Position numbers and translations under genes: made by a program. The notes beneath the pieces were generated by a model. It was not told where the DNA came from, ran no database searches, and saw only the letters and a program-made list of their open reading frames with translations. 64,000 bases of DNA from Candidatus Saccharicenans subterraneus (GTDB taxonomy: Bacteria; Acidobacteriota; Aminicenantia; Aminicenantales; Saccharicenantaceae): positions 64,620 through 128,619 of the forward strand of contig QUAH01000009.1 of assembly GCA_003426165.1 (NCBI GenBank). Direction: 5' to 3'. Shown piece by piece: positions 1-64,000 of the stretch. Positions within the stretch are counted from its first letter, which is position 1. Each line of letters begins with the position of its first letter.

Positions 1-1165
1 TGAACATGGCCACCACCCGGTCAAACCCGGTCGGCAGATGGTCAGCAAAGTAGGTGGAACCTTGCAGTCCCAGTTCCTCGCCTCCGAACAGGACAAACAT
101 GACCGACCTCTTGGGCTTCGGGTTCAGGGAAGCAAAAGCCTTGGCCAGGATCATCACCACCGCCGAGCCACTGGCGTTGTCGTCGGCTCCCGGGAACAGC
201 AGGCCCAGGTGACGGCCGCAGTGGTCGTAATGGCCGCCGATGATGATCAGCTCTTTCTTGAGCTTTGGATCAGACCCTTCCACCCAGCCGGCGATGTTAT
301 AACCGGTGGAATCGGGGAAATGCCTGGAGCTGACCCGGTAGGATAGCCGGGCTTTCAGGTCGAAGGAAATCGGTCGCTTGTAAACTTGCAGGGCCTTCTT
401 CAATTCGGCCGTGGTGGAATTTATTTCCTTGAAGATCAGGTCGGCAGTTTTTTCGGTTATCATTCCCGGCATGAAACCGGGCAGCCAGTCGCCGTTGGGG
501 TTGGCCTGGGCTTCGGGATAGATGTAGATCAGGCCCAGGGCACCCTTTTCCCGGGCCACCTTCATCCTGGTCCGGTGTTCGTCGTGAGACTGGAACTCGC
601 GCCGGGCCGGGTCGGGTGTTCCCCGGAAACAGAGAACAAATTTGCCTTTAACTTCGACCCCGGCATAATCGTCATAGTTGAGTTCAGGCGCGGATATGCC
701 CCAGCCAGCGAAGACCAGGCCGGCCGTGTGCTCCCCGGAGTCCGAGTAAAGCAGGGGCAGGAAATCCTTTTCCGGTTTCAGTTCCACCGGTTCCAATTGA
801 GGCTGGCCGTCGCTTCCGGTCTTGCCGGGCAGGTGAAGAGTCATGGAGGCCTGGTCGATGACGGTGTGGGGAGAGGGATAGGGCTGGAGATAACCGTTCC
901 TGGCATCAAGAGGCTTAAGCCCCCATTCCTTGAATTTGGCTGCGGCCCAGCGGGCAGCCCGGGTATAGCCTTCATGGCCGGTCAGACGGCCGGCAAATTC
1001 TTCCGAGGCCATGGTCCTGGTGAGCTGGTAGGCCAGGAGCGGGTCTATGCCATCCACCGCCTTCTTGAGGCGGACGGGCAGCTCAGCAGCCGTCAGCCAG
1101 CTGAAAATTGTAAGCGGGAATACCAGGATTAGCGACAGATAGGTTAATCTCTTTTTAGTGTTCAT
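1..1165 (-). CDS. M28 family metallopeptidase with PA domain, secreted (runs off the left window edge)
   Basis: Not in the ORF track. Read manually from ATG at 1165: MNTKKRLTYLSLILVFPLTIFSW signal peptide, then FAGRLTGHEGY, GANDNASGSAVV and LFGGEELGLQGS M28 motifs. Paralog of 3244..4791. Confidence 0.88.
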   Translation of the reverse strand, partial: MNTKKRLTYLSLILVFPLTIFSWLTAAELPVRLKKAVDGIDPLLAYQLTRTMASEEFAGRLTGHEGYTRAARWAAAKFKEWGLKPLDARNGYLQPYPSPHTVIDQASMTLHLPGKTGSDGQPQLEPVELKPEKDFLPLLYSDSGEHTAGLVFAGWGISAPELNYDDYAGVEVKGKFVLCFRGTPDPARREFQSHDEHRTRMKVAREKGALGLIYIYPEAQANPNGDWLPGFMPGMITEKTADLIFKEINSTTAELKKALQVYKRPISFDLKARLSYRVSSRHFPDSTGYNIAGWVEGSDPKLKKELIIIGGHYDHCGRHLGLLFPGADDNASGSAVVMILAKAFASLNPKPKRSVMFVLFGGEELGLQGSTYFADHLPTGFDRVVAMF

Positions 1166-1284
1166 GAGCCTTCTCTCAAATTAAATTTTAGAGGCGATTA
1201 TATCACATAACCGAATTCAGGCGGCAGGCAAAAGTGCCAGAATTTGAGCCAGGCTCCGGGAGAGGTTTAAGTCTGTCCCGGTCT

Positions 1285-1482
1285 TTATCTCTTCCGTCGC
1301 TTTTTCTTGCGGTTTATCTCTTTAAGAACAGCCGGGTGGAGGACTATGAAATAGTAGGCAGCCAGGAACACCAGCAAAACCGCTCCGGCCAGCCAGCGGC
1401 CCCTGACCAGGTTCCATATGGAATAGGATAGAAGCCCCAGGAACAGGGCCAGGTGAACAAAGGCGAACAGCCATTCGAACAT
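1285..1482 (-). CDS. small membrane protein, two hydrophobic segments and a basic tail
   Basis: 65-aa ORF with two TM-like helices ending in RKKKRRKR. Co-oriented just downstream of the cyclophilin gene; weak RBS. Confidence 0.5.
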   Translation of the reverse strand: MFEWLFAFVHLALFLGLLSYSIWNLVRGRWLAGAVLLVFLAAYYFIVLHPAVLKEINRKKKRRKR

Positions 1483-1531
1483 CGGTCCGGCCGGGAACAG
1501 CCTGCGATCCTAACGCCGGCTGTGGTTCAAT

Positions 1532-2104
1532 TTACTGAATCCTGGTAACAGAAATGATGATGATGGGTTCAACCGGGACGTCGCGGTACATGCCCTTGGT
1601 GGTGGTGGCCACCTCGGCAATGGCGTCGACCACTTCCATCCCCTGAATGACCTTGCCGAAAACGGCGTAACCGAATTTCTTGGGGTCGTTGGGCACGTGG
1701 TCCAGGAAGGGGTTGTCCACCAGGTTTATAAAGAACTGGCAGGTGGCGCTGTCGATCTCAGGGGTCCTGGCCATGGCAATTGTCCCGCGCAGGTTCTTTA
1801 ACCCGTTGTTGGCCTCGTTCTTGATCGGGGGCCGTTTTTCTTCTTTGGTCTGCAGGTCCGGGGTCAAACCGCCACCCTGGATCATGAAGCCTTTAATCAC
1901 CCGGTGAAAAATGGTACCGTCGTAGAACTTGTCTCCGACATAGGTCAGGAAATTCTTGACGGTAATCGGGGCCTTATCAGCAAACAGCTCGATCACGATG
2001 TCTCCCTTGCTGGTCTTCATCAGGATACGGGGATTGGCCGCCAGCAGGGAGCTGATGGAGAAGACCAGGAGCAGGCTGAAAAAGATGAAAATAACTTTGT
2101 TCAT
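1532..2104 (-). CDS. ppiA: periplasmic cyclophilin-type peptidyl-prolyl cis-trans isomerase
   Basis: Signal peptide; FYDGTIFHRVIKGFMIQGGG, GTIAMART, QFFINLVDN and YAVFGKV motifs; GGAGG RBS. Confidence 0.95.
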   Translation of the reverse strand: MNKVIFIFFSLLLVFSISSLLAANPRILMKTSKGDIVIELFADKAPITVKNFLTYVGDKFYDGTIFHRVIKGFMIQGGGLTPDLQTKEEKRPPIKNEANNGLKNLRGTIAMARTPEIDSATCQFFINLVDNPFLDHVPNDPKKFGYAVFGKVIQGMEVVDAIAEVATTTKGMYRDVPVEPIIIISVTRIQ

Positions 2105-2264
2105 TTTCTACCTCCGAATAAGAGCTTACGATACCAAATAAAATAAAAATAATCAATTTCGGGATTGACGGCCGAAGTTGACTCCAGAATTTCGGCTGCC
2201 TGGCGATAAGGCTTGACTTTCCCGGCCGGTGGTGGGATAAAATGACTGAAAAGGAGGCTGCGGC

Positions 2265-3095
2265 ATGCCAAAATCGGCAGTCAGGACACTCGGGTCACTG
2301 TTCATTTCCTTCATGGTCTTATCTTCTCCGCTGCTGGCGGATGGTAACCTGGAGTTTAATGTTCATTATTCCTACTGGACGCTGAACGTGGTCCGGGGCC
2401 TGGTGGAGAAAATGGTCAGCGATACCCTGGAGAACGACCTCAAGGACCGCTTCCTGCAGCAGATTCAGGCGGACTATCCAACCCTGGTCGAGAGAGGTTA
2501 CCAGCAGGATGTCAATTTTGATGCGCCGGGCCACAACATCGGGTTTGAACTCCGCTTTTATCCGGGAGGAAGGGGAGGAGCCTTTAGCCTCGGGCTGGCT
2601 GTCGAGCAGACCACCATGAAAATCTCTTTTCCATCGGTTACGGCCAGGCTGGACCTCGTCGACCTCAACCTGAACCAGACGGCTACTTATAACGGCCAGG
2701 CCGGAGGGGAATTCATCATCAAGCCGCTGTCCTTCCACCTGAACATGCGCTGGGAATTCCTGCCTTCCAAAGTTCTGTCTCCTTACCTGACCATCGGGGC
2801 GGGGATTTCCACCTCCAAGAGCTTTTTCGATGCCCGGTACCGGTACGAGTACAGCGGAACGCTCACCCTTCCCGACAGTTCCACCGAACAGTACTCCGAT
2901 TCCGATACCAAGACCCTGAGGCAGATCAAGGACGAGCGCCTGGCCGAGGGAAAGGACTTCCCGCTGAATTTCTTGCCGATCTTTCAATTCAACCTGGGAT
3001 TGAGAGCCAGGCTATCCCGGGCCCTGAACCTGGTGGCCGACGTCGGAATCTTTGACGGCTTTCTTTTCCGTGGAGGGCTGTCCATCAGAATCTGA
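2265..3095 (+). CDS. hypothetical exported protein, probable outer-membrane beta-barrel
   Basis: AAGGAGG RBS, signal peptide, amphipathic beta-strands (PYLTIGAGI, FQFNLGLR, LFRGGLSIRI). Confidence 0.65.
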   Translation: MPKSAVRTLGSLFISFMVLSSPLLADGNLEFNVHYSYWTLNVVRGLVEKMVSDTLENDLKDRFLQQIQADYPTLVERGYQQDVNFDAPGHNIGFELRFYPGGRGGAFSLGLAVEQTTMKISFPSVTARLDLVDLNLNQTATYNGQAGGEFIIKPLSFHLNMRWEFLPSKVLSPYLTIGAGISTSKSFFDARYRYEYSGTLTLPDSSTEQYSDSDTKTLRQIKDERLAEGKDFPLNFLPIFQFNLGLRARLSRALNLVADVGIFDGFLFRGGLSIRI

Positions 3096-3243
3096 TCAGC
3101 GGTCCGAGTTTTCAGGTTGGGAACAGGCCGGACGGCCTTGGCCTCGGCGGATTGAAATAATAGCTAACCAGCGAGAAATTTTTTACTCCAGCCCTCAACC
3201 TGCGGTATTATATCCTCTTTATATTTAAGCAGGGAGAAGTGCG

Positions 3244-4791
3244 ATGAAACATCACTTCAGAAAAGCAGGCGCCTGGCTGATTGTTCTGATGCTGGCCCTG
3301 TACCTGGGACAGCTGGCCTCGCCGGCTCAAACTCGAATGGCGGATGACAGCCAGAAGTTGCTGCGGGTATTCCACACCATTTCCAGCAACACCCTTATTG
3401 AGTATGTCAGGGAGCTGACCTCGGACAAGTACACCGGCCGCCTGACCGGGACCGAGGGTTATAACCTTTCGGCCGAATGGGTCATCTCCAAACTGAAAGA
3501 GTGGGGCCTGGAGCCGGCCGGGGACAAAGGAACCTATCTCCAGGCTTTTCCCAATCCTTACACCCTGATCCTGGACAGGGGCGAGGTGTCCATGCATCTC
3601 AAGGTGGGGAAATCCGATCCGAAGACCCAGGCCACGGTTAAGAAATATTATCTTTATGAGGATGAATATTTTCCCGGCGGTACCTCGGCCTCGGGTGAAG
3701 TCACGGCCGAGGTGGTTTACGTCGGCTACGGCATCACCGCTCCGGAACTTGGTTACGATGATTACCGGGGCGTCGATGTTCGAGGGAAAATAGTCCTGAT
3801 GGAAAATGAAGTTCCCTACAGCCCGGACAAAGACCCGGAGACATTTAAGAAGTGGCGCCCCTATTCCTTCCACCAGTACAAGCTGCAGAATGCGGCCGCT
3901 CACGGGGCCAGGGGCATGCTGTATTATTACGGGCCGATCTGCAATCCCAACAATGATTACATCGAAGGCTTCCTCTACAGTCATGTCGGCCAGACAGTGG
4001 TCGACGATATCTTCGCCGGTACCGGCCGCACTTACCAGGCCACCGTGGAAAAAATCAGGACCGCCCTGAAGTCCCAGTCCTTTGCCACCGGCAAGGTCTT
4101 CACCATCAGGAACAAGACCGAACATCACCCTGAAGGTGTTGGCTATAACCTGCTGGCTAAAATAAAAGGGACCGACCCGGTGCTCGGGGAGGAAGTCATC
4201 ATAATAGGCGGGCATCTCGACCACCTGGGGCTTTTCCCGGAACTGATGCCCGGGGCCAATGACAACGCCTCGGCCGTGGCCGTCATGCTGGGCCTGGCCG
4301 AAGCCATCAGCAGATGCGAAATAAAGCCGAAGAGGACCATCCTCTTCGCCTTCTTTGGAGCCGAAGAACAGGGAGTGAAGGGCTCCGAGTATTACCTCCA
4401 GAACCCGGTCTATCCGGTGGAAAAAACCGTGGGGCTCATCAACATGGATGGCGTGGGTAGCGGGGAGCGGATTTTTGCTCTGGCCGGGAAGAATTTCCCC
4501 TGGCTGTATGCTCCCTTTGAAAAGGCCAACGCCGTCTACCTGCACCGGGAAATGGGCACCAATTACTGGGCCAACCTGACCCGGCCCAGGCTGGACGCGG
4601 CCCGGTTCATGGACAGGAATATCCCTTCGCTGTCATTCTCCACTTCGGGTCTGAGATTGCCATATCCCACTTACCATAACACCCGGGATAATCTCAGCCT
4701 GATCAATCCCGAAATGCTGGAGGATATGACCAGGCTGATGTTTCTGGCGGTTATGGAGCTAGCCAGCGCTCCGGCCGAAAGCCTTAAATAA
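3244..4791 (+). CDS. M28 family aminopeptidase with PA domain, secreted
   Basis: Signal peptide; PA domain (VVYVGYGITAPELGYDDY); Zn ligand motifs GGHLDH, GANDNAS, GAEEQG, NMDGVG, YHNTRD. Confidence 0.93.
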   Translation: MKHHFRKAGAWLIVLMLALYLGQLASPAQTRMADDSQKLLRVFHTISSNTLIEYVRELTSDKYTGRLTGTEGYNLSAEWVISKLKEWGLEPAGDKGTYLQAFPNPYTLILDRGEVSMHLKVGKSDPKTQATVKKYYLYEDEYFPGGTSASGEVTAEVVYVGYGITAPELGYDDYRGVDVRGKIVLMENEVPYSPDKDPETFKKWRPYSFHQYKLQNAAAHGARGMLYYYGPICNPNNDYIEGFLYSHVGQTVVDDIFAGTGRTYQATVEKIRTALKSQSFATGKVFTIRNKTEHHPEGVGYNLLAKIKGTDPVLGEEVIIIGGHLDHLGLFPELMPGANDNASAVAVMLGLAEAISRCEIKPKRTILFAFFGAEEQGVKGSEYYLQNPVYPVEKTVGLINMDGVGSGERIFALAGKNFPWLYAPFEKANAVYLHREMGTNYWANLTRPRLDAARFMDRNIPSLSFSTSGLRLPYPTYHNTRDNLSLINPEMLEDMTRLMFLAVMELASAPAESLK

Positions 4792-4952
4792 GCTTTCTCT
4801 AGACCGGGCTTGAAGACTCTTTGAACTATAACCTTTTTTATATTTATTTTTTGGCCAGAGCCTGAAAGAGAGGACTGCTCCCCTCACTGAGGTCGGAAGC
4901 CCCTGGCCTGCGGTCCTTAATTTTATGGTGAGACCTGCGGCCCTCAATTTTT

Positions 4953-5942
4953 TTAAAGGTGCAGTTCAACAGTATCCTCGTCGGTCAGCAGGTATTCCCT
5001 GGTCACCCGCAGGCCGTTAATCGTGCCCGGCTTGTTCCAGACCCGGGCGTAGTTGAGCTTCTCGGCAAAGTCCTTGTGAACCTGTCGGGCCAGGTCCATT
5101 ATGTTGCTGCCTTTTTTTAGGATGAAGGGAGAGTCATAATCTGGCTTTTTGCCTGGCACCTTGCTGTAAACCCTGACAATCTGTAGCAACTCGAAGACCC
5201 GGCGCCTCAAGTTTTCCAATCCCTCAGCCGTTACCGAAGACACCAGGAGCCGGTCCAGGGTTTTCCCGAAGAGTATATCCAGTTCCTCCAGGAGGTCTCC
5301 GCTTCCCGGAAGGTCACACTTGTTTAAGACCAGAAGAGCCCTCTTCAGGAACGGGAATCTATCCGGCGGGATGACTGTTTCTTCGGAAACAAGTTCAACT
5401 TTCTTTTCCTTGAGGCGATTGATGATCGTTTCCAGCTGGCCCGAAGAATCCGGGCTGCTGGCATCCAGTACCACCAGGACCGCCTCGGCCATTTTGACCA
5501 TCTCGGCCAGCCAGGATTCCATGAAATCGGCGGTGATGGGCGGGGTGTCGATGAGCTGTATTTTTATGTTTTCAAAAGGCATCATGTAGGGTGAGGCTGT
5601 CCTGGTGGTGAAGGGGAAGTCGGCCACTTCCACCTCCACTCCAGTCAGGGCCCGGATGAGGGCTGACTTGCCGGCGTTGGGCGGGCCGATGATTATGACC
5701 TGGCCGGCCCCGGATTTTTCAATCCTGAATAGCTGTCCCTTCCGGGCTGCCGGCCGCTGTTCGATTTCTTCTTTCAGCTTGGCAATCTTGGTACGGTACA
5801 GGGCTACCAGCTTTTCTGTACCCTTGTGCCGGGGAATGATGGACAGCAACTTTTCCATGATGGCAATTTTCTCTTCGGCAGTCTTCGCCTGGCGCAGGGT
5901 TTTTTCCACTTCGAAGTACTCTGGCGGCAGATTGGCCGGCAT
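4953..5942 (-). CDS. DRG-like OBG-family GTPase with C-terminal TGS domain
   Basis: N-terminal helical part with HKGTEK; G1 GPPNAGKS, G2 FPFTT, G3 DTPP, G4 NKCD; TGS domain (DLARQVHKDF...YARVW). Confidence 0.9.
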   Translation of the reverse strand: MPANLPPEYFEVEKTLRQAKTAEEKIAIMEKLLSIIPRHKGTEKLVALYRTKIAKLKEEIEQRPAARKGQLFRIEKSGAGQVIIIGPPNAGKSALIRALTGVEVEVADFPFTTRTASPYMMPFENIKIQLIDTPPITADFMESWLAEMVKMAEAVLVVLDASSPDSSGQLETIINRLKEKKVELVSEETVIPPDRFPFLKRALLVLNKCDLPGSGDLLEELDILFGKTLDRLLVSSVTAEGLENLRRRVFELLQIVRVYSKVPGKKPDYDSPFILKKGSNIMDLARQVHKDFAEKLNYARVWNKPGTINGLRVTREYLLTDEDTVELHL

Positions 5943-6166
5943 TTTTTGACCTCCAGGAATAACCTATTTTAACCTAGAACCGGTAGTTTTTTAAGCAGCC
6001 AGAATGGCTATCCTGCCTCTTTTCTGCCGGTAAAATAAGTCGATTTTTGCCTGGAAAATGGCCTGCGATTGCCTAATCGGGCCAGGTGATTTATAATATG
6101 CTGATAATAAACAAATTAGCAATAGTAAAAAAGCCGCTTTTGGGCCATTTTTTTCTTTACTTTTAG

Positions 6167-8650
<2,484 letters not shown>

Positions 8651-8685
8651 CACGGTCATAGAGACTTGAGGGAAAGGTTGAACTG

Positions 8686-11265
8686 ATGGCCGCAAAAAAA
8701 CAAAAACCTGAACCAAAAAAGACCAGAAAAGAAAAACAGGAAAAGCCGGAAGAACAGCCCGAACAGACCAAGTCTTCTGGTCGGCAGCCGGAAGAGCCCG
8801 GGCCGGAACCCCAGAAAGCTCAGAACCCGGAGCAACTGGCCCCGATAGCCCAGAGCCTGTCCGTGGTCAGCCTGGAAGAGGAGATGAAGAAGTCCTACCT
8901 GGACTACGCCCTGAGCGTCATCATCGGCCGGGCCATCCCCGATATAAAGGACGGGCTGAAACCGGTTCACCGGCGTGTCCTCTACGCCATGTGGGAAACC
9001 AGCACCACCCACAATAAGCCCTATAAAAAATCGGCCAGAATCGTGGGTGATGTCATCGGTAAGTACCATCCCCACGGGGACGTGGCTGTCTACGACGCCC
9101 TGGTCAGGATGGCCCAGGACTTCAGCATGCGCTACCCGCTGGTTGACGGCCAGGGAAATTTTGGCTCGATCGACGGAGACCCGCCGGCCGCCATGCGGTA
9201 TACCGAGGTCCGGATGACCCGGCTGGCCGAGGAGCTGCTGGCCGACATCGAAAAGGACACGGTCAATTTTGTGCCCAACTACGACGAAAGCCTGTTGATG
9301 CCCGAGGTCCTGCCGGCCAAGTTCCCCAACCTGCTGGTCAATGGAGCCTCGGGTATTGCCGTGGGCATGGCCACCAACATTCCGCCCCACAACCTGGCCG
9401 AGGTCTGCGACGGACTGGTCTATCTCATTGACCATCCCCGGGCCAGCCTGGATGACATCATGAAATACATCCCGGGCCCGGACTTTCCCACCGGCGGTTA
9501 TGTTTTTAACCGGCAGAACATCCGCCAGGCCTACCAGGAGGGCAAGGGAGTCATCCACCTCCGGGCCAAGACCACCATCGAGCGGGCGGACAAAGGAGAA
9601 AGAGACAGGATAGTCATCACCGAAATTCCCTACGGCGTCAACAAGGCCCGGTTGCTGGAGAACATCGCCGACCTGGTCAACAACAAGAAGATCGAGGGCA
9701 TCGCCGACATCAGGGATGAATCCGACCGGGAAGGCATCAGGGTGGTGATTGAAGTCAAGCGGGGCGAGCTGCCGGAGATAATCCTCAATAATCTCTACAA
9801 GCACACGGCCCTGCAGACCTCTTTCGGCATCATCATGCTGGCCATAGTCGACAAGCAGCCCAAGCTGTTGAACCTGCTGGAAATGATGAACTACTTCATC
9901 GCCCACCGCCGGGACGTCATCATCAGGCGCACCAAGCACGACCTGAAGAAAGCCGAGCATCGGGCCCACATCCTGGAGGGCCTGCTGATAGCCCTGGATT
10001 ACCTGGATGCGGTCATCAACCTGATCAGGTCTTCCAAGACGGTGGAAGAGGCCAAGAACGGGTTGATGACCAGGTTCAAGCTGACGGCCATCCAGGCCCA
10101 GGCCATCCTGGAAATGCAGTTGCAGAGACTGACCGGGCTGGAAAGGCAGAAGATTGTGCAGGAGCACCGGGACCTGCTGGCCCTGATCAAGCAGCTGAAG
10201 CTCATCCTTAAGAACCCGGAAATGGTTCTCCAGATCATCAAGGATGAACTCAAGCAACTTAAAGAACAGTATAAAGATGAAAGACGGACTGAAATCAGGG
10301 ACGAGGTTATCACCGAGATCAAGGCCGAAGACCTGATCAAGGAAGAAGACGTGGCCATTGTCTACACCCAGTCCGGCTACATCAAGAGGACTTCCCTCAG
10401 TGCCTACCGCTACCAGAGCCGCGGCGGCAAGGGCCGGAAGGGAATTGAGATGAAGGCCGAGGACGTGGTGGAGAACCTGTTCGTGGGCTCCACTCATTCC
10501 TACCTCCTGGTCTTTACCAACCGGGGCCGGATGTACTGGCTGAAGGCTCTGGACGTGCCTGATGTCGGGCCCTCCGGCCGGGGCAAGGCCATCGTCAACC
10601 TGCTGGAAATGCAGCCGGATGAAAAGGTCCAGTCCATCCTGGCCGTGAAAGAATTCCGGGAAGACCAGTACGTGGTCATCATGACCGATACCGGCTTGAT
10701 CAAGAAAACCAGGCTGAGCGAGTTCAAGAACGTCCGCCGGGGCGGGATTATCGCCATGAGCCTGAAACCCAAGAGCCAGCTGTTCACCGCGGCCCTGACC
10801 GACGGCAAGAATGACATCATCATCGGCACCAGGATGGGCAAGGCCATCCGCTTCAAGGAGAAACTGGTCAGGCCCATGGGACGCCAGGCAGCCGGAGTCA
10901 AGGCCATTACCCTGAAGCCCAAGGACCGGGTCATCAGCATGATCGTGGTCGGGCCTGAGGATAAGTACATATTCACTGCCTCAGAACGCGGCTACGGCAA
11001 GAAAACCCCGGTCGAGGATTACCCGGCCCATAACCGCGGCGGGCAGGGTGTGATCAACCTGAAGATTACGGACAAAATCGGTCCGGCCCTGGCCATGGTC
11101 GGGGTTAACGAGGACGACCTGCTGATCATCACCATAAGCGGCAAGGTTATAAGAATCAAGACCACGGAAATCAGGCCGCTCAGCCGGGCCACCCAGGGAG
11201 TCAGGCTCATCCAGCTGGAGGATAAAGACCGGGTCTGCTCCATTGCCAAGGTCCGGGAAGACTGA
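8686..11265 (+). CDS. gyrA: DNA gyrase subunit A
   Basis: [15 protein letters not shown], catalytic AAMRYTE, GyrA-box QSRGGKG, C-terminal beta-pinwheel repeats. Confidence 0.98.
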
Positions 11266-11345
11266 GGTCTGCCCCGGAAAAAGTGTTTGCTTTCGACCCG
11301 GCAATTTCTTAAAATCTGCCTGAATCCCATCCGAGGAGGCTAAGA

Positions 11346-13157
11346 ATGATTGAGACTTTAGCCCAGCTATTTTTAAATACGGTCAGGGAATACCGGAAAC
11401 CGGACCTGATGCTCTATAAAAAAGAGGGTAAGTACGTCCCGATTTCCACGGCCGAATTCGAAAGAACCGTGGTCCATCTGGCCCTGGCCCTCAACCATCT
11501 CGGTTTCAGGAAGGGCGACAAGCTGGTCATCCTGTCCGAAAACAGACCCGAATGGGTGATGACCGATTTTGCCACCATCTGCCAGGGTGGCCTGACCGTT
11601 CCCATTTATACTTCCCTTACTGCCCAGCAGGCCGAGTACATCATCCAGGATTCTGATGCCTCGGTGGTGGTGGTCTCGAACCCTGAACAGCGGGCCAAGA
11701 TCGAAGCCATAAAGGGCAACCTGGGAAGAGTCCGGCACTTTATCACCTTCGAACCGGAAAAGGTCCCGGGTTTTATGAACCTGGCCGAGCTGCTGGAAAT
11801 TGGCCAGAAGAAAGCTGCCGAGAACCCCGAACTCTTCACCAGCCTGGCCGCGGCCATCCTGCCCGAGGACGAGGCTTCGCTCATCTATACGTCTGGAACC
11901 ACCGGGTATCCCAAGGGAGTTATCCTGACCCATCATAATTTTATTTCTAACGTTAAGACCTGCGTGGCCCTGTTCGACATCTCCTCCCGCGACACGGTCC
12001 TGTCGTTCCTGCCCCTGTCCCACGTCCTGGAACGAATGGTCATGTTTGCCTATATCTATGCCGGGACCACCATCGGTTTTGCCGAGAGCATAGATACCGT
12101 GGCCCAGAACCTGCTCGAGGTCAGGCCCAATATCATGGTCAGCGTCCCCCGGGTGTTCGAAAAAATCTATGCCAGGGTGATGGACAACGTCCTGACCAGT
12201 TCCACCCTGAAGAAAAAGATATTTTTCTGGGCGTATAGAGTTGGCAAAAAGTATGCCCAGAAAGACCTGGCCGGAGAAAAGATTCCGGCCCTGTTAAAGC
12301 TTAAACGGAAAATCGCCCACAAGCTGGTCTTCAGCAAGATAATCGAGCGAACCGGCGGCCGGGTCCGGTTCTTCATTTCGGGCGGGGCTCCGCTGGCCAA
12401 GGATATTGCTGAGTTTTTCTATGCCCTCGGCCTGGTTATCTATGAGGGCTACGGGCTGACCGAAACTGCCCCGGTCCTGACCGTCAACCGCCCGGGAGCC
12501 ATCAGGTTTGGCACGGTGGGTAAACCCATCCCAGAGGTTGAGCTCAAGATAGCCCCCGACGGGGAAATCCTGGCCAGGGGTCCCAACGTTATGAAGGGCT
12601 ACTACAAGAAAGAAGCCGAGACCCGGGAGGTGTTCGAGGGGGGCTGGTTCCATACCGGTGACATCGGCCACCTGGACGAGGACGGCTTCCTGGTTATAAC
12701 CGATAGGAAGAAGGACCTGATCGTCACTTCCGGCGGAAAGAACGTGGCCCCGCAGCCCATTGAAAACCTTCTCAAGACCTGCCCCTACATCAGCACGGTG
12801 GTGGTCATAGGAGACAAGAGGCGTTTCATTTCAGCCCTGGTGGTCCCCAACTTCGAGAAACTGGAAGAGCTGGCCAAAAGCCGCGGGCTGACCTTTGCCG
12901 ACCGCCGGGAACTGGTCAAGAACCCGGAAATAGTGGCTTTCATCCAGGCCGAGATTGACCGGGCCACTGCCGGAATGGCTTCCTACGAAAAAATCAAGAA
13001 AGTGGCCCTGCTGGACAGGGAACTTGAGATTGAAAAGGGTGAGATCACGCCCACTCTCAAGGTCAGAAGGGCGGCCATAGAAAACCGTTACCGGGAACTG
13101 ATCGAAAGCCTTTACCGGGAGGATTCTTCGGCTTCTTCTTTGGATTCTTCCGAATAG
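11346..13157 (+). CDS. fadD: long-chain fatty acyl-CoA ligase (AMP-dependent synthetase)
   Basis: YTSGTTGYPKG, EGYGLTE, WFHTGDIG, DRKKDLIVTSGGKNVAP, TPTLKVRR; GAGGAGG RBS. Confidence 0.92.
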   Translation: MIETLAQLFLNTVREYRKPDLMLYKKEGKYVPISTAEFERTVVHLALALNHLGFRKGDKLVILSENRPEWVMTDFATICQGGLTVPIYTSLTAQQAEYIIQDSDASVVVVSNPEQRAKIEAIKGNLGRVRHFITFEPEKVPGFMNLAELLEIGQKKAAENPELFTSLAAAILPEDEASLIYTSGTTGYPKGVILTHHNFISNVKTCVALFDISSRDTVLSFLPLSHVLERMVMFAYIYAGTTIGFAESIDTVAQNLLEVRPNIMVSVPRVFEKIYARVMDNVLTSSTLKKKIFFWAYRVGKKYAQKDLAGEKIPALLKLKRKIAHKLVFSKIIERTGGRVRFFISGGAPLAKDIAEFFYALGLVIYEGYGLTETAPVLTVNRPGAIRFGTVGKPIPEVELKIAPDGEILARGPNVMKGYYKKEAETREVFEGGWFHTGDIGHLDEDGFLVITDRKKDLIVTSGGKNVAPQPIENLLKTCPYISTVVVIGDKRRFISALVVPNFEKLEELAKSRGLTFADRRELVKNPEIVAFIQAEIDRATAGMASYEKIKKVALLDRELEIEKGEITPTLKVRRAAIENRYRELIESLYREDSSASSLDSSE

Positions 13158-13864
13158 TCAAAATAGAGGATTCGGCCGCAGCTTTCGCACAGGTGCAGCT
13201 TGCTGCGGTCGCGGATTTCGTTCAGCATCTGGGGCCTGATTCTTAACTGGCACATGGAACAGAATTCTTCGATTACCCTGGACAGGGCGATCCCGGCCCG
13301 TTTCCGGGCGATGCTCTGGTAAAGCTGAAGCTGGGACTTGGCAATTCCCGGGACCAGCTCTTGTCTTTTCCTGGCCAGCTGGTCTTTTTCTGCTTCCAGG
13401 GATTGCTTTCTCTGGGTTAGGGCGGCGATCTCCTGCTTAAGGTGTTCTTCCTCGTTTTTTTGCTTCAGGCTGGCGGTCCTGATTTCTTCCTCGATTTCAT
13501 CGGCCACAAGCAGTTCCCTGATGATTTCTTCTTCCAGCCGGTCGATTTTCTCCTGGGTTTCCTGGATTTCCTTGAGCAGGGAAGTGTATTCCTTGTTGGA
13601 CTTGACTTCATTAAGCTGGCGCTTGTACTTGGCTATCTGGGCTTTCAGGTCCTTGACCTCGGCCTCCAGGTCCCTTCTTTTCTTCTGGTTCTGGGCCAGC
13701 CGTTCCTTGGCCCGGACCACCAGGTCAGAGTCAGCCTTAATCTTTTTTTCTACCTGTTCTATGAGACGGGGGATGTCGGACAGTTCGGCGGTAATCTGCC
13801 TGAGGGCATTATCCAGCTCCTGGAGCTGGATTAATTTTTCAAAGTCAGCATCCACTCCATCCAC
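13112..13864 (-). CDS. coiled-coil protein with C4 zinc ribbon (CT398/HP0958-like)
   Basis: LIQLQELD start, long heptad region, C-terminal CSMC...CESCGRIL; located downstream of rpoD and the tRNA. Confidence 0.9.
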   Translation of the reverse strand: MDGVDADFEKLIQLQELDNALRQITAELSDIPRLIEQVEKKIKADSDLVVRAKERLAQNQKKRRDLEAEVKDLKAQIAKYKRQLNEVKSNKEYTSLLKEIQETQEKIDRLEEEIIRELLVADEIEEEIRTASLKQKNEEEHLKQEIAALTQRKQSLEAEKDQLARKRQELVPGIAKSQLQLYQSIARKRAGIALSRVIEEFCSMCQLRIRPQMLNEIRDRSKLHLCESCGRILYFDYSEESKEEAEESSR

Positions 13865-13893
13865 TTTGTCTCTCGATTCATTTAGCCGTTTTT

Positions 13894-13968
13894 TGGTGGG
13901 CCTACCAGGATTCGAACCTGGGACCTGCCGGTTATGAGCCGGTAGCTCTGCCGCTGAGCTATAGGCCC
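13894..13968 (-). tRNA. tRNA with CAT anticodon, most likely tRNA-Ile2 (lysidine type)
   Basis: GGGCCTATAGCTCAG...CCGGCTCATAACCGG...GGTTCGAATCC...AGGCCCACCA cloverleaf with encoded CCA. G1-C72 is paired, so not an initiator. Sequence and position after rpoD resemble Ile2 genes. Confidence 0.93.
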
Positions 13969-13978
13969 TTTTTTTGAT

Positions 13979-14007
13979 TTTATACCAGATATTTAGCGGT
14001 TAGTCAA
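13979..14007 (-). promoter_or_regulatory. sigma70-type promoter for the tRNA
   Basis: TTGACT-N17-TATAAA ending 10 nt before the tRNA 5' end. Confidence 0.7.
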
Positions 14008-14014
14008 TTCGCCC

Positions 14015-15694
14015 CTAAAAGCTGTTGGTGAAGGAGCGAAGCTTCTTGGAGCGAGTGGGGTGCTTCAGCTTCCTCAGGGCCTTGGCCTCAATCTGGCGGA
14101 TTCTCTCGCGGGTGACCTTGAACTGCTGCCCCACCTCTTCCAGGGTGTGCTCGTTGCCATCGCCCAGGCCGAAGCGCATCTTCAACACCCTGGCTTCACG
14201 GTCGGTCAGGGTCTTCAGGGCCTCGTCGATGTGCTCCCGGAGGCTCTGGTAGATGACCCTTTCCGGGGGAGAGGGCATGATCTTATCTTCGATGAAATCA
14301 CCCAGGTGGCTGTCTTCCTCTTCTCCGATCGGGGTTTCCAGGGAAATCGGTTCCTGGGCGATCTTGATGATTTTCCTGACCTTGCTGACCGGCATGTCCA
14401 TCTTCTTGGCGATTTCCTCGCAGGTGGGTTCCCGGCCGAGTTCCTGCACCAGCTGCCTGGAAATCCGGACCAGCTTGTTGATGGTCTCTATCATGTGAAC
14501 GGGTATCCTGATGGTCCGGGCCTGGTCGGCGATGGCCCGGGTGATGGCCTGCCGGATCCACCAGGTGGCGTAGGTGGAGAACTTGTAACCGCGCCGGTAC
14601 TCGAACTTGTCCACCGCCTTCATCAGCCCCATGTTGCCTTCCTGGATCAGGTCCAGGAACTGCAGGCCGCGGTTGCTGTATTTCTTGGCGATGGAGACCA
14701 CCAGCCTGAGGTTGGCTTCCACCAGCTGCTTCTTGGCCTGTTCGCTGGTGCTCTTGCCCATCATGATGGCCCGGACCGCCTTTTTCAGGGCCTGGGAATC
14801 CAGGCCGATCTCCTTTTCTATCTTCCTGATGTCCTGGTTGATCCTTTTGATTTCGTTCTCGATGGCTTTCTTTTCGGCGCGGGACCGAACGGGACTGAGT
14901 GCTTTTTTCTTGCCAGAGCTCACCTTTTTCTTCTGCTCTCTGGGCTTGCGGTTGAGGCTCTGCTCCAGTTCCGCCCGGCGGTATTCCAGCTCGTTAATCT
15001 CCCTTAGCTTATCCTTCATCTGTTCGATAACGGTCTCCCGTAGCCCTGGCTGCAGGTTAAGGTCCCGGATCAACCGGCTGAGTTTGACGATTATGCGCCC
15101 CCTGGCGAAGTTGAATTTCTTCCTGTTGGGCAGGGTTTCAATTTTCCTGGCCAGGTCTTTGATATTTTTGATCTGAAGTAGCAGTTCCTGCTGTTTCTCC
15201 GGGAGCTTTTCTTCGGCCAGTTCCTCGTCGTTGAAATCGAAGTAATCCTGGATGGTTTCCGGGAATTCTTTGATCTTCTGTTCTATCTGCAGGATGTTGG
15301 TCAGGACCAGCCTGGTCTTGGACAGGGCCTTGATGATGGCCCGTTCGCCCCGCTCTATCTCCCTGGCGATGGCGATTTCACCCTCCCTGGTCAGCAGCGG
15401 GATGTTGCCCATCTCCCGGAGGTAGAGCTTGACCGGGTCGGTGGTTCTTTCCAGGCCATGGGTGCAGACCGGGACTTTCTTATGGGGGAAGGGTATTATT
15501 TCTCGCTGCTGGGAATCGAGGATCTTGATCCCGTAGCTATCCATGGAGTTCAGGAAATCGTCGAAGTCGTCCTCGGCTCCGAACTCATCTCCCAGGGTCT
15601 GGTCGATCTCTTCCCAGGACAGGAAGCCCTGTCTCTTGCCCTTGGAAATCAACTGGAGAATTTCTTCTTTCTGATACTTGTCGTCAGACGGCAC
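14015..15694 (-). CDS. rpoD: RNA polymerase primary sigma factor
   Basis: [73 protein letters not shown]; GTG start after a GGAGG RBS. Confidence 0.98.
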
Positions 15695-15754
15695 TTACAG
15701 CCTCCTTCTATTCAGCAGGCCGGGGGCCTGGTTTATTATTGTTCGTATATATAT

Positions 15755-17479
15755 TCATAGGGTCATTATCTGGCGCGTCAGCTCATGTTTCTGATAGAGA
15801 AGGGACATGAGTTTTTCCTGGTCGCCTTTCTTTTCAGTCAGGGCGATCTCTCTCTGAATTTCCCTGAGCTTTTTCTGCAGGCTGTTTTTCTTCAGGGTTA
15901 TCAGGCAGTCAAGGGCTTCACCTATGGAACCGTCGGGAATATCCTCCTGGAGCACCCGGCATAACTGGCCCAGCAGCCTGGACTCAACCTTTTCCTGGAG
16001 GGGAGCCAGGCTCCAACTCTGCCCCTGCCGGTAAGATTCCAGGACATACCTGAAGACCGGTTCGCTGGCCAGACCCCGAAAACAGTCCTCGTCCATCTCT
16101 CCCAGTATCATCCTGGCAATTTCCTGCTGGTTGAAAAGCAGTTGCAGTAGTCTCTTTTCAGCCGGCAGGAAAATGTCTTTCTCCTCGCGGCTGGCGGCAG
16201 GGGCCGGCTTCCTGCTCTCCTCCAGCATCTGTCTCAGGGTGGTTTCGTTTATCTTGAAATATTCGGCCGTCCTCTTGAGATATTCGTTCCTGACGATGGC
16301 ATCGGGGATACGCATGACTTCCTGAATAACCTGACGTGCAGCCCGGCTCTTTTCTTCTGGAATGTTCAGGCGGGCACCCTTTGAGTACTGGACCAGCAGG
16401 AAGCGAAAACCATCCAGGGCCCGTCGGGCGAGTCCCAGGTACTTATCCGGCCCGTACTTCCTGATGAAGGCATCGGGGTCAAGCTTTTCCGGCAGGACCA
16501 GGATCTTAACCTGGAGTCCCTTTTCCAGGCAGATGGGCACGGCCCGGAGGGCGGCATTCAGTCCGGCCTCGTCTCCGTCATAATTGATTATTACCCTGGG
16601 GGCGTACCTCAGTATCTGGGCGGCCTGCTGGGAAGTGAGGCTGGTGCCCATGGAAGCGGCCACGTTCTGGATGCCGGCCTGGAACAGGGCGGCAAAATCG
16701 GCATATCCTTCCACCAGGATCAACTCACCGGCTTGCCTGATGCTGTCCCGGGTGAAGTTAAGACCGTAGAGGATGTGGCCCTTGGTAAAAGTCTGGGTCT
16801 CCGGGGAATTAAGGTACTTGGGCTGGGCTTCAAAAATGGTCCGTCCGCCAAAGGCCACCACCCGCCCGGTCAGGGTGAAAATCGGAAAGATGACCCGGCC
16901 CCGGAAGCGGTCGCGGTATTCGCCGGGCTTCTGACCTGGAATTATCAACCCGGCCTTTTCCAGAATTTGAGGACTGTATGACTGCTTGAAATTCTGGAAC
17001 AAAGCATCCCAGGAGTTCAGGGCATAGCCCAGCCTGAGCTTCTTGATGGTGTCTTCGGAGAATTGCCGGCTTTTCAGGTATTCCAGGGCTTTCTTCCCTT
17101 CGGGAGTCCTGAACAGATTGTTCCTGAAATAATTCAGGGCCTTGTCGTTGATTTCGAAAATTTTTTCTTCCAGCCGTGATTCGCGACCTGCCTGCCGGGT
17201 TTCGGGCAGGGGAATCCGGTATTTTTCAGCCAGGAAACGGACGGCTTCGGGGAAGGTCAGGTTTTCTTTTTCCATCACCAGGGAAAACAGGTCTCCCCCT
17301 ATGCCGCAGCCAAAACAATGGAAGAGCTGTTTATCTTCGTCGATGGTGAAGGACGGGTCTTTTTCCGAGTGGAAAGGGCAGAGCCCAACCCATTTCTTAC
17401 CCCTCTTTTTAAGGGTGGTGTACTGGGAGGCTATTTCGACAATAGAAGCCGCCGCCCTGATCTTTTCGGTTATCTCCAT
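15755..17479 (-). CDS. dnaG: DNA primase
   Basis: Zn finger CPFH...CFGC, DRFRGRVIFPI, KYLNSPET, TOPRIM VEGYAD and YDGDEAG. Confidence 0.97.
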   Translation of the reverse strand: MEITEKIRAAASIVEIASQYTTLKKRGKKWVGLCPFHSEKDPSFTIDEDKQLFHCFGCGIGGDLFSLVMEKENLTFPEAVRFLAEKYRIPLPETRQAGRESRLEEKIFEINDKALNYFRNNLFRTPEGKKALEYLKSRQFSEDTIKKLRLGYALNSWDALFQNFKQSYSPQILEKAGLIIPGQKPGEYRDRFRGRVIFPIFTLTGRVVAFGGRTIFEAQPKYLNSPETQTFTKGHILYGLNFTRDSIRQAGELILVEGYADFAALFQAGIQNVAASMGTSLTSQQAAQILRYAPRVIINYDGDEAGLNAALRAVPICLEKGLQVKILVLPEKLDPDAFIRKYGPDKYLGLARRALDGFRFLLVQYSKGARLNIPEEKSRAARQVIQEVMRIPDAIVRNEYLKRTAEYFKINETTLRQMLEESRKPAPAASREEKDIFLPAEKRLLQLLFNQQEIARMILGEMDEDCFRGLASEPVFRYVLESYRQGQSWSLAPLQEKVESRLLGQLCRVLQEDIPDGSIGEALDCLITLKKNSLQKKLREIQREIALTEKKGDQEKLMSLLYQKHELTRQIMTL

Positions 17480-17509
17480 TAGGCTACGTAAGGTTTGCTT
17501 TTCTCATAT

Positions 17510-17538
17510 AAAATAGGTTCGCCCCTGGCAGTTGTCAA
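17510..17538 (-). promoter_or_regulatory. sigma70-type promoter for dnaG-rpoD
   Basis: TTGACA-N17-TATTTT ending 30 nt upstream of dnaG. Confidence 0.6.
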
Positions 17539-17579
17539 GCTGGCTGCCGGGAAAAACTCAATTTTTTCAGCCAGAAAAA

Positions 17580-18323
17580 TCATAGGTGGTTGATCAGGCT
17601 GGCCAGGTAGCCAGCACCAAAACCGTTGTCTATGTTAACCACGGCCACGCCGCCCGGGCAGGAGTTCAGCATGGCCAGCAGGGCTGATAGTCCCTGGAAG
17701 TTGGCCCCGTAGCCGACACTGGTGGGAACGGCTATGACCGGGGCCCGGAACAGCCCGGCCACCACGCTGGGCAGGGCTCCTTCCATCCCGGCCACCACCA
17801 CCAGAACCCGGGCCTCCTTTATCAGGTCGTAATGGCCGAGCAAACGGTGCAGTCCGGCCACGCCCACGTCGTAGACCCGGTCGACGGAGTTGCCGAAGAA
17901 CTCGGCCGTCAGGGCGGCTTCTTCAGCCACGGGTACGTCTGAAGTACCGGCCGAGATTACGGCTACCCGGCCTTTTCCCTCCGGGGGCCTGGTTTTCAGG
18001 ACCGTCAGGCACCTGGCCTGTTCATGGTAATGCCCGGCTTTCAATCGAGCCCTGATTTTCCTGTAATTTTCGGGGGAAAGGCGAGTGATCAAAAGATTGC
18101 TGCCCTTCTTCAGGATGGCCGTGGCTATCTTAACCAGCTGGTCCGGGGTTTTACCCTGTCCGAAGATGACTTCGGGCGTGCCACGCCTGAGCTCCCGGGC
18201 ATGGTCTACCTTGGCAAAACTCAGGTCCTGGTAGGGGAAATGCTGGAGCTTGTCCAGGGCCTGCTGCGGGGTGATTTCTTTCCGGTAAAGCTTATCGAGG
18301 AGGTCGACCAGAAGCGCTTTCAC
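17580..18323 (-). CDS. larB: nickel-pincer cofactor biosynthesis protein LarB (PurE/AIR-carboxylase fold)
   Basis: DHARELRRGTPEVIFGQGKT, SAGTSDVPVAEEA, DVGVAGLHRL, VAGMEGALPS, PTSVGYG, VVNIDNGFGAG. Confidence 0.92.
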   Translation of the reverse strand: MKALLVDLLDKLYRKEITPQQALDKLQHFPYQDLSFAKVDHARELRRGTPEVIFGQGKTPDQLVKIATAILKKGSNLLITRLSPENYRKIRARLKAGHYHEQARCLTVLKTRPPEGKGRVAVISAGTSDVPVAEEAALTAEFFGNSVDRVYDVGVAGLHRLLGHYDLIKEARVLVVVAGMEGALPSVVAGLFRAPVIAVPTSVGYGANFQGLSALLAMLNSCPGGVAVVNIDNGFGAGYLASLINHL

Positions 18324-18459
18324 GGATGGATTTTAGCATAAAAATTGAATTTTGGCATCATCCGGAGGTAAAGTTTTACCCTTTTCCGGCTGGCTTGATT
18401 AACGGGTTGCTATGTTGTAAAATAGCAAAAACTTAAGATGGAATCGTCAGGAGAAAGCA

Positions 18460-18963
18460 GTGAGCGAAGCCAAGAAAAAAGATGATTATCAGAAGGCGCT
18501 GGCCCTTTACAACCAGGGAATAAAGGATTTCCGCAAGAACGACTATGATAAGGCACTGGTTTCCTTCAGGGAGCTGGTGGAAACCTATCCAGAAGAACAC
18601 GAGCTGGTTGACCGGGCCAAGGTTTACATCAGCATCTGCGAGAGAGGTCCTAGGAAAGAGTCCATCTCTCCAAGGAATATCGAGGATTATCTTTTTTATG
18701 CCCAGATGAGAATCAACCAGGGAGACCATCAGGCCGCGCTGAAGCTGCTGGAGAAAGCCCTGGAGCTCAAAAGGGAGGAAGCCAGGGTTTACTACCTGAT
18801 GGCTACGGCCTATGTCCAGGCCGGACAGGTAGAAGAAGGACTGGAAGCTCTTAAGAAAGCTCTCCAGAAAGATAAGTCCCTGGCCGTCATGGCTCAGAAT
18901 GAGCCCGATTTCGAATCCATCTGGGAAGACAAAAGGTTTAAGGTCCTGGTCAAACTTTCATGA
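18460..18963 (+). CDS. tetratricopeptide repeat protein
   Basis: TPR-like helical repeats ([26 protein letters not shown]); stop overlaps the glmU start (ATGA). Confidence 0.8.
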
Positions 18964-20300
18964 AAAATAAACTCCTGGTTCTGGCCCGCGGGGATGAAGT
19001 CTTGGGCGGCCAGAAAAGAAACCTGCCTTCCATAATTTCTGCCCCTTCACTGCTGACCGGTCGTCTGGAAGTCTTGATGAAGCTCAGGCCGGAGAGAATA
19101 GGCTGGCTCGGGACTGAGACGGCCGAGACCGGGAAGTCCCGTAAAAAGTTTTTAAAGGTGCTCCCGGTTGGAGAGCTGACCTCTTCGCTGTCAGCCCTGT
19201 TGGAACGGATTAAGAAAGGAAGGTCAACCGGCGATCTCCTGCTCCTGTCACCAGAGTTTTTCCCCAAAGAAGCCGGCCTCTTAAAGAGATTGCTTAATTT
19301 TCACCAAAAATCGGGCAATGACCTTACCCTGGTTGGGGAACGCATAGGTTCTCACCAGGACCGATCGTCGGAAGATTATTTTGTTCATCCCGGGCTGGCC
19401 CTGGTCTCATATGACGGCCACCGCAAATGGCTGAGTCGGGTCCGGCCGTTCAAGCCTTCCGGTCAGCTCGACGTGGTGGCCCTGGTGGAGGCGGCCTGGG
19501 CCGCGGGACTCAGAATAGGTTTTTACTGGGTAAAGGAAACCGACAAGGATTTGTTCATCCCGGTTAATTCTCTATCCGACTATTCCCGGGTAGCTGAATT
19601 TCTCAGGCAGGCCAAGATAGCTGAACTGGAAAAACGGGGGGTGTTCTTCCTGGACCAGGCCTCGGTCTGGATTGACCCCAGGGCTAAAGTCGGTACAGGA
19701 ACGGTAATTTATCCCTCGGTTATCATTGAAGGCAGAAGCAGGGTTGGCAAAGATTGCCTGATATATCCACACTGTCACATCATCGACAGCCGGCTGGGAA
19801 ACAGGGTCAAGGTGTTTGGGGCCACGGTTATCGAAGGGTGCCGCATTGATAACGAAGCCCAGGTCGGTCCGTTTTCCAGGCTGCGGCCGGAGACCAGGCT
19901 GCGCCGGGGAAGCCATGTGGGCAATTTCGTGGAAATGAAGAAAACAGTCTTCGGCGAAGGTTCTAAAGCCATGCATCTCAGCTACCTGGGCGACACCAGG
20001 GTTGAGGAGAAAGTTAACGTGGGAGCCGGGACCATCACCTGCAATTATGATGGAATCAGGAAAAACAGGACGTTTATCGGTCGGGGAGCCTTTATAGGTT
20101 CCGGAACGGAACTGGTGGCTCCGGTCCGGGTGGGGCGTGGGGCCTATGTGGCTGCCGGCTCAACCATAACCGAGAACGTAAAACCCGGGGCGCTGGCCAT
20201 CGCCCGGACCCGGCAGGTGCAGAAACCGGGCTGGGCCAGGGAACGCAGGGCCAGCCTCCAGGCTGCCGGTAAAAAAGCAGCTAAAAAAAAGGGGAAATAA
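18960..20300 (+). CDS. glmU: GlmU-like protein: intact acetyltransferase (hexapeptide) domain, degenerate N-terminal nucleotidyltransferase domain
   Basis: C-half has [49 protein letters not shown]. The N-terminus lacks LAAGxGTRM. Confidence 0.82.
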
Positions 20301-20321
20301 TGTCCCTTCAGGAAGGGCGAT

Positions 20322-20963
20322 TCAGTCCCGGGGAGTAGCTTTCTTTTTTTCTACGCGATAAACGTGGGCAATTCTCTGGATGGCGGTCAGGTTGGAGACC
20401 ACGGCCAGTATGATGATGACCGCTATCATTACCGTGTCCCGGTGCCCGATAATCAGGGCCAGCAGGGTGCCGATAATGAGGAGCACCATTCTTTCAGCCC
20501 GCTGCATTATTCCCAGCTGGCAGCTGACTCCCAGGCTTTCAGCCCGGGCCTTGGTATAGCTGACCATGGTTGAACCGAGGAAGGCCAGGGCCAGGACCCA
20601 CAGGACCCAGTGAGGTCCGAAATAAAATCCCAGGCCGAGGTAGATGGCAAACTCCGAATAACGGTCCAGGCTGGAGTCGAAAACTGCCCCGAATACCGTC
20701 CGGCGATTGCTGTTGGTGGCCACCTTCCCGTCCAGAATGTCCAGCATCCCGCAAATTACCAGGAAGACCAGAGCCCAGCCCCACCTTCCCAGGGCAAAAA
20801 ACAATCCCACCAGCAGGCCGGCCAGAAGGCCCAGAAAGCTGAGCAGGTTTGGGCTCAGCTTCAAGCGAACCAGGAATAGAGAGAAACGGTCGAAGACTTC
20901 CAGGATGAAAACGATCAATTTTTTGGGAAGAAGCCTGAAACCTTTATTCTCATAGCTGACCAT
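20322..20963 (-). CDS. CDP-alcohol phosphatidyltransferase, phosphatidylinositol-phosphate synthase-like
   Basis: Signature DILDGKVA...GAVFDSSLDR; SYTKARAE...GIMQRAER resembles the PIP-synthase subfamily; divergent from ino1. Confidence 0.85.
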   Translation of the reverse strand: MVSYENKGFRLLPKKLIVFILEVFDRFSLFLVRLKLSPNLLSFLGLLAGLLVGLFFALGRWGWALVFLVICGMLDILDGKVATNSNRRTVFGAVFDSSLDRYSEFAIYLGLGFYFGPHWVLWVLALAFLGSTMVSYTKARAESLGVSCQLGIMQRAERMVLLIIGTLLALIIGHRDTVMIAVIIILAVVSNLTAIQRIAHVYRVEKKKATPRD

Positions 20964-21292
20964 CGTTTCAGAATTATAATTATTATAGGTAAAAAAATCA
21001 ATTTGCCGATTTGCCTAAAAGAGAACCTATATAAAAGCGATTTATTGTACTGCGAGGAAATCCACGCGAAAATCAGTCGTTTTCGGGCCAGGCAGGGTGA
21101 AAACTCTCGGGATGAGATTGGTCAGAAGGCCAGGCGCTGAACTCGGTTAAGCCTGGGCCGGTCTGTTGTGGGCAGGGACAGCAGAAGGTTGTTTTGGTGG
21201 GCGGGCCTATCTTCTTTTATATTTATGGTTCAGATGCCGGGTCCAACAACTCCGGGCCAGCGCAGCCAGGAATCCGGCCCTGAAAAGAAAAC

Positions 21293-21321
21293 TTGAAGAT
21301 AAAAAAGCAGTATGATAACCT
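21293..21321 (+). promoter_or_regulatory. sigma70-type promoter for ino1
   Basis: TTGAAG-N17-TAACCT with an extended -10 TG. Confidence 0.5.
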
Positions 21322-21402
21322 TAAATCCACTTATTTTGATCAGCAAATTCTTGAGGCTATGAATCGGCTTTTCTCTTTATGATTTTAGTTGAGGAGGCGG
21401 TC

Positions 21403-22716
21403 ATGAAGGAAAAAATTGAAATCAAGAGTCCGGAAGGAAAACTTGGAGTCTTGATTCCAGGCATAGGGGCTGTGGCCACTACTTTCATGGCCGGGGTTTT
21501 TCTGGCCAGAAAGGGACTGGGCAAACCCTTTGGTTCTCTGACCCAGATGGGCACAATCCGGCTGGGTAAAAGGCCTGAAAAGAGGGTTCCCAGGATAAAG
21601 GATTTTGTGGAACTGGCTGATCTGAACGATCTGGTTTTTGCCGGCTGGGATATTTTCCCGGATAATGCCTACGAGGCCGCGGTCAAGGCCGGAGTGTTGA
21701 GGAAAGAACACCTGGAACCGGTCAGGGAAGAGCTGGAGCGAATAGAGCCGATGCCGGCAGTTTTTGACCGCAACTATGTCAAAAGGCTGGACGGGCCCAA
21801 TAAAAAGAACGGTGCCAACAAGTTCGAGCTGGCCCTCCAGTTAATGGAAGATATCAAGAAATTCAGGGAGGACAATTCTCTAAACCGCCTGGTCATGATC
21901 TGGTGCGCCAGCACCGAGGTTTACCTCAAGCCTGAACCGGTGCATCAGACTGTTGATTCCCTGGAAAAGGCCATGAAGGAAAACCATCCGGCTATCGCTC
22001 CGAGCATGATCTATGCTTATGCCGCCATTAAGTCGGGTGTGCCCTTTATCAACGGTGCCCCCAACCTGACCGTTGACATCCCGGCCATGGTGGAACTGGC
22101 CAGGCAGCATAATGTTCCCATAGCCGGAAAGGATTTCAAAACCGGGCAGACCCTGATGAAGACCATCGTGGCCCCGGGCCTCAAGGCCAGGTTGCTCGGG
22201 TTGCACGGCTGGTTTTCCACCAACATCCTGGGCAACCGGGATGGAGAAGTCCTGGACGACCCGGATTCCTTCAAGACCAAGGAAGAGAGCAAGCTCGGGG
22301 CCCTGGAATACATACTCCAGCCCGAACTCTATCCCGAGCTTTACGGGAAGTTTTACCACAAAGTCCGCATCAACTATTACCCGCCGCGCGGCGATAACAA
22401 GGAGGGCTGGGACAACATCGATATCTTCGGCTGGCTGGGTTATCCCATGCAGATAAAAATAGATTTTCTCTGCCGGGACAGCATCCTGGCCGCACCCATC
22501 GTGCTCGACCTGGTGCTGTTTATGGACCTGGCCCAGAGAGCCGGTTTCAGGGGAATCCAGGAGTGGCTGTCCTTCTATTTCAAGACCCCGATGTGCGCGC
22601 CCGAGCTCTACCCGGAACATGACCTGTTCATCCAGTTGATGAAGCTCAAGAATACGCTGCGTTACATGAAAGGCGAAGAGCTGATAACCCACCTGGGCCT
22701 GGAATATTACGATTGA
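21403..22716 (+). CDS. ino1: myo-inositol-1(3)-phosphate synthase
   Basis: GIGAVATT, WCASTE, FINGAPN, GKDFKTGQT, NILGNRDG, YYPPRGDNKE, RDSILAAP. Start placed at the ATG after GAGGAGG. Confidence 0.95.
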   Translation: MKEKIEIKSPEGKLGVLIPGIGAVATTFMAGVFLARKGLGKPFGSLTQMGTIRLGKRPEKRVPRIKDFVELADLNDLVFAGWDIFPDNAYEAAVKAGVLRKEHLEPVREELERIEPMPAVFDRNYVKRLDGPNKKNGANKFELALQLMEDIKKFREDNSLNRLVMIWCASTEVYLKPEPVHQTVDSLEKAMKENHPAIAPSMIYAYAAIKSGVPFINGAPNLTVDIPAMVELARQHNVPIAGKDFKTGQTLMKTIVAPGLKARLLGLHGWFSTNILGNRDGEVLDDPDSFKTKEESKLGALEYILQPELYPELYGKFYHKVRINYYPPRGDNKEGWDNIDIFGWLGYPMQIKIDFLCRDSILAAPIVLDLVLFMDLAQRAGFRGIQEWLSFYFKTPMCAPELYPEHDLFIQLMKLKNTLRYMKGEELITHLGLEYYD

Positions 22717-22798
22717 GGCTTGAGCCCGGTCGGGCCGGTTGACACCTGTTTTCATTTGTGAATTAATTATTTCTATTCTTTCTATTAAGAGGTTTAAG

Positions 22799-25700
22799 AT
22801 GGCTCAAAAAGCATTCCAGCTTAAAAAAACTTTCGTCTTTTTGATAATTCTGGCGGTTTTGTTCCTTGGCCTGGTGGCCCGGCCATCCTTCTCCCGGAGC
22901 AGCTATGACCTCAACAAGGAAAAAGTCCTGTTTACCGTGGGTTATGCCCACCTCGACACCCAGTGGCGCTGGGACTACCAGAAGACGATTAAAGAATACA
23001 TCTGGAATACCATGGTCGATAATTTTGCCCTGTTCGAGAAATATCCGAATTACGTTTTCAATTTCAGCGGGGCCAACCGCTACCGGATGATGAAGGAATA
23101 TTACCCGAAGGAATATGAGAAGGTTAAAGACTATGTGGCCAGGGGGCGCTGGTTTCCCTCTGGTTCCTCCATGGAAGAGAATGATGTCATGGCCCCGTCC
23201 TTTGAGTCCATCATCAGGCAGATTCTCTACGGCACCGAGTATTTCAAGAAGGAATTCGGGTTCAGCAGCAAGGAGTACATGCTGCCCGATTGCTTCGGTT
23301 TCCCGGCTTCTCTGCCTTCAATCCTGGCTCATTGCGGCCTGAAAGGCTTTTCCACCCAGAAGCTGACCTGGGGTTCGGCGGTCGGGGTTCCGTTCAACAT
23401 AGGCACCTGGTACGGTCCGGACGGGCAGTTCATAGTGGCTGCCCTCAACCCAGGTGATTACACCGGCAAGATAACCGGCGACCTGACCCAGAATCCGACC
23501 TGGAGGCTCAGGGTCAGCGAAAACGGGCAGAAGTACGGCGTCTTTGGTGATTACATGTATTTCGGCACCGGAGATGTCGGCGGGGCTCCGGAGGAAAACT
23601 CGGTCCGGAACCTGGAGCTGAGCCTGGAGAGCAGCAAGCAGTCAGACCTCAAGGTGGTCTCGTCCCGGGCCGACGAGTTTTTCCTGAACCTGAATGAAAC
23701 GCAGAAAAAAAGATTGCCCACCTACAGTGGCGAGTTCCTGCTGACCAACCACTCAGCTGGCTCGATCACTTCCCAGGCGGCCATGAAACGCTGGAACCGC
23801 AAGAACGAGTTCCTGGGCTATTCGACCGAAGCGGCGGCAGTGGTGGCCGACTGGCTGGGCGGGGCGGCCTACAACAGGGAAAAAATCAACGAGGCCTGGC
23901 GCCTGGTCCTCGGCGCCCAGTTTCATGATATTCTGCCCGGGACCAGCATTCCCCGGGCCTACGAGTTTTCCTGGAACGATGAAATCCTGGCGGCCAACCA
24001 GTTCAGCTCGGTCCTCAAAGATTCAGCCGGTGCGGTCATCCGGGCCCTGGACACCAGGGTGAGTGGCTACCCGGTGGTCGTCTATAACCCGCTGGCTTTT
24101 GACCGGGAAGACGTGGTGGAAACCGAGCTGGAATTGCCTCAGTCTGCTGACCAGCTGAGAGTTTTTGCTGCTGACGGTCGGGAAGTCCCGTCCCAGGTCC
24201 TTGGAAAAAATGAACGTACAGTCAGGCTGGCTTTCGTGGCCACCGTTCCGTCTCTCGGCTTTAGCGTTTACGATGTCAGGCCTTCATCTGAACCCTGCCG
24301 CCTGAATACCGGTTTAAGAGTTGGCCCTAACCTCCTGGAAAACGGCCGTTACCTGGTTAAGCTCAACAAAGATGGCGAAGTATCGAGCATCTTCGACAAG
24401 AAGGCCGGCCGGGAGCTGCTGGCCTCTTCCGCCAGGCTATCCTTCCACTATGAAAAGCCGCAGCAATGGCCGGCCTGGAACATGGACTGGGAAGACCGGA
24501 TGAAGCCGCCTGCCGGGTATGTGACCGGCCCGGCCAGGGTTACCGTCGTGGAAAACGGCCCGGCCAGGGTAGCCATAGAAATAGAGAGGGAAGCCCGTGG
24601 TTCCAGGTTTGTCCAGACCGTGCGCCTGGCGGCCGGCGGGGCGGGCGACCGGCTGGAATTTTATAACCTGATCGACTGGGCCACAAGGGAATCGTCTCTA
24701 AAAGCCGCCTTTCCCCTCACCGTTTCCAATCCCCTGGCCACCTACAACTGGGGGCTGGGGACCATTCAGCGGGGAAATAATGACCCAAAGAAATTCGAGG
24801 TGCCCTCGCACCTGTGGTTCGACCTGACCGATAAAAGCGGCAGTTACGGCGTTTCCATCCTGGAGGATTGCAAGTACGGTTCCGATAAGCCGGCCGACAA
24901 CATGCTGCGCCTGACGCTGCTTTATACACCTGGGGTTAGGTCCTGGCCCGGAGAGCAGGCCACCCAGGACTTCGGCCGGCATGAAATTCTTTACGCCGTT
25001 TACGGTCACCAGGGAGACTGGCGACAGGGCGGGACCGGACAGCAGGCCCTGCGGCTTAACCAGCCGCTCCTGGCCTTCCAGACTGTTGCCCATGAGGGCA
25101 GCCTGGGCAAGAATGTTTCTTTCCTGAGGGTCAGCCAGGATAACCTCCATATCTCGGCCGTGAAGAAGGCAGAAAATTCAGACGAGGTAATAATCAGGCT
25201 GGTCGAGACCAAAGGCCAGAGTTTAAAGAAAGCCACGCTGTCTTTCCTGACCGGAATCAGCGCAGCCCGCGAAGTCAACGGCGTGGAAGAGGAAGTCGGT
25301 CCGGCCCTGGTGCGCGAGGGCAAGCTGGTCTTTGATATTAATAGTTACGGAATTAAGACCTTCGCCTTAAAGCTTCTTCCTGCCACCAGTCCGTTGAACT
25401 CGCCGACATCAGTTGCGGTAGAACTCCCGTACAATGTGGATATCTTCAGCCACGACGAAAACCGCAAGGACGGTGCTTTTGATGACAGCGGGCGAAGCTT
25501 CCCGGCCGAATTGGTGCCGGATACCATCGTGACCGATAGCCTCAGCTTCAAGCTGGGTCCGAAAGAAGAAGGGGCCAAAAATGCTGTGGCCTGCCAGGGC
25601 CAGGAAATAGAGCTGCCGGACGGAAAGTTTAACCGCCTGTACATTCTGGCCGCTGCTTCCGCGGAAAATCAGAAAGGTCAATTCAAAGTAGGGGAAGAGG

Positions 25701-26815
25701 CCTTGGAGATTCCGGTGGCTTACTGGTCAGGCTTTATCGGACAGTGGGATAACCGGACCTGGGCCGAGGGCCCGACCGGAAAAATTGACTTTGACCGGGA
25801 TAAATATACCTACACCGGGGTTGTCCCGGGATATACCAGGCAGGACGAGGTAGCTTTTTTCACCACCCATCTCCATCATCCGGCTGAGGGCAATGAACCT
25901 TACATCTACGGATACGTGTTCAAGTATGCAATGGAGCTGCCGGCCGGAGTACGGAAGGTCAAGCTTCCGGTAAACCCGGCCATCAAGGTCCTGGCCATGA
26001 CCGTGGCCTGGAACGAAAATGACAACAGCCGGCCTGCCCGGAATCTCTTTGACGTGCTTAAGAGAGACCAGGCTGACTATGAAAGATGGCAGGTGGTCCC
26101 GATTCCAGTCATCAGTCCGGCCCGGGCTTATGTCAGTCCTTCCGAGCCGGCCAGCGTGAATATCAATGTTTCGCTGGAAGGGGCTGAGATTCGGTATACG
26201 CTGGATGGCAGCGAGCCGACCGAAAAGTCCCCGGTCTACGAGGGCCCGATAACCATCAAGGGCACGGCGGTTCTCAAAGCCCTGGCTTTTCACCCGAGGC
26301 GGCAGCCGAGCCCGGTGGCTTCAGCTTTTTACAGCCAGTCCTATCCCGTTAAAGACATCGTTTATTTCAGCCCGCCGGCTTCCTCCCGTCCGGGTGCGGC
26401 CGGAGAAAAGACTCTCATCGACCTGGTCAAGGCCAGGCCCGAGGCCAGGGACCAGAACTGGCAGGGTTACGAAGGCAATGACCTGGTGGTGGTCCTGGAC
26501 CTCGGCCGAAAGCAGGACCTCTACGAGCTGGAGCTCAGTTGCTTCGAGAATAATAATGCCAGGATTTTCCTTCCGGCCAGGGTGGAAGTGGAAGTATCGC
26601 TGGATGGCCGGAAGTTTGAAAAGGTAGCCGAAAAAGAATATGCCCTGCCGGAAAAGCCACAGGGACCGGCCCAGAAATCGCTATACGTTTCTCTGCGGGG
26701 TTCCGAAGGACGTTTTCTACGGATAAAAGCTATCAATGTTGGCACGGTTCCGGATGGCTTCCGCAATGCCGGTCAGAAAGCCTGGATGCTGTTTGACGAG
26801 CTGTATGTGAGGTAA
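22799..26815 (+). CDS. GH38 alpha-mannosidase, secreted, with C-terminal Fn3-associated and F5/8-like domains
   Basis: Signal peptide; AHLDTQWRW, nucleophile region LPDCFG, QFHDILPGT; IRYTLDGSEPT; VVLDLG...FDEL discoidin-like tail. Confidence 0.92.
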   Translation: MAQKAFQLKKTFVFLIILAVLFLGLVARPSFSRSSYDLNKEKVLFTVGYAHLDTQWRWDYQKTIKEYIWNTMVDNFALFEKYPNYVFNFSGANRYRMMKEYYPKEYEKVKDYVARGRWFPSGSSMEENDVMAPSFESIIRQILYGTEYFKKEFGFSSKEYMLPDCFGFPASLPSILAHCGLKGFSTQKLTWGSAVGVPFNIGTWYGPDGQFIVAALNPGDYTGKITGDLTQNPTWRLRVSENGQKYGVFGDYMYFGTGDVGGAPEENSVRNLELSLESSKQSDLKVVSSRADEFFLNLNETQKKRLPTYSGEFLLTNHSAGSITSQAAMKRWNRKNEFLGYSTEAAAVVADWLGGAAYNREKINEAWRLVLGAQFHDILPGTSIPRAYEFSWNDEILAANQFSSVLKDSAGAVIRALDTRVSGYPVVVYNPLAFDREDVVETELELPQSADQLRVFAADGREVPSQVLGKNERTVRLAFVATVPSLGFSVYDVRPSSEPCRLNTGLRVGPNLLENGRYLVKLNKDGEVSSIFDKKAGRELLASSARLSFHYEKPQQWPAWNMDWEDRMKPPAGYVTGPARVTVVENGPARVAIEIEREARGSRFVQTVRLAAGGAGDRLEFYNLIDWATRESSLKAAFPLTVSNPLATYNWGLGTIQRGNNDPKKFEVPSHLWFDLTDKSGSYGVSILEDCKYGSDKPADNMLRLTLLYTPGVRSWPGEQATQDFGRHEILYAVYGHQGDWRQGGTGQQALRLNQPLLAFQTVAHEGSLGKNVSFLRVSQDNLHISAVKKAENSDEVIIRLVETKGQSLKKATLSFLTGISAAREVNGVEEEVGPALVREGKLVFDINSYGIKTFALKLLPATSPLNSPTSVAVELPYNVDIFSHDENRKDGAFDDSGRSFPAELVPDTIVTDSLSFKLGPKEEGAKNAVACQGQEIELPDGKFNRLYILAAASAENQKGQFKVGEEALEIPVAYWSGFIGQWDNRTWAEGPTGKIDFDRDKYTYTGVVPGYTRQDEVAFFTTHLHHPAEGNEPYIYGYVFKYAMELPAGVRKVKLPVNPAIKVLAMTVAWNENDNSRPARNLFDVLKRDQADYERWQVVPIPVISPARAYVSPSEPASVNINVSLEGAEIRYTLDGSEPTEKSPVYEGPITIKGTAVLKALAFHPRRQPSPVASAFYSQSYPVKDIVYFSPPASSRPGAAGEKTLIDLVKARPEARDQNWQGYEGNDLVVVLDLGRKQDLYELELSCFENNNARIFLPARVEVEVSLDGRKFEKVAEKEYALPEKPQGPAQKSLYVSLRGSEGRFLRIKAINVGTVPDGFRNAGQKAWMLFDELYVR

Positions 26816-26861
26816 TAATCAAACGGCTTGACGGGCGGAGGCTCGATTCGGTTTTATTTTA

Positions 26862-28349
26862 TCAGTACCTGGCTTCCAGTTTCTTATAAATCTTGGCCAG
26901 CCGGTCGAAGGCAGTGGTGACATGCTTATCCAGGGCCTGGCTGGCAGCAGCCGGGTTCCGGCGATGTAACTGGCTGAACTTTGATTCAAAGAGCTTCTGG
27001 CCGTTCAGGTATTCTTTTTCCAGGGGCCGGAGTTCTTTGTTAACCACCTGTATCATCTGGCCGTAGTTGCCCTCGACCAGCCTTTCGAACCTGAGCACCC
27101 TGGTATGAAGCAGGCGGTCGCGGGCGGCGATCAGCTCTTCGGGCTGGAAATGCTGCCGGTAGAAGAGTTCGTAGTCATGGTTGGTCGGGCCGGCGCCCAG
27201 GCCTTCGGGCATTTTTTCTATTCCGTAATATATCGGAAGATAGATGGTGGTATCGGGTTTGCCCAGGGCCAGCCATAACAGGATAGAAATCGGTTCCGGC
27301 TTCTGGCTATCGAGGACAGCCACAAATGAATTAATGGTGGAGCTGGTACAGATGGTGCGAAATTTGGTTAAATTGGGGCTGCCTTCTTTATACCCGTTGG
27401 TGGCATCGTACTCGGTTCCCTCGTAATGGTCGCGAAGCAGGGACATCAGCATTTCGGCGGTTACCTTGCGGGCCGGTTTGAAGGAAAAGGGAAAATCGTC
27501 TTCAACCTTCCAGTCTTTCCCACTCAAGATGACCAGCCCCCGCCACATCCGGAGACTGTTGCCGTCAGATACCGGATCCCGGCGTGAAGGCCGGCTGAAG
27601 GCCTTTTTGAAATCGAAGGGCCCGTCTTTTTCTTCATCGTACCAGCCATTCTTCCTGGCATATTCAATGATATCCGGACTGCCCATGAAATTATCGGTGT
27701 CGTCCAGCCTGACCTGCCTGATGGTGTAGTAATTGGGGATTACCGCCACCTCATCATCGGGCACCCGCTGGGCCAGCCAGTGCCGGCCCCTGATAACGGC
27801 CAGCATCCAGGCTTCGTTCTTGTCGGCGATTGAGTAAGTTCTGCCGGAGGAACGATAGCCATACTTTTCCACCAGTTCTCCGGCCAGCCTGACCGCTTCC
27901 CGGGCCGTTCTGGCCTTTTCGGCCACTATCCTTCTCAGCATGTAGCCGAGACCGCCGTCGGTGTAATCCTCGGCGTTTTCACGGGAGCTGCAGGCATCCG
28001 AGGTGATCACCAGGCCGTGCTCGTTGACGAAGCTGTCGGCGAATTCTTGGGTGGAAGCTTCAATCCAGATAAAGCCGTTGGTCCGGCCGTCGGTCTGGTA
28101 GGTGGCCTGGCCCAGGTTAATCTTGACTTCTGGCCCGTAGTTACGAGGAGCAATTTTCCTGACATTAACGATGATGTCGCCGGTGTCATCTTCATTGTGG
28201 GCCACCATGACCGAGCCATCAGCGCTGGCCTTTTTGCCCACCAGGACGGTGTAGCAGTTGAGTTCTTTCCGGTCTGCGGCCTGTAGCGTCAGGCCCATGA
28301 CCAGGAATAAGATGGCTATTATCGTAAGTCTAAGACTGCGACTTTTCAT
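26862..28349 (-). CDS. C69 family dipeptidase (Ntn hydrolase), secreted
   Basis: Start at MKSRSLR after GGAGG; signal peptide followed by CYTVLVGKKASADGSVMVAHNED; TAREAV; IADKNEAW. Confidence 0.9.
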   Translation of the reverse strand: MKSRSLRLTIIAILFLVMGLTLQAADRKELNCYTVLVGKKASADGSVMVAHNEDDTGDIIVNVRKIAPRNYGPEVKINLGQATYQTDGRTNGFIWIEASTQEFADSFVNEHGLVITSDACSSRENAEDYTDGGLGYMLRRIVAEKARTAREAVRLAGELVEKYGYRSSGRTYSIADKNEAWMLAVIRGRHWLAQRVPDDEVAVIPNYYTIRQVRLDDTDNFMGSPDIIEYARKNGWYDEEKDGPFDFKKAFSRPSRRDPVSDGNSLRMWRGLVILSGKDWKVEDDFPFSFKPARKVTAEMLMSLLRDHYEGTEYDATNGYKEGSPNLTKFRTICTSSTINSFVAVLDSQKPEPISILLWLALGKPDTTIYLPIYYGIEKMPEGLGAGPTNHDYELFYRQHFQPEELIAARDRLLHTRVLRFERLVEGNYGQMIQVVNKELRPLEKEYLNGQKLFESKFSQLHRRNPAAASQALDKHVTTAFDRLAKIYKKLEARY

Positions 28350-28616
28350 GAATATCCTCCGTTTCGGTTCAGCCTTCGGGTCTGGCACCGGGCAATTAAT
28401 ATAACTTAAAGAGAGACGCGGAAGCAAACAGGTTGTCTGTACCGGGCAACTATTTATTGATTTATTAATTTGAAGGGCAGCCTTAGGGACAGGTCGGGGG
28501 CTGTCCGGAAGAGCAGGCCGAGGCACCGCCTCACCGCTTATTGAGAAATGATTACGGCTTCTTTCCTTTTCCAGGTTATAATCTTTCCGCCGATTCCTTT
28601 TAGGAGGTAGATGCTT

Positions 28617-29048
28617 ATGGCCGGAAAAGAAACCATTGTGGCCGACTGGCTGGATGGCGTGGCTTTTGAAACAGCCGTGGATGAACACCGGATAATTCTC
28701 GATACTCCCCAGGATTTCGGGGGCAAAAACCGTGGCCCACGGCCCAAGCCGCTGCTGCTGGTGGCCCTGGCCGGCTGTACCGGCATGGACGTGATCTCCA
28801 TGTTGCAGAAGATGAGGGTGCCGGTGGAGAAATTCAGGGTGGTGGTTGAGGGCGACCTGACGGCCGAGCATCCCAAACAATTCTACCGCATTCATCTCGT
28901 CTATGAATTTACCGGGAAAAACCTGCCGCCCGAAAAACTCAGGCAGGCCATAGAGCTATCGCAGGAGAAGTACTGCGGGGTCAGCGCCACCATCAAGAAA
29001 GCCATGCCCCTGACCTGGGAAATGAGGATAACGAGCTCCGAGGGCTGA
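28617..29048 (+). CDS. OsmC/YhfA family protein
   Basis: GPRPKPLLLVALAGCTGMDV and EKYCGVS conserved Cys motifs; AGGAGG RBS. Confidence 0.92.
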   Translation: MAGKETIVADWLDGVAFETAVDEHRIILDTPQDFGGKNRGPRPKPLLLVALAGCTGMDVISMLQKMRVPVEKFRVVVEGDLTAEHPKQFYRIHLVYEFTGKNLPPEKLRQAIELSQEKYCGVSATIKKAMPLTWEMRITSSEG

Positions 29049-29138
29049 GGTTTTAAGCCTGGCGATGGATTTTTTTAAAAGTCAATTCTCTTAACACCGG
29101 GGATAAACGTCCAGGCCGGGGAATAAGGATAAACCAGA

Positions 29139-29321
29139 TTATTCCGTCTTTTCTTTTTCGGCAGATTCTTCGGGTTCCCGGTCGCGGGGTGGCCGGCGTC
29201 GTGGGCAGGAGGTCACGGGGCAAACCGCGCAGTCAGACTTTTTATCTAATTCAGCGTAGAATTTCTTGATAAATTCTTTGAGTTCTTCGTCGCTCATCCG
29301 GCTAAGGTCTTTCTCGTCCAT
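29139..29321 (-). CDS. small protein with C-x2-C-x4-C-x2-R motif
   Basis: 60 aa from MDEKDLSR; GAGAGAAGGA RBS; CAVCPVTSCPRR; 26 nt downstream of the hemerythrin gene. Confidence 0.6.
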   Translation of the reverse strand: MDEKDLSRMSDEELKEFIKKFYAELDKKSDCAVCPVTSCPRRRPPRDREPEESAEKEKTE

Positions 29322-29347
29322 GGGTTTCCTTCTCTCAAAATCTGCTT

Positions 29348-29917
29348 TCAACCCGATTCAGCTTGAATAAGGTATTTTTCTTCCAGCCTGTCCAGCAGCC
29401 GGTGGAATTCCTGGTGGCGACCGGGGCCAACGATTTCACGCTCGATGCGGTCAAACCCGTTTTTGAGATTCTCCTGGGTCTTCTTGCCCAACCGACTGTC
29501 GGCCAGCGGATACAGGATATTATCTTCTTTTTCTATATGAGCGGCCAGCAGTTCAGCATAGGCTCTGGCCTGGCGGGCGAAATTCAGCCCGGCCCGGTCT
29601 TCCCCCCTGGTTATTCCGCTCACCGACTCGTCCATGTCCTTGATCAGGGCCCGGCCAGCCTGGTGATCAGCCAGCATGACTCCAATTGGACCCTGGTCCC
29701 CGGAAATCCCGGCTTTTTCCATGGCCGGGAATAACAGCTCCTCTTCCTTGGCATGATGGCAGCGGTCTGCGAAGACCTTCAGAAATTCCAGGATATCGCT
29801 GAGGTCTTTTAAGTCTGCGCCCCGGCCGGCTTCCAGCCTCCTGGCCACCTCGGTGAGTATGTTCAGCATAATTTTTATTGCCCGGTGTTCCTTCTTCAAT
29901 TCATCCGTGGGTTTCAT
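29348..29917 (-). CDS. hemerythrin (HHE) domain protein
   Basis: LKKEH, CHHAKEE, MLADH, HIEKEDNILYP; GGAGGGG RBS. Confidence 0.92.
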   Translation of the reverse strand: MKPTDELKKEHRAIKIMLNILTEVARRLEAGRGADLKDLSDILEFLKVFADRCHHAKEEELLFPAMEKAGISGDQGPIGVMLADHQAGRALIKDMDESVSGITRGEDRAGLNFARQARAYAELLAAHIEKEDNILYPLADSRLGKKTQENLKNGFDRIEREIVGPGRHQEFHRLLDRLEEKYLIQAESG

Positions 29918-29934
29918 TTTCCCCTCCCACATCC

Positions 29935-29963
29935 AGATTAGACCCCGCGGTCTGGTCTGTCAA
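29935..29963 (-). promoter_or_regulatory. sigma70-type promoter for the hemerythrin operon
   Basis: TTGACA-N17-TAATCT just upstream of the RBS. Confidence 0.65.
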
Positions 29964-30251
29964 TCAGGCCTGGCGGCAAAGCGGGTGATTCCTGAAGGGT
30001 TTGGATTTAACGAATGATCTGAATTTTTCCCTGATCGGGGCGATAATTCTGGTGAAAAATAGATTTTCACGGGATTGTTTTTCCTTATTCCTTATCCGTC
30101 TCGGCCAGACTGGGTCTGGTCGTCTGAAGGCGGGGCGAGCCGTTTGATTTAGGATGACTGGAAAGATACTTGCAGGCAGCGCTGTTGCTCAACAGCCGGG
30201 AATATGGAAAACAGGAAGGTGGAAAGTAAGTTGACTGGGAATACAGAGAAA

Positions 30252-30337
30252 TGCCGAGGGCCGGACTCGAACCGGCACGGAGTTTACACCCCGAGGGATT
30301 TTAAGTCCCTTGCGTCTACCAATTCCGCCACCCCGGC
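30252..30337 (-). tRNA. tRNA-Leu (TAA)
   Basis: GCCGGGGTGGCGGAATTGGTAGACGC-AGGGACTTAAAATCCCT, long variable arm, GGTTCGAGTCC; CCA not encoded. Confidence 0.95.
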
Positions 30338-30541
30338 GGCTCCTGATAATTTAAACACAATCGGGCAGGCCGGTCAACACTTCCACTTCGCTTGGTGACC
30401 TAAAGGTCTTTTTAGGCTAGTTAAATCCCTGGGGGTTCCGGGACCTGTTAAATAAAAGAACCCCCGCATATTTGGGCGCAGATTTTTCAGCCCCGATCGC
30501 CTTCAGATTAGGGTCACGGCAAGGGGAATTGCCTGGTCAGT

Positions 30542-31288
30542 TCAATCCCACTTGCCCAATCCCGGACCGGCCGGGCTCAAATATTCTACCCCGTGATACC
30601 CTCCGCAGGGATCATTGTAAATGCTTTGGATTATAGCAAACTGACCCCATATAGACGGGCCGATTTCGGTACCGTCTGCCCTGTACCATTTTCCATTGTT
30701 ATATGTCGCATCAGCTGGTACTGCTACTATTTTTTCAAACCAGGTCCACTGACATTCTTTCCCCGTGGTATCTTTGTAGGTCCCTGATTGATGGTTGGTT
30801 AACCAGGCTCCCGATCCAATATATGATGAATATCCATAATGTCTGTCAAGTTGTCCATCTCCATCACAGTCCATATTGCTTAACCAGGCGTCATTCCATT
30901 TCATGTTCAATACGTCTTGACGATAAGGCCAGTACCACTTTTTCTGAACTTCTTGTATTTGTAGATCAGAATATCCTTCTTCTTTGAGCCGAGAGAAATA
31001 GGCTTCATCATCGCCTTCATACGGTGGATAGCCGTCTCTACCTAGATAGGCGTTGCAATAGTAGCCGTTGAAGATATGGGCCTGGTAATTATAACCAAAT
31101 GGATCAAAACCCGGTTTAATCGGGCTGCCTGCCAGATAATGACCGGCAGAGTAAACCAATAATCCATCCTGGATTTTTGTGCATTGATCTGGTCCCTGCG
31201 CTGCAATGGCGGTCTCGTCTGTGCAGAGGCTGACCAGCAAAAAGAGGACACCAAAAACCCAGAGGACAGAAAAAATTACTCTTTTCAT
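30542..31288 (-). CDS. hypothetical secreted protein, Tyr/Trp/Gly-rich, with DxDGDG motif
   Basis: GGGAGGGG RBS, signal peptide, DCDGDGQLD; AT-richer codon usage than its neighbours. Confidence 0.8.
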   Translation of the reverse strand: MKRVIFSVLWVFGVLFLLVSLCTDETAIAAQGPDQCTKIQDGLLVYSAGHYLAGSPIKPGFDPFGYNYQAHIFNGYYCNAYLGRDGYPPYEGDDEAYFSRLKEEGYSDLQIQEVQKKWYWPYRQDVLNMKWNDAWLSNMDCDGDGQLDRHYGYSSYIGSGAWLTNHQSGTYKDTTGKECQWTWFEKIVAVPADATYNNGKWYRADGTEIGPSIWGQFAIIQSIYNDPCGGYHGVEYLSPAGPGLGKWD

Positions 31289-31420
31289 AGAAACCCCTCC
31301 CTTAAAAATCTTGCAAATTAATTTTGGAACAAAAAATTCTATTTTGTCAAGACTCGTGCCTAAAAAATAAGACGGTTACCTCACCATCAAATGCACTTCA
31401 ATGCCGGCAGTTAGGAAGTT

Positions 31421-31960
31421 TTAGAAGAATACTGAAACTCCTATTAAGAACTGGTGGCTGTTAAAATTTTCCGTGATGTCCATGTCCTTGAGGCGGTTGT
31501 GCAGATACCGGTATTCGAACCTGATGGCTGCCGAATTTCCGACCAGGTACTTGAGCCCGGCTCCGGCGTTGAAGACGAAGCCGTTGAATTCACTATCTGC
31601 TTCCATCAGATAGCCAATCTTGACCCCATTGGTAATTCCGACACCGGCCAGAAGGAAAGGCCGAAAAGAGCCGGCCGTCTTGAAGTTATAAACGCCGTTC
31701 AGGTTGAAGAGATAACCCATGTCGCTATCTTCGACCTTCATCAGGAATAATTCCGGCTCGACCTCTAATCCTTTCCAGAGATAATAACCCAGCCTGAGGG
31801 GGATGGCCAAGATATCGAAGGCCTCGGTGGAACCGGAACTCTTGACGCTGCTGTAGTCAAAACCGATGCCCAGCTCCCATTTTTTACCTTCGGGTTGGGC
31901 CGAGGCGGTCAGGGCCAGGACCATCAGGCCGATAAAAGTCAGGACCAGCAGTTTTTTCAT
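31421..31960 (-). CDS. outer-membrane beta-barrel protein (8-strand OmpA/porin-like)
   Basis: AAGGAG RBS; MKKLL signal peptide ending ASA; PFLLAGVG, FNAGAGLKY, IRFEYRY; C-terminal Phe. Confidence 0.85.
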   Translation of the reverse strand: MKKLLVLTFIGLMVLALTASAQPEGKKWELGIGFDYSSVKSSGSTEAFDILAIPLRLGYYLWKGLEVEPELFLMKVEDSDMGYLFNLNGVYNFKTAGSFRPFLLAGVGITNGVKIGYLMEADSEFNGFVFNAGAGLKYLVGNSAAIRFEYRYLHNRLKDMDITENFNSHQFLIGVSVFF

Positions 31961-32249
31961 GTTTACTCCTTTTTGCATGATTTTTTTAACAAATCTTCCC
32001 CTTCAACTACTGTATCTTAACAAAAGGTGCTGGCCGACTTCAAACGGTTGAGTTGGCATAGGTGGGCTTGCGTACATTCAGACAATGTGGAGATGGGGTC
32101 AGTACCTGATAATTCCACGGGGAAAGAGCCGGACTTGACTGTGGCCAGGCCGCGGGATTATCTTCTCCTCGGGCCTCATTGATGTGCTGATGGATCTTAA
32201 GGTAAGAGGGAAATTTATTAAATCCAGCCTGAGGAGTTTTCGGACTGAA

Positions 32250-32957
32250 ATGGCAAAGAGCAGCATGCCCGCCATTCTGATAATGCTGATTATCGCCATG
32301 GGTGACCCGCTCCCCGCAACCGGCTCTAGGGGACAGATGGCTTATGATGAAGGCCTGGCAGCTCTTACCTCCGGTTCGGCTGGAGGGCCGCAATTAAGCC
32401 AGGTTATACCTGATTTCGGGCCGGATGGGCTTAAAGGCCTGACCGAAGAGCAGAAGAAAAAAATCTTATCGGGTGAGGTGGTGCTGGTTTCTTCCCATGA
32501 GGGGGCGCCGGAGGGCAAAAGCATAATCTCTGCCGTCCTGGTTTTTGAGGTCCCCGTGGAAAGGGCCTGGGCGATTCTCTCCGCTCCCGAGCTTCAGGCC
32601 GAGTACCTTGAGGAAATTGAAGAGCTGAAGACCGTGGAGCGGGGGCCTGATTTTAACCGGATGTTCTTTCTGGTGAAGGTGATGGGTCAGAGGGTCCGGT
32701 ATACCGTCATCCATCACTTCTGGCCCGACCAGTTCTACCTGTGGTGGGAACTCGACCGCAACGAGCCGCATGACTTAAAAGAGTTGTATGGCTTCTGGAA
32801 GCTGTTCAGGTACGATGAGCGCAGGACGGTGGCCCGTTATGGAACTTTCGTCAGGCCCGCCTTCCCGGTTCCGGCTTTTCTCCGTAACTGGCTTTCCAGG
32901 AGCAATGTCCGCCACTCCCTGGCCACGGTAAAGAAATACGTGGAAGGAAGAAAATAA
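32250..32957 (+). CDS. exported SRPBCC/START-like (polyketide cyclase fold) protein
   Basis: VPVERAWAIL...YLEEIEE pattern and LYGFWKL; N-terminal hydrophobic segment. Start uncertain (32184 or 32250). Confidence 0.65.
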   Translation: MAKSSMPAILIMLIIAMGDPLPATGSRGQMAYDEGLAALTSGSAGGPQLSQVIPDFGPDGLKGLTEEQKKKILSGEVVLVSSHEGAPEGKSIISAVLVFEVPVERAWAILSAPELQAEYLEEIEELKTVERGPDFNRMFFLVKVMGQRVRYTVIHHFWPDQFYLWWELDRNEPHDLKELYGFWKLFRYDERRTVARYGTFVRPAFPVPAFLRNWLSRSNVRHSLATVKKYVEGRK

Positions 32958-33076
32958 TAATATGGGGCTGTAGCGACCCGATTCCCCGGGATAAAACGAG
33001 CAGGAAGGGGAGCCGGCTCTGTCGTTGACACCGGGAGGCGGTTGTCTTAAGCTTAAGGTAGCCAGGGAGGTTATCC

Positions 33077-33577
33077 ATGAAGAAGACATTTCTGGTATTG
33101 ACGGGGATTCTCCTGATAATTCAATTTGGCTGTTCACCGAAAAGTTCATCAAACTTTGAACTCTATCTCACCGACGCCCCCCTCGAGGGCCTGGAAAATT
33201 TTTATGTCACCATCAGCCAGATATACTTAAGGCTGGAGGATGGCACCTGGACTGATAATCTCCTGAGTGAACCCAAGACTTATGACCTGCTTCTGCTAAG
33301 AAACAGAGAGGAGAAGGTCTGCCAGGCCGACCTGCCGCCCGGAACCTATACCGGTATAAAGCTGGTTCTCACCAATGCCGAGATTGTGGTTAATGGACGC
33401 AGTTTCCAGATAAGTATCAATCCGCCGCTGACCATAACAGTTCCCGTTAACTTCACCGTTCTCGAGGATGGGACGGTAAAGGTGACACTGGACTTTGACG
33501 CCGCCCAGTCCGCGGTTCAGGAAGGCAGCGGTTACCGGCTGGTGCCCAGTATCGTGGTTAAGAGGATTAGCTATTGA
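33077..33577 (+). CDS. DUF4382-like lipoprotein
   Basis: GGGAGG RBS, lipobox QFGC, LYLTDAP, YDLLLL, LPPGTY, TLDFDAAQS, YRLVP. Confidence 0.8.
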   Translation: MKKTFLVLTGILLIIQFGCSPKSSSNFELYLTDAPLEGLENFYVTISQIYLRLEDGTWTDNLLSEPKTYDLLLLRNREEKVCQADLPPGTYTGIKLVLTNAEIVVNGRSFQISINPPLTITVPVNFTVLEDGTVKVTLDFDAAQSAVQEGSGYRLVPSIVVKRISY

Positions 33578-33624
33578 TTTTGAGGGAATTCAAGGAAGCG
33601 AGCAGCTCAATTCGGAAAGATTAA

Positions 33625-34938
33625 TTGCGGGCAATTTTCTGGTTTAAGAGAGACTTAAGGCTCAGGGACAATCGCGGCCTTTATGAGCTATCTTCCCTGC
33701 CAGCCGAAATAATTCCAATCTTTATCCTTGATGAACGACTGCTGTCCAGCCTGGATGGTCCGGCTTCCAGAACCGGCTTTCTGCTGGCCGCCCTGGAGCG
33801 GCTGGAGGCCGAGCTCCGGGCCAGAGGCAGCCGGCTTTATTGCTTTTATGGACAACCCGAAGAAGTTCTGGCCAGGCTCATCGCCCAGCTAAAACCCGAG
33901 GCCCTTTACACCAACCGCAGCTATTCCTGGTCGGGGGAGAAAGTTCAGAAAAAGGTGGAAGCCCTGTGCCGCAAGACGGGAGTCGAGTTCAGGGACTTCA
34001 ATGATTCCCTGCTGGTTTCACCCGAAAAGATTGAAGCCCGAAAAGTCTTCAGCCCGTTTTTCAGGCTGTGGAGCTCGGCCCTGCGCTCTGAGGACTTATC
34101 GGTAAAACCGGAGCCGTCCCCTCTTAAAACGCCGGTGCTTCGATTGCCCACGCTGGCCGAGACCGCCAGCCTGATCACCCACGAGCCCAACGGCTACTGG
34201 CGGCCAGATTATGCCGGGCGGAGACTCAGGCAGTATGATTTCCGGGGCTACGATGAAGGACGGAACAGGCTGGACCAAGATGGCACCAGCCGCCTGTCGG
34301 TGGCCATCAGGTTTGGCCTGGTGTCGATAAGAGAGGTGCTGGCCGCGGCGCGGAAGCGACTTCAAGTGGACAGCCAGTTTGTGAAGGAACTGGCCTGGCG
34401 GGAGTTCTGGTACCACATCCGTCATCACTTTCCCTGGACCGAGAAGCTGGAATTCCAGGAGAAGCGCCGGGGCTTGAAATGGCTCAACCGCGACGAAGAC
34501 ATCAGGGCGGTGGAGGAAGCCCGCACCGGTTATCCCGTAATTGATGCGGCCATCAACCAGCTCAAACAGGAAGGCTGGATGCATAACCGGGCCAGGTTGA
34601 TAGTGGCTTCGTTCCTGACCAAGGACCTGCTTATAGACTGGAGGATAGGGGAGAAGCTATTCAAGAAGTATCTCCTCGATTATGACGAGGTGGTCAATAC
34701 CGGCAACTGGCAGTGGTCGGCCTCGGTCGGAGCCGATCCGCGCCCCCTGCGGATGTTCAACCCGCAGCTTCAGTCCGAAAAATATGACCCGGAATGCCGC
34801 TACATAAAAAAATATGTTCCTGAACTCAAAAGGGTTGATTGCCGGGCCATACTGGCCCTGGACCTGCCTGACTATCATCCGCCAATTGTGGACCACCGGT
34901 CTGCGGCCATCAGGGTTAAACAGGTTTATCTAAGATGA
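33625..34938 (+). CDS. phrB: deoxyribodipyrimidine photolyase (photolyase/cryptochrome family)
   Basis: WFKRDLRLRDN, GTSRLS, ELAWREF, TGYPVIDAA, GWMHNRAR, FLTKDLLIDWR, NTGNWQW, RMFNP; TTG start. Confidence 0.93.
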   Translation: MRAIFWFKRDLRLRDNRGLYELSSLPAEIIPIFILDERLLSSLDGPASRTGFLLAALERLEAELRARGSRLYCFYGQPEEVLARLIAQLKPEALYTNRSYSWSGEKVQKKVEALCRKTGVEFRDFNDSLLVSPEKIEARKVFSPFFRLWSSALRSEDLSVKPEPSPLKTPVLRLPTLAETASLITHEPNGYWRPDYAGRRLRQYDFRGYDEGRNRLDQDGTSRLSVAIRFGLVSIREVLAAARKRLQVDSQFVKELAWREFWYHIRHHFPWTEKLEFQEKRRGLKWLNRDEDIRAVEEARTGYPVIDAAINQLKQEGWMHNRARLIVASFLTKDLLIDWRIGEKLFKKYLLDYDEVVNTGNWQWSASVGADPRPLRMFNPQLQSEKYDPECRYIKKYVPELKRVDCRAILALDLPDYHPPIVDHRSAAIRVKQVYLR

Positions 34939-35190
34939 GGCCCTGGCTTAGAAACAGAGGGGGGTTATTCTCCAGGGTTTATTAAATAAGATTATTGGCA
35001 ACAAAGCCCCACCAATTCTCGACACCCGAGGAAAATTGCCCGGTTAAAGTAGTCAACCTTGAGTTAAGCTAATTAACCGGCGATGCGGGCGGCCGGGAAA
35101 AAATCAAAGTCTTTTAATCCCGAGCCTCTCCTTCTTTTAAGAATTCTAAAGGCAATGGCTCTTCTGTGCTTTCCTCTTTTTTTATCCCAT

Positions 35191-38100
35191 CTACAGATCT
35201 AGCAGCTTGATGGTCTCGGCATAGACCAGCCTTTTGTACTTCTTGTGGGTTACCGCAGCCACGGTCCGGGCCGCCTTGTCCACCTCGTCCGTGTCAAACA
35301 ACTCGTATTCCCTGACGGCGATCCTGTAATCCTGTATCTTCAGACCGGAAGGAAGCTTGAGCGTTCCCTGCCAGATAAAAGAACCTACCTCGCTCGCCCC
35401 GGCCCTTTGCGGTTTAAGGATGACTGCCGCATCTTTGACCGGCTCCCAGCCCAGCTCGTCAGGCAGGTTGGGTTTCTTGTTTTCCAGGACTGCTTCCACC
35501 TCTCCCGGCCCGCTTCCGGCATAACCCTGGATGTAAGAAACCCCGGAGAGAGTTATGTTGATATCGCTCAGCTTGGAAGGATTGAAGGAGACTGAGAGAT
35601 TCCTTTCCGGAAGTATCTGGGCGAAATTGGCTACCACCACCTGGGAAAGATGGGCTCCCGGCACTGAATTGGGCTGGAACCTGGCCAGGGCCAGCCTGAT
35701 GAACGGGAAGTAAGCCTGGCCGGAGTCGAGCTCCAGGTCGCAGAACCACAGCTGCCTTTCTTCATCGTACTCAACCTGGTGACCGACGGCGATGAATTTC
35801 TTCTCGTCCGGCATTTCCAGCAGGGGCAATTCTCCCATAACCTCCACGGCTGATGGGAAAGCATCGGGTAGCGGATATTCGGGCGGAGCTACCGGTCCCG
35901 ACCGCCAGATGGGGTCGGCTCCCCACATGGTAACGTAAGGCTTGTATTTTTCCGCCACCGGTGGGACGCTGACCTGAAGACCAGCGGCCACAGTTTTTCT
36001 CTGGAGCTGGGGTTGGATCTTCTGAGAAGCCAGGGTAGGTCCGGTAGAGCTTGCAGGAGCGGCCATTGGTTTCTTCGGAGTAATGGTGAGGCCCGGGGGC
36101 AGGATTACTGCCAGCAGCTCGCCTTCGCCCGTTGAATACCACGGTCTTTCTAGGTAGATGCGGAGGCCGCTTCGCCTGACACTGGTAATTTGTGAGCCTT
36201 TTTTGCTCCTTTCCCATTTAAAAGAAGGCACCACATAGACAACCTTGGGCATGGCCGGGGGTGCGGTGTTCAGCACCTTGACTTCTACCGGCTCGCTCGT
36301 CCTGGTATATCCGGTCTCTTCGGGCAGCTCGTTTGAGGGGAATTGCTCCATGTACCTGGTGGTGGTGACCAGCCGGTAATTTACCCTTCTGAACTTGGTA
36401 TCGCCGAATTCATGGCGGTAAACTGGAGTTTGCGGGGCTTTGACCATGGCCACGGTGGCCGCCCTGGTTTGAAGTTGAGCCGCTCCAGGTTGAGTTACTT
36501 CCTTTCCAGCCTCTGGCCTTGGAGTCAGAGTCAGCGAGGTCATGACCGGTTCTATTTTGAATTCCAGCACGTGAGCCTTACCATCCAGAACTCGTGGCCC
36601 GGGCTCATTAAGGTAATCCACCGGTTCTTTCCAGTCGGCCAGGAGCTCGGCCTTGGAAGTGCTCTGGCCGTGCAGCGCAAACTCTCCAAAGAGAATTGCC
36701 GAGGTCTGGCCCAGGCTTCTCTGGGCTTCGAGTGACTTGTTGACGGGTTTGCCCACCGGTTGCAGCGTGGCGTGCATCAGGGTAATTTCCCGGAACGGGG
36801 TCATCAACCAGTTGCGTCCCTGGAGCGAGAGGGTCCTGACTTTAGTCAGGTCAATCCGCGGTGGCTGCAGGGTTTTCAGGACCTGGACCTGGCCTTCGGG
36901 CAGACCTCTTGGCGGTTGCATTACCTTTTGGGGAATTATCCTGTCTGGCTTTTCCAGCCAGCGGTAGAGTCCCTGGATGGGCAGGAATCTTTCCGGAAAA
37001 TAACAGCTCAGTCGCAGGGTTACCGATTCGCCTTTTTTCAAATAAACAGTCAGAAGGCGGGCCGAGTTATCCCAGCGGGCCGGCTGGCTGCCTTCCTGGA
37101 GCCTGATCCTGAACGGTCGGAAATCCGGCCAGTCGCCTGAAAATTCAATCAGCATCGGGTCGGGTGCTCCGTAGGGCAATCCACGAATACAGGCCCCCCG
37201 GGCCCAGGGATCCGGAAAGTAGGGTAGCTCAACCTGCTCGCCGGGCTCCAGTTCCTTGAATTGTCCGCCGTCTCTCTGGCAGATCAGGGAATAGACTTCA
37301 GGCTTCAAGCCGGCTGGGCCATCGAACATCCCGTGAAACTCTGAATCCAGCTGGGAGATTTTTGGCGGGGCCACATGGCGGTCAGAAACCTGGTCGGTGG
37401 GAACGGTATCCTTCTCGATGGATTCGTTGAAGCTCTTGATGACCAGGTGGTCAACATTCTCCCCGCTTTTCGGCACTTCCCTGGGAATTATTTGCGGGGA
37501 GGGCACCGGGTCGAACCGGGAGAAGATGAAGGGTTGCCTGGAAGGCGACGGAATGGCGCAGCTGTCGTCCGGATTTTCCAGGGGCTGGCTGTTTCCGGCC
37601 AGGTCCACGGCCCGGGCTCTCAGCCGGTAGCCGACTCCATACCGCAGTCGCGGCAGCGACCCTGGTTTTGGCCTGAATCTCGTTTCCAGCAGGAAATCTG
37701 TCATGGCCTTGTTTTCGATGGCTTGAGGGGTGTCGTTAGGGTCAATCGTTTTTCCGGGGCGGGGAGCCACCAGGCTCCAGCCGTCCCAGTGGAAAAGGGA
37801 TTCATGGGCGAAGATGTCGTCGGATGATTCATCGGCCGATTGAGTTACTGCCGGAGAAATAAAACCCTCGTCTTCCAGGGTTAACTCGCGGCCTGTCCTG
37901 AGGAACCTGTAGGTCCCGATACGCTGGCAGAGGGACCGCCATTTCCCCGACTTCTCGTCCCAGACGTCAACCCGGTAGCCCTGGATCAAATCCTCGGCAT
38001 ACAGGGTTATTTCTTTTCGGCGTACCAGGTCATTATTAAGTTCCACGGCTCGAACCAGGACTTCGGCAATGTTCTTGGCCTGCTCATTTCTCACCACACC

Positions 38101-39183
38101 CAGGCCGCTCGAGCGCAGGGCCGGGAGCTCGGCTTTTTCCTTGGTCTCGGCTGTATCGGCCAGCTCGGCTGTTTTCAGGGCTACGGCATCGACGTCCAGT
38201 TGGACCAGGTCATACTGCTCTTCGTCGGCCAGGTTCAGGAACCCTCTGACCACCTCCGGCGTTCTCTTGCTGGAAGCGGCCTCGAAAATGGCCCGGGCCG
38301 GGTCAAAGTTGTAGGCGGTGCGGGGCGTTTCATCGGTGCGGCCCTGGGGCACGATTTTAATCCAGCCGCTGGCCGGGAAGTCGGGTGGAATATCCATCTC
38401 GAAATCGAGGGCCAGTCCCAGCAGTCTCATCAGGGCCGGGTAGTTGGTGATGAAGGCCAGTGCCTGGTGGAAGTCTATCTCCGGCTTGGTGATCGGCACC
38501 TTCTTAACAATCGGTTGTTTGGTCTTGGGGTCAATGGTTATCCTGTTCTTGGGCTTGTAGAAATCGCGCAACAAAAAGAAATCCTTTGGTGGCTGGGGCA
38601 GGGGAGTAACCTGGACGGCTCTGTATTTCTGGCTTTCGGCCTCGCGTCTGACCGACTGGGCCATTACCTGCTGGGTGGTCCTTAGCTGGACGGTCCGGGA
38701 CAGGCGGGCGTCGGTTATGGGCTTAAGGCGGATCTGGGCCAGTCCATCGGTGTGGAAAACCTTTTCCATCGGCGGCGGTTCTTCGGGCGAATCTGCAGCC
38801 ACGTTTAGATAGGTGGAGGCGACAAAGGTCATTACGTTCTTTACCGGGTAGGAGACCACCAGGTTCTTGCTGAGGTCGGCCATCTTGAAGTTGAAGACCG
38901 GGGCTTCTGGCTTGAAGATGGCCTGCCAGAGTTCCGGGTCAGGCTCAGGAGAGATTCTCTTGATCTCAACGGGCGCCGGTGTCTTTCTTTTATCGTAGGT
39001 TACTCCGAAATTTATGGCCCTGACAGTTTCCGGCCAGTTGAGGATTTCCGGGAACAGGTTCAGGCTGGGAGTTTTACCACCGGAACCATCTTCCAGGCGT
39101 ATGGAGACTGCGGCCGAAAATCGAAGCTTACCGTCCTTGATTCCGTTGGGACACAGGGTCCACATCACGGTTGATTTAGCCAT
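35191..39183 (-). CDS. large hypothetical protein (1330 aa), no signal peptide
   Basis: Uninterrupted ORF with host-like codon usage; AAGGAAGG RBS in the 14-nt gap after the upstream gene; Pro/Trp-rich, Ig/Fn3-like stretches (YRLRARAVDLAGNS). Confidence 0.9.
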   Translation of the reverse strand: MAKSTVMWTLCPNGIKDGKLRFSAAVSIRLEDGSGGKTPSLNLFPEILNWPETVRAINFGVTYDKRKTPAPVEIKRISPEPDPELWQAIFKPEAPVFNFKMADLSKNLVVSYPVKNVMTFVASTYLNVAADSPEEPPPMEKVFHTDGLAQIRLKPITDARLSRTVQLRTTQQVMAQSVRREAESQKYRAVQVTPLPQPPKDFFLLRDFYKPKNRITIDPKTKQPIVKKVPITKPEIDFHQALAFITNYPALMRLLGLALDFEMDIPPDFPASGWIKIVPQGRTDETPRTAYNFDPARAIFEAASSKRTPEVVRGFLNLADEEQYDLVQLDVDAVALKTAELADTAETKEKAELPALRSSGLGVVRNEQAKNIAEVLVRAVELNNDLVRRKEITLYAEDLIQGYRVDVWDEKSGKWRSLCQRIGTYRFLRTGRELTLEDEGFISPAVTQSADESSDDIFAHESLFHWDGWSLVAPRPGKTIDPNDTPQAIENKAMTDFLLETRFRPKPGSLPRLRYGVGYRLRARAVDLAGNSQPLENPDDSCAIPSPSRQPFIFSRFDPVPSPQIIPREVPKSGENVDHLVIKSFNESIEKDTVPTDQVSDRHVAPPKISQLDSEFHGMFDGPAGLKPEVYSLICQRDGGQFKELEPGEQVELPYFPDPWARGACIRGLPYGAPDPMLIEFSGDWPDFRPFRIRLQEGSQPARWDNSARLLTVYLKKGESVTLRLSCYFPERFLPIQGLYRWLEKPDRIIPQKVMQPPRGLPEGQVQVLKTLQPPRIDLTKVRTLSLQGRNWLMTPFREITLMHATLQPVGKPVNKSLEAQRSLGQTSAILFGEFALHGQSTSKAELLADWKEPVDYLNEPGPRVLDGKAHVLEFKIEPVMTSLTLTPRPEAGKEVTQPGAAQLQTRAATVAMVKAPQTPVYRHEFGDTKFRRVNYRLVTTTRYMEQFPSNELPEETGYTRTSEPVEVKVLNTAPPAMPKVVYVVPSFKWERSKKGSQITSVRRSGLRIYLERPWYSTGEGELLAVILPPGLTITPKKPMAAPASSTGPTLASQKIQPQLQRKTVAAGLQVSVPPVAEKYKPYVTMWGADPIWRSGPVAPPEYPLPDAFPSAVEVMGELPLLEMPDEKKFIAVGHQVEYDEERQLWFCDLELDSGQAYFPFIRLALARFQPNSVPGAHLSQVVVANFAQILPERNLSVSFNPSKLSDINITLSGVSYIQGYAGSGPGEVEAVLENKKPNLPDELGWEPVKDAAVILKPQRAGASEVGSFIWQGTLKLPSGLKIQDYRIAVREYELFDTDEVDKAARTVAAVTHKKYKRLVYAETIKLLDL

Positions 39184-39197
39184 GGTGGTCCTTCCTT

Positions 39198-42100
39198 TCA
39201 GGCAAAGGCTTCACAGTAAGCCAGCCAGTCTTTTTCTTCCATCAGGTCGCAGAACAGCGGGGCCGGCGAATGCCCGAATTCTCGCTCAACCTTGAGCGTT
39301 ACCTTGATGCTGAAGAAGACGATTTTGATCTTGACAGTCAGCGAGGCCTGGCCCCAGACCCGGTTGCTGGCTTCTTCGTAGGTCAGGGCCAGGTAGAATT
39401 CGGCCGAGATGCTGATGAGGCCCAGGACGTCCAGCTCGCCGGTGCAGCGGACGTAACCGGTCAGGGTCAGGGCATCATCTTCATACTTGAAGTAGATGCC
39501 GGCCATCAGGGTTACCCCGCCGCTGGCCACCCCGATGTTCATGGCGAAGCTGCCGCCAAACTCCAGGGCGCCTTCGATCAGCTTTATGCCGTGGGGCTGG
39601 AGAACGATGGCAAAGAAACCGCCGCCGCCGAACATGGCCACGGTGACCAGGAATGGATTGTTTTTCTCGTTAAAGGCAAAACGCAGGGCCACCGGGTCGC
39701 CGGTAAAGGGCAGGTGGATTTCGCCGGTGAATTTCAAGTTCTGCAGGGTAAAGACTCCGAAGGCCACGTCGGGTATGGACAGGGCATAGCCCAGCCTGGC
39801 CCCCGACGCATCCACCTTGACTATGGGTTTCCCGCCGAAGCCGCCGTCGGCATCGCTGAAACCGCCGGGTAGCGGAATCTTATCCAGCAGTTCCTTGATG
39901 AATTTGAGCGGGCCCTGGAAATCGATGGAGGCGATTTTCGGGTCGACGTCGGTTTTCTTGCCCTTTTCGGCGGTGAAGGTGAACTTTGAGAACTTGACCA
40001 GGATGAAGGTGGTTATGCCTTTAATCAGGTCCAGGGTGAAGTCGGTCAGTTCCCCTTTGACCTTGTAGGTGGATTCCTTCCCGTTGAAATAATTTATCGC
40101 CTCCACGTTCAGGGTTAGCGTGGACTTGGTGCCGTCGCGGTTGGCGATGAAGATCAGGACGTCATGCACGGAAGGTGTCCACTTGAGCATCGTCTTGATG
40201 CCGGCCGGGGTCTTGCCGTCGCTTTCATAGACCTGCTCGTTCTTGATGGTCAGGGCCTTACCGGTGTTGGCCGGGCTGGTGAAATCGTTGATCTGGTCGA
40301 TGACGTCCTGGAGCAGGATTCCACCCAGGATTTTGGCCTGGTCGCTGAAGAACTTTTTCGGGTCGAACTTGCCGGCGACAATATCATTAAGGGCACCGGC
40401 AGCCTGGGCCACAGGATCCGGAACGGACTCAGCCAGTCCCGCTCCAACCGGTCCCAGTATCCTGGACAGGCCGACTATCGAGAAGCTCGGAGTGGCAATA
40501 CCACCTGATTTTTCGGCTTTCCCGCCGGCCGCGAAATCCAGGCGGGGCGGATTGAGAACCTGGAAGATAAGCTCGCCCTTGTTGCCTGATGGGCTCAGAC
40601 CGTTCTTGATGTAAGCCTCGGCATATTTCACCCGGGTGCTGTCAAAGCCAACCAGGTTTTTGAGGGCCGGGATGGCGATATCCGCTTCTTCCAGCGCGGG
40701 AAAACACATCGGCTGGTCCTGCATCTCAAAGGCCGCAGGCGAAGAATTTGGTCTGGCTTCAACCACCTGCCAGGTCAGCGAGTCTGTTTCGAAAGTCGTG
40801 TCACCTTTTTTCTTTTCCGGAGCGAATGAAATGCTCTGCCCCATCAGGTCCGGTTTTCTCCTGTCAACAGGGGTGTTGGACTTGGAATTGTAAGCGCCGA
40901 TCACCTGGTTGAGCTTGGACTGGTTGAAGGCGTAGAAGTTTTCCACAAAGACCATGGGCATACGGAACTCGACTTCGTGGCCTTCCTGGTCGGTGGCAAT
41001 CACGTGGAATCTGAAATCCTGCCCTCCGACTTTCGGCCAGAAGGCCTGCTGGCCGGAGTCCGGCAGAACCTGGGTGTTTTCGGGAGGGTCGAGCGGCGGA
41101 GTTTTCCTGGTGGTAATTCTGACCAGCCTGAAAGGCACTTCCCGGCCGTCGTATTGCTGGAACGGGGCAGGGAAGGAGCGGTCCGGGTCGCGGATGACGA
41201 TGTATTTTTTCTGGAAGAGGTAGGCGATGTTCTGCCCGTCTTTTCCCTTATAAAATTTTCTTTCGGTCTCTTTGACCAGGGCTGCCCGGTGCCCGAACGG
41301 GAGCAGATAACCCTTGTAAACGACCTTGACAAAGTGGTCGCGGCCCATGGTGGCCAGGTGCTGCCAGGTTACCACCGAGAGTGGCGACATCGGCGACCAG
41401 TTGCCGATGGAATCCAGCCAGGCGCCCAGCGGGCTGAGCATCAGACGGTTAACTTTCACCGGCCTGGGTTCGTAGGCGGATTTATCAGGATTCCTGAGGG
41501 TAAAATTGCTGCTCAGGTGGACGATCTGGTGCCGGTCGTTGGGGTCGAGCGAAAGACGTGGCCGGGCCTTGTGTTCCGGGTCAGGGCCAACCAGGTTATC
41601 GAGGTCCACGTCTGGGGACCACACGGCCCGGACTGCCAGGTAGGGGCTGTCTGATTCGCTTACCGTGCCGTCGGGGTTAAGGGCGGCCAGGCGGGTATGC
41701 CAGAGCTCCGTCCAGCCGGCGGTAGACGTGGCCCCGGCCGTGTGCAGCCAGACATTGTAGGCATTGGGAGAGAGAATCAGCCGGTAGGGCATTTCAATGG
41801 CCGTCTGGAATTTTTCCGGCTGGGCAGGCTTTAGCGTAGCCCTGAGAGTGGCGCTGACCTGGGCCTGGGACAGTTTGCTCTGCTTCAGGTAAAGGGTCTG
41901 GGTTGAAGGGCCGGTCTGGGTCAGCAGGGAGCGGGTTGAAGCAGCCGGGGTTCCGGTTTTAGGCTGAACCGTTTTCGGGGCAGTCTGTCCCGGAACATAG
42001 GGAGGGAGGGCCACCGGAACCAGGCTCGGCTGGTAAAGGTGCCAGGCCAGGAGTGATTCCAGGGTCAGCGGGATTTCTTTGATCTCGTCCGGGATCAAGA

Positions 42101-42536
42101 AGGCCAGCCGGCTCGGCCCTGAAATCCTGGAAAAAACCGGCGGCGGTTTTGGGGTCTCTGATTCGGCCGGGGTGCTGGCCTCGTAAAAAGCTTCTTCGGC
42201 GATGCTCTGTGGGGGGAAGTGGACGATGAGATAGGCCGGCTGCGAGGCGTTCTCTCTGACCAGGTGCGGCCGGGGCAGGTTCACCAGTTTGAGGTTAAGG
42301 AACTCAAAATCCAGGTAGAGCAGGTCGTCCGGTCTGAAGGCTTTAATCAATAGTCCGGTCTGGGGCAAAGCTATCTGTCTCTGCGGGATTACCTTTTTCT
42401 GAATCTGCTGTAGCTGGCCGATTACCGGTGTGGCCCCGAGGATGCCGGCGTAGGAGAGGAATTTTCTCCGGGAGATTCGTCCGGGTTTCGTATCCATTTG
42501 CCCTTCTTTCTTTTTCCTTGACTCAGGGTCGGTCAT
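39198..42536 (-). CDS. large hypothetical protein (1112 aa) with twin-arginine motif and beta-rich C-terminus
   Basis: AAGGAAAGGAG RBS; SRRKFL at aa 22-27; C-terminal Gly-rich amphipathic strands; ends WLAYCEAFA. Confidence 0.9.
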   Translation of the reverse strand: MTDPESRKKKEGQMDTKPGRISRRKFLSYAGILGATPVIGQLQQIQKKVIPQRQIALPQTGLLIKAFRPDDLLYLDFEFLNLKLVNLPRPHLVRENASQPAYLIVHFPPQSIAEEAFYEASTPAESETPKPPPVFSRISGPSRLAFLIPDEIKEIPLTLESLLAWHLYQPSLVPVALPPYVPGQTAPKTVQPKTGTPAASTRSLLTQTGPSTQTLYLKQSKLSQAQVSATLRATLKPAQPEKFQTAIEMPYRLILSPNAYNVWLHTAGATSTAGWTELWHTRLAALNPDGTVSESDSPYLAVRAVWSPDVDLDNLVGPDPEHKARPRLSLDPNDRHQIVHLSSNFTLRNPDKSAYEPRPVKVNRLMLSPLGAWLDSIGNWSPMSPLSVVTWQHLATMGRDHFVKVVYKGYLLPFGHRAALVKETERKFYKGKDGQNIAYLFQKKYIVIRDPDRSFPAPFQQYDGREVPFRLVRITTRKTPPLDPPENTQVLPDSGQQAFWPKVGGQDFRFHVIATDQEGHEVEFRMPMVFVENFYAFNQSKLNQVIGAYNSKSNTPVDRRKPDLMGQSISFAPEKKKGDTTFETDSLTWQVVEARPNSSPAAFEMQDQPMCFPALEEADIAIPALKNLVGFDSTRVKYAEAYIKNGLSPSGNKGELIFQVLNPPRLDFAAGGKAEKSGGIATPSFSIVGLSRILGPVGAGLAESVPDPVAQAAGALNDIVAGKFDPKKFFSDQAKILGGILLQDVIDQINDFTSPANTGKALTIKNEQVYESDGKTPAGIKTMLKWTPSVHDVLIFIANRDGTKSTLTLNVEAINYFNGKESTYKVKGELTDFTLDLIKGITTFILVKFSKFTFTAEKGKKTDVDPKIASIDFQGPLKFIKELLDKIPLPGGFSDADGGFGGKPIVKVDASGARLGYALSIPDVAFGVFTLQNLKFTGEIHLPFTGDPVALRFAFNEKNNPFLVTVAMFGGGGFFAIVLQPHGIKLIEGALEFGGSFAMNIGVASGGVTLMAGIYFKYEDDALTLTGYVRCTGELDVLGLISISAEFYLALTYEEASNRVWGQASLTVKIKIVFFSIKVTLKVEREFGHSPAPLFCDLMEEKDWLAYCEAFA

Positions 42537-42557
42537 TGGCAGCTCCTTTCCTTATAG

Positions 42558-42649
42558 AAAGGTTATTTCTGCGGTCTGCGGGAGCGCCCTAATGATTAGC
42601 GAGGCAGGAATCCAGACGACCTTCTTTTCACCCTCATGAAATAACCTTT
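42558..42649 (-). promoter_or_regulatory. structured 5' leader closed by a perfect 12-bp inverted repeat
   Basis: AAAGGTTATTTC (42558-42569) and GAAATAACCTTT (42638-42649) with nested GTCTG/CAGAC and CTAA/TTAG; lies between a TTGACT-N16-TATAAA promoter-like site and the RBS. Confidence 0.5.
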
Positions 42650-43048
42650 GTTTTCTTTATACCTCTATGGGAGGTCAAGTCAAGTTAAAAATTCTTTCCG
42701 GTTAAGATATGGCATCCAGTCTAATCGGTCTGTTTGGAAGCGCTGTGGTGGTAGTCCGGCTATAGGGATTGGAGTTGAAGAAGCTGGGAGATTTATCAGG
42801 TTGGTACTTGAAAAATCTAATGACCATCTATCTTGATGATGACCCAGAAAGTTATCCTTTAGGCTGTGAGCACTCATCCCCCAAGAAAATTTTAGACACT
42901 TAGATTATCTGGACTACCGGTTACTTTCTGGGCGCAGGATGGAATGTCGTTCGGATTTAACATGCCTGTCCTTTTGGGCTATCATTATTCTTAAAGAGGA
43001 AACTTAGGTTTTGATAAAAGTGGCTTCCGGTAAGGCTGGGAGTTTAAG

Positions 43049-43798
43049 TTGAAATTAAAATCTTTACTGTCCAGGTGTTCGGGATTTCACCATAATTTCA
43101 GGCGCATCGAAGAATGCTCCACTCTGCTGAGGTGGCTGGACCCAAAGCCGGGTGAAAAAATACTCGATGTGGGCTGCGGGGACGGCTTTTATACAGAGAA
43201 GATTGCCAGAAGGGGAGCGGAGACCACTGGAATAGATATCCGCAAAAAAGCCTTGGCCAGGGCCCGCAACCGATGCTCCAGCCTGAAACTTCGTTTTATA
43301 GAAATGAACGCCGAGGAACTTGACTTCCCGGAAAACTATTTTGACAAGGTTATAAGCTTCTGCGTTATCGAGCATTTACAGGATGATGAAAAGACCCTGC
43401 GGCAGATAGCCAGGCTCTTGAAACCCGGGGGCAGGTTGTTTCTCTCGGCCGATAGCCTGTCCAATCCCGGTCTGCGAGCAGAGGAGAAGGAAAGGCACCG
43501 CAGGCGTTACCACGTGAATCAATTTTATAACCTGGAAGTGGTTTCCAGTAAGTTGCAGCAAGCCGGCCTGAAGCTGGAGCGCTCCCGGTTCGTTCTTTCA
43601 AGTCGGCTGGCCCTGGCCCTGGCCCGTTTTTCCTGGAAACTCGATGACCTGCCGCCGATTCTGCTTCCACTGCGCTTCATCGGGTATCTGTTACTTGGAA
43701 CGGTGGGTTTGCTCGCCCTGCGCCTGTTCGAACCCCCGCCGGAGAAAAGGAAACACGGACTGACGCTGCTGGTAGAAGCCTCCAAACCACAACGGTGA
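43049..43798 (+). CDS. class I SAM-dependent methyltransferase
   Basis: ILDVGCGDG, GIDI, FDKVIS...VIEH, LLKPGG; TTG start. Confidence 0.9.
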   Translation: MKLKSLLSRCSGFHHNFRRIEECSTLLRWLDPKPGEKILDVGCGDGFYTEKIARRGAETTGIDIRKKALARARNRCSSLKLRFIEMNAEELDFPENYFDKVISFCVIEHLQDDEKTLRQIARLLKPGGRLFLSADSLSNPGLRAEEKERHRRRYHVNQFYNLEVVSSKLQQAGLKLERSRFVLSSRLALALARFSWKLDDLPPILLPLRFIGYLLLGTVGLLALRLFEPPPEKRKHGLTLLVEASKPQR

Positions 43799-43983
43799 TG
43801 TTAGCAGAGCGGCAATTTTCGCTTTCTTGCACTGAAAGGGCATGAGGCAAACCATCTTAAAGGAGACCGGACGATGATAGAGAAGGGGTCTACACTGCCC
43901 GTTTTCTGTGTTTGGGGATTTCTGGCAAGAATTTTTTGAAATCGTTATGAAAGTATGGAACGCGCCAGCCTGACTTTCTCTAT

Positions 43984-44379
43984 TTATAATGTTTTTTCCT
44001 GGTAAATCTGGATGAGGTTGCCGCAGGTGTCGTCGAAGATGGCCACGATGGCCGTGCCGAAATCCGTCGGCTCGAGGGTAAAATTCACTCCTTTATCTTT
44101 AAGGCGGCTAAATTCTTCATGAACATTATCCACAGCGAAAGCGGCAACGGGAATTCCATCCCTGACCAGAGATTCTTTCAGAGCTTTCATGGCCGGGTAT
44201 TCAGCATTAGGTTCAAGAAGAAGCTCTGGACCTTCCGGGTCTTCGGGTGAGACCACGGTCAACCAGCGTGCTTCGCCAAGGGGAATGTCCTTTTTGAGAA
44301 TGAAGCCCAGTTTTCCTGTGTAGAACCGCAGAGCCTTGTCCTGGTTCGCCACCGGGATGCTGAGAAGCCTGATTTTCAT
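43984..44379 (-). CDS. VOC/glyoxalase family protein
   Basis: NQDKALRFYTGKLGF, WLTV, AIFDDTCGNLIQI; GGAGG RBS. Confidence 0.92.
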   Translation of the reverse strand: MKIRLLSIPVANQDKALRFYTGKLGFILKKDIPLGEARWLTVVSPEDPEGPELLLEPNAEYPAMKALKESLVRDGIPVAAFAVDNVHEEFSRLKDKGVNFTLEPTDFGTAIVAIFDDTCGNLIQIYQEKTL

Positions 44380-44645
44380 TTTTATCCTCCAGCTTATGGT
44401 TGCTCGTGATGCGCATTGTTATTAGCTTACTAGTGAATTTAACAGCAAGCAAGAAGTTATTCGCTAAAAAATGCCCGAAAAATTCATTGAACGGGAAAAC
44501 AGATGTTGTCCTTCCGTCAGCAGCTGTGCGGAAGGGTTAAGCACTGAAATGTGGGGTTTTGCTGCCGGTTATATTGGAGAATACAACCCTTCCCGGTTTA
44601 CAGACCGGCTGCAACCGGAACCTTCAGGAATCGGTCACAGCAGGC

Positions 44646-44951
44646 TCAGTTCAGGATTCTCCTGAATAGAGCCGGACCAAGAAAAACGAGCGGGCTGATG
44701 GCCAGCACCGCGGGCAGGAAGGTCTGGTTGACTTTGGTGGCATAGCCAAGACCGAGCGAGCATAGTAGCATTGCCGTCCAGTAGAAAGCCATCTGGACCA
44801 GCGTTTTCCATCCTGAACCGGGTCCAGATTTTTGTTGCTGGCTTATTTTCTGAACCACAGAGGCGAGGAAATCCGGACTGAGCTCCGGCCTGGGCATTCC
44901 AGATAGACTCTTTTTCAGGATTAAATCCAGGTATTTCTCGTCTGTTTTCAT
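44646..44951 (-). CDS. putative membrane anti-sigma factor
   Basis: PELSPDFLASVVQKI motif followed by two TM segments; overlaps the ECF sigma stop codon (ATGA). Confidence 0.7.
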   Translation of the reverse strand: MKTDEKYLDLILKKSLSGMPRPELSPDFLASVVQKISQQQKSGPGSGWKTLVQMAFYWTAMLLCSLGLGYATKVNQTFLPAVLAISPLVFLGPALFRRILN

Positions 44952-45544
44952 TGTGTTTTCTCCTTTCCCTTCTCTGGGCGGCCGGTTCCGGTCAGCTTTT
45001 TCTCCAGCAATTTACGCAGTATCTCTCTCGAACGAAACAGGTATGACTTTACAGTCCCTTCAGGAAGTCCGAGCTGCCCTGCTACTTCTTCCAGGGGAGT
45101 GTCGAGCCAGTAATGCAGATAGGTTATCGTTCGGTAAATTTCGGGCAGCTCTTCGATGGCCTGGAGCACCAGAATTCTTCTTTCTTCATCTAAAAGGGTA
45201 TTCAGCGGGTCGCCGGAGTAATCTGCCTGGTCATCTTGCTTATCGTTATAAGATGAGGTCAGAGAGATCCTTATTCTGTTCTGCCTTCTCCAGTCCAGGG
45301 CTGTGTTGTACGCGAGCCGGTAAAGCCAGGTGCTGAAATTACTACGGGAAGAAAATAATTTCATTTTCCTGTAGAGCTTTAGAAAGACTTCCTGACAGAC
45401 TTCCTCGGCGCTGGCCTCGGAGAAAGGGCCGAGCACCGAGCAGACGAGCCTGAAGACCTTTTTCTGATAACGTTCGACTATCTGGCTGAAAGCGGCCTGG
45501 TCCCCGGTTTCCAGAAACCAGGCCACCAGCTTTTCGTCTTCCAC
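44948..45544 (-). CDS. ECF (group 4) RNA polymerase sigma factor
   Basis: AEEVCQEVFLK, FSTWLYRLAYNTALD, EEVAGQLGLPEGTVKSYLFR. Confidence 0.95.
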   Translation of the reverse strand: MEDEKLVAWFLETGDQAAFSQIVERYQKKVFRLVCSVLGPFSEASAEEVCQEVFLKLYRKMKLFSSRSNFSTWLYRLAYNTALDWRRQNRIRISLTSSYNDKQDDQADYSGDPLNTLLDEERRILVLQAIEELPEIYRTITYLHYWLDTPLEEVAGQLGLPEGTVKSYLFRSREILRKLLEKKLTGTGRPEKGKEKTQ

Positions 45545-45567
45545 CTTAGATATCCCGTTTCAGATTT

Positions 45568-45969
45568 TCAGCTCTTTTTCTCTTTTTCCCGCGTGATAAA
45601 ATAAGAAATCGTCACGCCGAGTCCGGTAAAAATAATGACCAGGCCCACCGGCCAGACCACCCTGAGCGCTGGCCACATCCAGAACATCAGGGTCATGCCC
45701 AACCCGATCATGGTCAGGATGATACCTGCGCCGAGAGCATTCCTTGGATTTTCGCGGCCTTTGCCCTCCTCATTGATATAGTAGTCCGGCCACTCAGGAT
45801 AGGGAAGCCCTTTTTCAATGGCAGCCATTCGCTCCCTGTGGATGAGGTCCAGGAGTTTTTGTTTTTTTCTGTGATTAATCCAGATTATGATCAGGGCAAA
45901 AGCGCCCCAGCCAAAAACCCAGAGAATTACGATCAAGGGGTTGCTCCAGCTGAGGGTATTTCCTTCCAT
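45568..45969 (-). CDS. membrane protein, DUF6249-like
   Basis: TM, then HRERMAAIEKGLP, then two TMs; AAAGGAGGAG RBS; first gene of the ECF operon. Confidence 0.75.
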   Translation of the reverse strand: MEGNTLSWSNPLIVILWVFGWGAFALIIIWINHRKKQKLLDLIHRERMAAIEKGLPYPEWPDYYINEEGKGRENPRNALGAGIILTMIGLGMTLMFWMWPALRVVWPVGLVIIFTGLGVTISYFITREKEKKS

Positions 45970-46023
45970 TTTCTCCTCCTTTACATGGACAATTTAAATA
46001 TTTTTTTTGATTTCCATCCTTTT

Positions 46024-46050
46024 GACGCTAACAGAAGAATTTAGGTTGCA
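46024..46050 (-). promoter_or_regulatory. ECF sigma promoter, probably autoregulatory
   Basis: TGCAAC-N17-CGTC (AAC/CGT signature) 54 nt upstream of the ECF operon. Confidence 0.7.
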
Positions 46051-46247
46051 GATATGCAATAAATATTAAAAAGAACCTTATATTCTTAGAAAATGTGGGT
46101 AAACGAATTTATAATCTTAAAGACGGGCTGACAGTTTAAGATTCATGTCTGATACTGGAGAAATATTTTCCGCTCTTAAGTAAGATCGAGGAAGGGTTGA
46201 AAAAAAGGAGAATTTTTAGAATTGAGAAAAAAGAAGGTATTCACCAA

Positions 46248-49200
46248 TCATTCGTATTCGGACCAGGATTTGACCTTTAAGTCGCCGATTTTTTTGGCGC
46301 GCAGGGCGGAGACAAAGGCTTCGGCCAGCTGCAGGTTGGTGATGACCGGGATGCCCAGGTCGATGGCCAGGCGGCGCATGCGGTAGTCGGAGTCGAACTC
46401 TATGCGCTTTCCGGTGTGGGGGATGGAAATGAGAAAGGCTATCTTTTTCTCCATCAAGAAGTTTTTTAAATTGGGCTGGCGGGGTTGGTGAATCTTAAAA
46501 AGCCTGATACTTTCAATTCCGTGGCGCTTGAGAAATTTTGAAGTGCCTTCGGTGGCGTAAATGGTCAGCCCGGTTCTGGCCAGGTCTCTGGCTGCGGCGA
46601 TGAATTTTTGCTTGTTTTCTTCTCCACCCAGGCTGAGCAGGATGGATTTTTCCGGCAGCCTGTAGCCTGCGGCCATCATGGCCTTGAGCAGCGCTTCGTG
46701 GGCATCATCACCCAGGCAGGCTACTTCACCGGTTGAAGCCATCTCCACGCCCAGCCTCGGGTCAGCCCCCTTGAGCCGGGAAAAGGAAAACTGAGGTGCC
46801 TTCACCCCGACGTAATTCAGCTCGAATACAGAGCGGCTGTTGCTCACAGGGAGTCCCAGCATGGCTCTGACTGCCAGCTCGATAAACGGAATGCGCGAGA
46901 CCTTGGAGACAAAGGGCAGCGAGCGTGAAGCCCGCAGGTTACATTCTATGACCTTTAGCTCATTGTCCCTGGCCAGGAGCTGCAGGTTGAAGGGGCCGGT
47001 TATCTTCAGGGCCCGGGCAATTTTTTCTCCGATAAGGCGGGCCCGTCTAATTGTTTCAAGGTAGAGTTTTTGCGGCGGGACGACCATGGTGGCGTCACCC
47101 GAATGGACGCCGGCGTTTTCTATATGTTCGATGATGGCTGAAGCTACCACCTTCCCACGGCTGGCCACCGCTTCCAGCTCGATTTCCTTGGCTCCGACTA
47201 TGAACTTGGAAATCACCACCGGGTGCTCGGGGGAAACCAGGGAAGCCCTTTTCAGATACTGCTCCAGATAACTTTCTTCAAACACCAGGCTCATGGCCGC
47301 GCCGCTGAGCACATAAGAAGGCCGGATGATTACCGGGTAGCCAACCTCGGCGCAGAATTTCCGGGCTTCCTCAAGGCTTGTGACTTCTTTCCATGGTGGC
47401 TGGTCTATGCTGAGCTCATCGAGGAGCTTAGAAAATTTGTGACGATCTTCTGCCCGGTCGATGCTTTCGGGCGAAGTGCCCAGAACCCTCACCCCGGCCA
47501 GGTGGAGCTTTAGAGCCAGGTTATTCGGTACCTGGCCTCCCATGGAAATTATGACCCCGGCCGGCTTTTCTTTTTCGTAGATGTCGAGCACCCGCTCCAG
47601 GCTAAGCTCGTCAAAATAAAGCCGGTCGCACATGTCGTAATCGGTGGAGACGGTTTCCGGGTTGTAATTGACCATGATAGTCTTGTAGCCGAGCTGCCGC
47701 AGGCTGAGCACGGTGTTTACGGCGCACCAGTCAAACTCCACCGAAGAGCCAATGCTGTAAGGACCCGAGCCCAGGACCATGATTTTCTTTTTCGATGGCC
47801 GGAAACGAACGTCATCTTCCGAGCCGCAGTAAGTCAGGTATAAGTAATTTGTTTTTGCCGGGTATTCTGCGGCCAGAGTGTCTATCTGTTTAACCGCTGG
47901 CTGTATCTTCAGCTTCTTCCTTTTTTCCCTGACTTCCTGTTCGGTGGCTCCGGTGAAAATGGCTATCTGTTTATCAGAAAATCCTTTTCTCTTAGCTTCA
48001 AGAAGAAGCTCAGCCGGAAGCGAGCTCAAGGAGAGGCTCCTGAGCTGTTTTTCCATCTCCACCAGCCCCCTCATCCTGTGAAGGAACCAGGGGTCGATTT
48101 TCGTCAGGTGAGCCACTTTTTCCACCGACCAGCCTTTCTTGAAAGCTTCGGCTATGCCGAAAATTCTCTCGTCGGTTGGATGGGCCAGCTCTTTTTCCAG
48201 ATTTTTAAAGGAATAGTTTTCATTGCCCACAAAACCGTACATGCCCACCTGGAGCATGCGCAGGGCTTTCTGCAGCGCCTCTTCAAAGCTCCGGCCGATG
48301 GCCATGACCTCGCCCACGGATTTCATCTCCGAGCCAATCTTCCGGGAGACGCGGGCAAATTTTTTGAGGTCCCAGCGCGGGATTTTCACCGTGACGTAAT
48401 CCAGGGCAGGTTCAAAGCAGGCGGTGGTGGCTCGAGTTACCGTGTTCTTGAGGTCAGGCAGCGTGTATCCGAGCATCAGCTTGGCGGCCATGAAGGCCAG
48501 GGGATAGCCGGTGGCCTTGGAAGCTAAGGCTGAGGAGCGTGACAGCCGGGCGTTTATCTCGATGATTCGGTAATCGCCGTTTTTGGGGTTCAAGGCATAC
48601 TGGATGTTACATTCGCCGATGATTTTCAACTGGCGCACGGCCCGGAAGGCAATCTCTCGCAAGCGGTGGTATTCAGTGTTGGTCAAAGTCTGCGATGGTG
48701 CTACCACAATGCTTTCGCCGGTGTGAATGCCCATGGGGTCGATATTTTCCATGTTGCAGATGGCCAGGCAGTTGTCGACTTCATCGCGGATTATTTCGTA
48801 TTCAATTTCCTTCCAGCCTTCCAGGTATTCTTCTACCAGCACCTGGCTGGATTCGGACAGGGCTATCCTCAATTTTTCTTCGAGTTCATCTTTTTTATAG
48901 CAGAGTGAACTTCCTTTACCGCCGAGGGCAAAAGCCGCCCGCAGCATGACCGGCAAACCGATTTTCTCCGCCGCCCGTAGACCTTCCTCAATTGAGGAAA
49001 CCGCGATCCCGTGTGGCGTCTTCAACCCGGCTTCAGCCAGTGCCCGGTTGAACAGACCGCGGTCTTCGGTGATTTCAACAGACTGGAGCGGGGTACCCAG
49101 GACTTCGACCTTATGTTTCTCCAGCAGTCCCTGTTTCCACATGGCCAGCCCGCAGTTAAGTGCTGTCTGCCCGCCGAAGGAAATCATCATGGCTTCCGGC

Positions 49201-49439
49201 TTTTCTTTTTCGATGATTTTTCCAACGAAATAGGGTGTAACCGGCAGAAAATAAACCCGCTCGGCCAGGAATTCGGAAGTCTGGATGGTGGCGATGTTGG
49301 GATTGACCAGAACCACTTCCAGGCCTTCTTCTTTGAGAGCCTTGATGGCCTGGCTTCCGGAGTAATCGAATTCGCCGGCTTCGCCGATCTTGATGGCACC
49401 GCTTCCGAGAAGAAGAACTTTCCTGAGCCTTTTCTTCAT
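46248..49439 (-). CDS. carB: carbamoyl-phosphate synthase large subunit
   Basis: GSGAIKIGEAGEFDYSG, two ATP-grasp halves (HTGES, HSGDA), MKSVGE, MASTGE, C-terminal MGS domain. Confidence 0.98.
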   Translation of the reverse strand: MKKRLRKVLLLGSGAIKIGEAGEFDYSGSQAIKALKEEGLEVVLVNPNIATIQTSEFLAERVYFLPVTPYFVGKIIEKEKPEAMMISFGGQTALNCGLAMWKQGLLEKHKVEVLGTPLQSVEITEDRGLFNRALAEAGLKTPHGIAVSSIEEGLRAAEKIGLPVMLRAAFALGGKGSSLCYKKDELEEKLRIALSESSQVLVEEYLEGWKEIEYEIIRDEVDNCLAICNMENIDPMGIHTGESIVVAPSQTLTNTEYHRLREIAFRAVRQLKIIGECNIQYALNPKNGDYRIIEINARLSRSSALASKATGYPLAFMAAKLMLGYTLPDLKNTVTRATTACFEPALDYVTVKIPRWDLKKFARVSRKIGSEMKSVGEVMAIGRSFEEALQKALRMLQVGMYGFVGNENYSFKNLEKELAHPTDERIFGIAEAFKKGWSVEKVAHLTKIDPWFLHRMRGLVEMEKQLRSLSLSSLPAELLLEAKRKGFSDKQIAIFTGATEQEVREKRKKLKIQPAVKQIDTLAAEYPAKTNYLYLTYCGSEDDVRFRPSKKKIMVLGSGPYSIGSSVEFDWCAVNTVLSLRQLGYKTIMVNYNPETVSTDYDMCDRLYFDELSLERVLDIYEKEKPAGVIISMGGQVPNNLALKLHLAGVRVLGTSPESIDRAEDRHKFSKLLDELSIDQPPWKEVTSLEEARKFCAEVGYPVIIRPSYVLSGAAMSLVFEESYLEQYLKRASLVSPEHPVVISKFIVGAKEIELEAVASRGKVVASAIIEHIENAGVHSGDATMVVPPQKLYLETIRRARLIGEKIARALKITGPFNLQLLARDNELKVIECNLRASRSLPFVSKVSRIPFIELAVRAMLGLPVSNSRSVFELNYVGVKAPQFSFSRLKGADPRLGVEMASTGEVACLGDDAHEALLKAMMAAGYRLPEKSILLSLGGEENKQKFIAAARDLARTGLTIYATEGTSKFLKRHGIESIRLFKIHQPRQPNLKNFLMEKKIAFLISIPHTGKRIEFDSDYRMRRLAIDLGIPVITNLQLAEAFVSALRAKKIGDLKVKSWSEYE

Positions 49440-50512
49440 CCGAGCTGCTCCAGAAAGAGGTCAAAGATGAACTCGGTATCGGTCGGTCCCGGGCTGGCTT
49501 CGGGGTGGAACTGAACGCTGAAGACGGGCTTTTTCTTGTGGCGCATCCCTTCATTGGTTCCGTCGTTGGCGTTGGTATACCAGACCGACCACTCAGGGGG
49601 CAGGGTGCGGGTGTCAACCGCGTAGCCGTGGTTCTGACTGGTGAGATAACAGCGCCTGGTGCCCTCTTCCAGGCAGGGCTGGTTCTGGGAACGATGCCCG
49701 AATTTAAGCTTGTAGGTTCTGGCTCCAGCGGCCAGGGCCAGGATTTGATGCCCCAGGCAGATGCCGAGTACCGGCAGGTTTTCCTTAAGCAGAGCTTGGA
49801 CGGTGGTCACGGCCCGGCATTGTTGCGGGTCACCGGGTCCGTTAGAAATAACCAGGCCCTGGGGATTAAAGGCCAGGATTTTTTCGGGTGGAAAATTTTC
49901 AGGAACTCTGACTACTGAAGCTCCCCTGGCCACCAGGGCGCGAATTATTCCACGTTTAACTCCGCAGTCAATCAACACCAGCTTCTTGCGGCCTTCCGGG
50001 TTGTAGATGTGGATGTCGGGTGATGACACCTCGGCCACCAGGTTTCCGGCGTTGGGGTCGGGCAGCGTCCGGGCTTCCTTGATTAGCGGATTTAGCCTTA
50101 GCGGTTTCTCTGAAACCACCAGCAGGCCCGGGATGACTCCATAATGGCGCAGCCTTTTGACCAGGGCGCGGGTGTCTATCCCGTAAAGTCCCGGAATCCG
50201 GTTTTCTTCCAGCCAGCGTTCCACCGATTTTCTGGAAGTATGGTGGGAGGGGCGGTGAGTGAATTCGGAAACCACATAACCCTTGATCCAGGGCCGTCCT
50301 GATTCAAAGTCTTCAGGGTTAACCCCGTAGTTACCGATCAGGGGGTAGGTCTGGACCAGTATCTGTCCATGGTATGATGGGTCGGTGATGGACTCGACGT
50401 AACCGACCATCCCGGTATTAAAAACGACTTCCCCCCAGGTTCTGGCGCAGGCGCCGAATCCTCTGCCCTCAAAGACCGTTCCGTCCTTGAGGACCAGCCC
50501 AGCGTACTTCGT
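49436..50512 (-). CDS. carA: carbamoyl-phosphate synthase small subunit; apparent ACG start
   Basis: GLVLKDGTVFEGRGFG...GEVVFNTGMVGY lies in frame upstream of the ORF-track ATG (50410); SNGPGDP, GICLGHQ, QFHPE. GGAGG sits 7 nt before ACG at 50512. Confidence 0.9.
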   Translation of the reverse strand, partial: TKYAGLVLKDGTVFEGRGFGACARTWGEVVFNTGMVGYVESITDPSYHGQILVQTYPLIGNYGVNPEDFESGRPWIKGYVVSEFTHRPSHHTSRKSVERWLEENRIPGLYGIDTRALVKRLRHYGVIPGLLVVSEKPLRLNPLIKEARTLPDPNAGNLVAEVSSPDIHIYNPEGRKKLVLIDCGVKRGIIRALVARGASVVRVPENFPPEKILAFNPQGLVISNGPGDPQQCRAVTTVQALLKENLPVLGICLGHQILALAAGARTYKLKFGHRSQNQPCLEEGTRRCYLTSQNHGYAVDTRTLPPEWSVWYTNANDGTNEGMRHKKKPVFSVQFHPEASPGPTDTEFIFDLFLEQLG

Positions 50513-50944
50513 GCTTCATCCTCCAGAAATTTTTCTGACTTTAGCATAATTCCGAGGGCCTGGCAAGACCGGTGGAAAAATTAAAGGACCATTTTGCCGT
50601 GAAATCAGGCACGAAAATTTGTGCGATGTTTAGGTCTTGGAATCTGCTAAATCATATAGTAGCTCTATGTTAATTGATGGGAATGAGGTATCTCAGCGAA
50701 CTGATTGAAGTGATTATAATTACCGGTCCAATATACAAAAAGCCAGACAGGATGAAAGCAAATTTGAGGCACACCGATTTAAAACTTATAAGGCCACTTT
50801 GATTTCCTTAAACAGGAAAAAATTTCTGCCTATTCCGATTCATAGACAGAGATTGTCGGGTTGATATTTATCGAAACGACAATATTTTCCCTGAATATAA
50901 GATTGTTTGAAGGTTGCCTGGGAATCGATGCTGGCGGGCCCTTT

Positions 50945-51883
50945 TCAGTTCTCGAGCACGTAAATCTTTAAGGTCTGAGATTTATCTCCCCCCAGGAAAT
51001 AAATTCTGCCGCTTGTGTCCTGGGCCACCGGGTACCCTGGGGTGGAACTGCCCTTATCTTCTTTCAGGCTGAGTCCCGCAGGTTCGAAACGGTTTCCCTT
51101 TTTCTTGAAAACCATGAATCCATCTTTATCCTTGAACCACAAATCTCCGGTATGAACGAGGAAAACGTTTCTACCAACCCATTCTGTTTCTCCAACCTGG
51201 TTTCCGTTGAGGTCAAAGTATCTGATAAGGCCCGCGCCCGGGAAAGCCTGAAATATTATCTGGTTATCGGGGTCAAATTTTGGAGCAACGGCAAAGTAAT
51301 CCGGATTCTTATCTATGAGTGAGGGGGTGTCTCCGAGCTGTTCTTTAAGGGGTGAAAAGGATTTTATCAGATTCAGGTTGAAATCTAAGAGGTGGAGGGA
51401 ATTCCTGGGGAGCTTGACATCTTTGGCTATCCCGTTGACCAGGATTAAATCATTCGGCTTGAGAATCTGAAAGTGGGTTACCAAATTGAACATTTCACCC
51501 AGGTTGATTTCCCGTATCTTTTGCCCGCTGATTCCGTCAAACCAGACCAGGGGAAGATAAAAATATTTGGGAGTCATCCTTCCCGCCAGCAGGCAGACTG
51601 GATTACCGTTACTATCGATATCAAACCTGGTGATTTCTCCTTCTATTATCTGGGAAGCTTTTAACACAATTTCTCCCGTATGATCCAGCTTCAGGAACGT
51701 GTCCAGGCCCCGCTGGGTTATAAAAATAAATCCATTAGAATCTACAGCAACATAGGCCAGGTACGGTTGGTAGGGCTTCAAAAGGAAGCTCAGGTCAATT
51801 TCTTTCTCCAGCCTGAGATTCTTAGAATAAATAGAGCCAAAAGTTAGTAATAGAATTAAGAGGAAAAGAAAAACTTTTTTCAT
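50945..51883 (-). CDS. hypothetical secreted protein, probable beta-propeller
   Basis: AAAGGAGG RBS, MKK signal peptide, NHL-like blade starts (VAVDSNGFIFI, FDIDSNGN, AQDTSGRIYF). Confidence 0.7.
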   Translation of the reverse strand: MKKVFLFLLILLLTFGSIYSKNLRLEKEIDLSFLLKPYQPYLAYVAVDSNGFIFITQRGLDTFLKLDHTGEIVLKASQIIEGEITRFDIDSNGNPVCLLAGRMTPKYFYLPLVWFDGISGQKIREINLGEMFNLVTHFQILKPNDLILVNGIAKDVKLPRNSLHLLDFNLNLIKSFSPLKEQLGDTPSLIDKNPDYFAVAPKFDPDNQIIFQAFPGAGLIRYFDLNGNQVGETEWVGRNVFLVHTGDLWFKDKDGFMVFKKKGNRFEPAGLSLKEDKGSSTPGYPVAQDTSGRIYFLGGDKSQTLKIYVLEN

Positions 51884-52328
51884 ATCGAATTACCTCCTTT
51901 TAGCTCATATAACGATAAGAATTATGATCGATTTCAGTATTTACTTTTTCCCAAAATTTCAGCTCCCCTAACGTTCAATCTCAAAAAAATAAATAAAGTC
52001 CAAACGCGATTCTGTCAAGTGCATGAAACATTAAATTAGTTTTTAGCTTGACCCGCAAACAGGGGAAAATGGACAGCAAGCCCAGGAATATTTCCTTTCC
52101 CTGAGGGGAATAGGAGGGGGGAAAACCAGAAGGGGTCTTTTTCTTCAATTTATAATTGGCTGGGTGGTTTAGGCTCCTGGCCGGGTCGGCGGGCAGGCCG
52201 CAGTCTGGTGTAAAAAATCTTTATGGTGAGAAAGAATTTTTATATCAGGGCAGGAAGGGAAGCACAGCCCCGTAATCCTGTTTCCCCTTATCCAGATAGA
52301 ACCTGTCGCCGGCTCAGCTCACCCGGGC

Positions 52329-52344
52329 TGGCACGAAAGTTGCT
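52329..52344 (+). promoter_or_regulatory. sigma54 (-24/-12) promoter
   Basis: TGGCACG-AAAG-TTGCT, an exact match to TGGCACG-N4-TTGCW, 30 nt upstream of tonB. Confidence 0.8.
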
Positions 52345-52374
52345 TTTTCATAGGGTGGAAACAGGGGGTGAGCA

Positions 52375-53247
52375 ATGAAAAAAGTAATTGGCATCCTCCA
52401 GGGGAAAAGGGAAACCGGGAACGGAGGCTTCAATAAGCAGCCGCCGCAAGAATCGCCAGTGGCCGAAGCCCGGCTTGAGGTCAAAAGAAAAGCTAACCTG
52501 GAAAAGCTCTCCCGCCCGGAGGTTTTCAGGGATTCCTTCGTCATACTCAGGAAGAATTTCAAGCTGATTGTTCTGGCCGTGGCCATTTCTGGCTTGATCC
52601 ACCTGATGGCCGGAGCCCTGCTTATCGGAGTTCCCCTGATGAATCCGGGAACTCTTCCTCCAGTTCAGGTCTACAGCGCTTTCCTGGCTCCGATGCCATC
52701 GCCCACTCCGCCACCCGCTCCACCCAAGGGAAGCCCGAGAGGTTCCGGCAAGAAGGCGCCGGTCATGACCAGGCCCTCCGCGGCCCCCGGCGTGCTGGTA
52801 GCCCCGGTTGATATTCCTGAAGAAATCCCCGAGGAAGGGATCGTTGGACAGGGCGATAGGTTCGGCGTTTCCTGGGGTGTGGATTATGGTGAAGATCAGC
52901 CCGTTTGGGGAAAGGAACTGGAGAAATTGATAACCCCGGTCGGAGAGGAAGAAGAGAAACCTGTTGTGGCAGGAGGTGAAATCAAACCGCCTCGCCTCAT
53001 TCGTCGGGTTGAGCCTGTTTATCCCGAGATAGCCCGCCTGGCCAGGAAGGAAGGCGTGGTTATCCTCGAAGCCACCACCGATGTCTACGGGCGGGTGGTG
53101 AACGTTCGCGTCCTGCGCTCGGAGCCGTTCCTGGATGATGCGGCCATCGAAGCGGTCAGGCAGTGGGTCTACGAGCCGATGATCATCAACGGCCGTCCGC
53201 GCTCGGTGACCTTCACCGTGACCGTCATCTTCCGGCTGCAGAAGTAG
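52375..53247 (+). CDS. tonB: energy transducer TonB family protein
   Basis: TM with S-x3-H (SGLIH), Pro-rich spacer, C-terminal PVYPEIARLARKEGVV...LDDAAIEAVRQW. Confidence 0.88.
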   Translation: MKKVIGILQGKRETGNGGFNKQPPQESPVAEARLEVKRKANLEKLSRPEVFRDSFVILRKNFKLIVLAVAISGLIHLMAGALLIGVPLMNPGTLPPVQVYSAFLAPMPSPTPPPAPPKGSPRGSGKKAPVMTRPSAAPGVLVAPVDIPEEIPEEGIVGQGDRFGVSWGVDYGEDQPVWGKELEKLITPVGEEEEKPVVAGGEIKPPRLIRRVEPVYPEIARLARKEGVVILEATTDVYGRVVNVRVLRSEPFLDDAAIEAVRQWVYEPMIINGRPRSVTFTVTVIFRLQK

Positions 53248-53386
53248 AAGCCCTGACCGTTTACTATCAATTTGGTGCCAACACTCCCGAGCTTCTTATT
53301 TTAGAAATTTTTCCAAAAAGTAGTATCCAGCGCGCTGATTTATTTATATTATTACCTTTATTAACTTTCTCGGGAAAGGAGTTTTT

Positions 53387-54943
53387 ATGAGAAAGGCCCA
53401 AAAGCTTCTAGCTGGTATATTTATTTGTGTTTCCTTTTTATATATTTCATTAAGCGCTCAGGGCCCGATAGAGGTGCACTGGGAAACAATTGCCAGGATA
53501 AGGGAAGAAGGTCTGCAGCGTTCCCGGGTGATGGATATGGCCAGATATATAGTGGATGTCCTCGGCGCCCGCCTGACCAACTCGGAGGACATGAAAAGAG
53601 CCCAGCTCTGGGCGGTATCCAAGATGAGAGAAATCGGTCTCGAAAATGTGGTCATCGAGCCATATATGGATTATGGCGTTACCTGGGACAACGAATATTT
53701 TTCACTCCACATGATGGAGCCAGATTATCAACCGATGACCGGTTTCCCGCTGGCTCACACCCCGGGGACCAATGGCAAAAAAATTTGCCAGGTGGTCATC
53801 GGTGACGTAAAGCTGAAGTCGCAAATAGGCCAGTTGAAGGGTAAGCTGAAAGGTGCCATTGTTCTGAGCAGCCCGCCACTGCCCATTACCCAGTCTGACC
53901 TGAGCCGTGGAGTCAGCCGGTTGAGCGATGAGGAATTGAAAAAATTGGAAGAAATGGTAATACCCCCGCCCCCTGCTGTTCCTCCCGTTCCAAATCCGGA
54001 TTTGCTCAGCCCGGAGGAAAAAATTGCCTTTTTCAAGGCCGAAGGGGCGGTAGCGGTTTTTCAGTGTGAGGGTGGCCGCCCGGGCACGGTGGTTGGTTAT
54101 TCGCGTCCGGGAAGCATTAAGGATAAATGGTCACGGGAAAAAACGCTTGACTCCTTGCCAATTATTGCTGTGACTCCAGAACATTACAACAGGATGTATA
54201 GAATAGTGCAGAGTGGAATTCCGGTTAAGGTTAAGCTTGATGTTCGTAATAGGATAGGGGAAAAGATCGTTAAGGCGGCCAATGTCATCGGTGAAATTCC
54301 AGGCGCTGACCTCAAAGACGAAATAGTGATGATCGGAGCGCATTTTGACAGCTGGCAGGCCAGCCCGAATGCCAGTGATAATGCTTCCGGTTGTGCCGTA
54401 GTGCTAGAAGCTGCCAGGATTTTAAAAGCCATCGGTGCCTCTCCACGAAGGACTATACGTATTGCTCTCTGGAGCGGGGAAGAGCAGGGCTTATTCGGGT
54501 CAACCGAATATGTGCGAAAACATTTTGGCAATCCAAAAGATCCGGCCAACCCGCCCACCGGTGAATATGAGAAATTCCAGGTTTATTTTAACCAGGATTA
54601 TGGAGCCGGGCAGTATCGCGGAATTTATCTACAGGGGAACGAACATGTCCGGCGCCTTTTCCAGGCCTGGATGGAGCCTTTCCATGATTTCGGAATGACG
54701 GCTATTTCCATCAGGAGCGTGGGCAGCACCGACCATGTACCTTTTGACAGTGCTGGCCTCCCGGCCTTTCAGTTTATCCAGGACCGCATCGCAGGAACTG
54801 CTGGCCACACCAACCTGGATTTCTTAGATACCCTTTCTCCAGAAGATTTAATGAAGAACGCGGTGGTGATGGCTGCCTTTGCTTATGAATCAGCCCAGAC
54901 CGACATTAAGTTCCCGCGGAAAAGCTTAAAGCAAGAAAAATAA
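53387..54943 (+). CDS. M28 family peptidase (carboxypeptidase Q-like), secreted
   Basis: GARLTNS, GAHFDSW, ASDNASG, WSGEEQGLFGS, GSTDH, HTNLD. Confidence 0.9.
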   Translation: MRKAQKLLAGIFICVSFLYISLSAQGPIEVHWETIARIREEGLQRSRVMDMARYIVDVLGARLTNSEDMKRAQLWAVSKMREIGLENVVIEPYMDYGVTWDNEYFSLHMMEPDYQPMTGFPLAHTPGTNGKKICQVVIGDVKLKSQIGQLKGKLKGAIVLSSPPLPITQSDLSRGVSRLSDEELKKLEEMVIPPPPAVPPVPNPDLLSPEEKIAFFKAEGAVAVFQCEGGRPGTVVGYSRPGSIKDKWSREKTLDSLPIIAVTPEHYNRMYRIVQSGIPVKVKLDVRNRIGEKIVKAANVIGEIPGADLKDEIVMIGAHFDSWQASPNASDNASGCAVVLEAARILKAIGASPRRTIRIALWSGEEQGLFGSTEYVRKHFGNPKDPANPPTGEYEKFQVYFNQDYGAGQYRGIYLQGNEHVRRLFQAWMEPFHDFGMTAISIRSVGSTDHVPFDSAGLPAFQFIQDRIAGTAGHTNLDFLDTLSPEDLMKNAVVMAAFAYESAQTDIKFPRKSLKQEK

Positions 54944-55041
54944 AAAGCTAACCGAGTGCCAGAAACTATGGGTGGGCAGAGTATTTTTTAAGGTACTCCC
55001 TGGACCGGAATCCCCTGGCAAATTTATTTGCTCTTACAAGA

Positions 55042-56637
55042 TTATAGCAGTTGGTCTTCCCGTTGTGGTTGCTTAGGACTTTCTGTGATATCGTCTGTTA
55101 CTTCCAGATCAACGTCGTAGTAAAAAGCAGACAGAGGTTTCCCTGAAATGGGATCTTTATTGTCTAATCTTACGAGAGCATGATAAGAGCCTTTTTTCAG
55201 CCCAGACGTGAAAACCCTGTTTATGACGACTTGATTCTTGCCTTTTCTTGTCACCTGGACGGAAAGCCAGGGAGGAAGATTACTGCTGATCCTCCAGAGG
55301 GGGAGTTCGGCGGTACCCTGGTTATGGATGGTCAAAGTGGCGGAGAGTGTTTGTGGAGTTCTACCTGTTGAGCGTAGCGATACAAGATAGGTATCGCTGC
55401 TGATGATGGGAGGCAGGGGAAAGTCTTTTGATTTGGAAAGGCGAAGCATAACCACGTCATGGGGAGGAACGGGAACTGATATGCCTTCTTTATGCGGACC
55501 GGTGGTTTCATGTTTCCAGAGATCTCTCACATACAGGGCTGATAAGTTGTTGATGCCGATTTCAGGCCAGCGAATAGCTGCTTCCACCGGTGAATCATTT
55601 TGGTTAAAAATGAGAACAGCCTGGCTGCCATCGAATAATTTTTTGTCACCCCAGACGCTAACCCGGCCATCTTTTCGGATAATGTGTCCCTGGATTCCCA
55701 GTGGGTCCTGATCTACGGCGATTAGTTCCAGGTTGGTCAGAATCTCCCTGGTTGTCTTCGTCATGGTTCGCAGGTCGTTTCCGGCCATGAGCGGCGAGGC
55801 CATCATGCACCACAGGCTGAAGAGGCTCCGGTTCTGAGCCTCGCTCAGCCCGGGCATTCCAACAATCATCATGTCCGGATCGTTCCAGTGACCGGGGCCG
55901 GCGTATTCGAATAGTTTCTCATTGTCAAAAACTATGCTCATGGCGTTTTCCCAGTCTGCCTTTCCGGGTTCACATATATCTCCGGTTGTTCGCCAGAGAT
56001 GGCCAACGGCGGCTGCCCACTTCCAGGGAGATCCCTCTCCCCAGGAACAAAGGCTGTGAACAATGGGACGGCCCGCGGCCTGCTGGGCTTCGTACAACTT
56101 AGTGTAGGTCTGGATGATATCCTGGCCCCTGGTATTGCACCAGTCAACCTTAAGGTAATCACAGCGCCATTCGGCGAACTGCTTCATGTCTTCAAGCTCG
56201 TGGTCCTTGGTGCCTGGCATTGCCCGACTGCAGGTATGAGTGCCGGCATCGGTATAAAGTGCGTATCTGAGACCTCTCTTATGGATATAATCACCGAGGC
56301 CGCGCAGGCCGCTGGGATATCGCTCCAGGTTGGTGGTCAGACGACCGTCTTCAGCCCTGTAAAAACAGATTCCTTCATCAGGACCAATGTATAGGTAGCC
56401 GGCTTCTCTCATCCCGTTGCTGACAAGGGCCTCGACCATTTCCTTAATCAACTTCTCGTTCTGCGGTTCCTGCCCGAATGTGTTCCAGGGATACCAGCCC
56501 ATCGGTGGGGTGAGGGCCAGTCCGTCCTGGAGAGCCCGGACTTTTTGTTCAGGCCTTGGGGCCAGGGCAGTAATAGGATAGAGACAAATCACCAAAAAGA
56601 TAGCAAGCAAAAATGGAGTTCTTTTCATTTTTTGCAC
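55042..56637 (-). CDS. GH27 alpha-galactosidase-like glycosidase with C-terminal Ig/BACON-like domain
   Basis: LALTPPMGWYPWN, DYLKVDWC, LWRTTGDI, GHWNDPDMM, PLMAGNDLR, VRDLW. Start may be ATG 56628. Confidence 0.9.
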   Translation of the reverse strand: MQKMKRTPFLLAIFLVICLYPITALAPRPEQKVRALQDGLALTPPMGWYPWNTFGQEPQNEKLIKEMVEALVSNGMREAGYLYIGPDEGICFYRAEDGRLTTNLERYPSGLRGLGDYIHKRGLRYALYTDAGTHTCSRAMPGTKDHELEDMKQFAEWRCDYLKVDWCNTRGQDIIQTYTKLYEAQQAAGRPIVHSLCSWGEGSPWKWAAAVGHLWRTTGDICEPGKADWENAMSIVFDNEKLFEYAGPGHWNDPDMMIVGMPGLSEAQNRSLFSLWCMMASPLMAGNDLRTMTKTTREILTNLELIAVDQDPLGIQGHIIRKDGRVSVWGDKKLFDGSQAVLIFNQNDSPVEAAIRWPEIGINNLSALYVRDLWKHETTGPHKEGISVPVPPHDVVMLRLSKSKDFPLPPIISSDTYLVSLRSTGRTPQTLSATLTIHNQGTAELPLWRISSNLPPWLSVQVTRKGKNQVVINRVFTSGLKKGSYHALVRLDNKDPISGKPLSAFYYDVDLEVTDDITESPKQPQREDQLL

Positions 56638-56855
56638 CCGGTTGAATTAAATTCATGCTCGCTAAATTTCTATAATAAAACCAGGCCTCAATCAACAACT
56701 CTAACATTTAAGAAAATTATGACCCATTCTCTGACCGATAATCTGGAGAAGGTGGAGTTAGAAGGAATAAAGGAAACAAGTTAGGCCTGCCTTCAAAAGA
56801 TTTGGCAAGTTTGTTTTGATTAGTAGCGGTTTTTTATAAAGATACGAACAGAAAA

Positions 56856-58010
56856 TTACCCTCGAGTTCTATTCATGCTCAGATTCTTGGTTATTTCCAT
56901 GAAAAAGGCGTTAGCCTGGCTGAAAAAGCGTTGATAGGATTTGCAAAAATAGTTTCTTTTGGGTTCGGGCTGGTAACCTCTTTCCCGGGGGCAGCCGCCG
57001 CGGCAGTATGCCAGCCAGGGGCATCTCCTGCATTCATCAGGGAGGAGGGCTTTCCTTTGTCCAAAATTTTTTTGAAGGGCCGAGTTGAGCATGTCAATTA
57101 AACGCTTTTCCCTAATGTTTCCAAGCTTCCATTCTTCTAGCACAAAGAAATCGCAAGAATAAACATCACCGTTGTGTTCAACGACCAGGTAATCGCCACA
57201 CTCTTTATGCCAGGTGCATTCAGGCGGAGTTAAACCGGCGTAGGCAAAGACCAGAGATTCGAAGTTACGAACAAAGGTCGAGGGCTGTCCCTCGTGAAAA
57301 TCAGCTTTCCAGAGTTCAAACAACTTAATCAAGAAGTCACCGTATTTTTCCGCAGGAACAGAGAAATTGGCTGGATGTCCCGGTCTCTCGGGATCAGTCT
57401 CAATACAGGGGATGAATTGCATGTAGGTCAGCCCAAGGCTTTTTAAGAATTCATATATTTCTTCGGGAAACTCAGCGGAATAGTCATTGACCACGACCAG
57501 GGCGTTGGTGGCCACCTGCGAATCCAGAAGTAGCTTTGCTGTTTCCACCACCTTTGACCAGGAACCCGCTCCGTTTGGAAAGTGCCGATAGCGATTATGG
57601 ACGGGCTCAGGTCCATCCAGGCTCAGGCCCACCAGAAATTCATTTTCCCTGAAGAATCTGGCCCAGGTGTTATCAATCAACAGTCCATTAGTCTGAATGG
57701 TGTTGGCTGCCTGGTGTTGGCCCTCGTATTTTTGCTGGTATAATAAAGCCTGCTTGAAAAAATCTAGACCCATCAGGGTTGGTTCTCCTCCCTGCCAGTT
57801 GAAAAAAACTTGCCGGTCGCCCTGGGTCAGGAGCTGCCTGGTGGTTTCTTCCAGTATCTCCAGGCTCATCCGGTGCCGATGGTTTTCAGGGAAAAGGTTC
57901 CTTTTTGCCGAGTAAAAACAGTAGTCGCAGCCCAGGTTACAGTCTGGACCCGCGGGTTTGATCAGCAGGCTGTATAGTTTTTTTCTTTTGAATAAATTCC
58001 CGTTGCTCAT
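56856..58010 (-). CDS. anaerobic sulfatase maturase (radical SAM/SPASM)
   Basis: IKPAGPDCNLGCDYC, WQGGEPTL, QTNG, SLDGP; SPASM cysteines (GDVYSCD, CRRC...CRGGC); adjacent to a sulfatase. Confidence 0.94.
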   Translation of the reverse strand: MSNGNLFKRKKLYSLLIKPAGPDCNLGCDYCFYSAKRNLFPENHRHRMSLEILEETTRQLLTQGDRQVFFNWQGGEPTLMGLDFFKQALLYQQKYEGQHQAANTIQTNGLLIDNTWARFFRENEFLVGLSLDGPEPVHNRYRHFPNGAGSWSKVVETAKLLLDSQVATNALVVVNDYSAEFPEEIYEFLKSLGLTYMQFIPCIETDPERPGHPANFSVPAEKYGDFLIKLFELWKADFHEGQPSTFVRNFESLVFAYAGLTPPECTWHKECGDYLVVEHNGDVYSCDFFVLEEWKLGNIREKRLIDMLNSALQKNFGQRKALLPDECRRCPWLAYCRGGCPRERGYQPEPKRNYFCKSYQRFFSQANAFFMEITKNLSMNRTRG

Positions 58011-58083
58011 ATAGTCATCAATCCTGACTTCTATCTTGTTATTTCTTGGATCTTTATCATTGTAAGCAGTTCGTACTAATAAC

Positions 58084-59634
58084 TTAGCCTATCTCACGGT
58101 GCATTTCTTCGAGCCGATTCTGCAGGACTTCTTTGACTGACTGGTACTCGGGGTTTGAAAATTGATTGACAACCTCATCGGGGTCTTTTTCTAAATCGAA
58201 CAATTCCCAACAATCCAGGTCATTGTAATAGTGAATGAGCTTGTGTTGTTTCGTTCTTATCCCGTAATGACGACGGACGGAGTGGACGCCTGGATATTCA
58301 TAATAATGATAATAGATCGATTCACGCCAGCTAGAAACCTTCATCCCCTGAAGGAGCCGCTTAAAAGAAGACCCCTGAATGTCAGGGGGGATGTCTATCC
58401 CGGCTACATCCATAATGGTTGGAGCCAGGTCAATATTAAGAAGCAAATGATCCTTTTCCACCCCTTTCTCCAGGCCATCTGGATAACGGATAATTAAGGG
58501 AGTCTTGATGCTTGGCTCATACATGAATCTCTTATCGAACCAGCCATGCTCTCCCAGGAAGAAGCCCTGGTCAGAGGTATAGATAACTATTGTGCTGTCG
58601 CTCAGCCCGGCCTGGTCTAAGTAATCGAGAAGCTGGCCAAGGCTCTTATCAATTGAGGCCACCGTGCGCAAATAATCTTTTATGTAGCGTTGGTATTTCC
58701 AGAGGGCCAGATCCGGACCCTCTAATTTTTTTCTCTTGAATTCCTCGTTCTCTTCCCTGTAAGCTTCTTCCCAGATCTTTTTTTGGTCATCTGTGAGCCG
58801 TGAAAAAACACTGTTCCAGTAGGCCAGACCTGTCTGTTCATGGTCATTGAGCTGCTTATCATCCAGCGGGAATAGTTTAAGGTCATAGGTCAGATAGCTG
58901 TGGTCGGCTATCCTCATTTCCTGAAGACTGGCCGCAGGGCATCTGTTCTGGTAATCATCGAAAAATGTTTTTGGAACTGGAAGCTCTTGGTCCCGGAAGA
59001 GAGACAGGAACTCAATGTCGGGCATCCAGTTGCGGTGTGAGGCCTTGTGATGCAGACAGAGGAAAAATGGCTTTTGCCGATCGCGAGATTTCAACCAGTC
59101 GATGGCCCTGGAGGTCAGAATGCTGGTTACATAGCCCGGTAACTGAAACCTGTGACTTTTATCGATAAACTCCGGATTGTAATAATCGCCCTGGTCTGGA
59201 AGTATTAGATAATAATCAAAGCCGATGGGTGCGGTCTTCAGATGCCATTTCCCTATCAGCGAAGTCTGGTATCCAGCCTGCTGCAGCAGTTCGGGCAAGG
59301 TAGCCTGGGACGGTTTGAATTCCTGGCTATTGTCGACGACCCCATGCCGGCTGCTATATTGTCCGGTCAGGATGGAAGCTCGGCTCGGGGCACAAATAGC
59401 ATTGGTGCAGAAAAACAGGTCAACCCTTTTTCCTTCCTGGGCTAAGCGATCAAGGTTTGGCGTTCTAATTAAAGTATCGTCATAGCAGCTAATGGCCCGG
59501 GAGGCATGATCATCGCTCATGATAAAAATAATGTTTGGCCGTCTTGTTTTATGCCGGCAGGCCAGGTGGGCAAGTTGCTGGGATAAAGTCAGGGAACTGG
59601 CCGTGGCCAACTTGATAAACTCTCTTCTCTTCAA
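58084..59634 (-). CDS. Cys-type sulfatase, probable Tat lipoprotein
   Basis: TTG start after AGGAGG; KRREFIK and LAC; RPNIIFIMSDDH, CAPSRASILTG, GKWH, YTSDQG, DKRFMYE. Confidence 0.93.
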   Translation of the reverse strand: MKRREFIKLATASSLTLSQQLAHLACRHKTRRPNIIFIMSDDHASRAISCYDDTLIRTPNLDRLAQEGKRVDLFFCTNAICAPSRASILTGQYSSRHGVVDNSQEFKPSQATLPELLQQAGYQTSLIGKWHLKTAPIGFDYYLILPDQGDYYNPEFIDKSHRFQLPGYVTSILTSRAIDWLKSRDRQKPFFLCLHHKASHRNWMPDIEFLSLFRDQELPVPKTFFDDYQNRCPAASLQEMRIADHSYLTYDLKLFPLDDKQLNDHEQTGLAYWNSVFSRLTDDQKKIWEEAYREENEEFKRKKLEGPDLALWKYQRYIKDYLRTVASIDKSLGQLLDYLDQAGLSDSTIVIYTSDQGFFLGEHGWFDKRFMYEPSIKTPLIIRYPDGLEKGVEKDHLLLNIDLAPTIMDVAGIDIPPDIQGSSFKRLLQGMKVSSWRESIYYHYYEYPGVHSVRRHYGIRTKQHKLIHYYNDLDCWELFDLEKDPDEVVNQFSNPEYQSVKEVLQNRLEEMHREIG

Positions 59635-59883
59635 TTTATCCCTCCTGAATGATGAATAAGCTGAGGTGATTTTATACAAATGCTAATCCCTTCGTCCAGC
59701 CCGAATTTCTTTCTTCAATAAAAAGCTGAGGGCCGTTGGGCTAGACCATATTACCGTGAAATGGTGAGGCCCACGTTGCTTAATGAAGTCCATGCTTTAT
59801 TCGTGAAAAAATTAACACTTGACGTTGCTGACAACTTTTATTAAGGAAGTGGGTATGACATCTGATGACTAAGGAAGGTTCAC

Positions 59884-61539
59884 ATGCCTGTTAAGAACAG
59901 AAATCGCCTGATATTCATCATTACCTCATTTCTTGTTATTGTCTTCGCTTTTATATTTCATACTGAAGGTAAGCTCAAGTCCAGAAAGTTAATTTACAAG
60001 GAAGCCGGTCTTCATGGTTATATCAGCTTCGATCATGAACCCATTCCAGGGGAATTTGGAGCGGGAATCGGGTTCTATGTGGCTGTCTGGCCTTTAATTG
60101 ATGAACCGTTGTCCGGATTTCAAATTGGCTTGCCGAGCACCTGGATCATCCCCGATAATTCTGATAACAAGACCAACCCGCTCTGTCCTGAGGGCACTTT
60201 GGCCCGGAAATGGAAACCACGCGGTCCTACCTGGAGTTCTGTTTTTCAAACCATTGAGGGTGGGGTGGGGTACTGGGCTGGTAATCATTTTCGTTATGGC
60301 CCGCCAAAATTCAGCATGAACGGTACGCCCCAATGTTATGATTATGAAATTGGTTCGCCGGGATGGTCATTTTTTTACAGCAATGAGGCTCTGCCGGATA
60401 ACAGACTCGGCATAGCCCAGCTCAGCAATCGGTTATTGATCCCTCCAGACGGCTTAACCTTTGAGGGTAATCCTGATGGGGAATTTCTTGGCTATACCTG
60501 GATGGCTCTGCCCTTGACAGACCCGGAGACCGGTGATCTCCCCACAGGCGATCAGAGCTGGACCTGTTTTTTAAGTGCGGCCAATTTTAAGGGCCCGATA
60601 GCCTTTTTCATTCCAGAAACCTGGAGCAAAATTGGAAAGTTATTCAATTACCCTTTTCTCTATGGACGCGGGCTTGATTCAAGGCCGGGGATAGCAGGAG
60701 GGGGAGCAATTGAAATAAATACGGTGCCCAGGTTTGAACTTAAGGGTTCTGATGGCAAGACTTACGCCAAATTGCCCAGGTTGCAATTCTCCGTGGATGA
60801 AGAGGGAAGGTCTATCCTGGTTCAGGAAGTTACTTATTATTCCAAAGCTGCCTTATATGATTCATTCTTGGCCTGGCGTGACCAGGAAAAGTTTTGCTCT
60901 GGTCAATTTGATGAAAGCGGGGCTCTGAAACCAAAACTGCTGTCAAGACAGACTCGATATGATATGTCCGGGATTGAAATCTCGGGTGTAGAAGGGGAGG
61001 AGGGTATTTTTGTCACCAGGGTTTTCGAGGGAAACAGTTGGGGACTACAGTGGAAATCAAATCTTGAAGGCAGAAAAGGAATTTTCCCGCAGTATTATGG
61101 TTTTAGTGGAGAAAAATACTTTGTGATCGCGGAATCAGAAATACCTGCGGAGACAGGACTGCTTCAGCAGAAATTCAAGCTGGCTGAATCAGGGCCTCCG
61201 TATGTATCGCCATCTAAAGGGGTTTGGGTAAATCCCGGGCCGAAAGCCGGTCCCTACACGGCCAGATTGACTGATGGTTCGGTTGTAACTTATTACTGGT
61301 ATAGATTTATTGATCAACCGGCCTTTCAGCAATATCGCTGGTCACCTGAGAAAAAAGCCAGGCTTCAAGCCCTGGTGGAAAAAATTCATGCCTGCTGGCC
61401 AGCTGACCGTGATTATATGAAGCCTCCGGCCTTCGGCCAGTTGGTGAAAATAGATGCGGGTTTAATAGTGACCCCTCCGCCTGGACTGGAGGTGGGGTAC
61501 GTGCCCATTGTCGTCCGCCAGGAAGCTGCCCGAAAATAG
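59884..61539 (+). CDS. hypothetical exported or anchored protein (551 aa), Trp/Gly/Pro-rich
   Basis: AAGGAAGG RBS, N-terminal TM/signal, long intact ORF; no family motif that I recognise. Confidence 0.8.
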   Translation: MPVKNRNRLIFIITSFLVIVFAFIFHTEGKLKSRKLIYKEAGLHGYISFDHEPIPGEFGAGIGFYVAVWPLIDEPLSGFQIGLPSTWIIPDNSDNKTNPLCPEGTLARKWKPRGPTWSSVFQTIEGGVGYWAGNHFRYGPPKFSMNGTPQCYDYEIGSPGWSFFYSNEALPDNRLGIAQLSNRLLIPPDGLTFEGNPDGEFLGYTWMALPLTDPETGDLPTGDQSWTCFLSAANFKGPIAFFIPETWSKIGKLFNYPFLYGRGLDSRPGIAGGGAIEINTVPRFELKGSDGKTYAKLPRLQFSVDEEGRSILVQEVTYYSKAALYDSFLAWRDQEKFCSGQFDESGALKPKLLSRQTRYDMSGIEISGVEGEEGIFVTRVFEGNSWGLQWKSNLEGRKGIFPQYYGFSGEKYFVIAESEIPAETGLLQQKFKLAESGPPYVSPSKGVWVNPGPKAGPYTARLTDGSVVTYYWYRFIDQPAFQQYRWSPEKKARLQALVEKIHACWPADRDYMKPPAFGQLVKIDAGLIVTPPPGLEVGYVPIVVRQEAARK

Positions 61540-61608
61540 TAAATAAATATAGATTGATCATAAAAGAGTTAGCCAGGCCTGTTTGTTTGGTCTCTTGAAT
61601 TGTCCCGG

Positions 61609-63411
61609 CTATTTAAAGACAGCCAGTTCTGCCAGCCCGGCGTTTCTGGTCTCTTTCGAGACAGTATCAATGATAAAAGCTAACCAGGTAATCTTTTTAG
61701 CCGGGAAGGAAATTTCTCGGGCTGATTTGGCATCGTTGGGCAAGGCACCAACTCTAAGAGAACTGCCATCGCTGAAAACTAACAATCCTGAGAGGACTTG
61801 ATCTTTCAGATTTGGCAGGTCAAAAAGCCACACCCGGTTGACAGTTTCGACCCGATCCCAGGTCAGTCGAATCATGGCCGTGGATTTTTCCTGGCTAACC
61901 CATTCGTGTCTATTAATTTCGTCTTTGTATTCTATTATCCCATCCACCGCACCTTCACCAAAGTACTGAGGAAGTTCAGTCATCGGCTTGCTCTTTTCCT
62001 CAACAGAGGAAACGCTAACTCGAGCCCTGAGGGCTAGATTATCTTCCCTTTTCAACGGATCTGTCTGCTGCTCCTTGGTAAGCGAGTTAAGAGTCCTTTC
62101 ATCCAGCAGGTTAACTTCTTGCAGGCACCAGGCATAGCGGCTCCCAATGGGGTCAGCTATTGCCCGGTTAGCAAAATAATCTTTGTGGAAATTTGCCGAA
62201 TAAGAGAGCCATAGGGTGCGACCATCGTTGCTGATGAATTTCGATGGGAAATTAAGAAAATAACCTTGAGGGCCAAAATTTTTCATATAGGCAATTAATT
62301 TATATGGTCCTGTTATCTCGTCTGCTTCCAGAATATACGAATTCATATCAGCGACACCGGGCCAGCCATCGGTAATGCACATTAAATATTTATGCAGCGG
62401 GGAATGATAGGTAATGGTGGTGCATCCCATGTGGTCATCCCAGGCCAACAGGGGCTTGATATCAGCAAAGTTTTTGCTCCACACGGGCCGATTAGTTGAA
62501 TCGAAACCGGCGAAGAATTCATAGGCTTTAGGGTCATTGATGTTCTTAGGGCTCGGAATAACGCGGGCCAGATAGACGGCGTCGCCGGCAATCCAGCTAT
62601 TACCTGCCACCCTGGGAGTAGGATCATTATCCAGAGCTCCATGTCCGACGAGATAGGCCTTACCGTCCGGTGAGTGTTCGAGATTTTGACCGAAATCGAC
62701 GAAATGAGGCGTGCCCATTTTAACTTGGCGACCATTTTTACCAGTTTCTGGGAAGAGTGGATTTTCTGGTGACAGCGGGCTGGAGATCCAGGTCTGGCCA
62801 TGATCCATAGAAATTCTGAAACCCGGCACGGGACCGCAAATTGCCCAGCTGTACTGCTCGGGATATTCAGGCTTGGAAAAATCAAAATCTATACAATAAG
62901 TTCCATAATACCAGATTCCATCGTGGACGAGGTTGGCACTTGGATATCGTCCGCCATAAGGCAGGGCAGAAGCCGGCTGAGTTCCCAGGGATATGATGGT
63001 AAGATTGAGAGGATCATCACCTATGATTTTGGCATTGCCGGTGCGAGCCTTGGCCCCTCCTGAAGAATGGCAGCTTTCCTTTCCAATTTCCCCATCGGTC
63101 CAGCCACTGTACATATTACCGTCCTCTGCCCAGGATGGATACCAGGTGTCGGCATCCGTGTAATTAGCATAGCGTCTGGTAAAAGCAATTCCCTTAATCT
63201 GTTGAGAGGGTTCAAAGGGGCAACCTTCTGGCGGGTCAGATATCCAGATCCTTGGAAGCCAGGCCTCTGGTTCATAAGGGACGATTCTCTGGTTTGACTT
63301 TTGGCAACAGCCGGCAAGTACCGAAAGAAGTATGCAGGCAGATATTGACCAGGACAGCCAGAACGACTTCTTCTTCAGAAGGGCTGAAATAGCGCTCTTT
63401 AATCCTTTCAT
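61609..63411 (-). CDS. lipoprotein with DUF4185-like beta-propeller and C-terminal discoidin-like domain
   Basis: Lipobox LAGC; ADTWYPSWAEDGNMYSGWTDG, GPQGYFLNFPSKF; C-terminal AVDG...EW...IRLTW beta-sandwich. Confidence 0.75.
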   Translation of the reverse strand: MKGLKSAISALLKKKSFWLSWSISACILLSVLAGCCQKSNQRIVPYEPEAWLPRIWISDPPEGCPFEPSQQIKGIAFTRRYANYTDADTWYPSWAEDGNMYSGWTDGEIGKESCHSSGGAKARTGNAKIIGDDPLNLTIISLGTQPASALPYGGRYPSANLVHDGIWYYGTYCIDFDFSKPEYPEQYSWAICGPVPGFRISMDHGQTWISSPLSPENPLFPETGKNGRQVKMGTPHFVDFGQNLEHSPDGKAYLVGHGALDNDPTPRVAGNSWIAGDAVYLARVIPSPKNINDPKAYEFFAGFDSTNRPVWSKNFADIKPLLAWDDHMGCTTITYHSPLHKYLMCITDGWPGVADMNSYILEADEITGPYKLIAYMKNFGPQGYFLNFPSKFISNDGRTLWLSYSANFHKDYFANRAIADPIGSRYAWCLQEVNLLDERTLNSLTKEQQTDPLKREDNLALRARVSVSSVEEKSKPMTELPQYFGEGAVDGIIEYKDEINRHEWVSQEKSTAMIRLTWDRVETVNRVWLFDLPNLKDQVLSGLLVFSDGSSLRVGALPNDAKSAREISFPAKKITWLAFIIDTVSKETRNAGLAELAVFK

Positions 63412-63484
63412 TAAGTTCTCCCTTCAGAGAGGATATCTCTTAATAGGCGATACCTTTAACATTTCTTGTTTGGGGCTTTCGAGA

Positions 63485-64000
63485 CTATCGGCGCCTTGAC
63501 GGTGCACTTCTCCCTTCCCTCCGGTATTTTTCAAGCAGAGCTGAAAGCTGCCCCACAATCTCGGGATGCTTGTCCCAGAGATTGATCTCTTCATGTGGAT
63601 CCCGGGCCAAGTTATATAATTGACCGGGTGTTCCTGCTCTGGGTGGTTCGCCTGAGGGTGGCATCCAGCCGCCGGAGGTTTCATTATCCAGAATTAGTTT
63701 CCATTCTCCCTGTCGAATTGCAAATGTGCCATTTTCCGAATGATAGACGAGGGCCTCTCGAATGGGTTGGTTAAGCCTTTTTCCAAGCAGGGCTGGAGAA
63801 ATGTCATAGCTATCCGGACCGGCTTCTGGGGTCATAGCCGCACCGGTGAGCGAAGATAGAGTTGCCATTATATCAGTGAGGCAGACAGGTTCGGATGATG
63901 TTGTCCCGGCCTTGATTCGACCTGGCCATCTGGCAATGAAGGGAATACGATGGCCGCCTTCCCAGATATGAGTTTTATAGCCGCGCCATGGTCCTGATGA
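63485..64000 (-). CDS. arylsulfatase-family protein, C-terminal part (start lies beyond the window)
   Basis: GPWRGYKTHIWEGGHRIPFIARWPG, LTDIMAT, AIRQGEWKL, QLYNLARDPHE. Confidence 0.88.
   Translation of the reverse strand, partial: SSGPWRGYKTHIWEGGHRIPFIARWPGRIKAGTTSSEPVCLTDIMATLSSLTGAAMTPEAGPDSYDISPALLGKRLNQPIREALVYHSENGTFAIRQGEWKLILDNETSGGWMPPSGEPPRAGTPGQLYNLARDPHEEINLWDKHPEIVGQLSALLEKYRREGRSAPSRRR

Follow-up and report, generated by a model that had tools for sequence, protein, structure and literature searches.

A near-obligate pair of giant proteins, one with a twin-arginine signal, as a candidate cell-envelope complex in Candidatus Saccharicenans subterraneus

What might two adjacent genes for very large proteins, neither resembling a recognised family, do together in Candidatus Saccharicenans subterraneus? 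The genes, here called A and B, lie within the 64,000-nucleotide stretch of contig QUAH01000009.1 that we analysed (the window), and a first-pass annotation had read them as an obligate, exported two-subunit machine such as a toxin, a conduit or a surface assembly. Its description of the locus held: both open reading frames are intact and co-oriented, each has a purine-rich ribosome-binding site (AAGGAG ahead of A, GGAAGGA ahead of B), and Pfam confirms the bounding genes as a photolyase (33625-34938, convergent) and a methyltransferase (43049-43798, divergent).

39198..42536, minus strand: gene A, 1112 aa, 122.5 kDa, a predicted beta-rich subunit with a Tat signal
35191..39183, minus strand: gene B, 1330 aa, 149.1 kDa, no signal peptide
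39184..39197, minus strand: A-B intergenic spacer of 14 nt, which holds the ribosome-binding site of B
42656..42683, minus strand: possible sigma-70-type promoter, TTGACT-16-TATAAA, weak, picked out by eye and absent from the scan output

A promoter scan of the coding strand of A-B found nothing. The gap between the genes is positive in 100 of 102 measured loci and mostly below 50 nt. Since both proteins are conserved over their full length in more than 100 listed relatives each, A and B are not chance open reading frames, and the motif blocks quoted in the annotation coincide with conserved parts of the family alignments. Neither A nor B has a credible match in Pfam, NCBIfam, PHROG, PADLOC or PDB sequences. 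We detected no homology between A and B and no internal repeats in either, and the family counts 6506 clusters, fragments among them, at 50% identity. Contigs from one metatranscriptome run cover 11 of 30 bins, all within A-B, a weak hint of expression given that the run was picked via the same gene, stems from a related strain and consists of contigs only.

The pairing of the two genes is near-obligate, as had been proposed. Of 80 genome loci (the best 80 of 477 matched GTDB stretches), 74 have B directly downstream of A, and A precedes B in 42 of 58 metagenome B loci, that is, in all 42 with upstream DNA, the other 16 having none. Among 301 genomes of one phylum, A occurs in nine and B in eight; all eight pairs are adjacent, and the ninth A stands at a contig end. 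Of the strong splits, 26 of 34 and 29 of 38 are shared by the trees of A and B. A single candidate for an A-B fusion, P0375, proved to be a frameshift read-through and no true fusion. We consider it likely that the two proteins form a stable complex. Coevolution between the chains showed no excess over shuffles in 112 pairs (58 non-redundant), in a comparison dominated by artefact columns and with valid numbers in only three of seven controls. The distribution over phyla is patchy, and the annotation's suggestion that such pairs occur as hypothetical genes in unrelated phyla was borne out across many bacterial groups, the monoderms Bacillus, Cohnella, Streptomyces and Chloroflexota included.

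A twin-arginine signal at the N-terminus of A, overlooked in the first-pass annotation, bears on the claim of export.

42417..42476, minus strand: twin-arginine signal core of A, residues 21-40, SRRKFL followed by a weakly hydrophobic stretch, with a weak TIGR01409 match and a motif conserved in relatives

The motif runs from S22 to L27 (S-R-R-K-F-L), no cleavage site is evident, and the TIGR01409 match over residues 21-40 (E 0.082) falls under the cut-off. The Tat motif is carried by 126 of 251 A relatives versus 0 of 120 B relatives, and by the A of 39 of 64 non-redundant pairs from various phyla. The own genome encodes tatC and two tatA-like genes. Moreover, of 144 loci with flanks, nine have tatA as the pair's immediate co-oriented neighbour, and no tatA is found elsewhere in those flanks; the nine loci stem from at least four lineages, and all three of the flanking genes checked against Pfam scored above cut-off. 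A linked tatA was absent at eight further A-B loci. The present copy is probably exported by Tat, and we propose that the twin-arginine signal of A would carry a folded two-subunit complex of about 270 kDa across the translocase, with the signal-less B as a hitchhiker on A; the extra TatA encoded in the operon of some lineages may serve this very large cargo.

This arrangement resembles the Tat hitchhikers of E. coli, PaoABC and HybOC (PMC4273604, as far as its available text goes), where the signal likewise sits on one subunit only and the co-encoded partner has none. Unlike those systems, A-B has no cofactor motif, many relatives lack the signal and some operons carry their own tatA. The sizes also differ, A plus B reaching about 272 kDa versus 135 kDa for PaoABC, which the same available text places among the largest Tat cargoes, stating that no upper limit is known. 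Across the family, A proteins with a Tat signal span 120-360 kDa and their obligate partner B 150-210 kDa, and giant A forms, by themselves 246-363 kDa, retain the signal. A giant form with its own tatA occurs in Sinorhizobium meliloti LMB1, and Streptomyces sp. NBC_01334 is another carrier of an A signal. Since a review gives Tat cargo of up to 150 kDa (PMC6708511), the signal of A might instead be a membrane anchor.

Export, as claimed by the first-pass annotation, finds support in the present copy and in roughly half of the relatives or more, but is not supported for the family as a whole. Signal-less A proteins occur in 20 of 64 non-redundant pairs (a few of them explained by frameshift splits or near-miss motifs), all five tested genomes with such an A encode TatC, and at 19 signal-less loci no neighbouring gene supplies a convincing substitute. 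One signal-less pair is that of Cupriavidus metallidurans CH34 (NC_007974.2, about 1316.7-1325.6 kb). These forms may therefore act in the cytoplasm. Signal-less forms in TatC-positive genomes would fit a membrane-protection or anti-phage module that works at the cytoplasmic membrane, from whichever face gain or loss of the Tat signal selects, and WYL, N-6 DNA methylase, dpdE and toxin-antitoxin genes are found close to some plasmid copies. However, PADLOC matched none of ten proteins and no defence gene recurs among the clustered neighbours at the 80 genome loci (the best 80 of 477), and we regard this explanation as quite improbable.

The predicted architecture of A and B offers hints as to what such a complex could do.

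40557..42365, minus strand: A residues 58-660, a putative interlocked beta-rich module that continues as an antiparallel meander (about 355-660), from coevolution and conservation
39267..40244, minus strand: A residues 765-1090, about 20 predicted sequential antiparallel strands with one hydrophobic face, from coevolution
35194..35601, minus strand: B residues 1195-1330, a probable compact terminal beta-sandwich-like domain, from coevolution

In A, a linker rich in P, Q and T spans residues 180-240 or so, and coevolution predicts a long antiparallel meander with one hydrophobic face, in which an amphipathic helix (872-895) packs on the sheet and the hairpin tips are hydrophobic. The only strongly hydrophobic 19-mer, residues 961-979 (mean Kyte-Doolittle 1.97), is placed by coevolution in a beta-hairpin, and the beta-type hydrophobic moment peaks at residues 900-1090 (1.28 versus 0.56-1.0 elsewhere). 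B would comprise an N-terminal part of mixed alpha/beta type and, after it, beta-sandwich-like regions.

Conservation in A 58-660 is near-invariant at H265, E277, H280, H393, R399 and D400. This cluster of His, Glu, Asp and Arg (A 248-426), together with more spread residues in B (H239, H603, E615, H804), could belong to a heterodimeric metal or cofactor enzyme that is Tat-exported because folding and loading occur in the cytoplasm, with the meanders as scaffold and substrate channel; Tat cargo is frequently cofactor-loaded. Yet we found no catalytic motif or family and no recurring maturation or redox genes nearby, the family tolerates inserts of hundreds of residues, and structural salt bridges could account for the invariant residues, which leaves an enzyme a distinctly unlikely solution.

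Our preferred, still tentative reading is that A and B form an envelope complex which is exported by Tat and has a hydrophobic groove. Beyond the cytoplasmic membrane, the meander of A would curl into a groove that might bind lipid or another hydrophobic cargo, or grip a membrane, in the manner of an AsmA/TamB-type bridge; such a conduit function, with its groove shape and cargo, is possible but doubtful. AsmA-like bridge proteins have an N-terminal membrane helix. The repeating beta-groove (RBG) bridges TamB, YhdP and YdbH, as presented in the available part of PMC10345924, share with A, so far as its sequence alone can tell, a long sequential antiparallel meander, one hydrophobic face and an optional outer-membrane barrel partner. 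A-B differs in its Tat-type signal, its obligate second giant subunit and its monoderm carriers, and no Pfam or NCBIfam match to AsmA, DUF490, DUF3971 or Chorein-N was found in A or 33 relatives. The monoderm carriers, with no outer membrane to span, count against a bridge; the many A proteins without a signal, the lack of an AsmA/TamB sequence match and the absence of accessory genes C and D (below) from the own genome count against the envelope reading.

In the envelope complex, B would serve as a scaffold able to bear Ig-like or lectin modules. Extracellular-type add-ons (LamG, Big_3_5, ASH Ig) occur in 3 of 33 scanned B relatives, Ig-like modules being appended past the terminal domain in some, and several long A forms hold apolipoprotein-like helical inserts, below cut-off. 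Large beta-rich subunits bearing Ig and lectin add-ons would also suit a surface fibre or layer built from A-B heterodimers, comparable to Tat-dependent archaeal fimbriae, for which the available part of PMC11821415 provides a precedent. Such a polymer is nevertheless very unlikely, as no anchor or chaperone gene recurs and the signal-less forms would be left unexplained.

Some A-B pairs are flanked by two accessory genes. D, which is outer-membrane-barrel-like, lies beside 7 of 80 genome loci (the best 80 of 477), 1 of 58 metagenome loci and two of the three top-ranking D loci taken from an independent sample; C encodes a TANFOR-like periplasmic protein (its counts leave out the RCC1-only members of neighbour cluster 4, L050 and L069, and L074). 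In some diderms, the complex may thus team up with barrel D and periplasmic C. Relatives of C and D also occur in and beside TANFOR-like giants, which links A-B to the TANFOR polymorphic toxins of Bacteroidota (PMC7073777, in its available part).

This link raises the alternative of a two-component antagonism factor, a toxin or delivery device that would be exported or released by lysis and hit target membranes via the hydrophobic hairpin edge of A, with B as the binding part. Its patchy spread (3 of 151 genomes of the own phylum), its carriage on plasmids, seven Bacillus plasmids among them, and its varying binding-type add-ons would fit. Against this, the C-termini of both A and B are conserved rather than polymorphic, no small immunity-like gene recurs downstream or elsewhere among neighbours of at least 80 aa, and a toxin domain search of A, B and scanned relatives came back empty. 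Seven of eight genomes of the own genus retain the pair, amid housekeeping genes. Neither A nor B is detectably homologous to the TANFOR-like giants (hhalign at most 6.5%), and the TANFOR domain (TIGR02542) was not matched in A, B or scanned relatives; unlike the TANFOR toxins as depicted in that source, A-B has no polymorphic tip and is not restricted to Bacteroidota. An antagonism factor therefore appears unlikely. The sequence evidence leans towards an envelope complex and away from a polymorphic toxin; pairing and spread as first proposed are supported, export is supported in part, and toxin, conduit and surface assembly are not separated decisively.

A more ambitious version of the envelope reading, which we consider rather unlikely, is that A-B represents an undescribed class of envelope machine, co-exported folded by Tat at about 270 to more than 500 kDa with the aid of its own TatA in several lineages, providing a hydrophobic-groove conduit that could work from either side of the cytoplasmic membrane and would plug, in certain diderms, into a dedicated outer-membrane barrel. 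If true, the accepted limit of Tat cargo would at least double, and a bridge-like protein family that also functions in monoderms would be gained. How large Tat cargo can be, and what part TatA stoichiometry plays, are matters still to be settled, and A-B makes the first of them directly testable in cultured strains.

A-B is a large family with no described fold or function, and literature searches, with subscription journals and supplements outside their scope (the supplements of PMC7073777 could list barrel-like neighbours), found no published description of the pair. We provisionally regard it as categorically new, a status that comes from sequence comparison and would be compatible with a distant structural likeness to a known class. 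A weak likeness was found to DUF6603 (PF20248): over 67 columns, roughly the final 70 residues of A align with the DUF6603 region at its end (hhalign 59.7%, E 9e-5), and both reside in patchily spread operons whose very large genes are uncharacterised. However, what lies downstream of DUF6603 is unrelated to B, the 502-position DUF6603 profile gave no HMMER match, the own genome included, and our literature search found no paper describing DUF6603 itself. A part of a phage tail or contractile injection system was considered and rejected: tail-tube matches were confined to two B relatives, short and sub-cut-off, B matched none of 50,697 phage records, and no tube-, sheath- or baseplate-type neighbour was found among the recurring clusters. 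PDB sequence and profile searches returned only hevamine (E above 1), which we judged a chance match, and matches in the ESM Atlas fell in unnamed clusters, save one low-scoring PG-binding cluster.

Two intact, co-oriented open reading frames 14 nt apart, each preceded by a ribosome-binding site and bounded together by a convergent photolyase and a divergent methyltransferase, had been proposed in the first-pass annotation, and re-examination of the window bore out this arrangement in full, with both flanks recognized by Pfam. The two genes, A (upstream) and B (downstream), are:

39198-42536, minus strand: gene A, 1112 aa, 122.5 kDa
35191-39183, minus strand: gene B, 1330 aa, 149.1 kDa

Their closest relatives are annotated as hypothetical protein (Candidatus Saccharicenans / Aminicenantes), and RNA evidence for the pair amounts to a weak hint. 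Neither protein matched Pfam, PHROGs or PADLOC; the sole NCBIfam match was a weak Tat-signal match at A residues 21-40, neither sequence-based nor family-profile searches of the PDB returned anything credible, and the high-scoring ESM Atlas neighbors were clusters without names. A domain scan of 33 A and 33 B relatives detected no core domain, and no description of the pair was found in the open-access literature. Judged by sequence, A-B appears to fit no described family. It is a real and widely spread module: protein searches gave at least 1696 A-like and at least 319 B-like proteins among the matches listed, while the A profile reached 6506 clusters at 50% identity, fragments included.

When the phyla holding homologs were tabulated, the records included Acidobacteriota, Armatimonadota, Chloroflexota, Bacillota, Bacteroidota, Actinomycetota, Pseudomonadota and one archaeal bin. 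Around its own lineage the pair is patchy, occurring in 3/151 genomes at the level of phylum, 13/151 of class, 11/25 of family and 7/8 of genus. Plasmids were matched by A (22) and B (19), B had no match among phage records, and both genes are present on one IMG/VR contig. The most divergent pair on the tree lies on a Bacillus pseudomycoides plasmid (L186:7975-11583), where A bears an N-terminal extension of Trp-rich repeats lacking a Pfam hit, which we take to resemble a lectin propeller. Giant plasmid forms at two other loci (L189:3137-7592 and L188:24740-26667) adjoin WYL, N-6 DNA methylase and dpdE genes.

Adjacency of the homologs was a further check proposed at first pass. Among the best 80 of 477 A-matching GTDB loci, B lies immediately downstream of A in 74; of the remaining six, the contig stops there in four and other DNA follows in two (L064, L074), and in the five of these six genomes that were tested B is present elsewhere. 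From the B side, A is upstream in 42 of 58 metagenome loci, the other 16 having no upstream DNA. An even sample of 301 genomes from one phylum, its center annotated as Actinomycetes, contained A in nine genomes (the unpublished G442 being among the A/B-bearing ones) and B in eight, adjacent in 8/8, with the ninth A at a contig edge. Trees of 64 non-redundant pairs shared 26/34 and 29/38 of the strongly supported A and B splits. The pair is thus near-obligate. A-B may be a two-component antagonism factor, a reading we consider unlikely. A search for A-B fusions gave a single long match, which was a frameshift read-through.

The A N-terminus reads SRRKFL followed by a weakly hydrophobic stretch, and a motif search detected the twin-arginine (Tat) motif in 126 of the 251 A relatives considered, three of 254 having been left out for want of a start residue, versus 0 of 120 B relatives. 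The 64 pairs comprise 39 with the motif, 20 without and 5 open-ended, and signal-bearing and signal-less A are interleaved on the tree. The present genome encodes tatC and two tatA-like genes, away from A-B. In signal-less A the protein start falls right at a conserved domain, TatC was found in 5/5 such genomes tested, and no neighbor gene in 19 signal-less loci convincingly provides a signal; these observations argue against universal export of A. TatC is absent from the archaeal bin. No export model accounts for the signal-less forms, which are the chief gap in this picture.

At 9 of the 144 loci for which flanking DNA is available (some redundant), A-B has an additional tatA directly next to it in the same orientation. 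At least four lineages are involved: five Symbiobacteriaceae-like loci, L053 together with its clade mate L099, L138, and a plasmid of Sinorhizobium meliloti with an annotated tatA 49 bp after B. The copies located by coordinates are:

L187, 16424-16591: extra tatA beside A-B
L028, 16923-17120: extra tatA beside A-B
L053, 7784-8170: extra tatA beside A-B
L099, 4731-4922: extra tatA beside A-B
L138, 9742-10206: extra tatA beside A-B

All three linked copies checked passed the Pfam cut-off. With a profile built from eight of the linked genes themselves, about 2.6 Mb of A-B loci contained no tatA in any other position, and the gene was absent from another eight A-B loci. The twin-arginine motif is retained in each of five giant A forms from Alphaproteobacteria (246-363 kDa), and the two B partners weighed are of 192 and 209 kDa. 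For comparison, one review gives 150 kDa as the size of cargo that Tat handles (PMC6708511), and another paper places PaoABC, at 135 kDa, among the largest (PMC4273604). In the simplest account, A and B would be pre-assembled and exported by Tat through the signal of A, with the extra TatA recruited because the cargo is very large. That A-B is instead a metal-loaded enzyme seems improbable.

Coevolution (392 A sequences, effective 212; 254 B sequences, effective 124) statistically predicts an interlocked beta-rich module at A 58-450, a sequential hairpin meander at about 355-660, and another, of some 20 strands, at 767-1085, whose sheet is probably contacted by helix 876-890 and a C-terminal helix. 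Across 900-1090 each strand strictly alternates hydrophobic residues with polar or small ones, and hydrophobic tips occur on several of the turns. A-B may act at the envelope via this amphipathic sheet, most plausibly a hydrophobic groove. The whole account, from Tat export and extra TatA to the groove, is offered tentatively, at well under even confidence; a membrane-protection or defense module has a low probability. The weaker B signal suggests an intertwined beta region (810-1195) and a compact terminal domain. Long A forms add an N-terminal domain of about 400 residues or amphipathic helical inserts, and 3/33 B relatives carry additional LamG or Ig-like modules. A surface polymer is very unlikely. 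The A relatives P0325, P0265 and P0272 have added domains: a C-terminal Rv2525c-like glycoside hydrolase domain, one that is transthyretin-like, and one that is cohesin-like and follows a Sec-like start.

The C-terminal end of A weakly resembles DUF6603 over the final 67 aligned columns (hhalign 59.7%, E 9e-5), against at most 4.2% in 62 other comparisons and 0.6% for a reversed control. No open-access paper found names this family. DUF6603 operons (L145-L149, L194-L201) each hold several giant uncharacterized genes (826, 1154, 976, 1578 and 581 aa in L145, for example), and one genome (G300) has four DUF6603 matches.

Some pairs elsewhere have accessory genes, C and D, both absent from the present genome. 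D flanks A-B at 7 of the best 80 of 477 genome loci and at 1 of 58 from metagenomes. It matches no family, and its Sec-type start, alternating strands and terminal Trp lead us to read it as a putative outer-membrane barrel. D is usually accompanied by C, which joins a conserved N-terminal domain to a variable portion (RCC1 repeats, for example). D relatives, barrel-like and without a Pfam or NCBIfam family, occur in 96/201 genomes from the phylum to which G596 belongs. Seven of these loci were fetched: among the three closest, two adjoin A or A-B, and in three distant ones the D relative precedes giant proteins with a C-matching N-terminus, one with a sub-cut-off TANFOR match; A and B have no detectable homology to these giants. 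At L205:1-10516, L206:1-11173 and L208:1-6987, a barrel-like gene is followed by a protein of 1800-3100+ aa with a TANFOR-like N-terminus.

In several Saccharicenans loci, the photolyase downstream of B is accompanied, as local synteny only, by a DUF4382 protein (window 33077-33577) and a START/polyketide-cyclase-like protein (32184-32957). An AT-richer stretch of the window, next to an outer-membrane beta-barrel gene (31421-31978), holds a 248-aa ORF (30542-31288) whose start resembles a signal and which belongs to no Pfam family.
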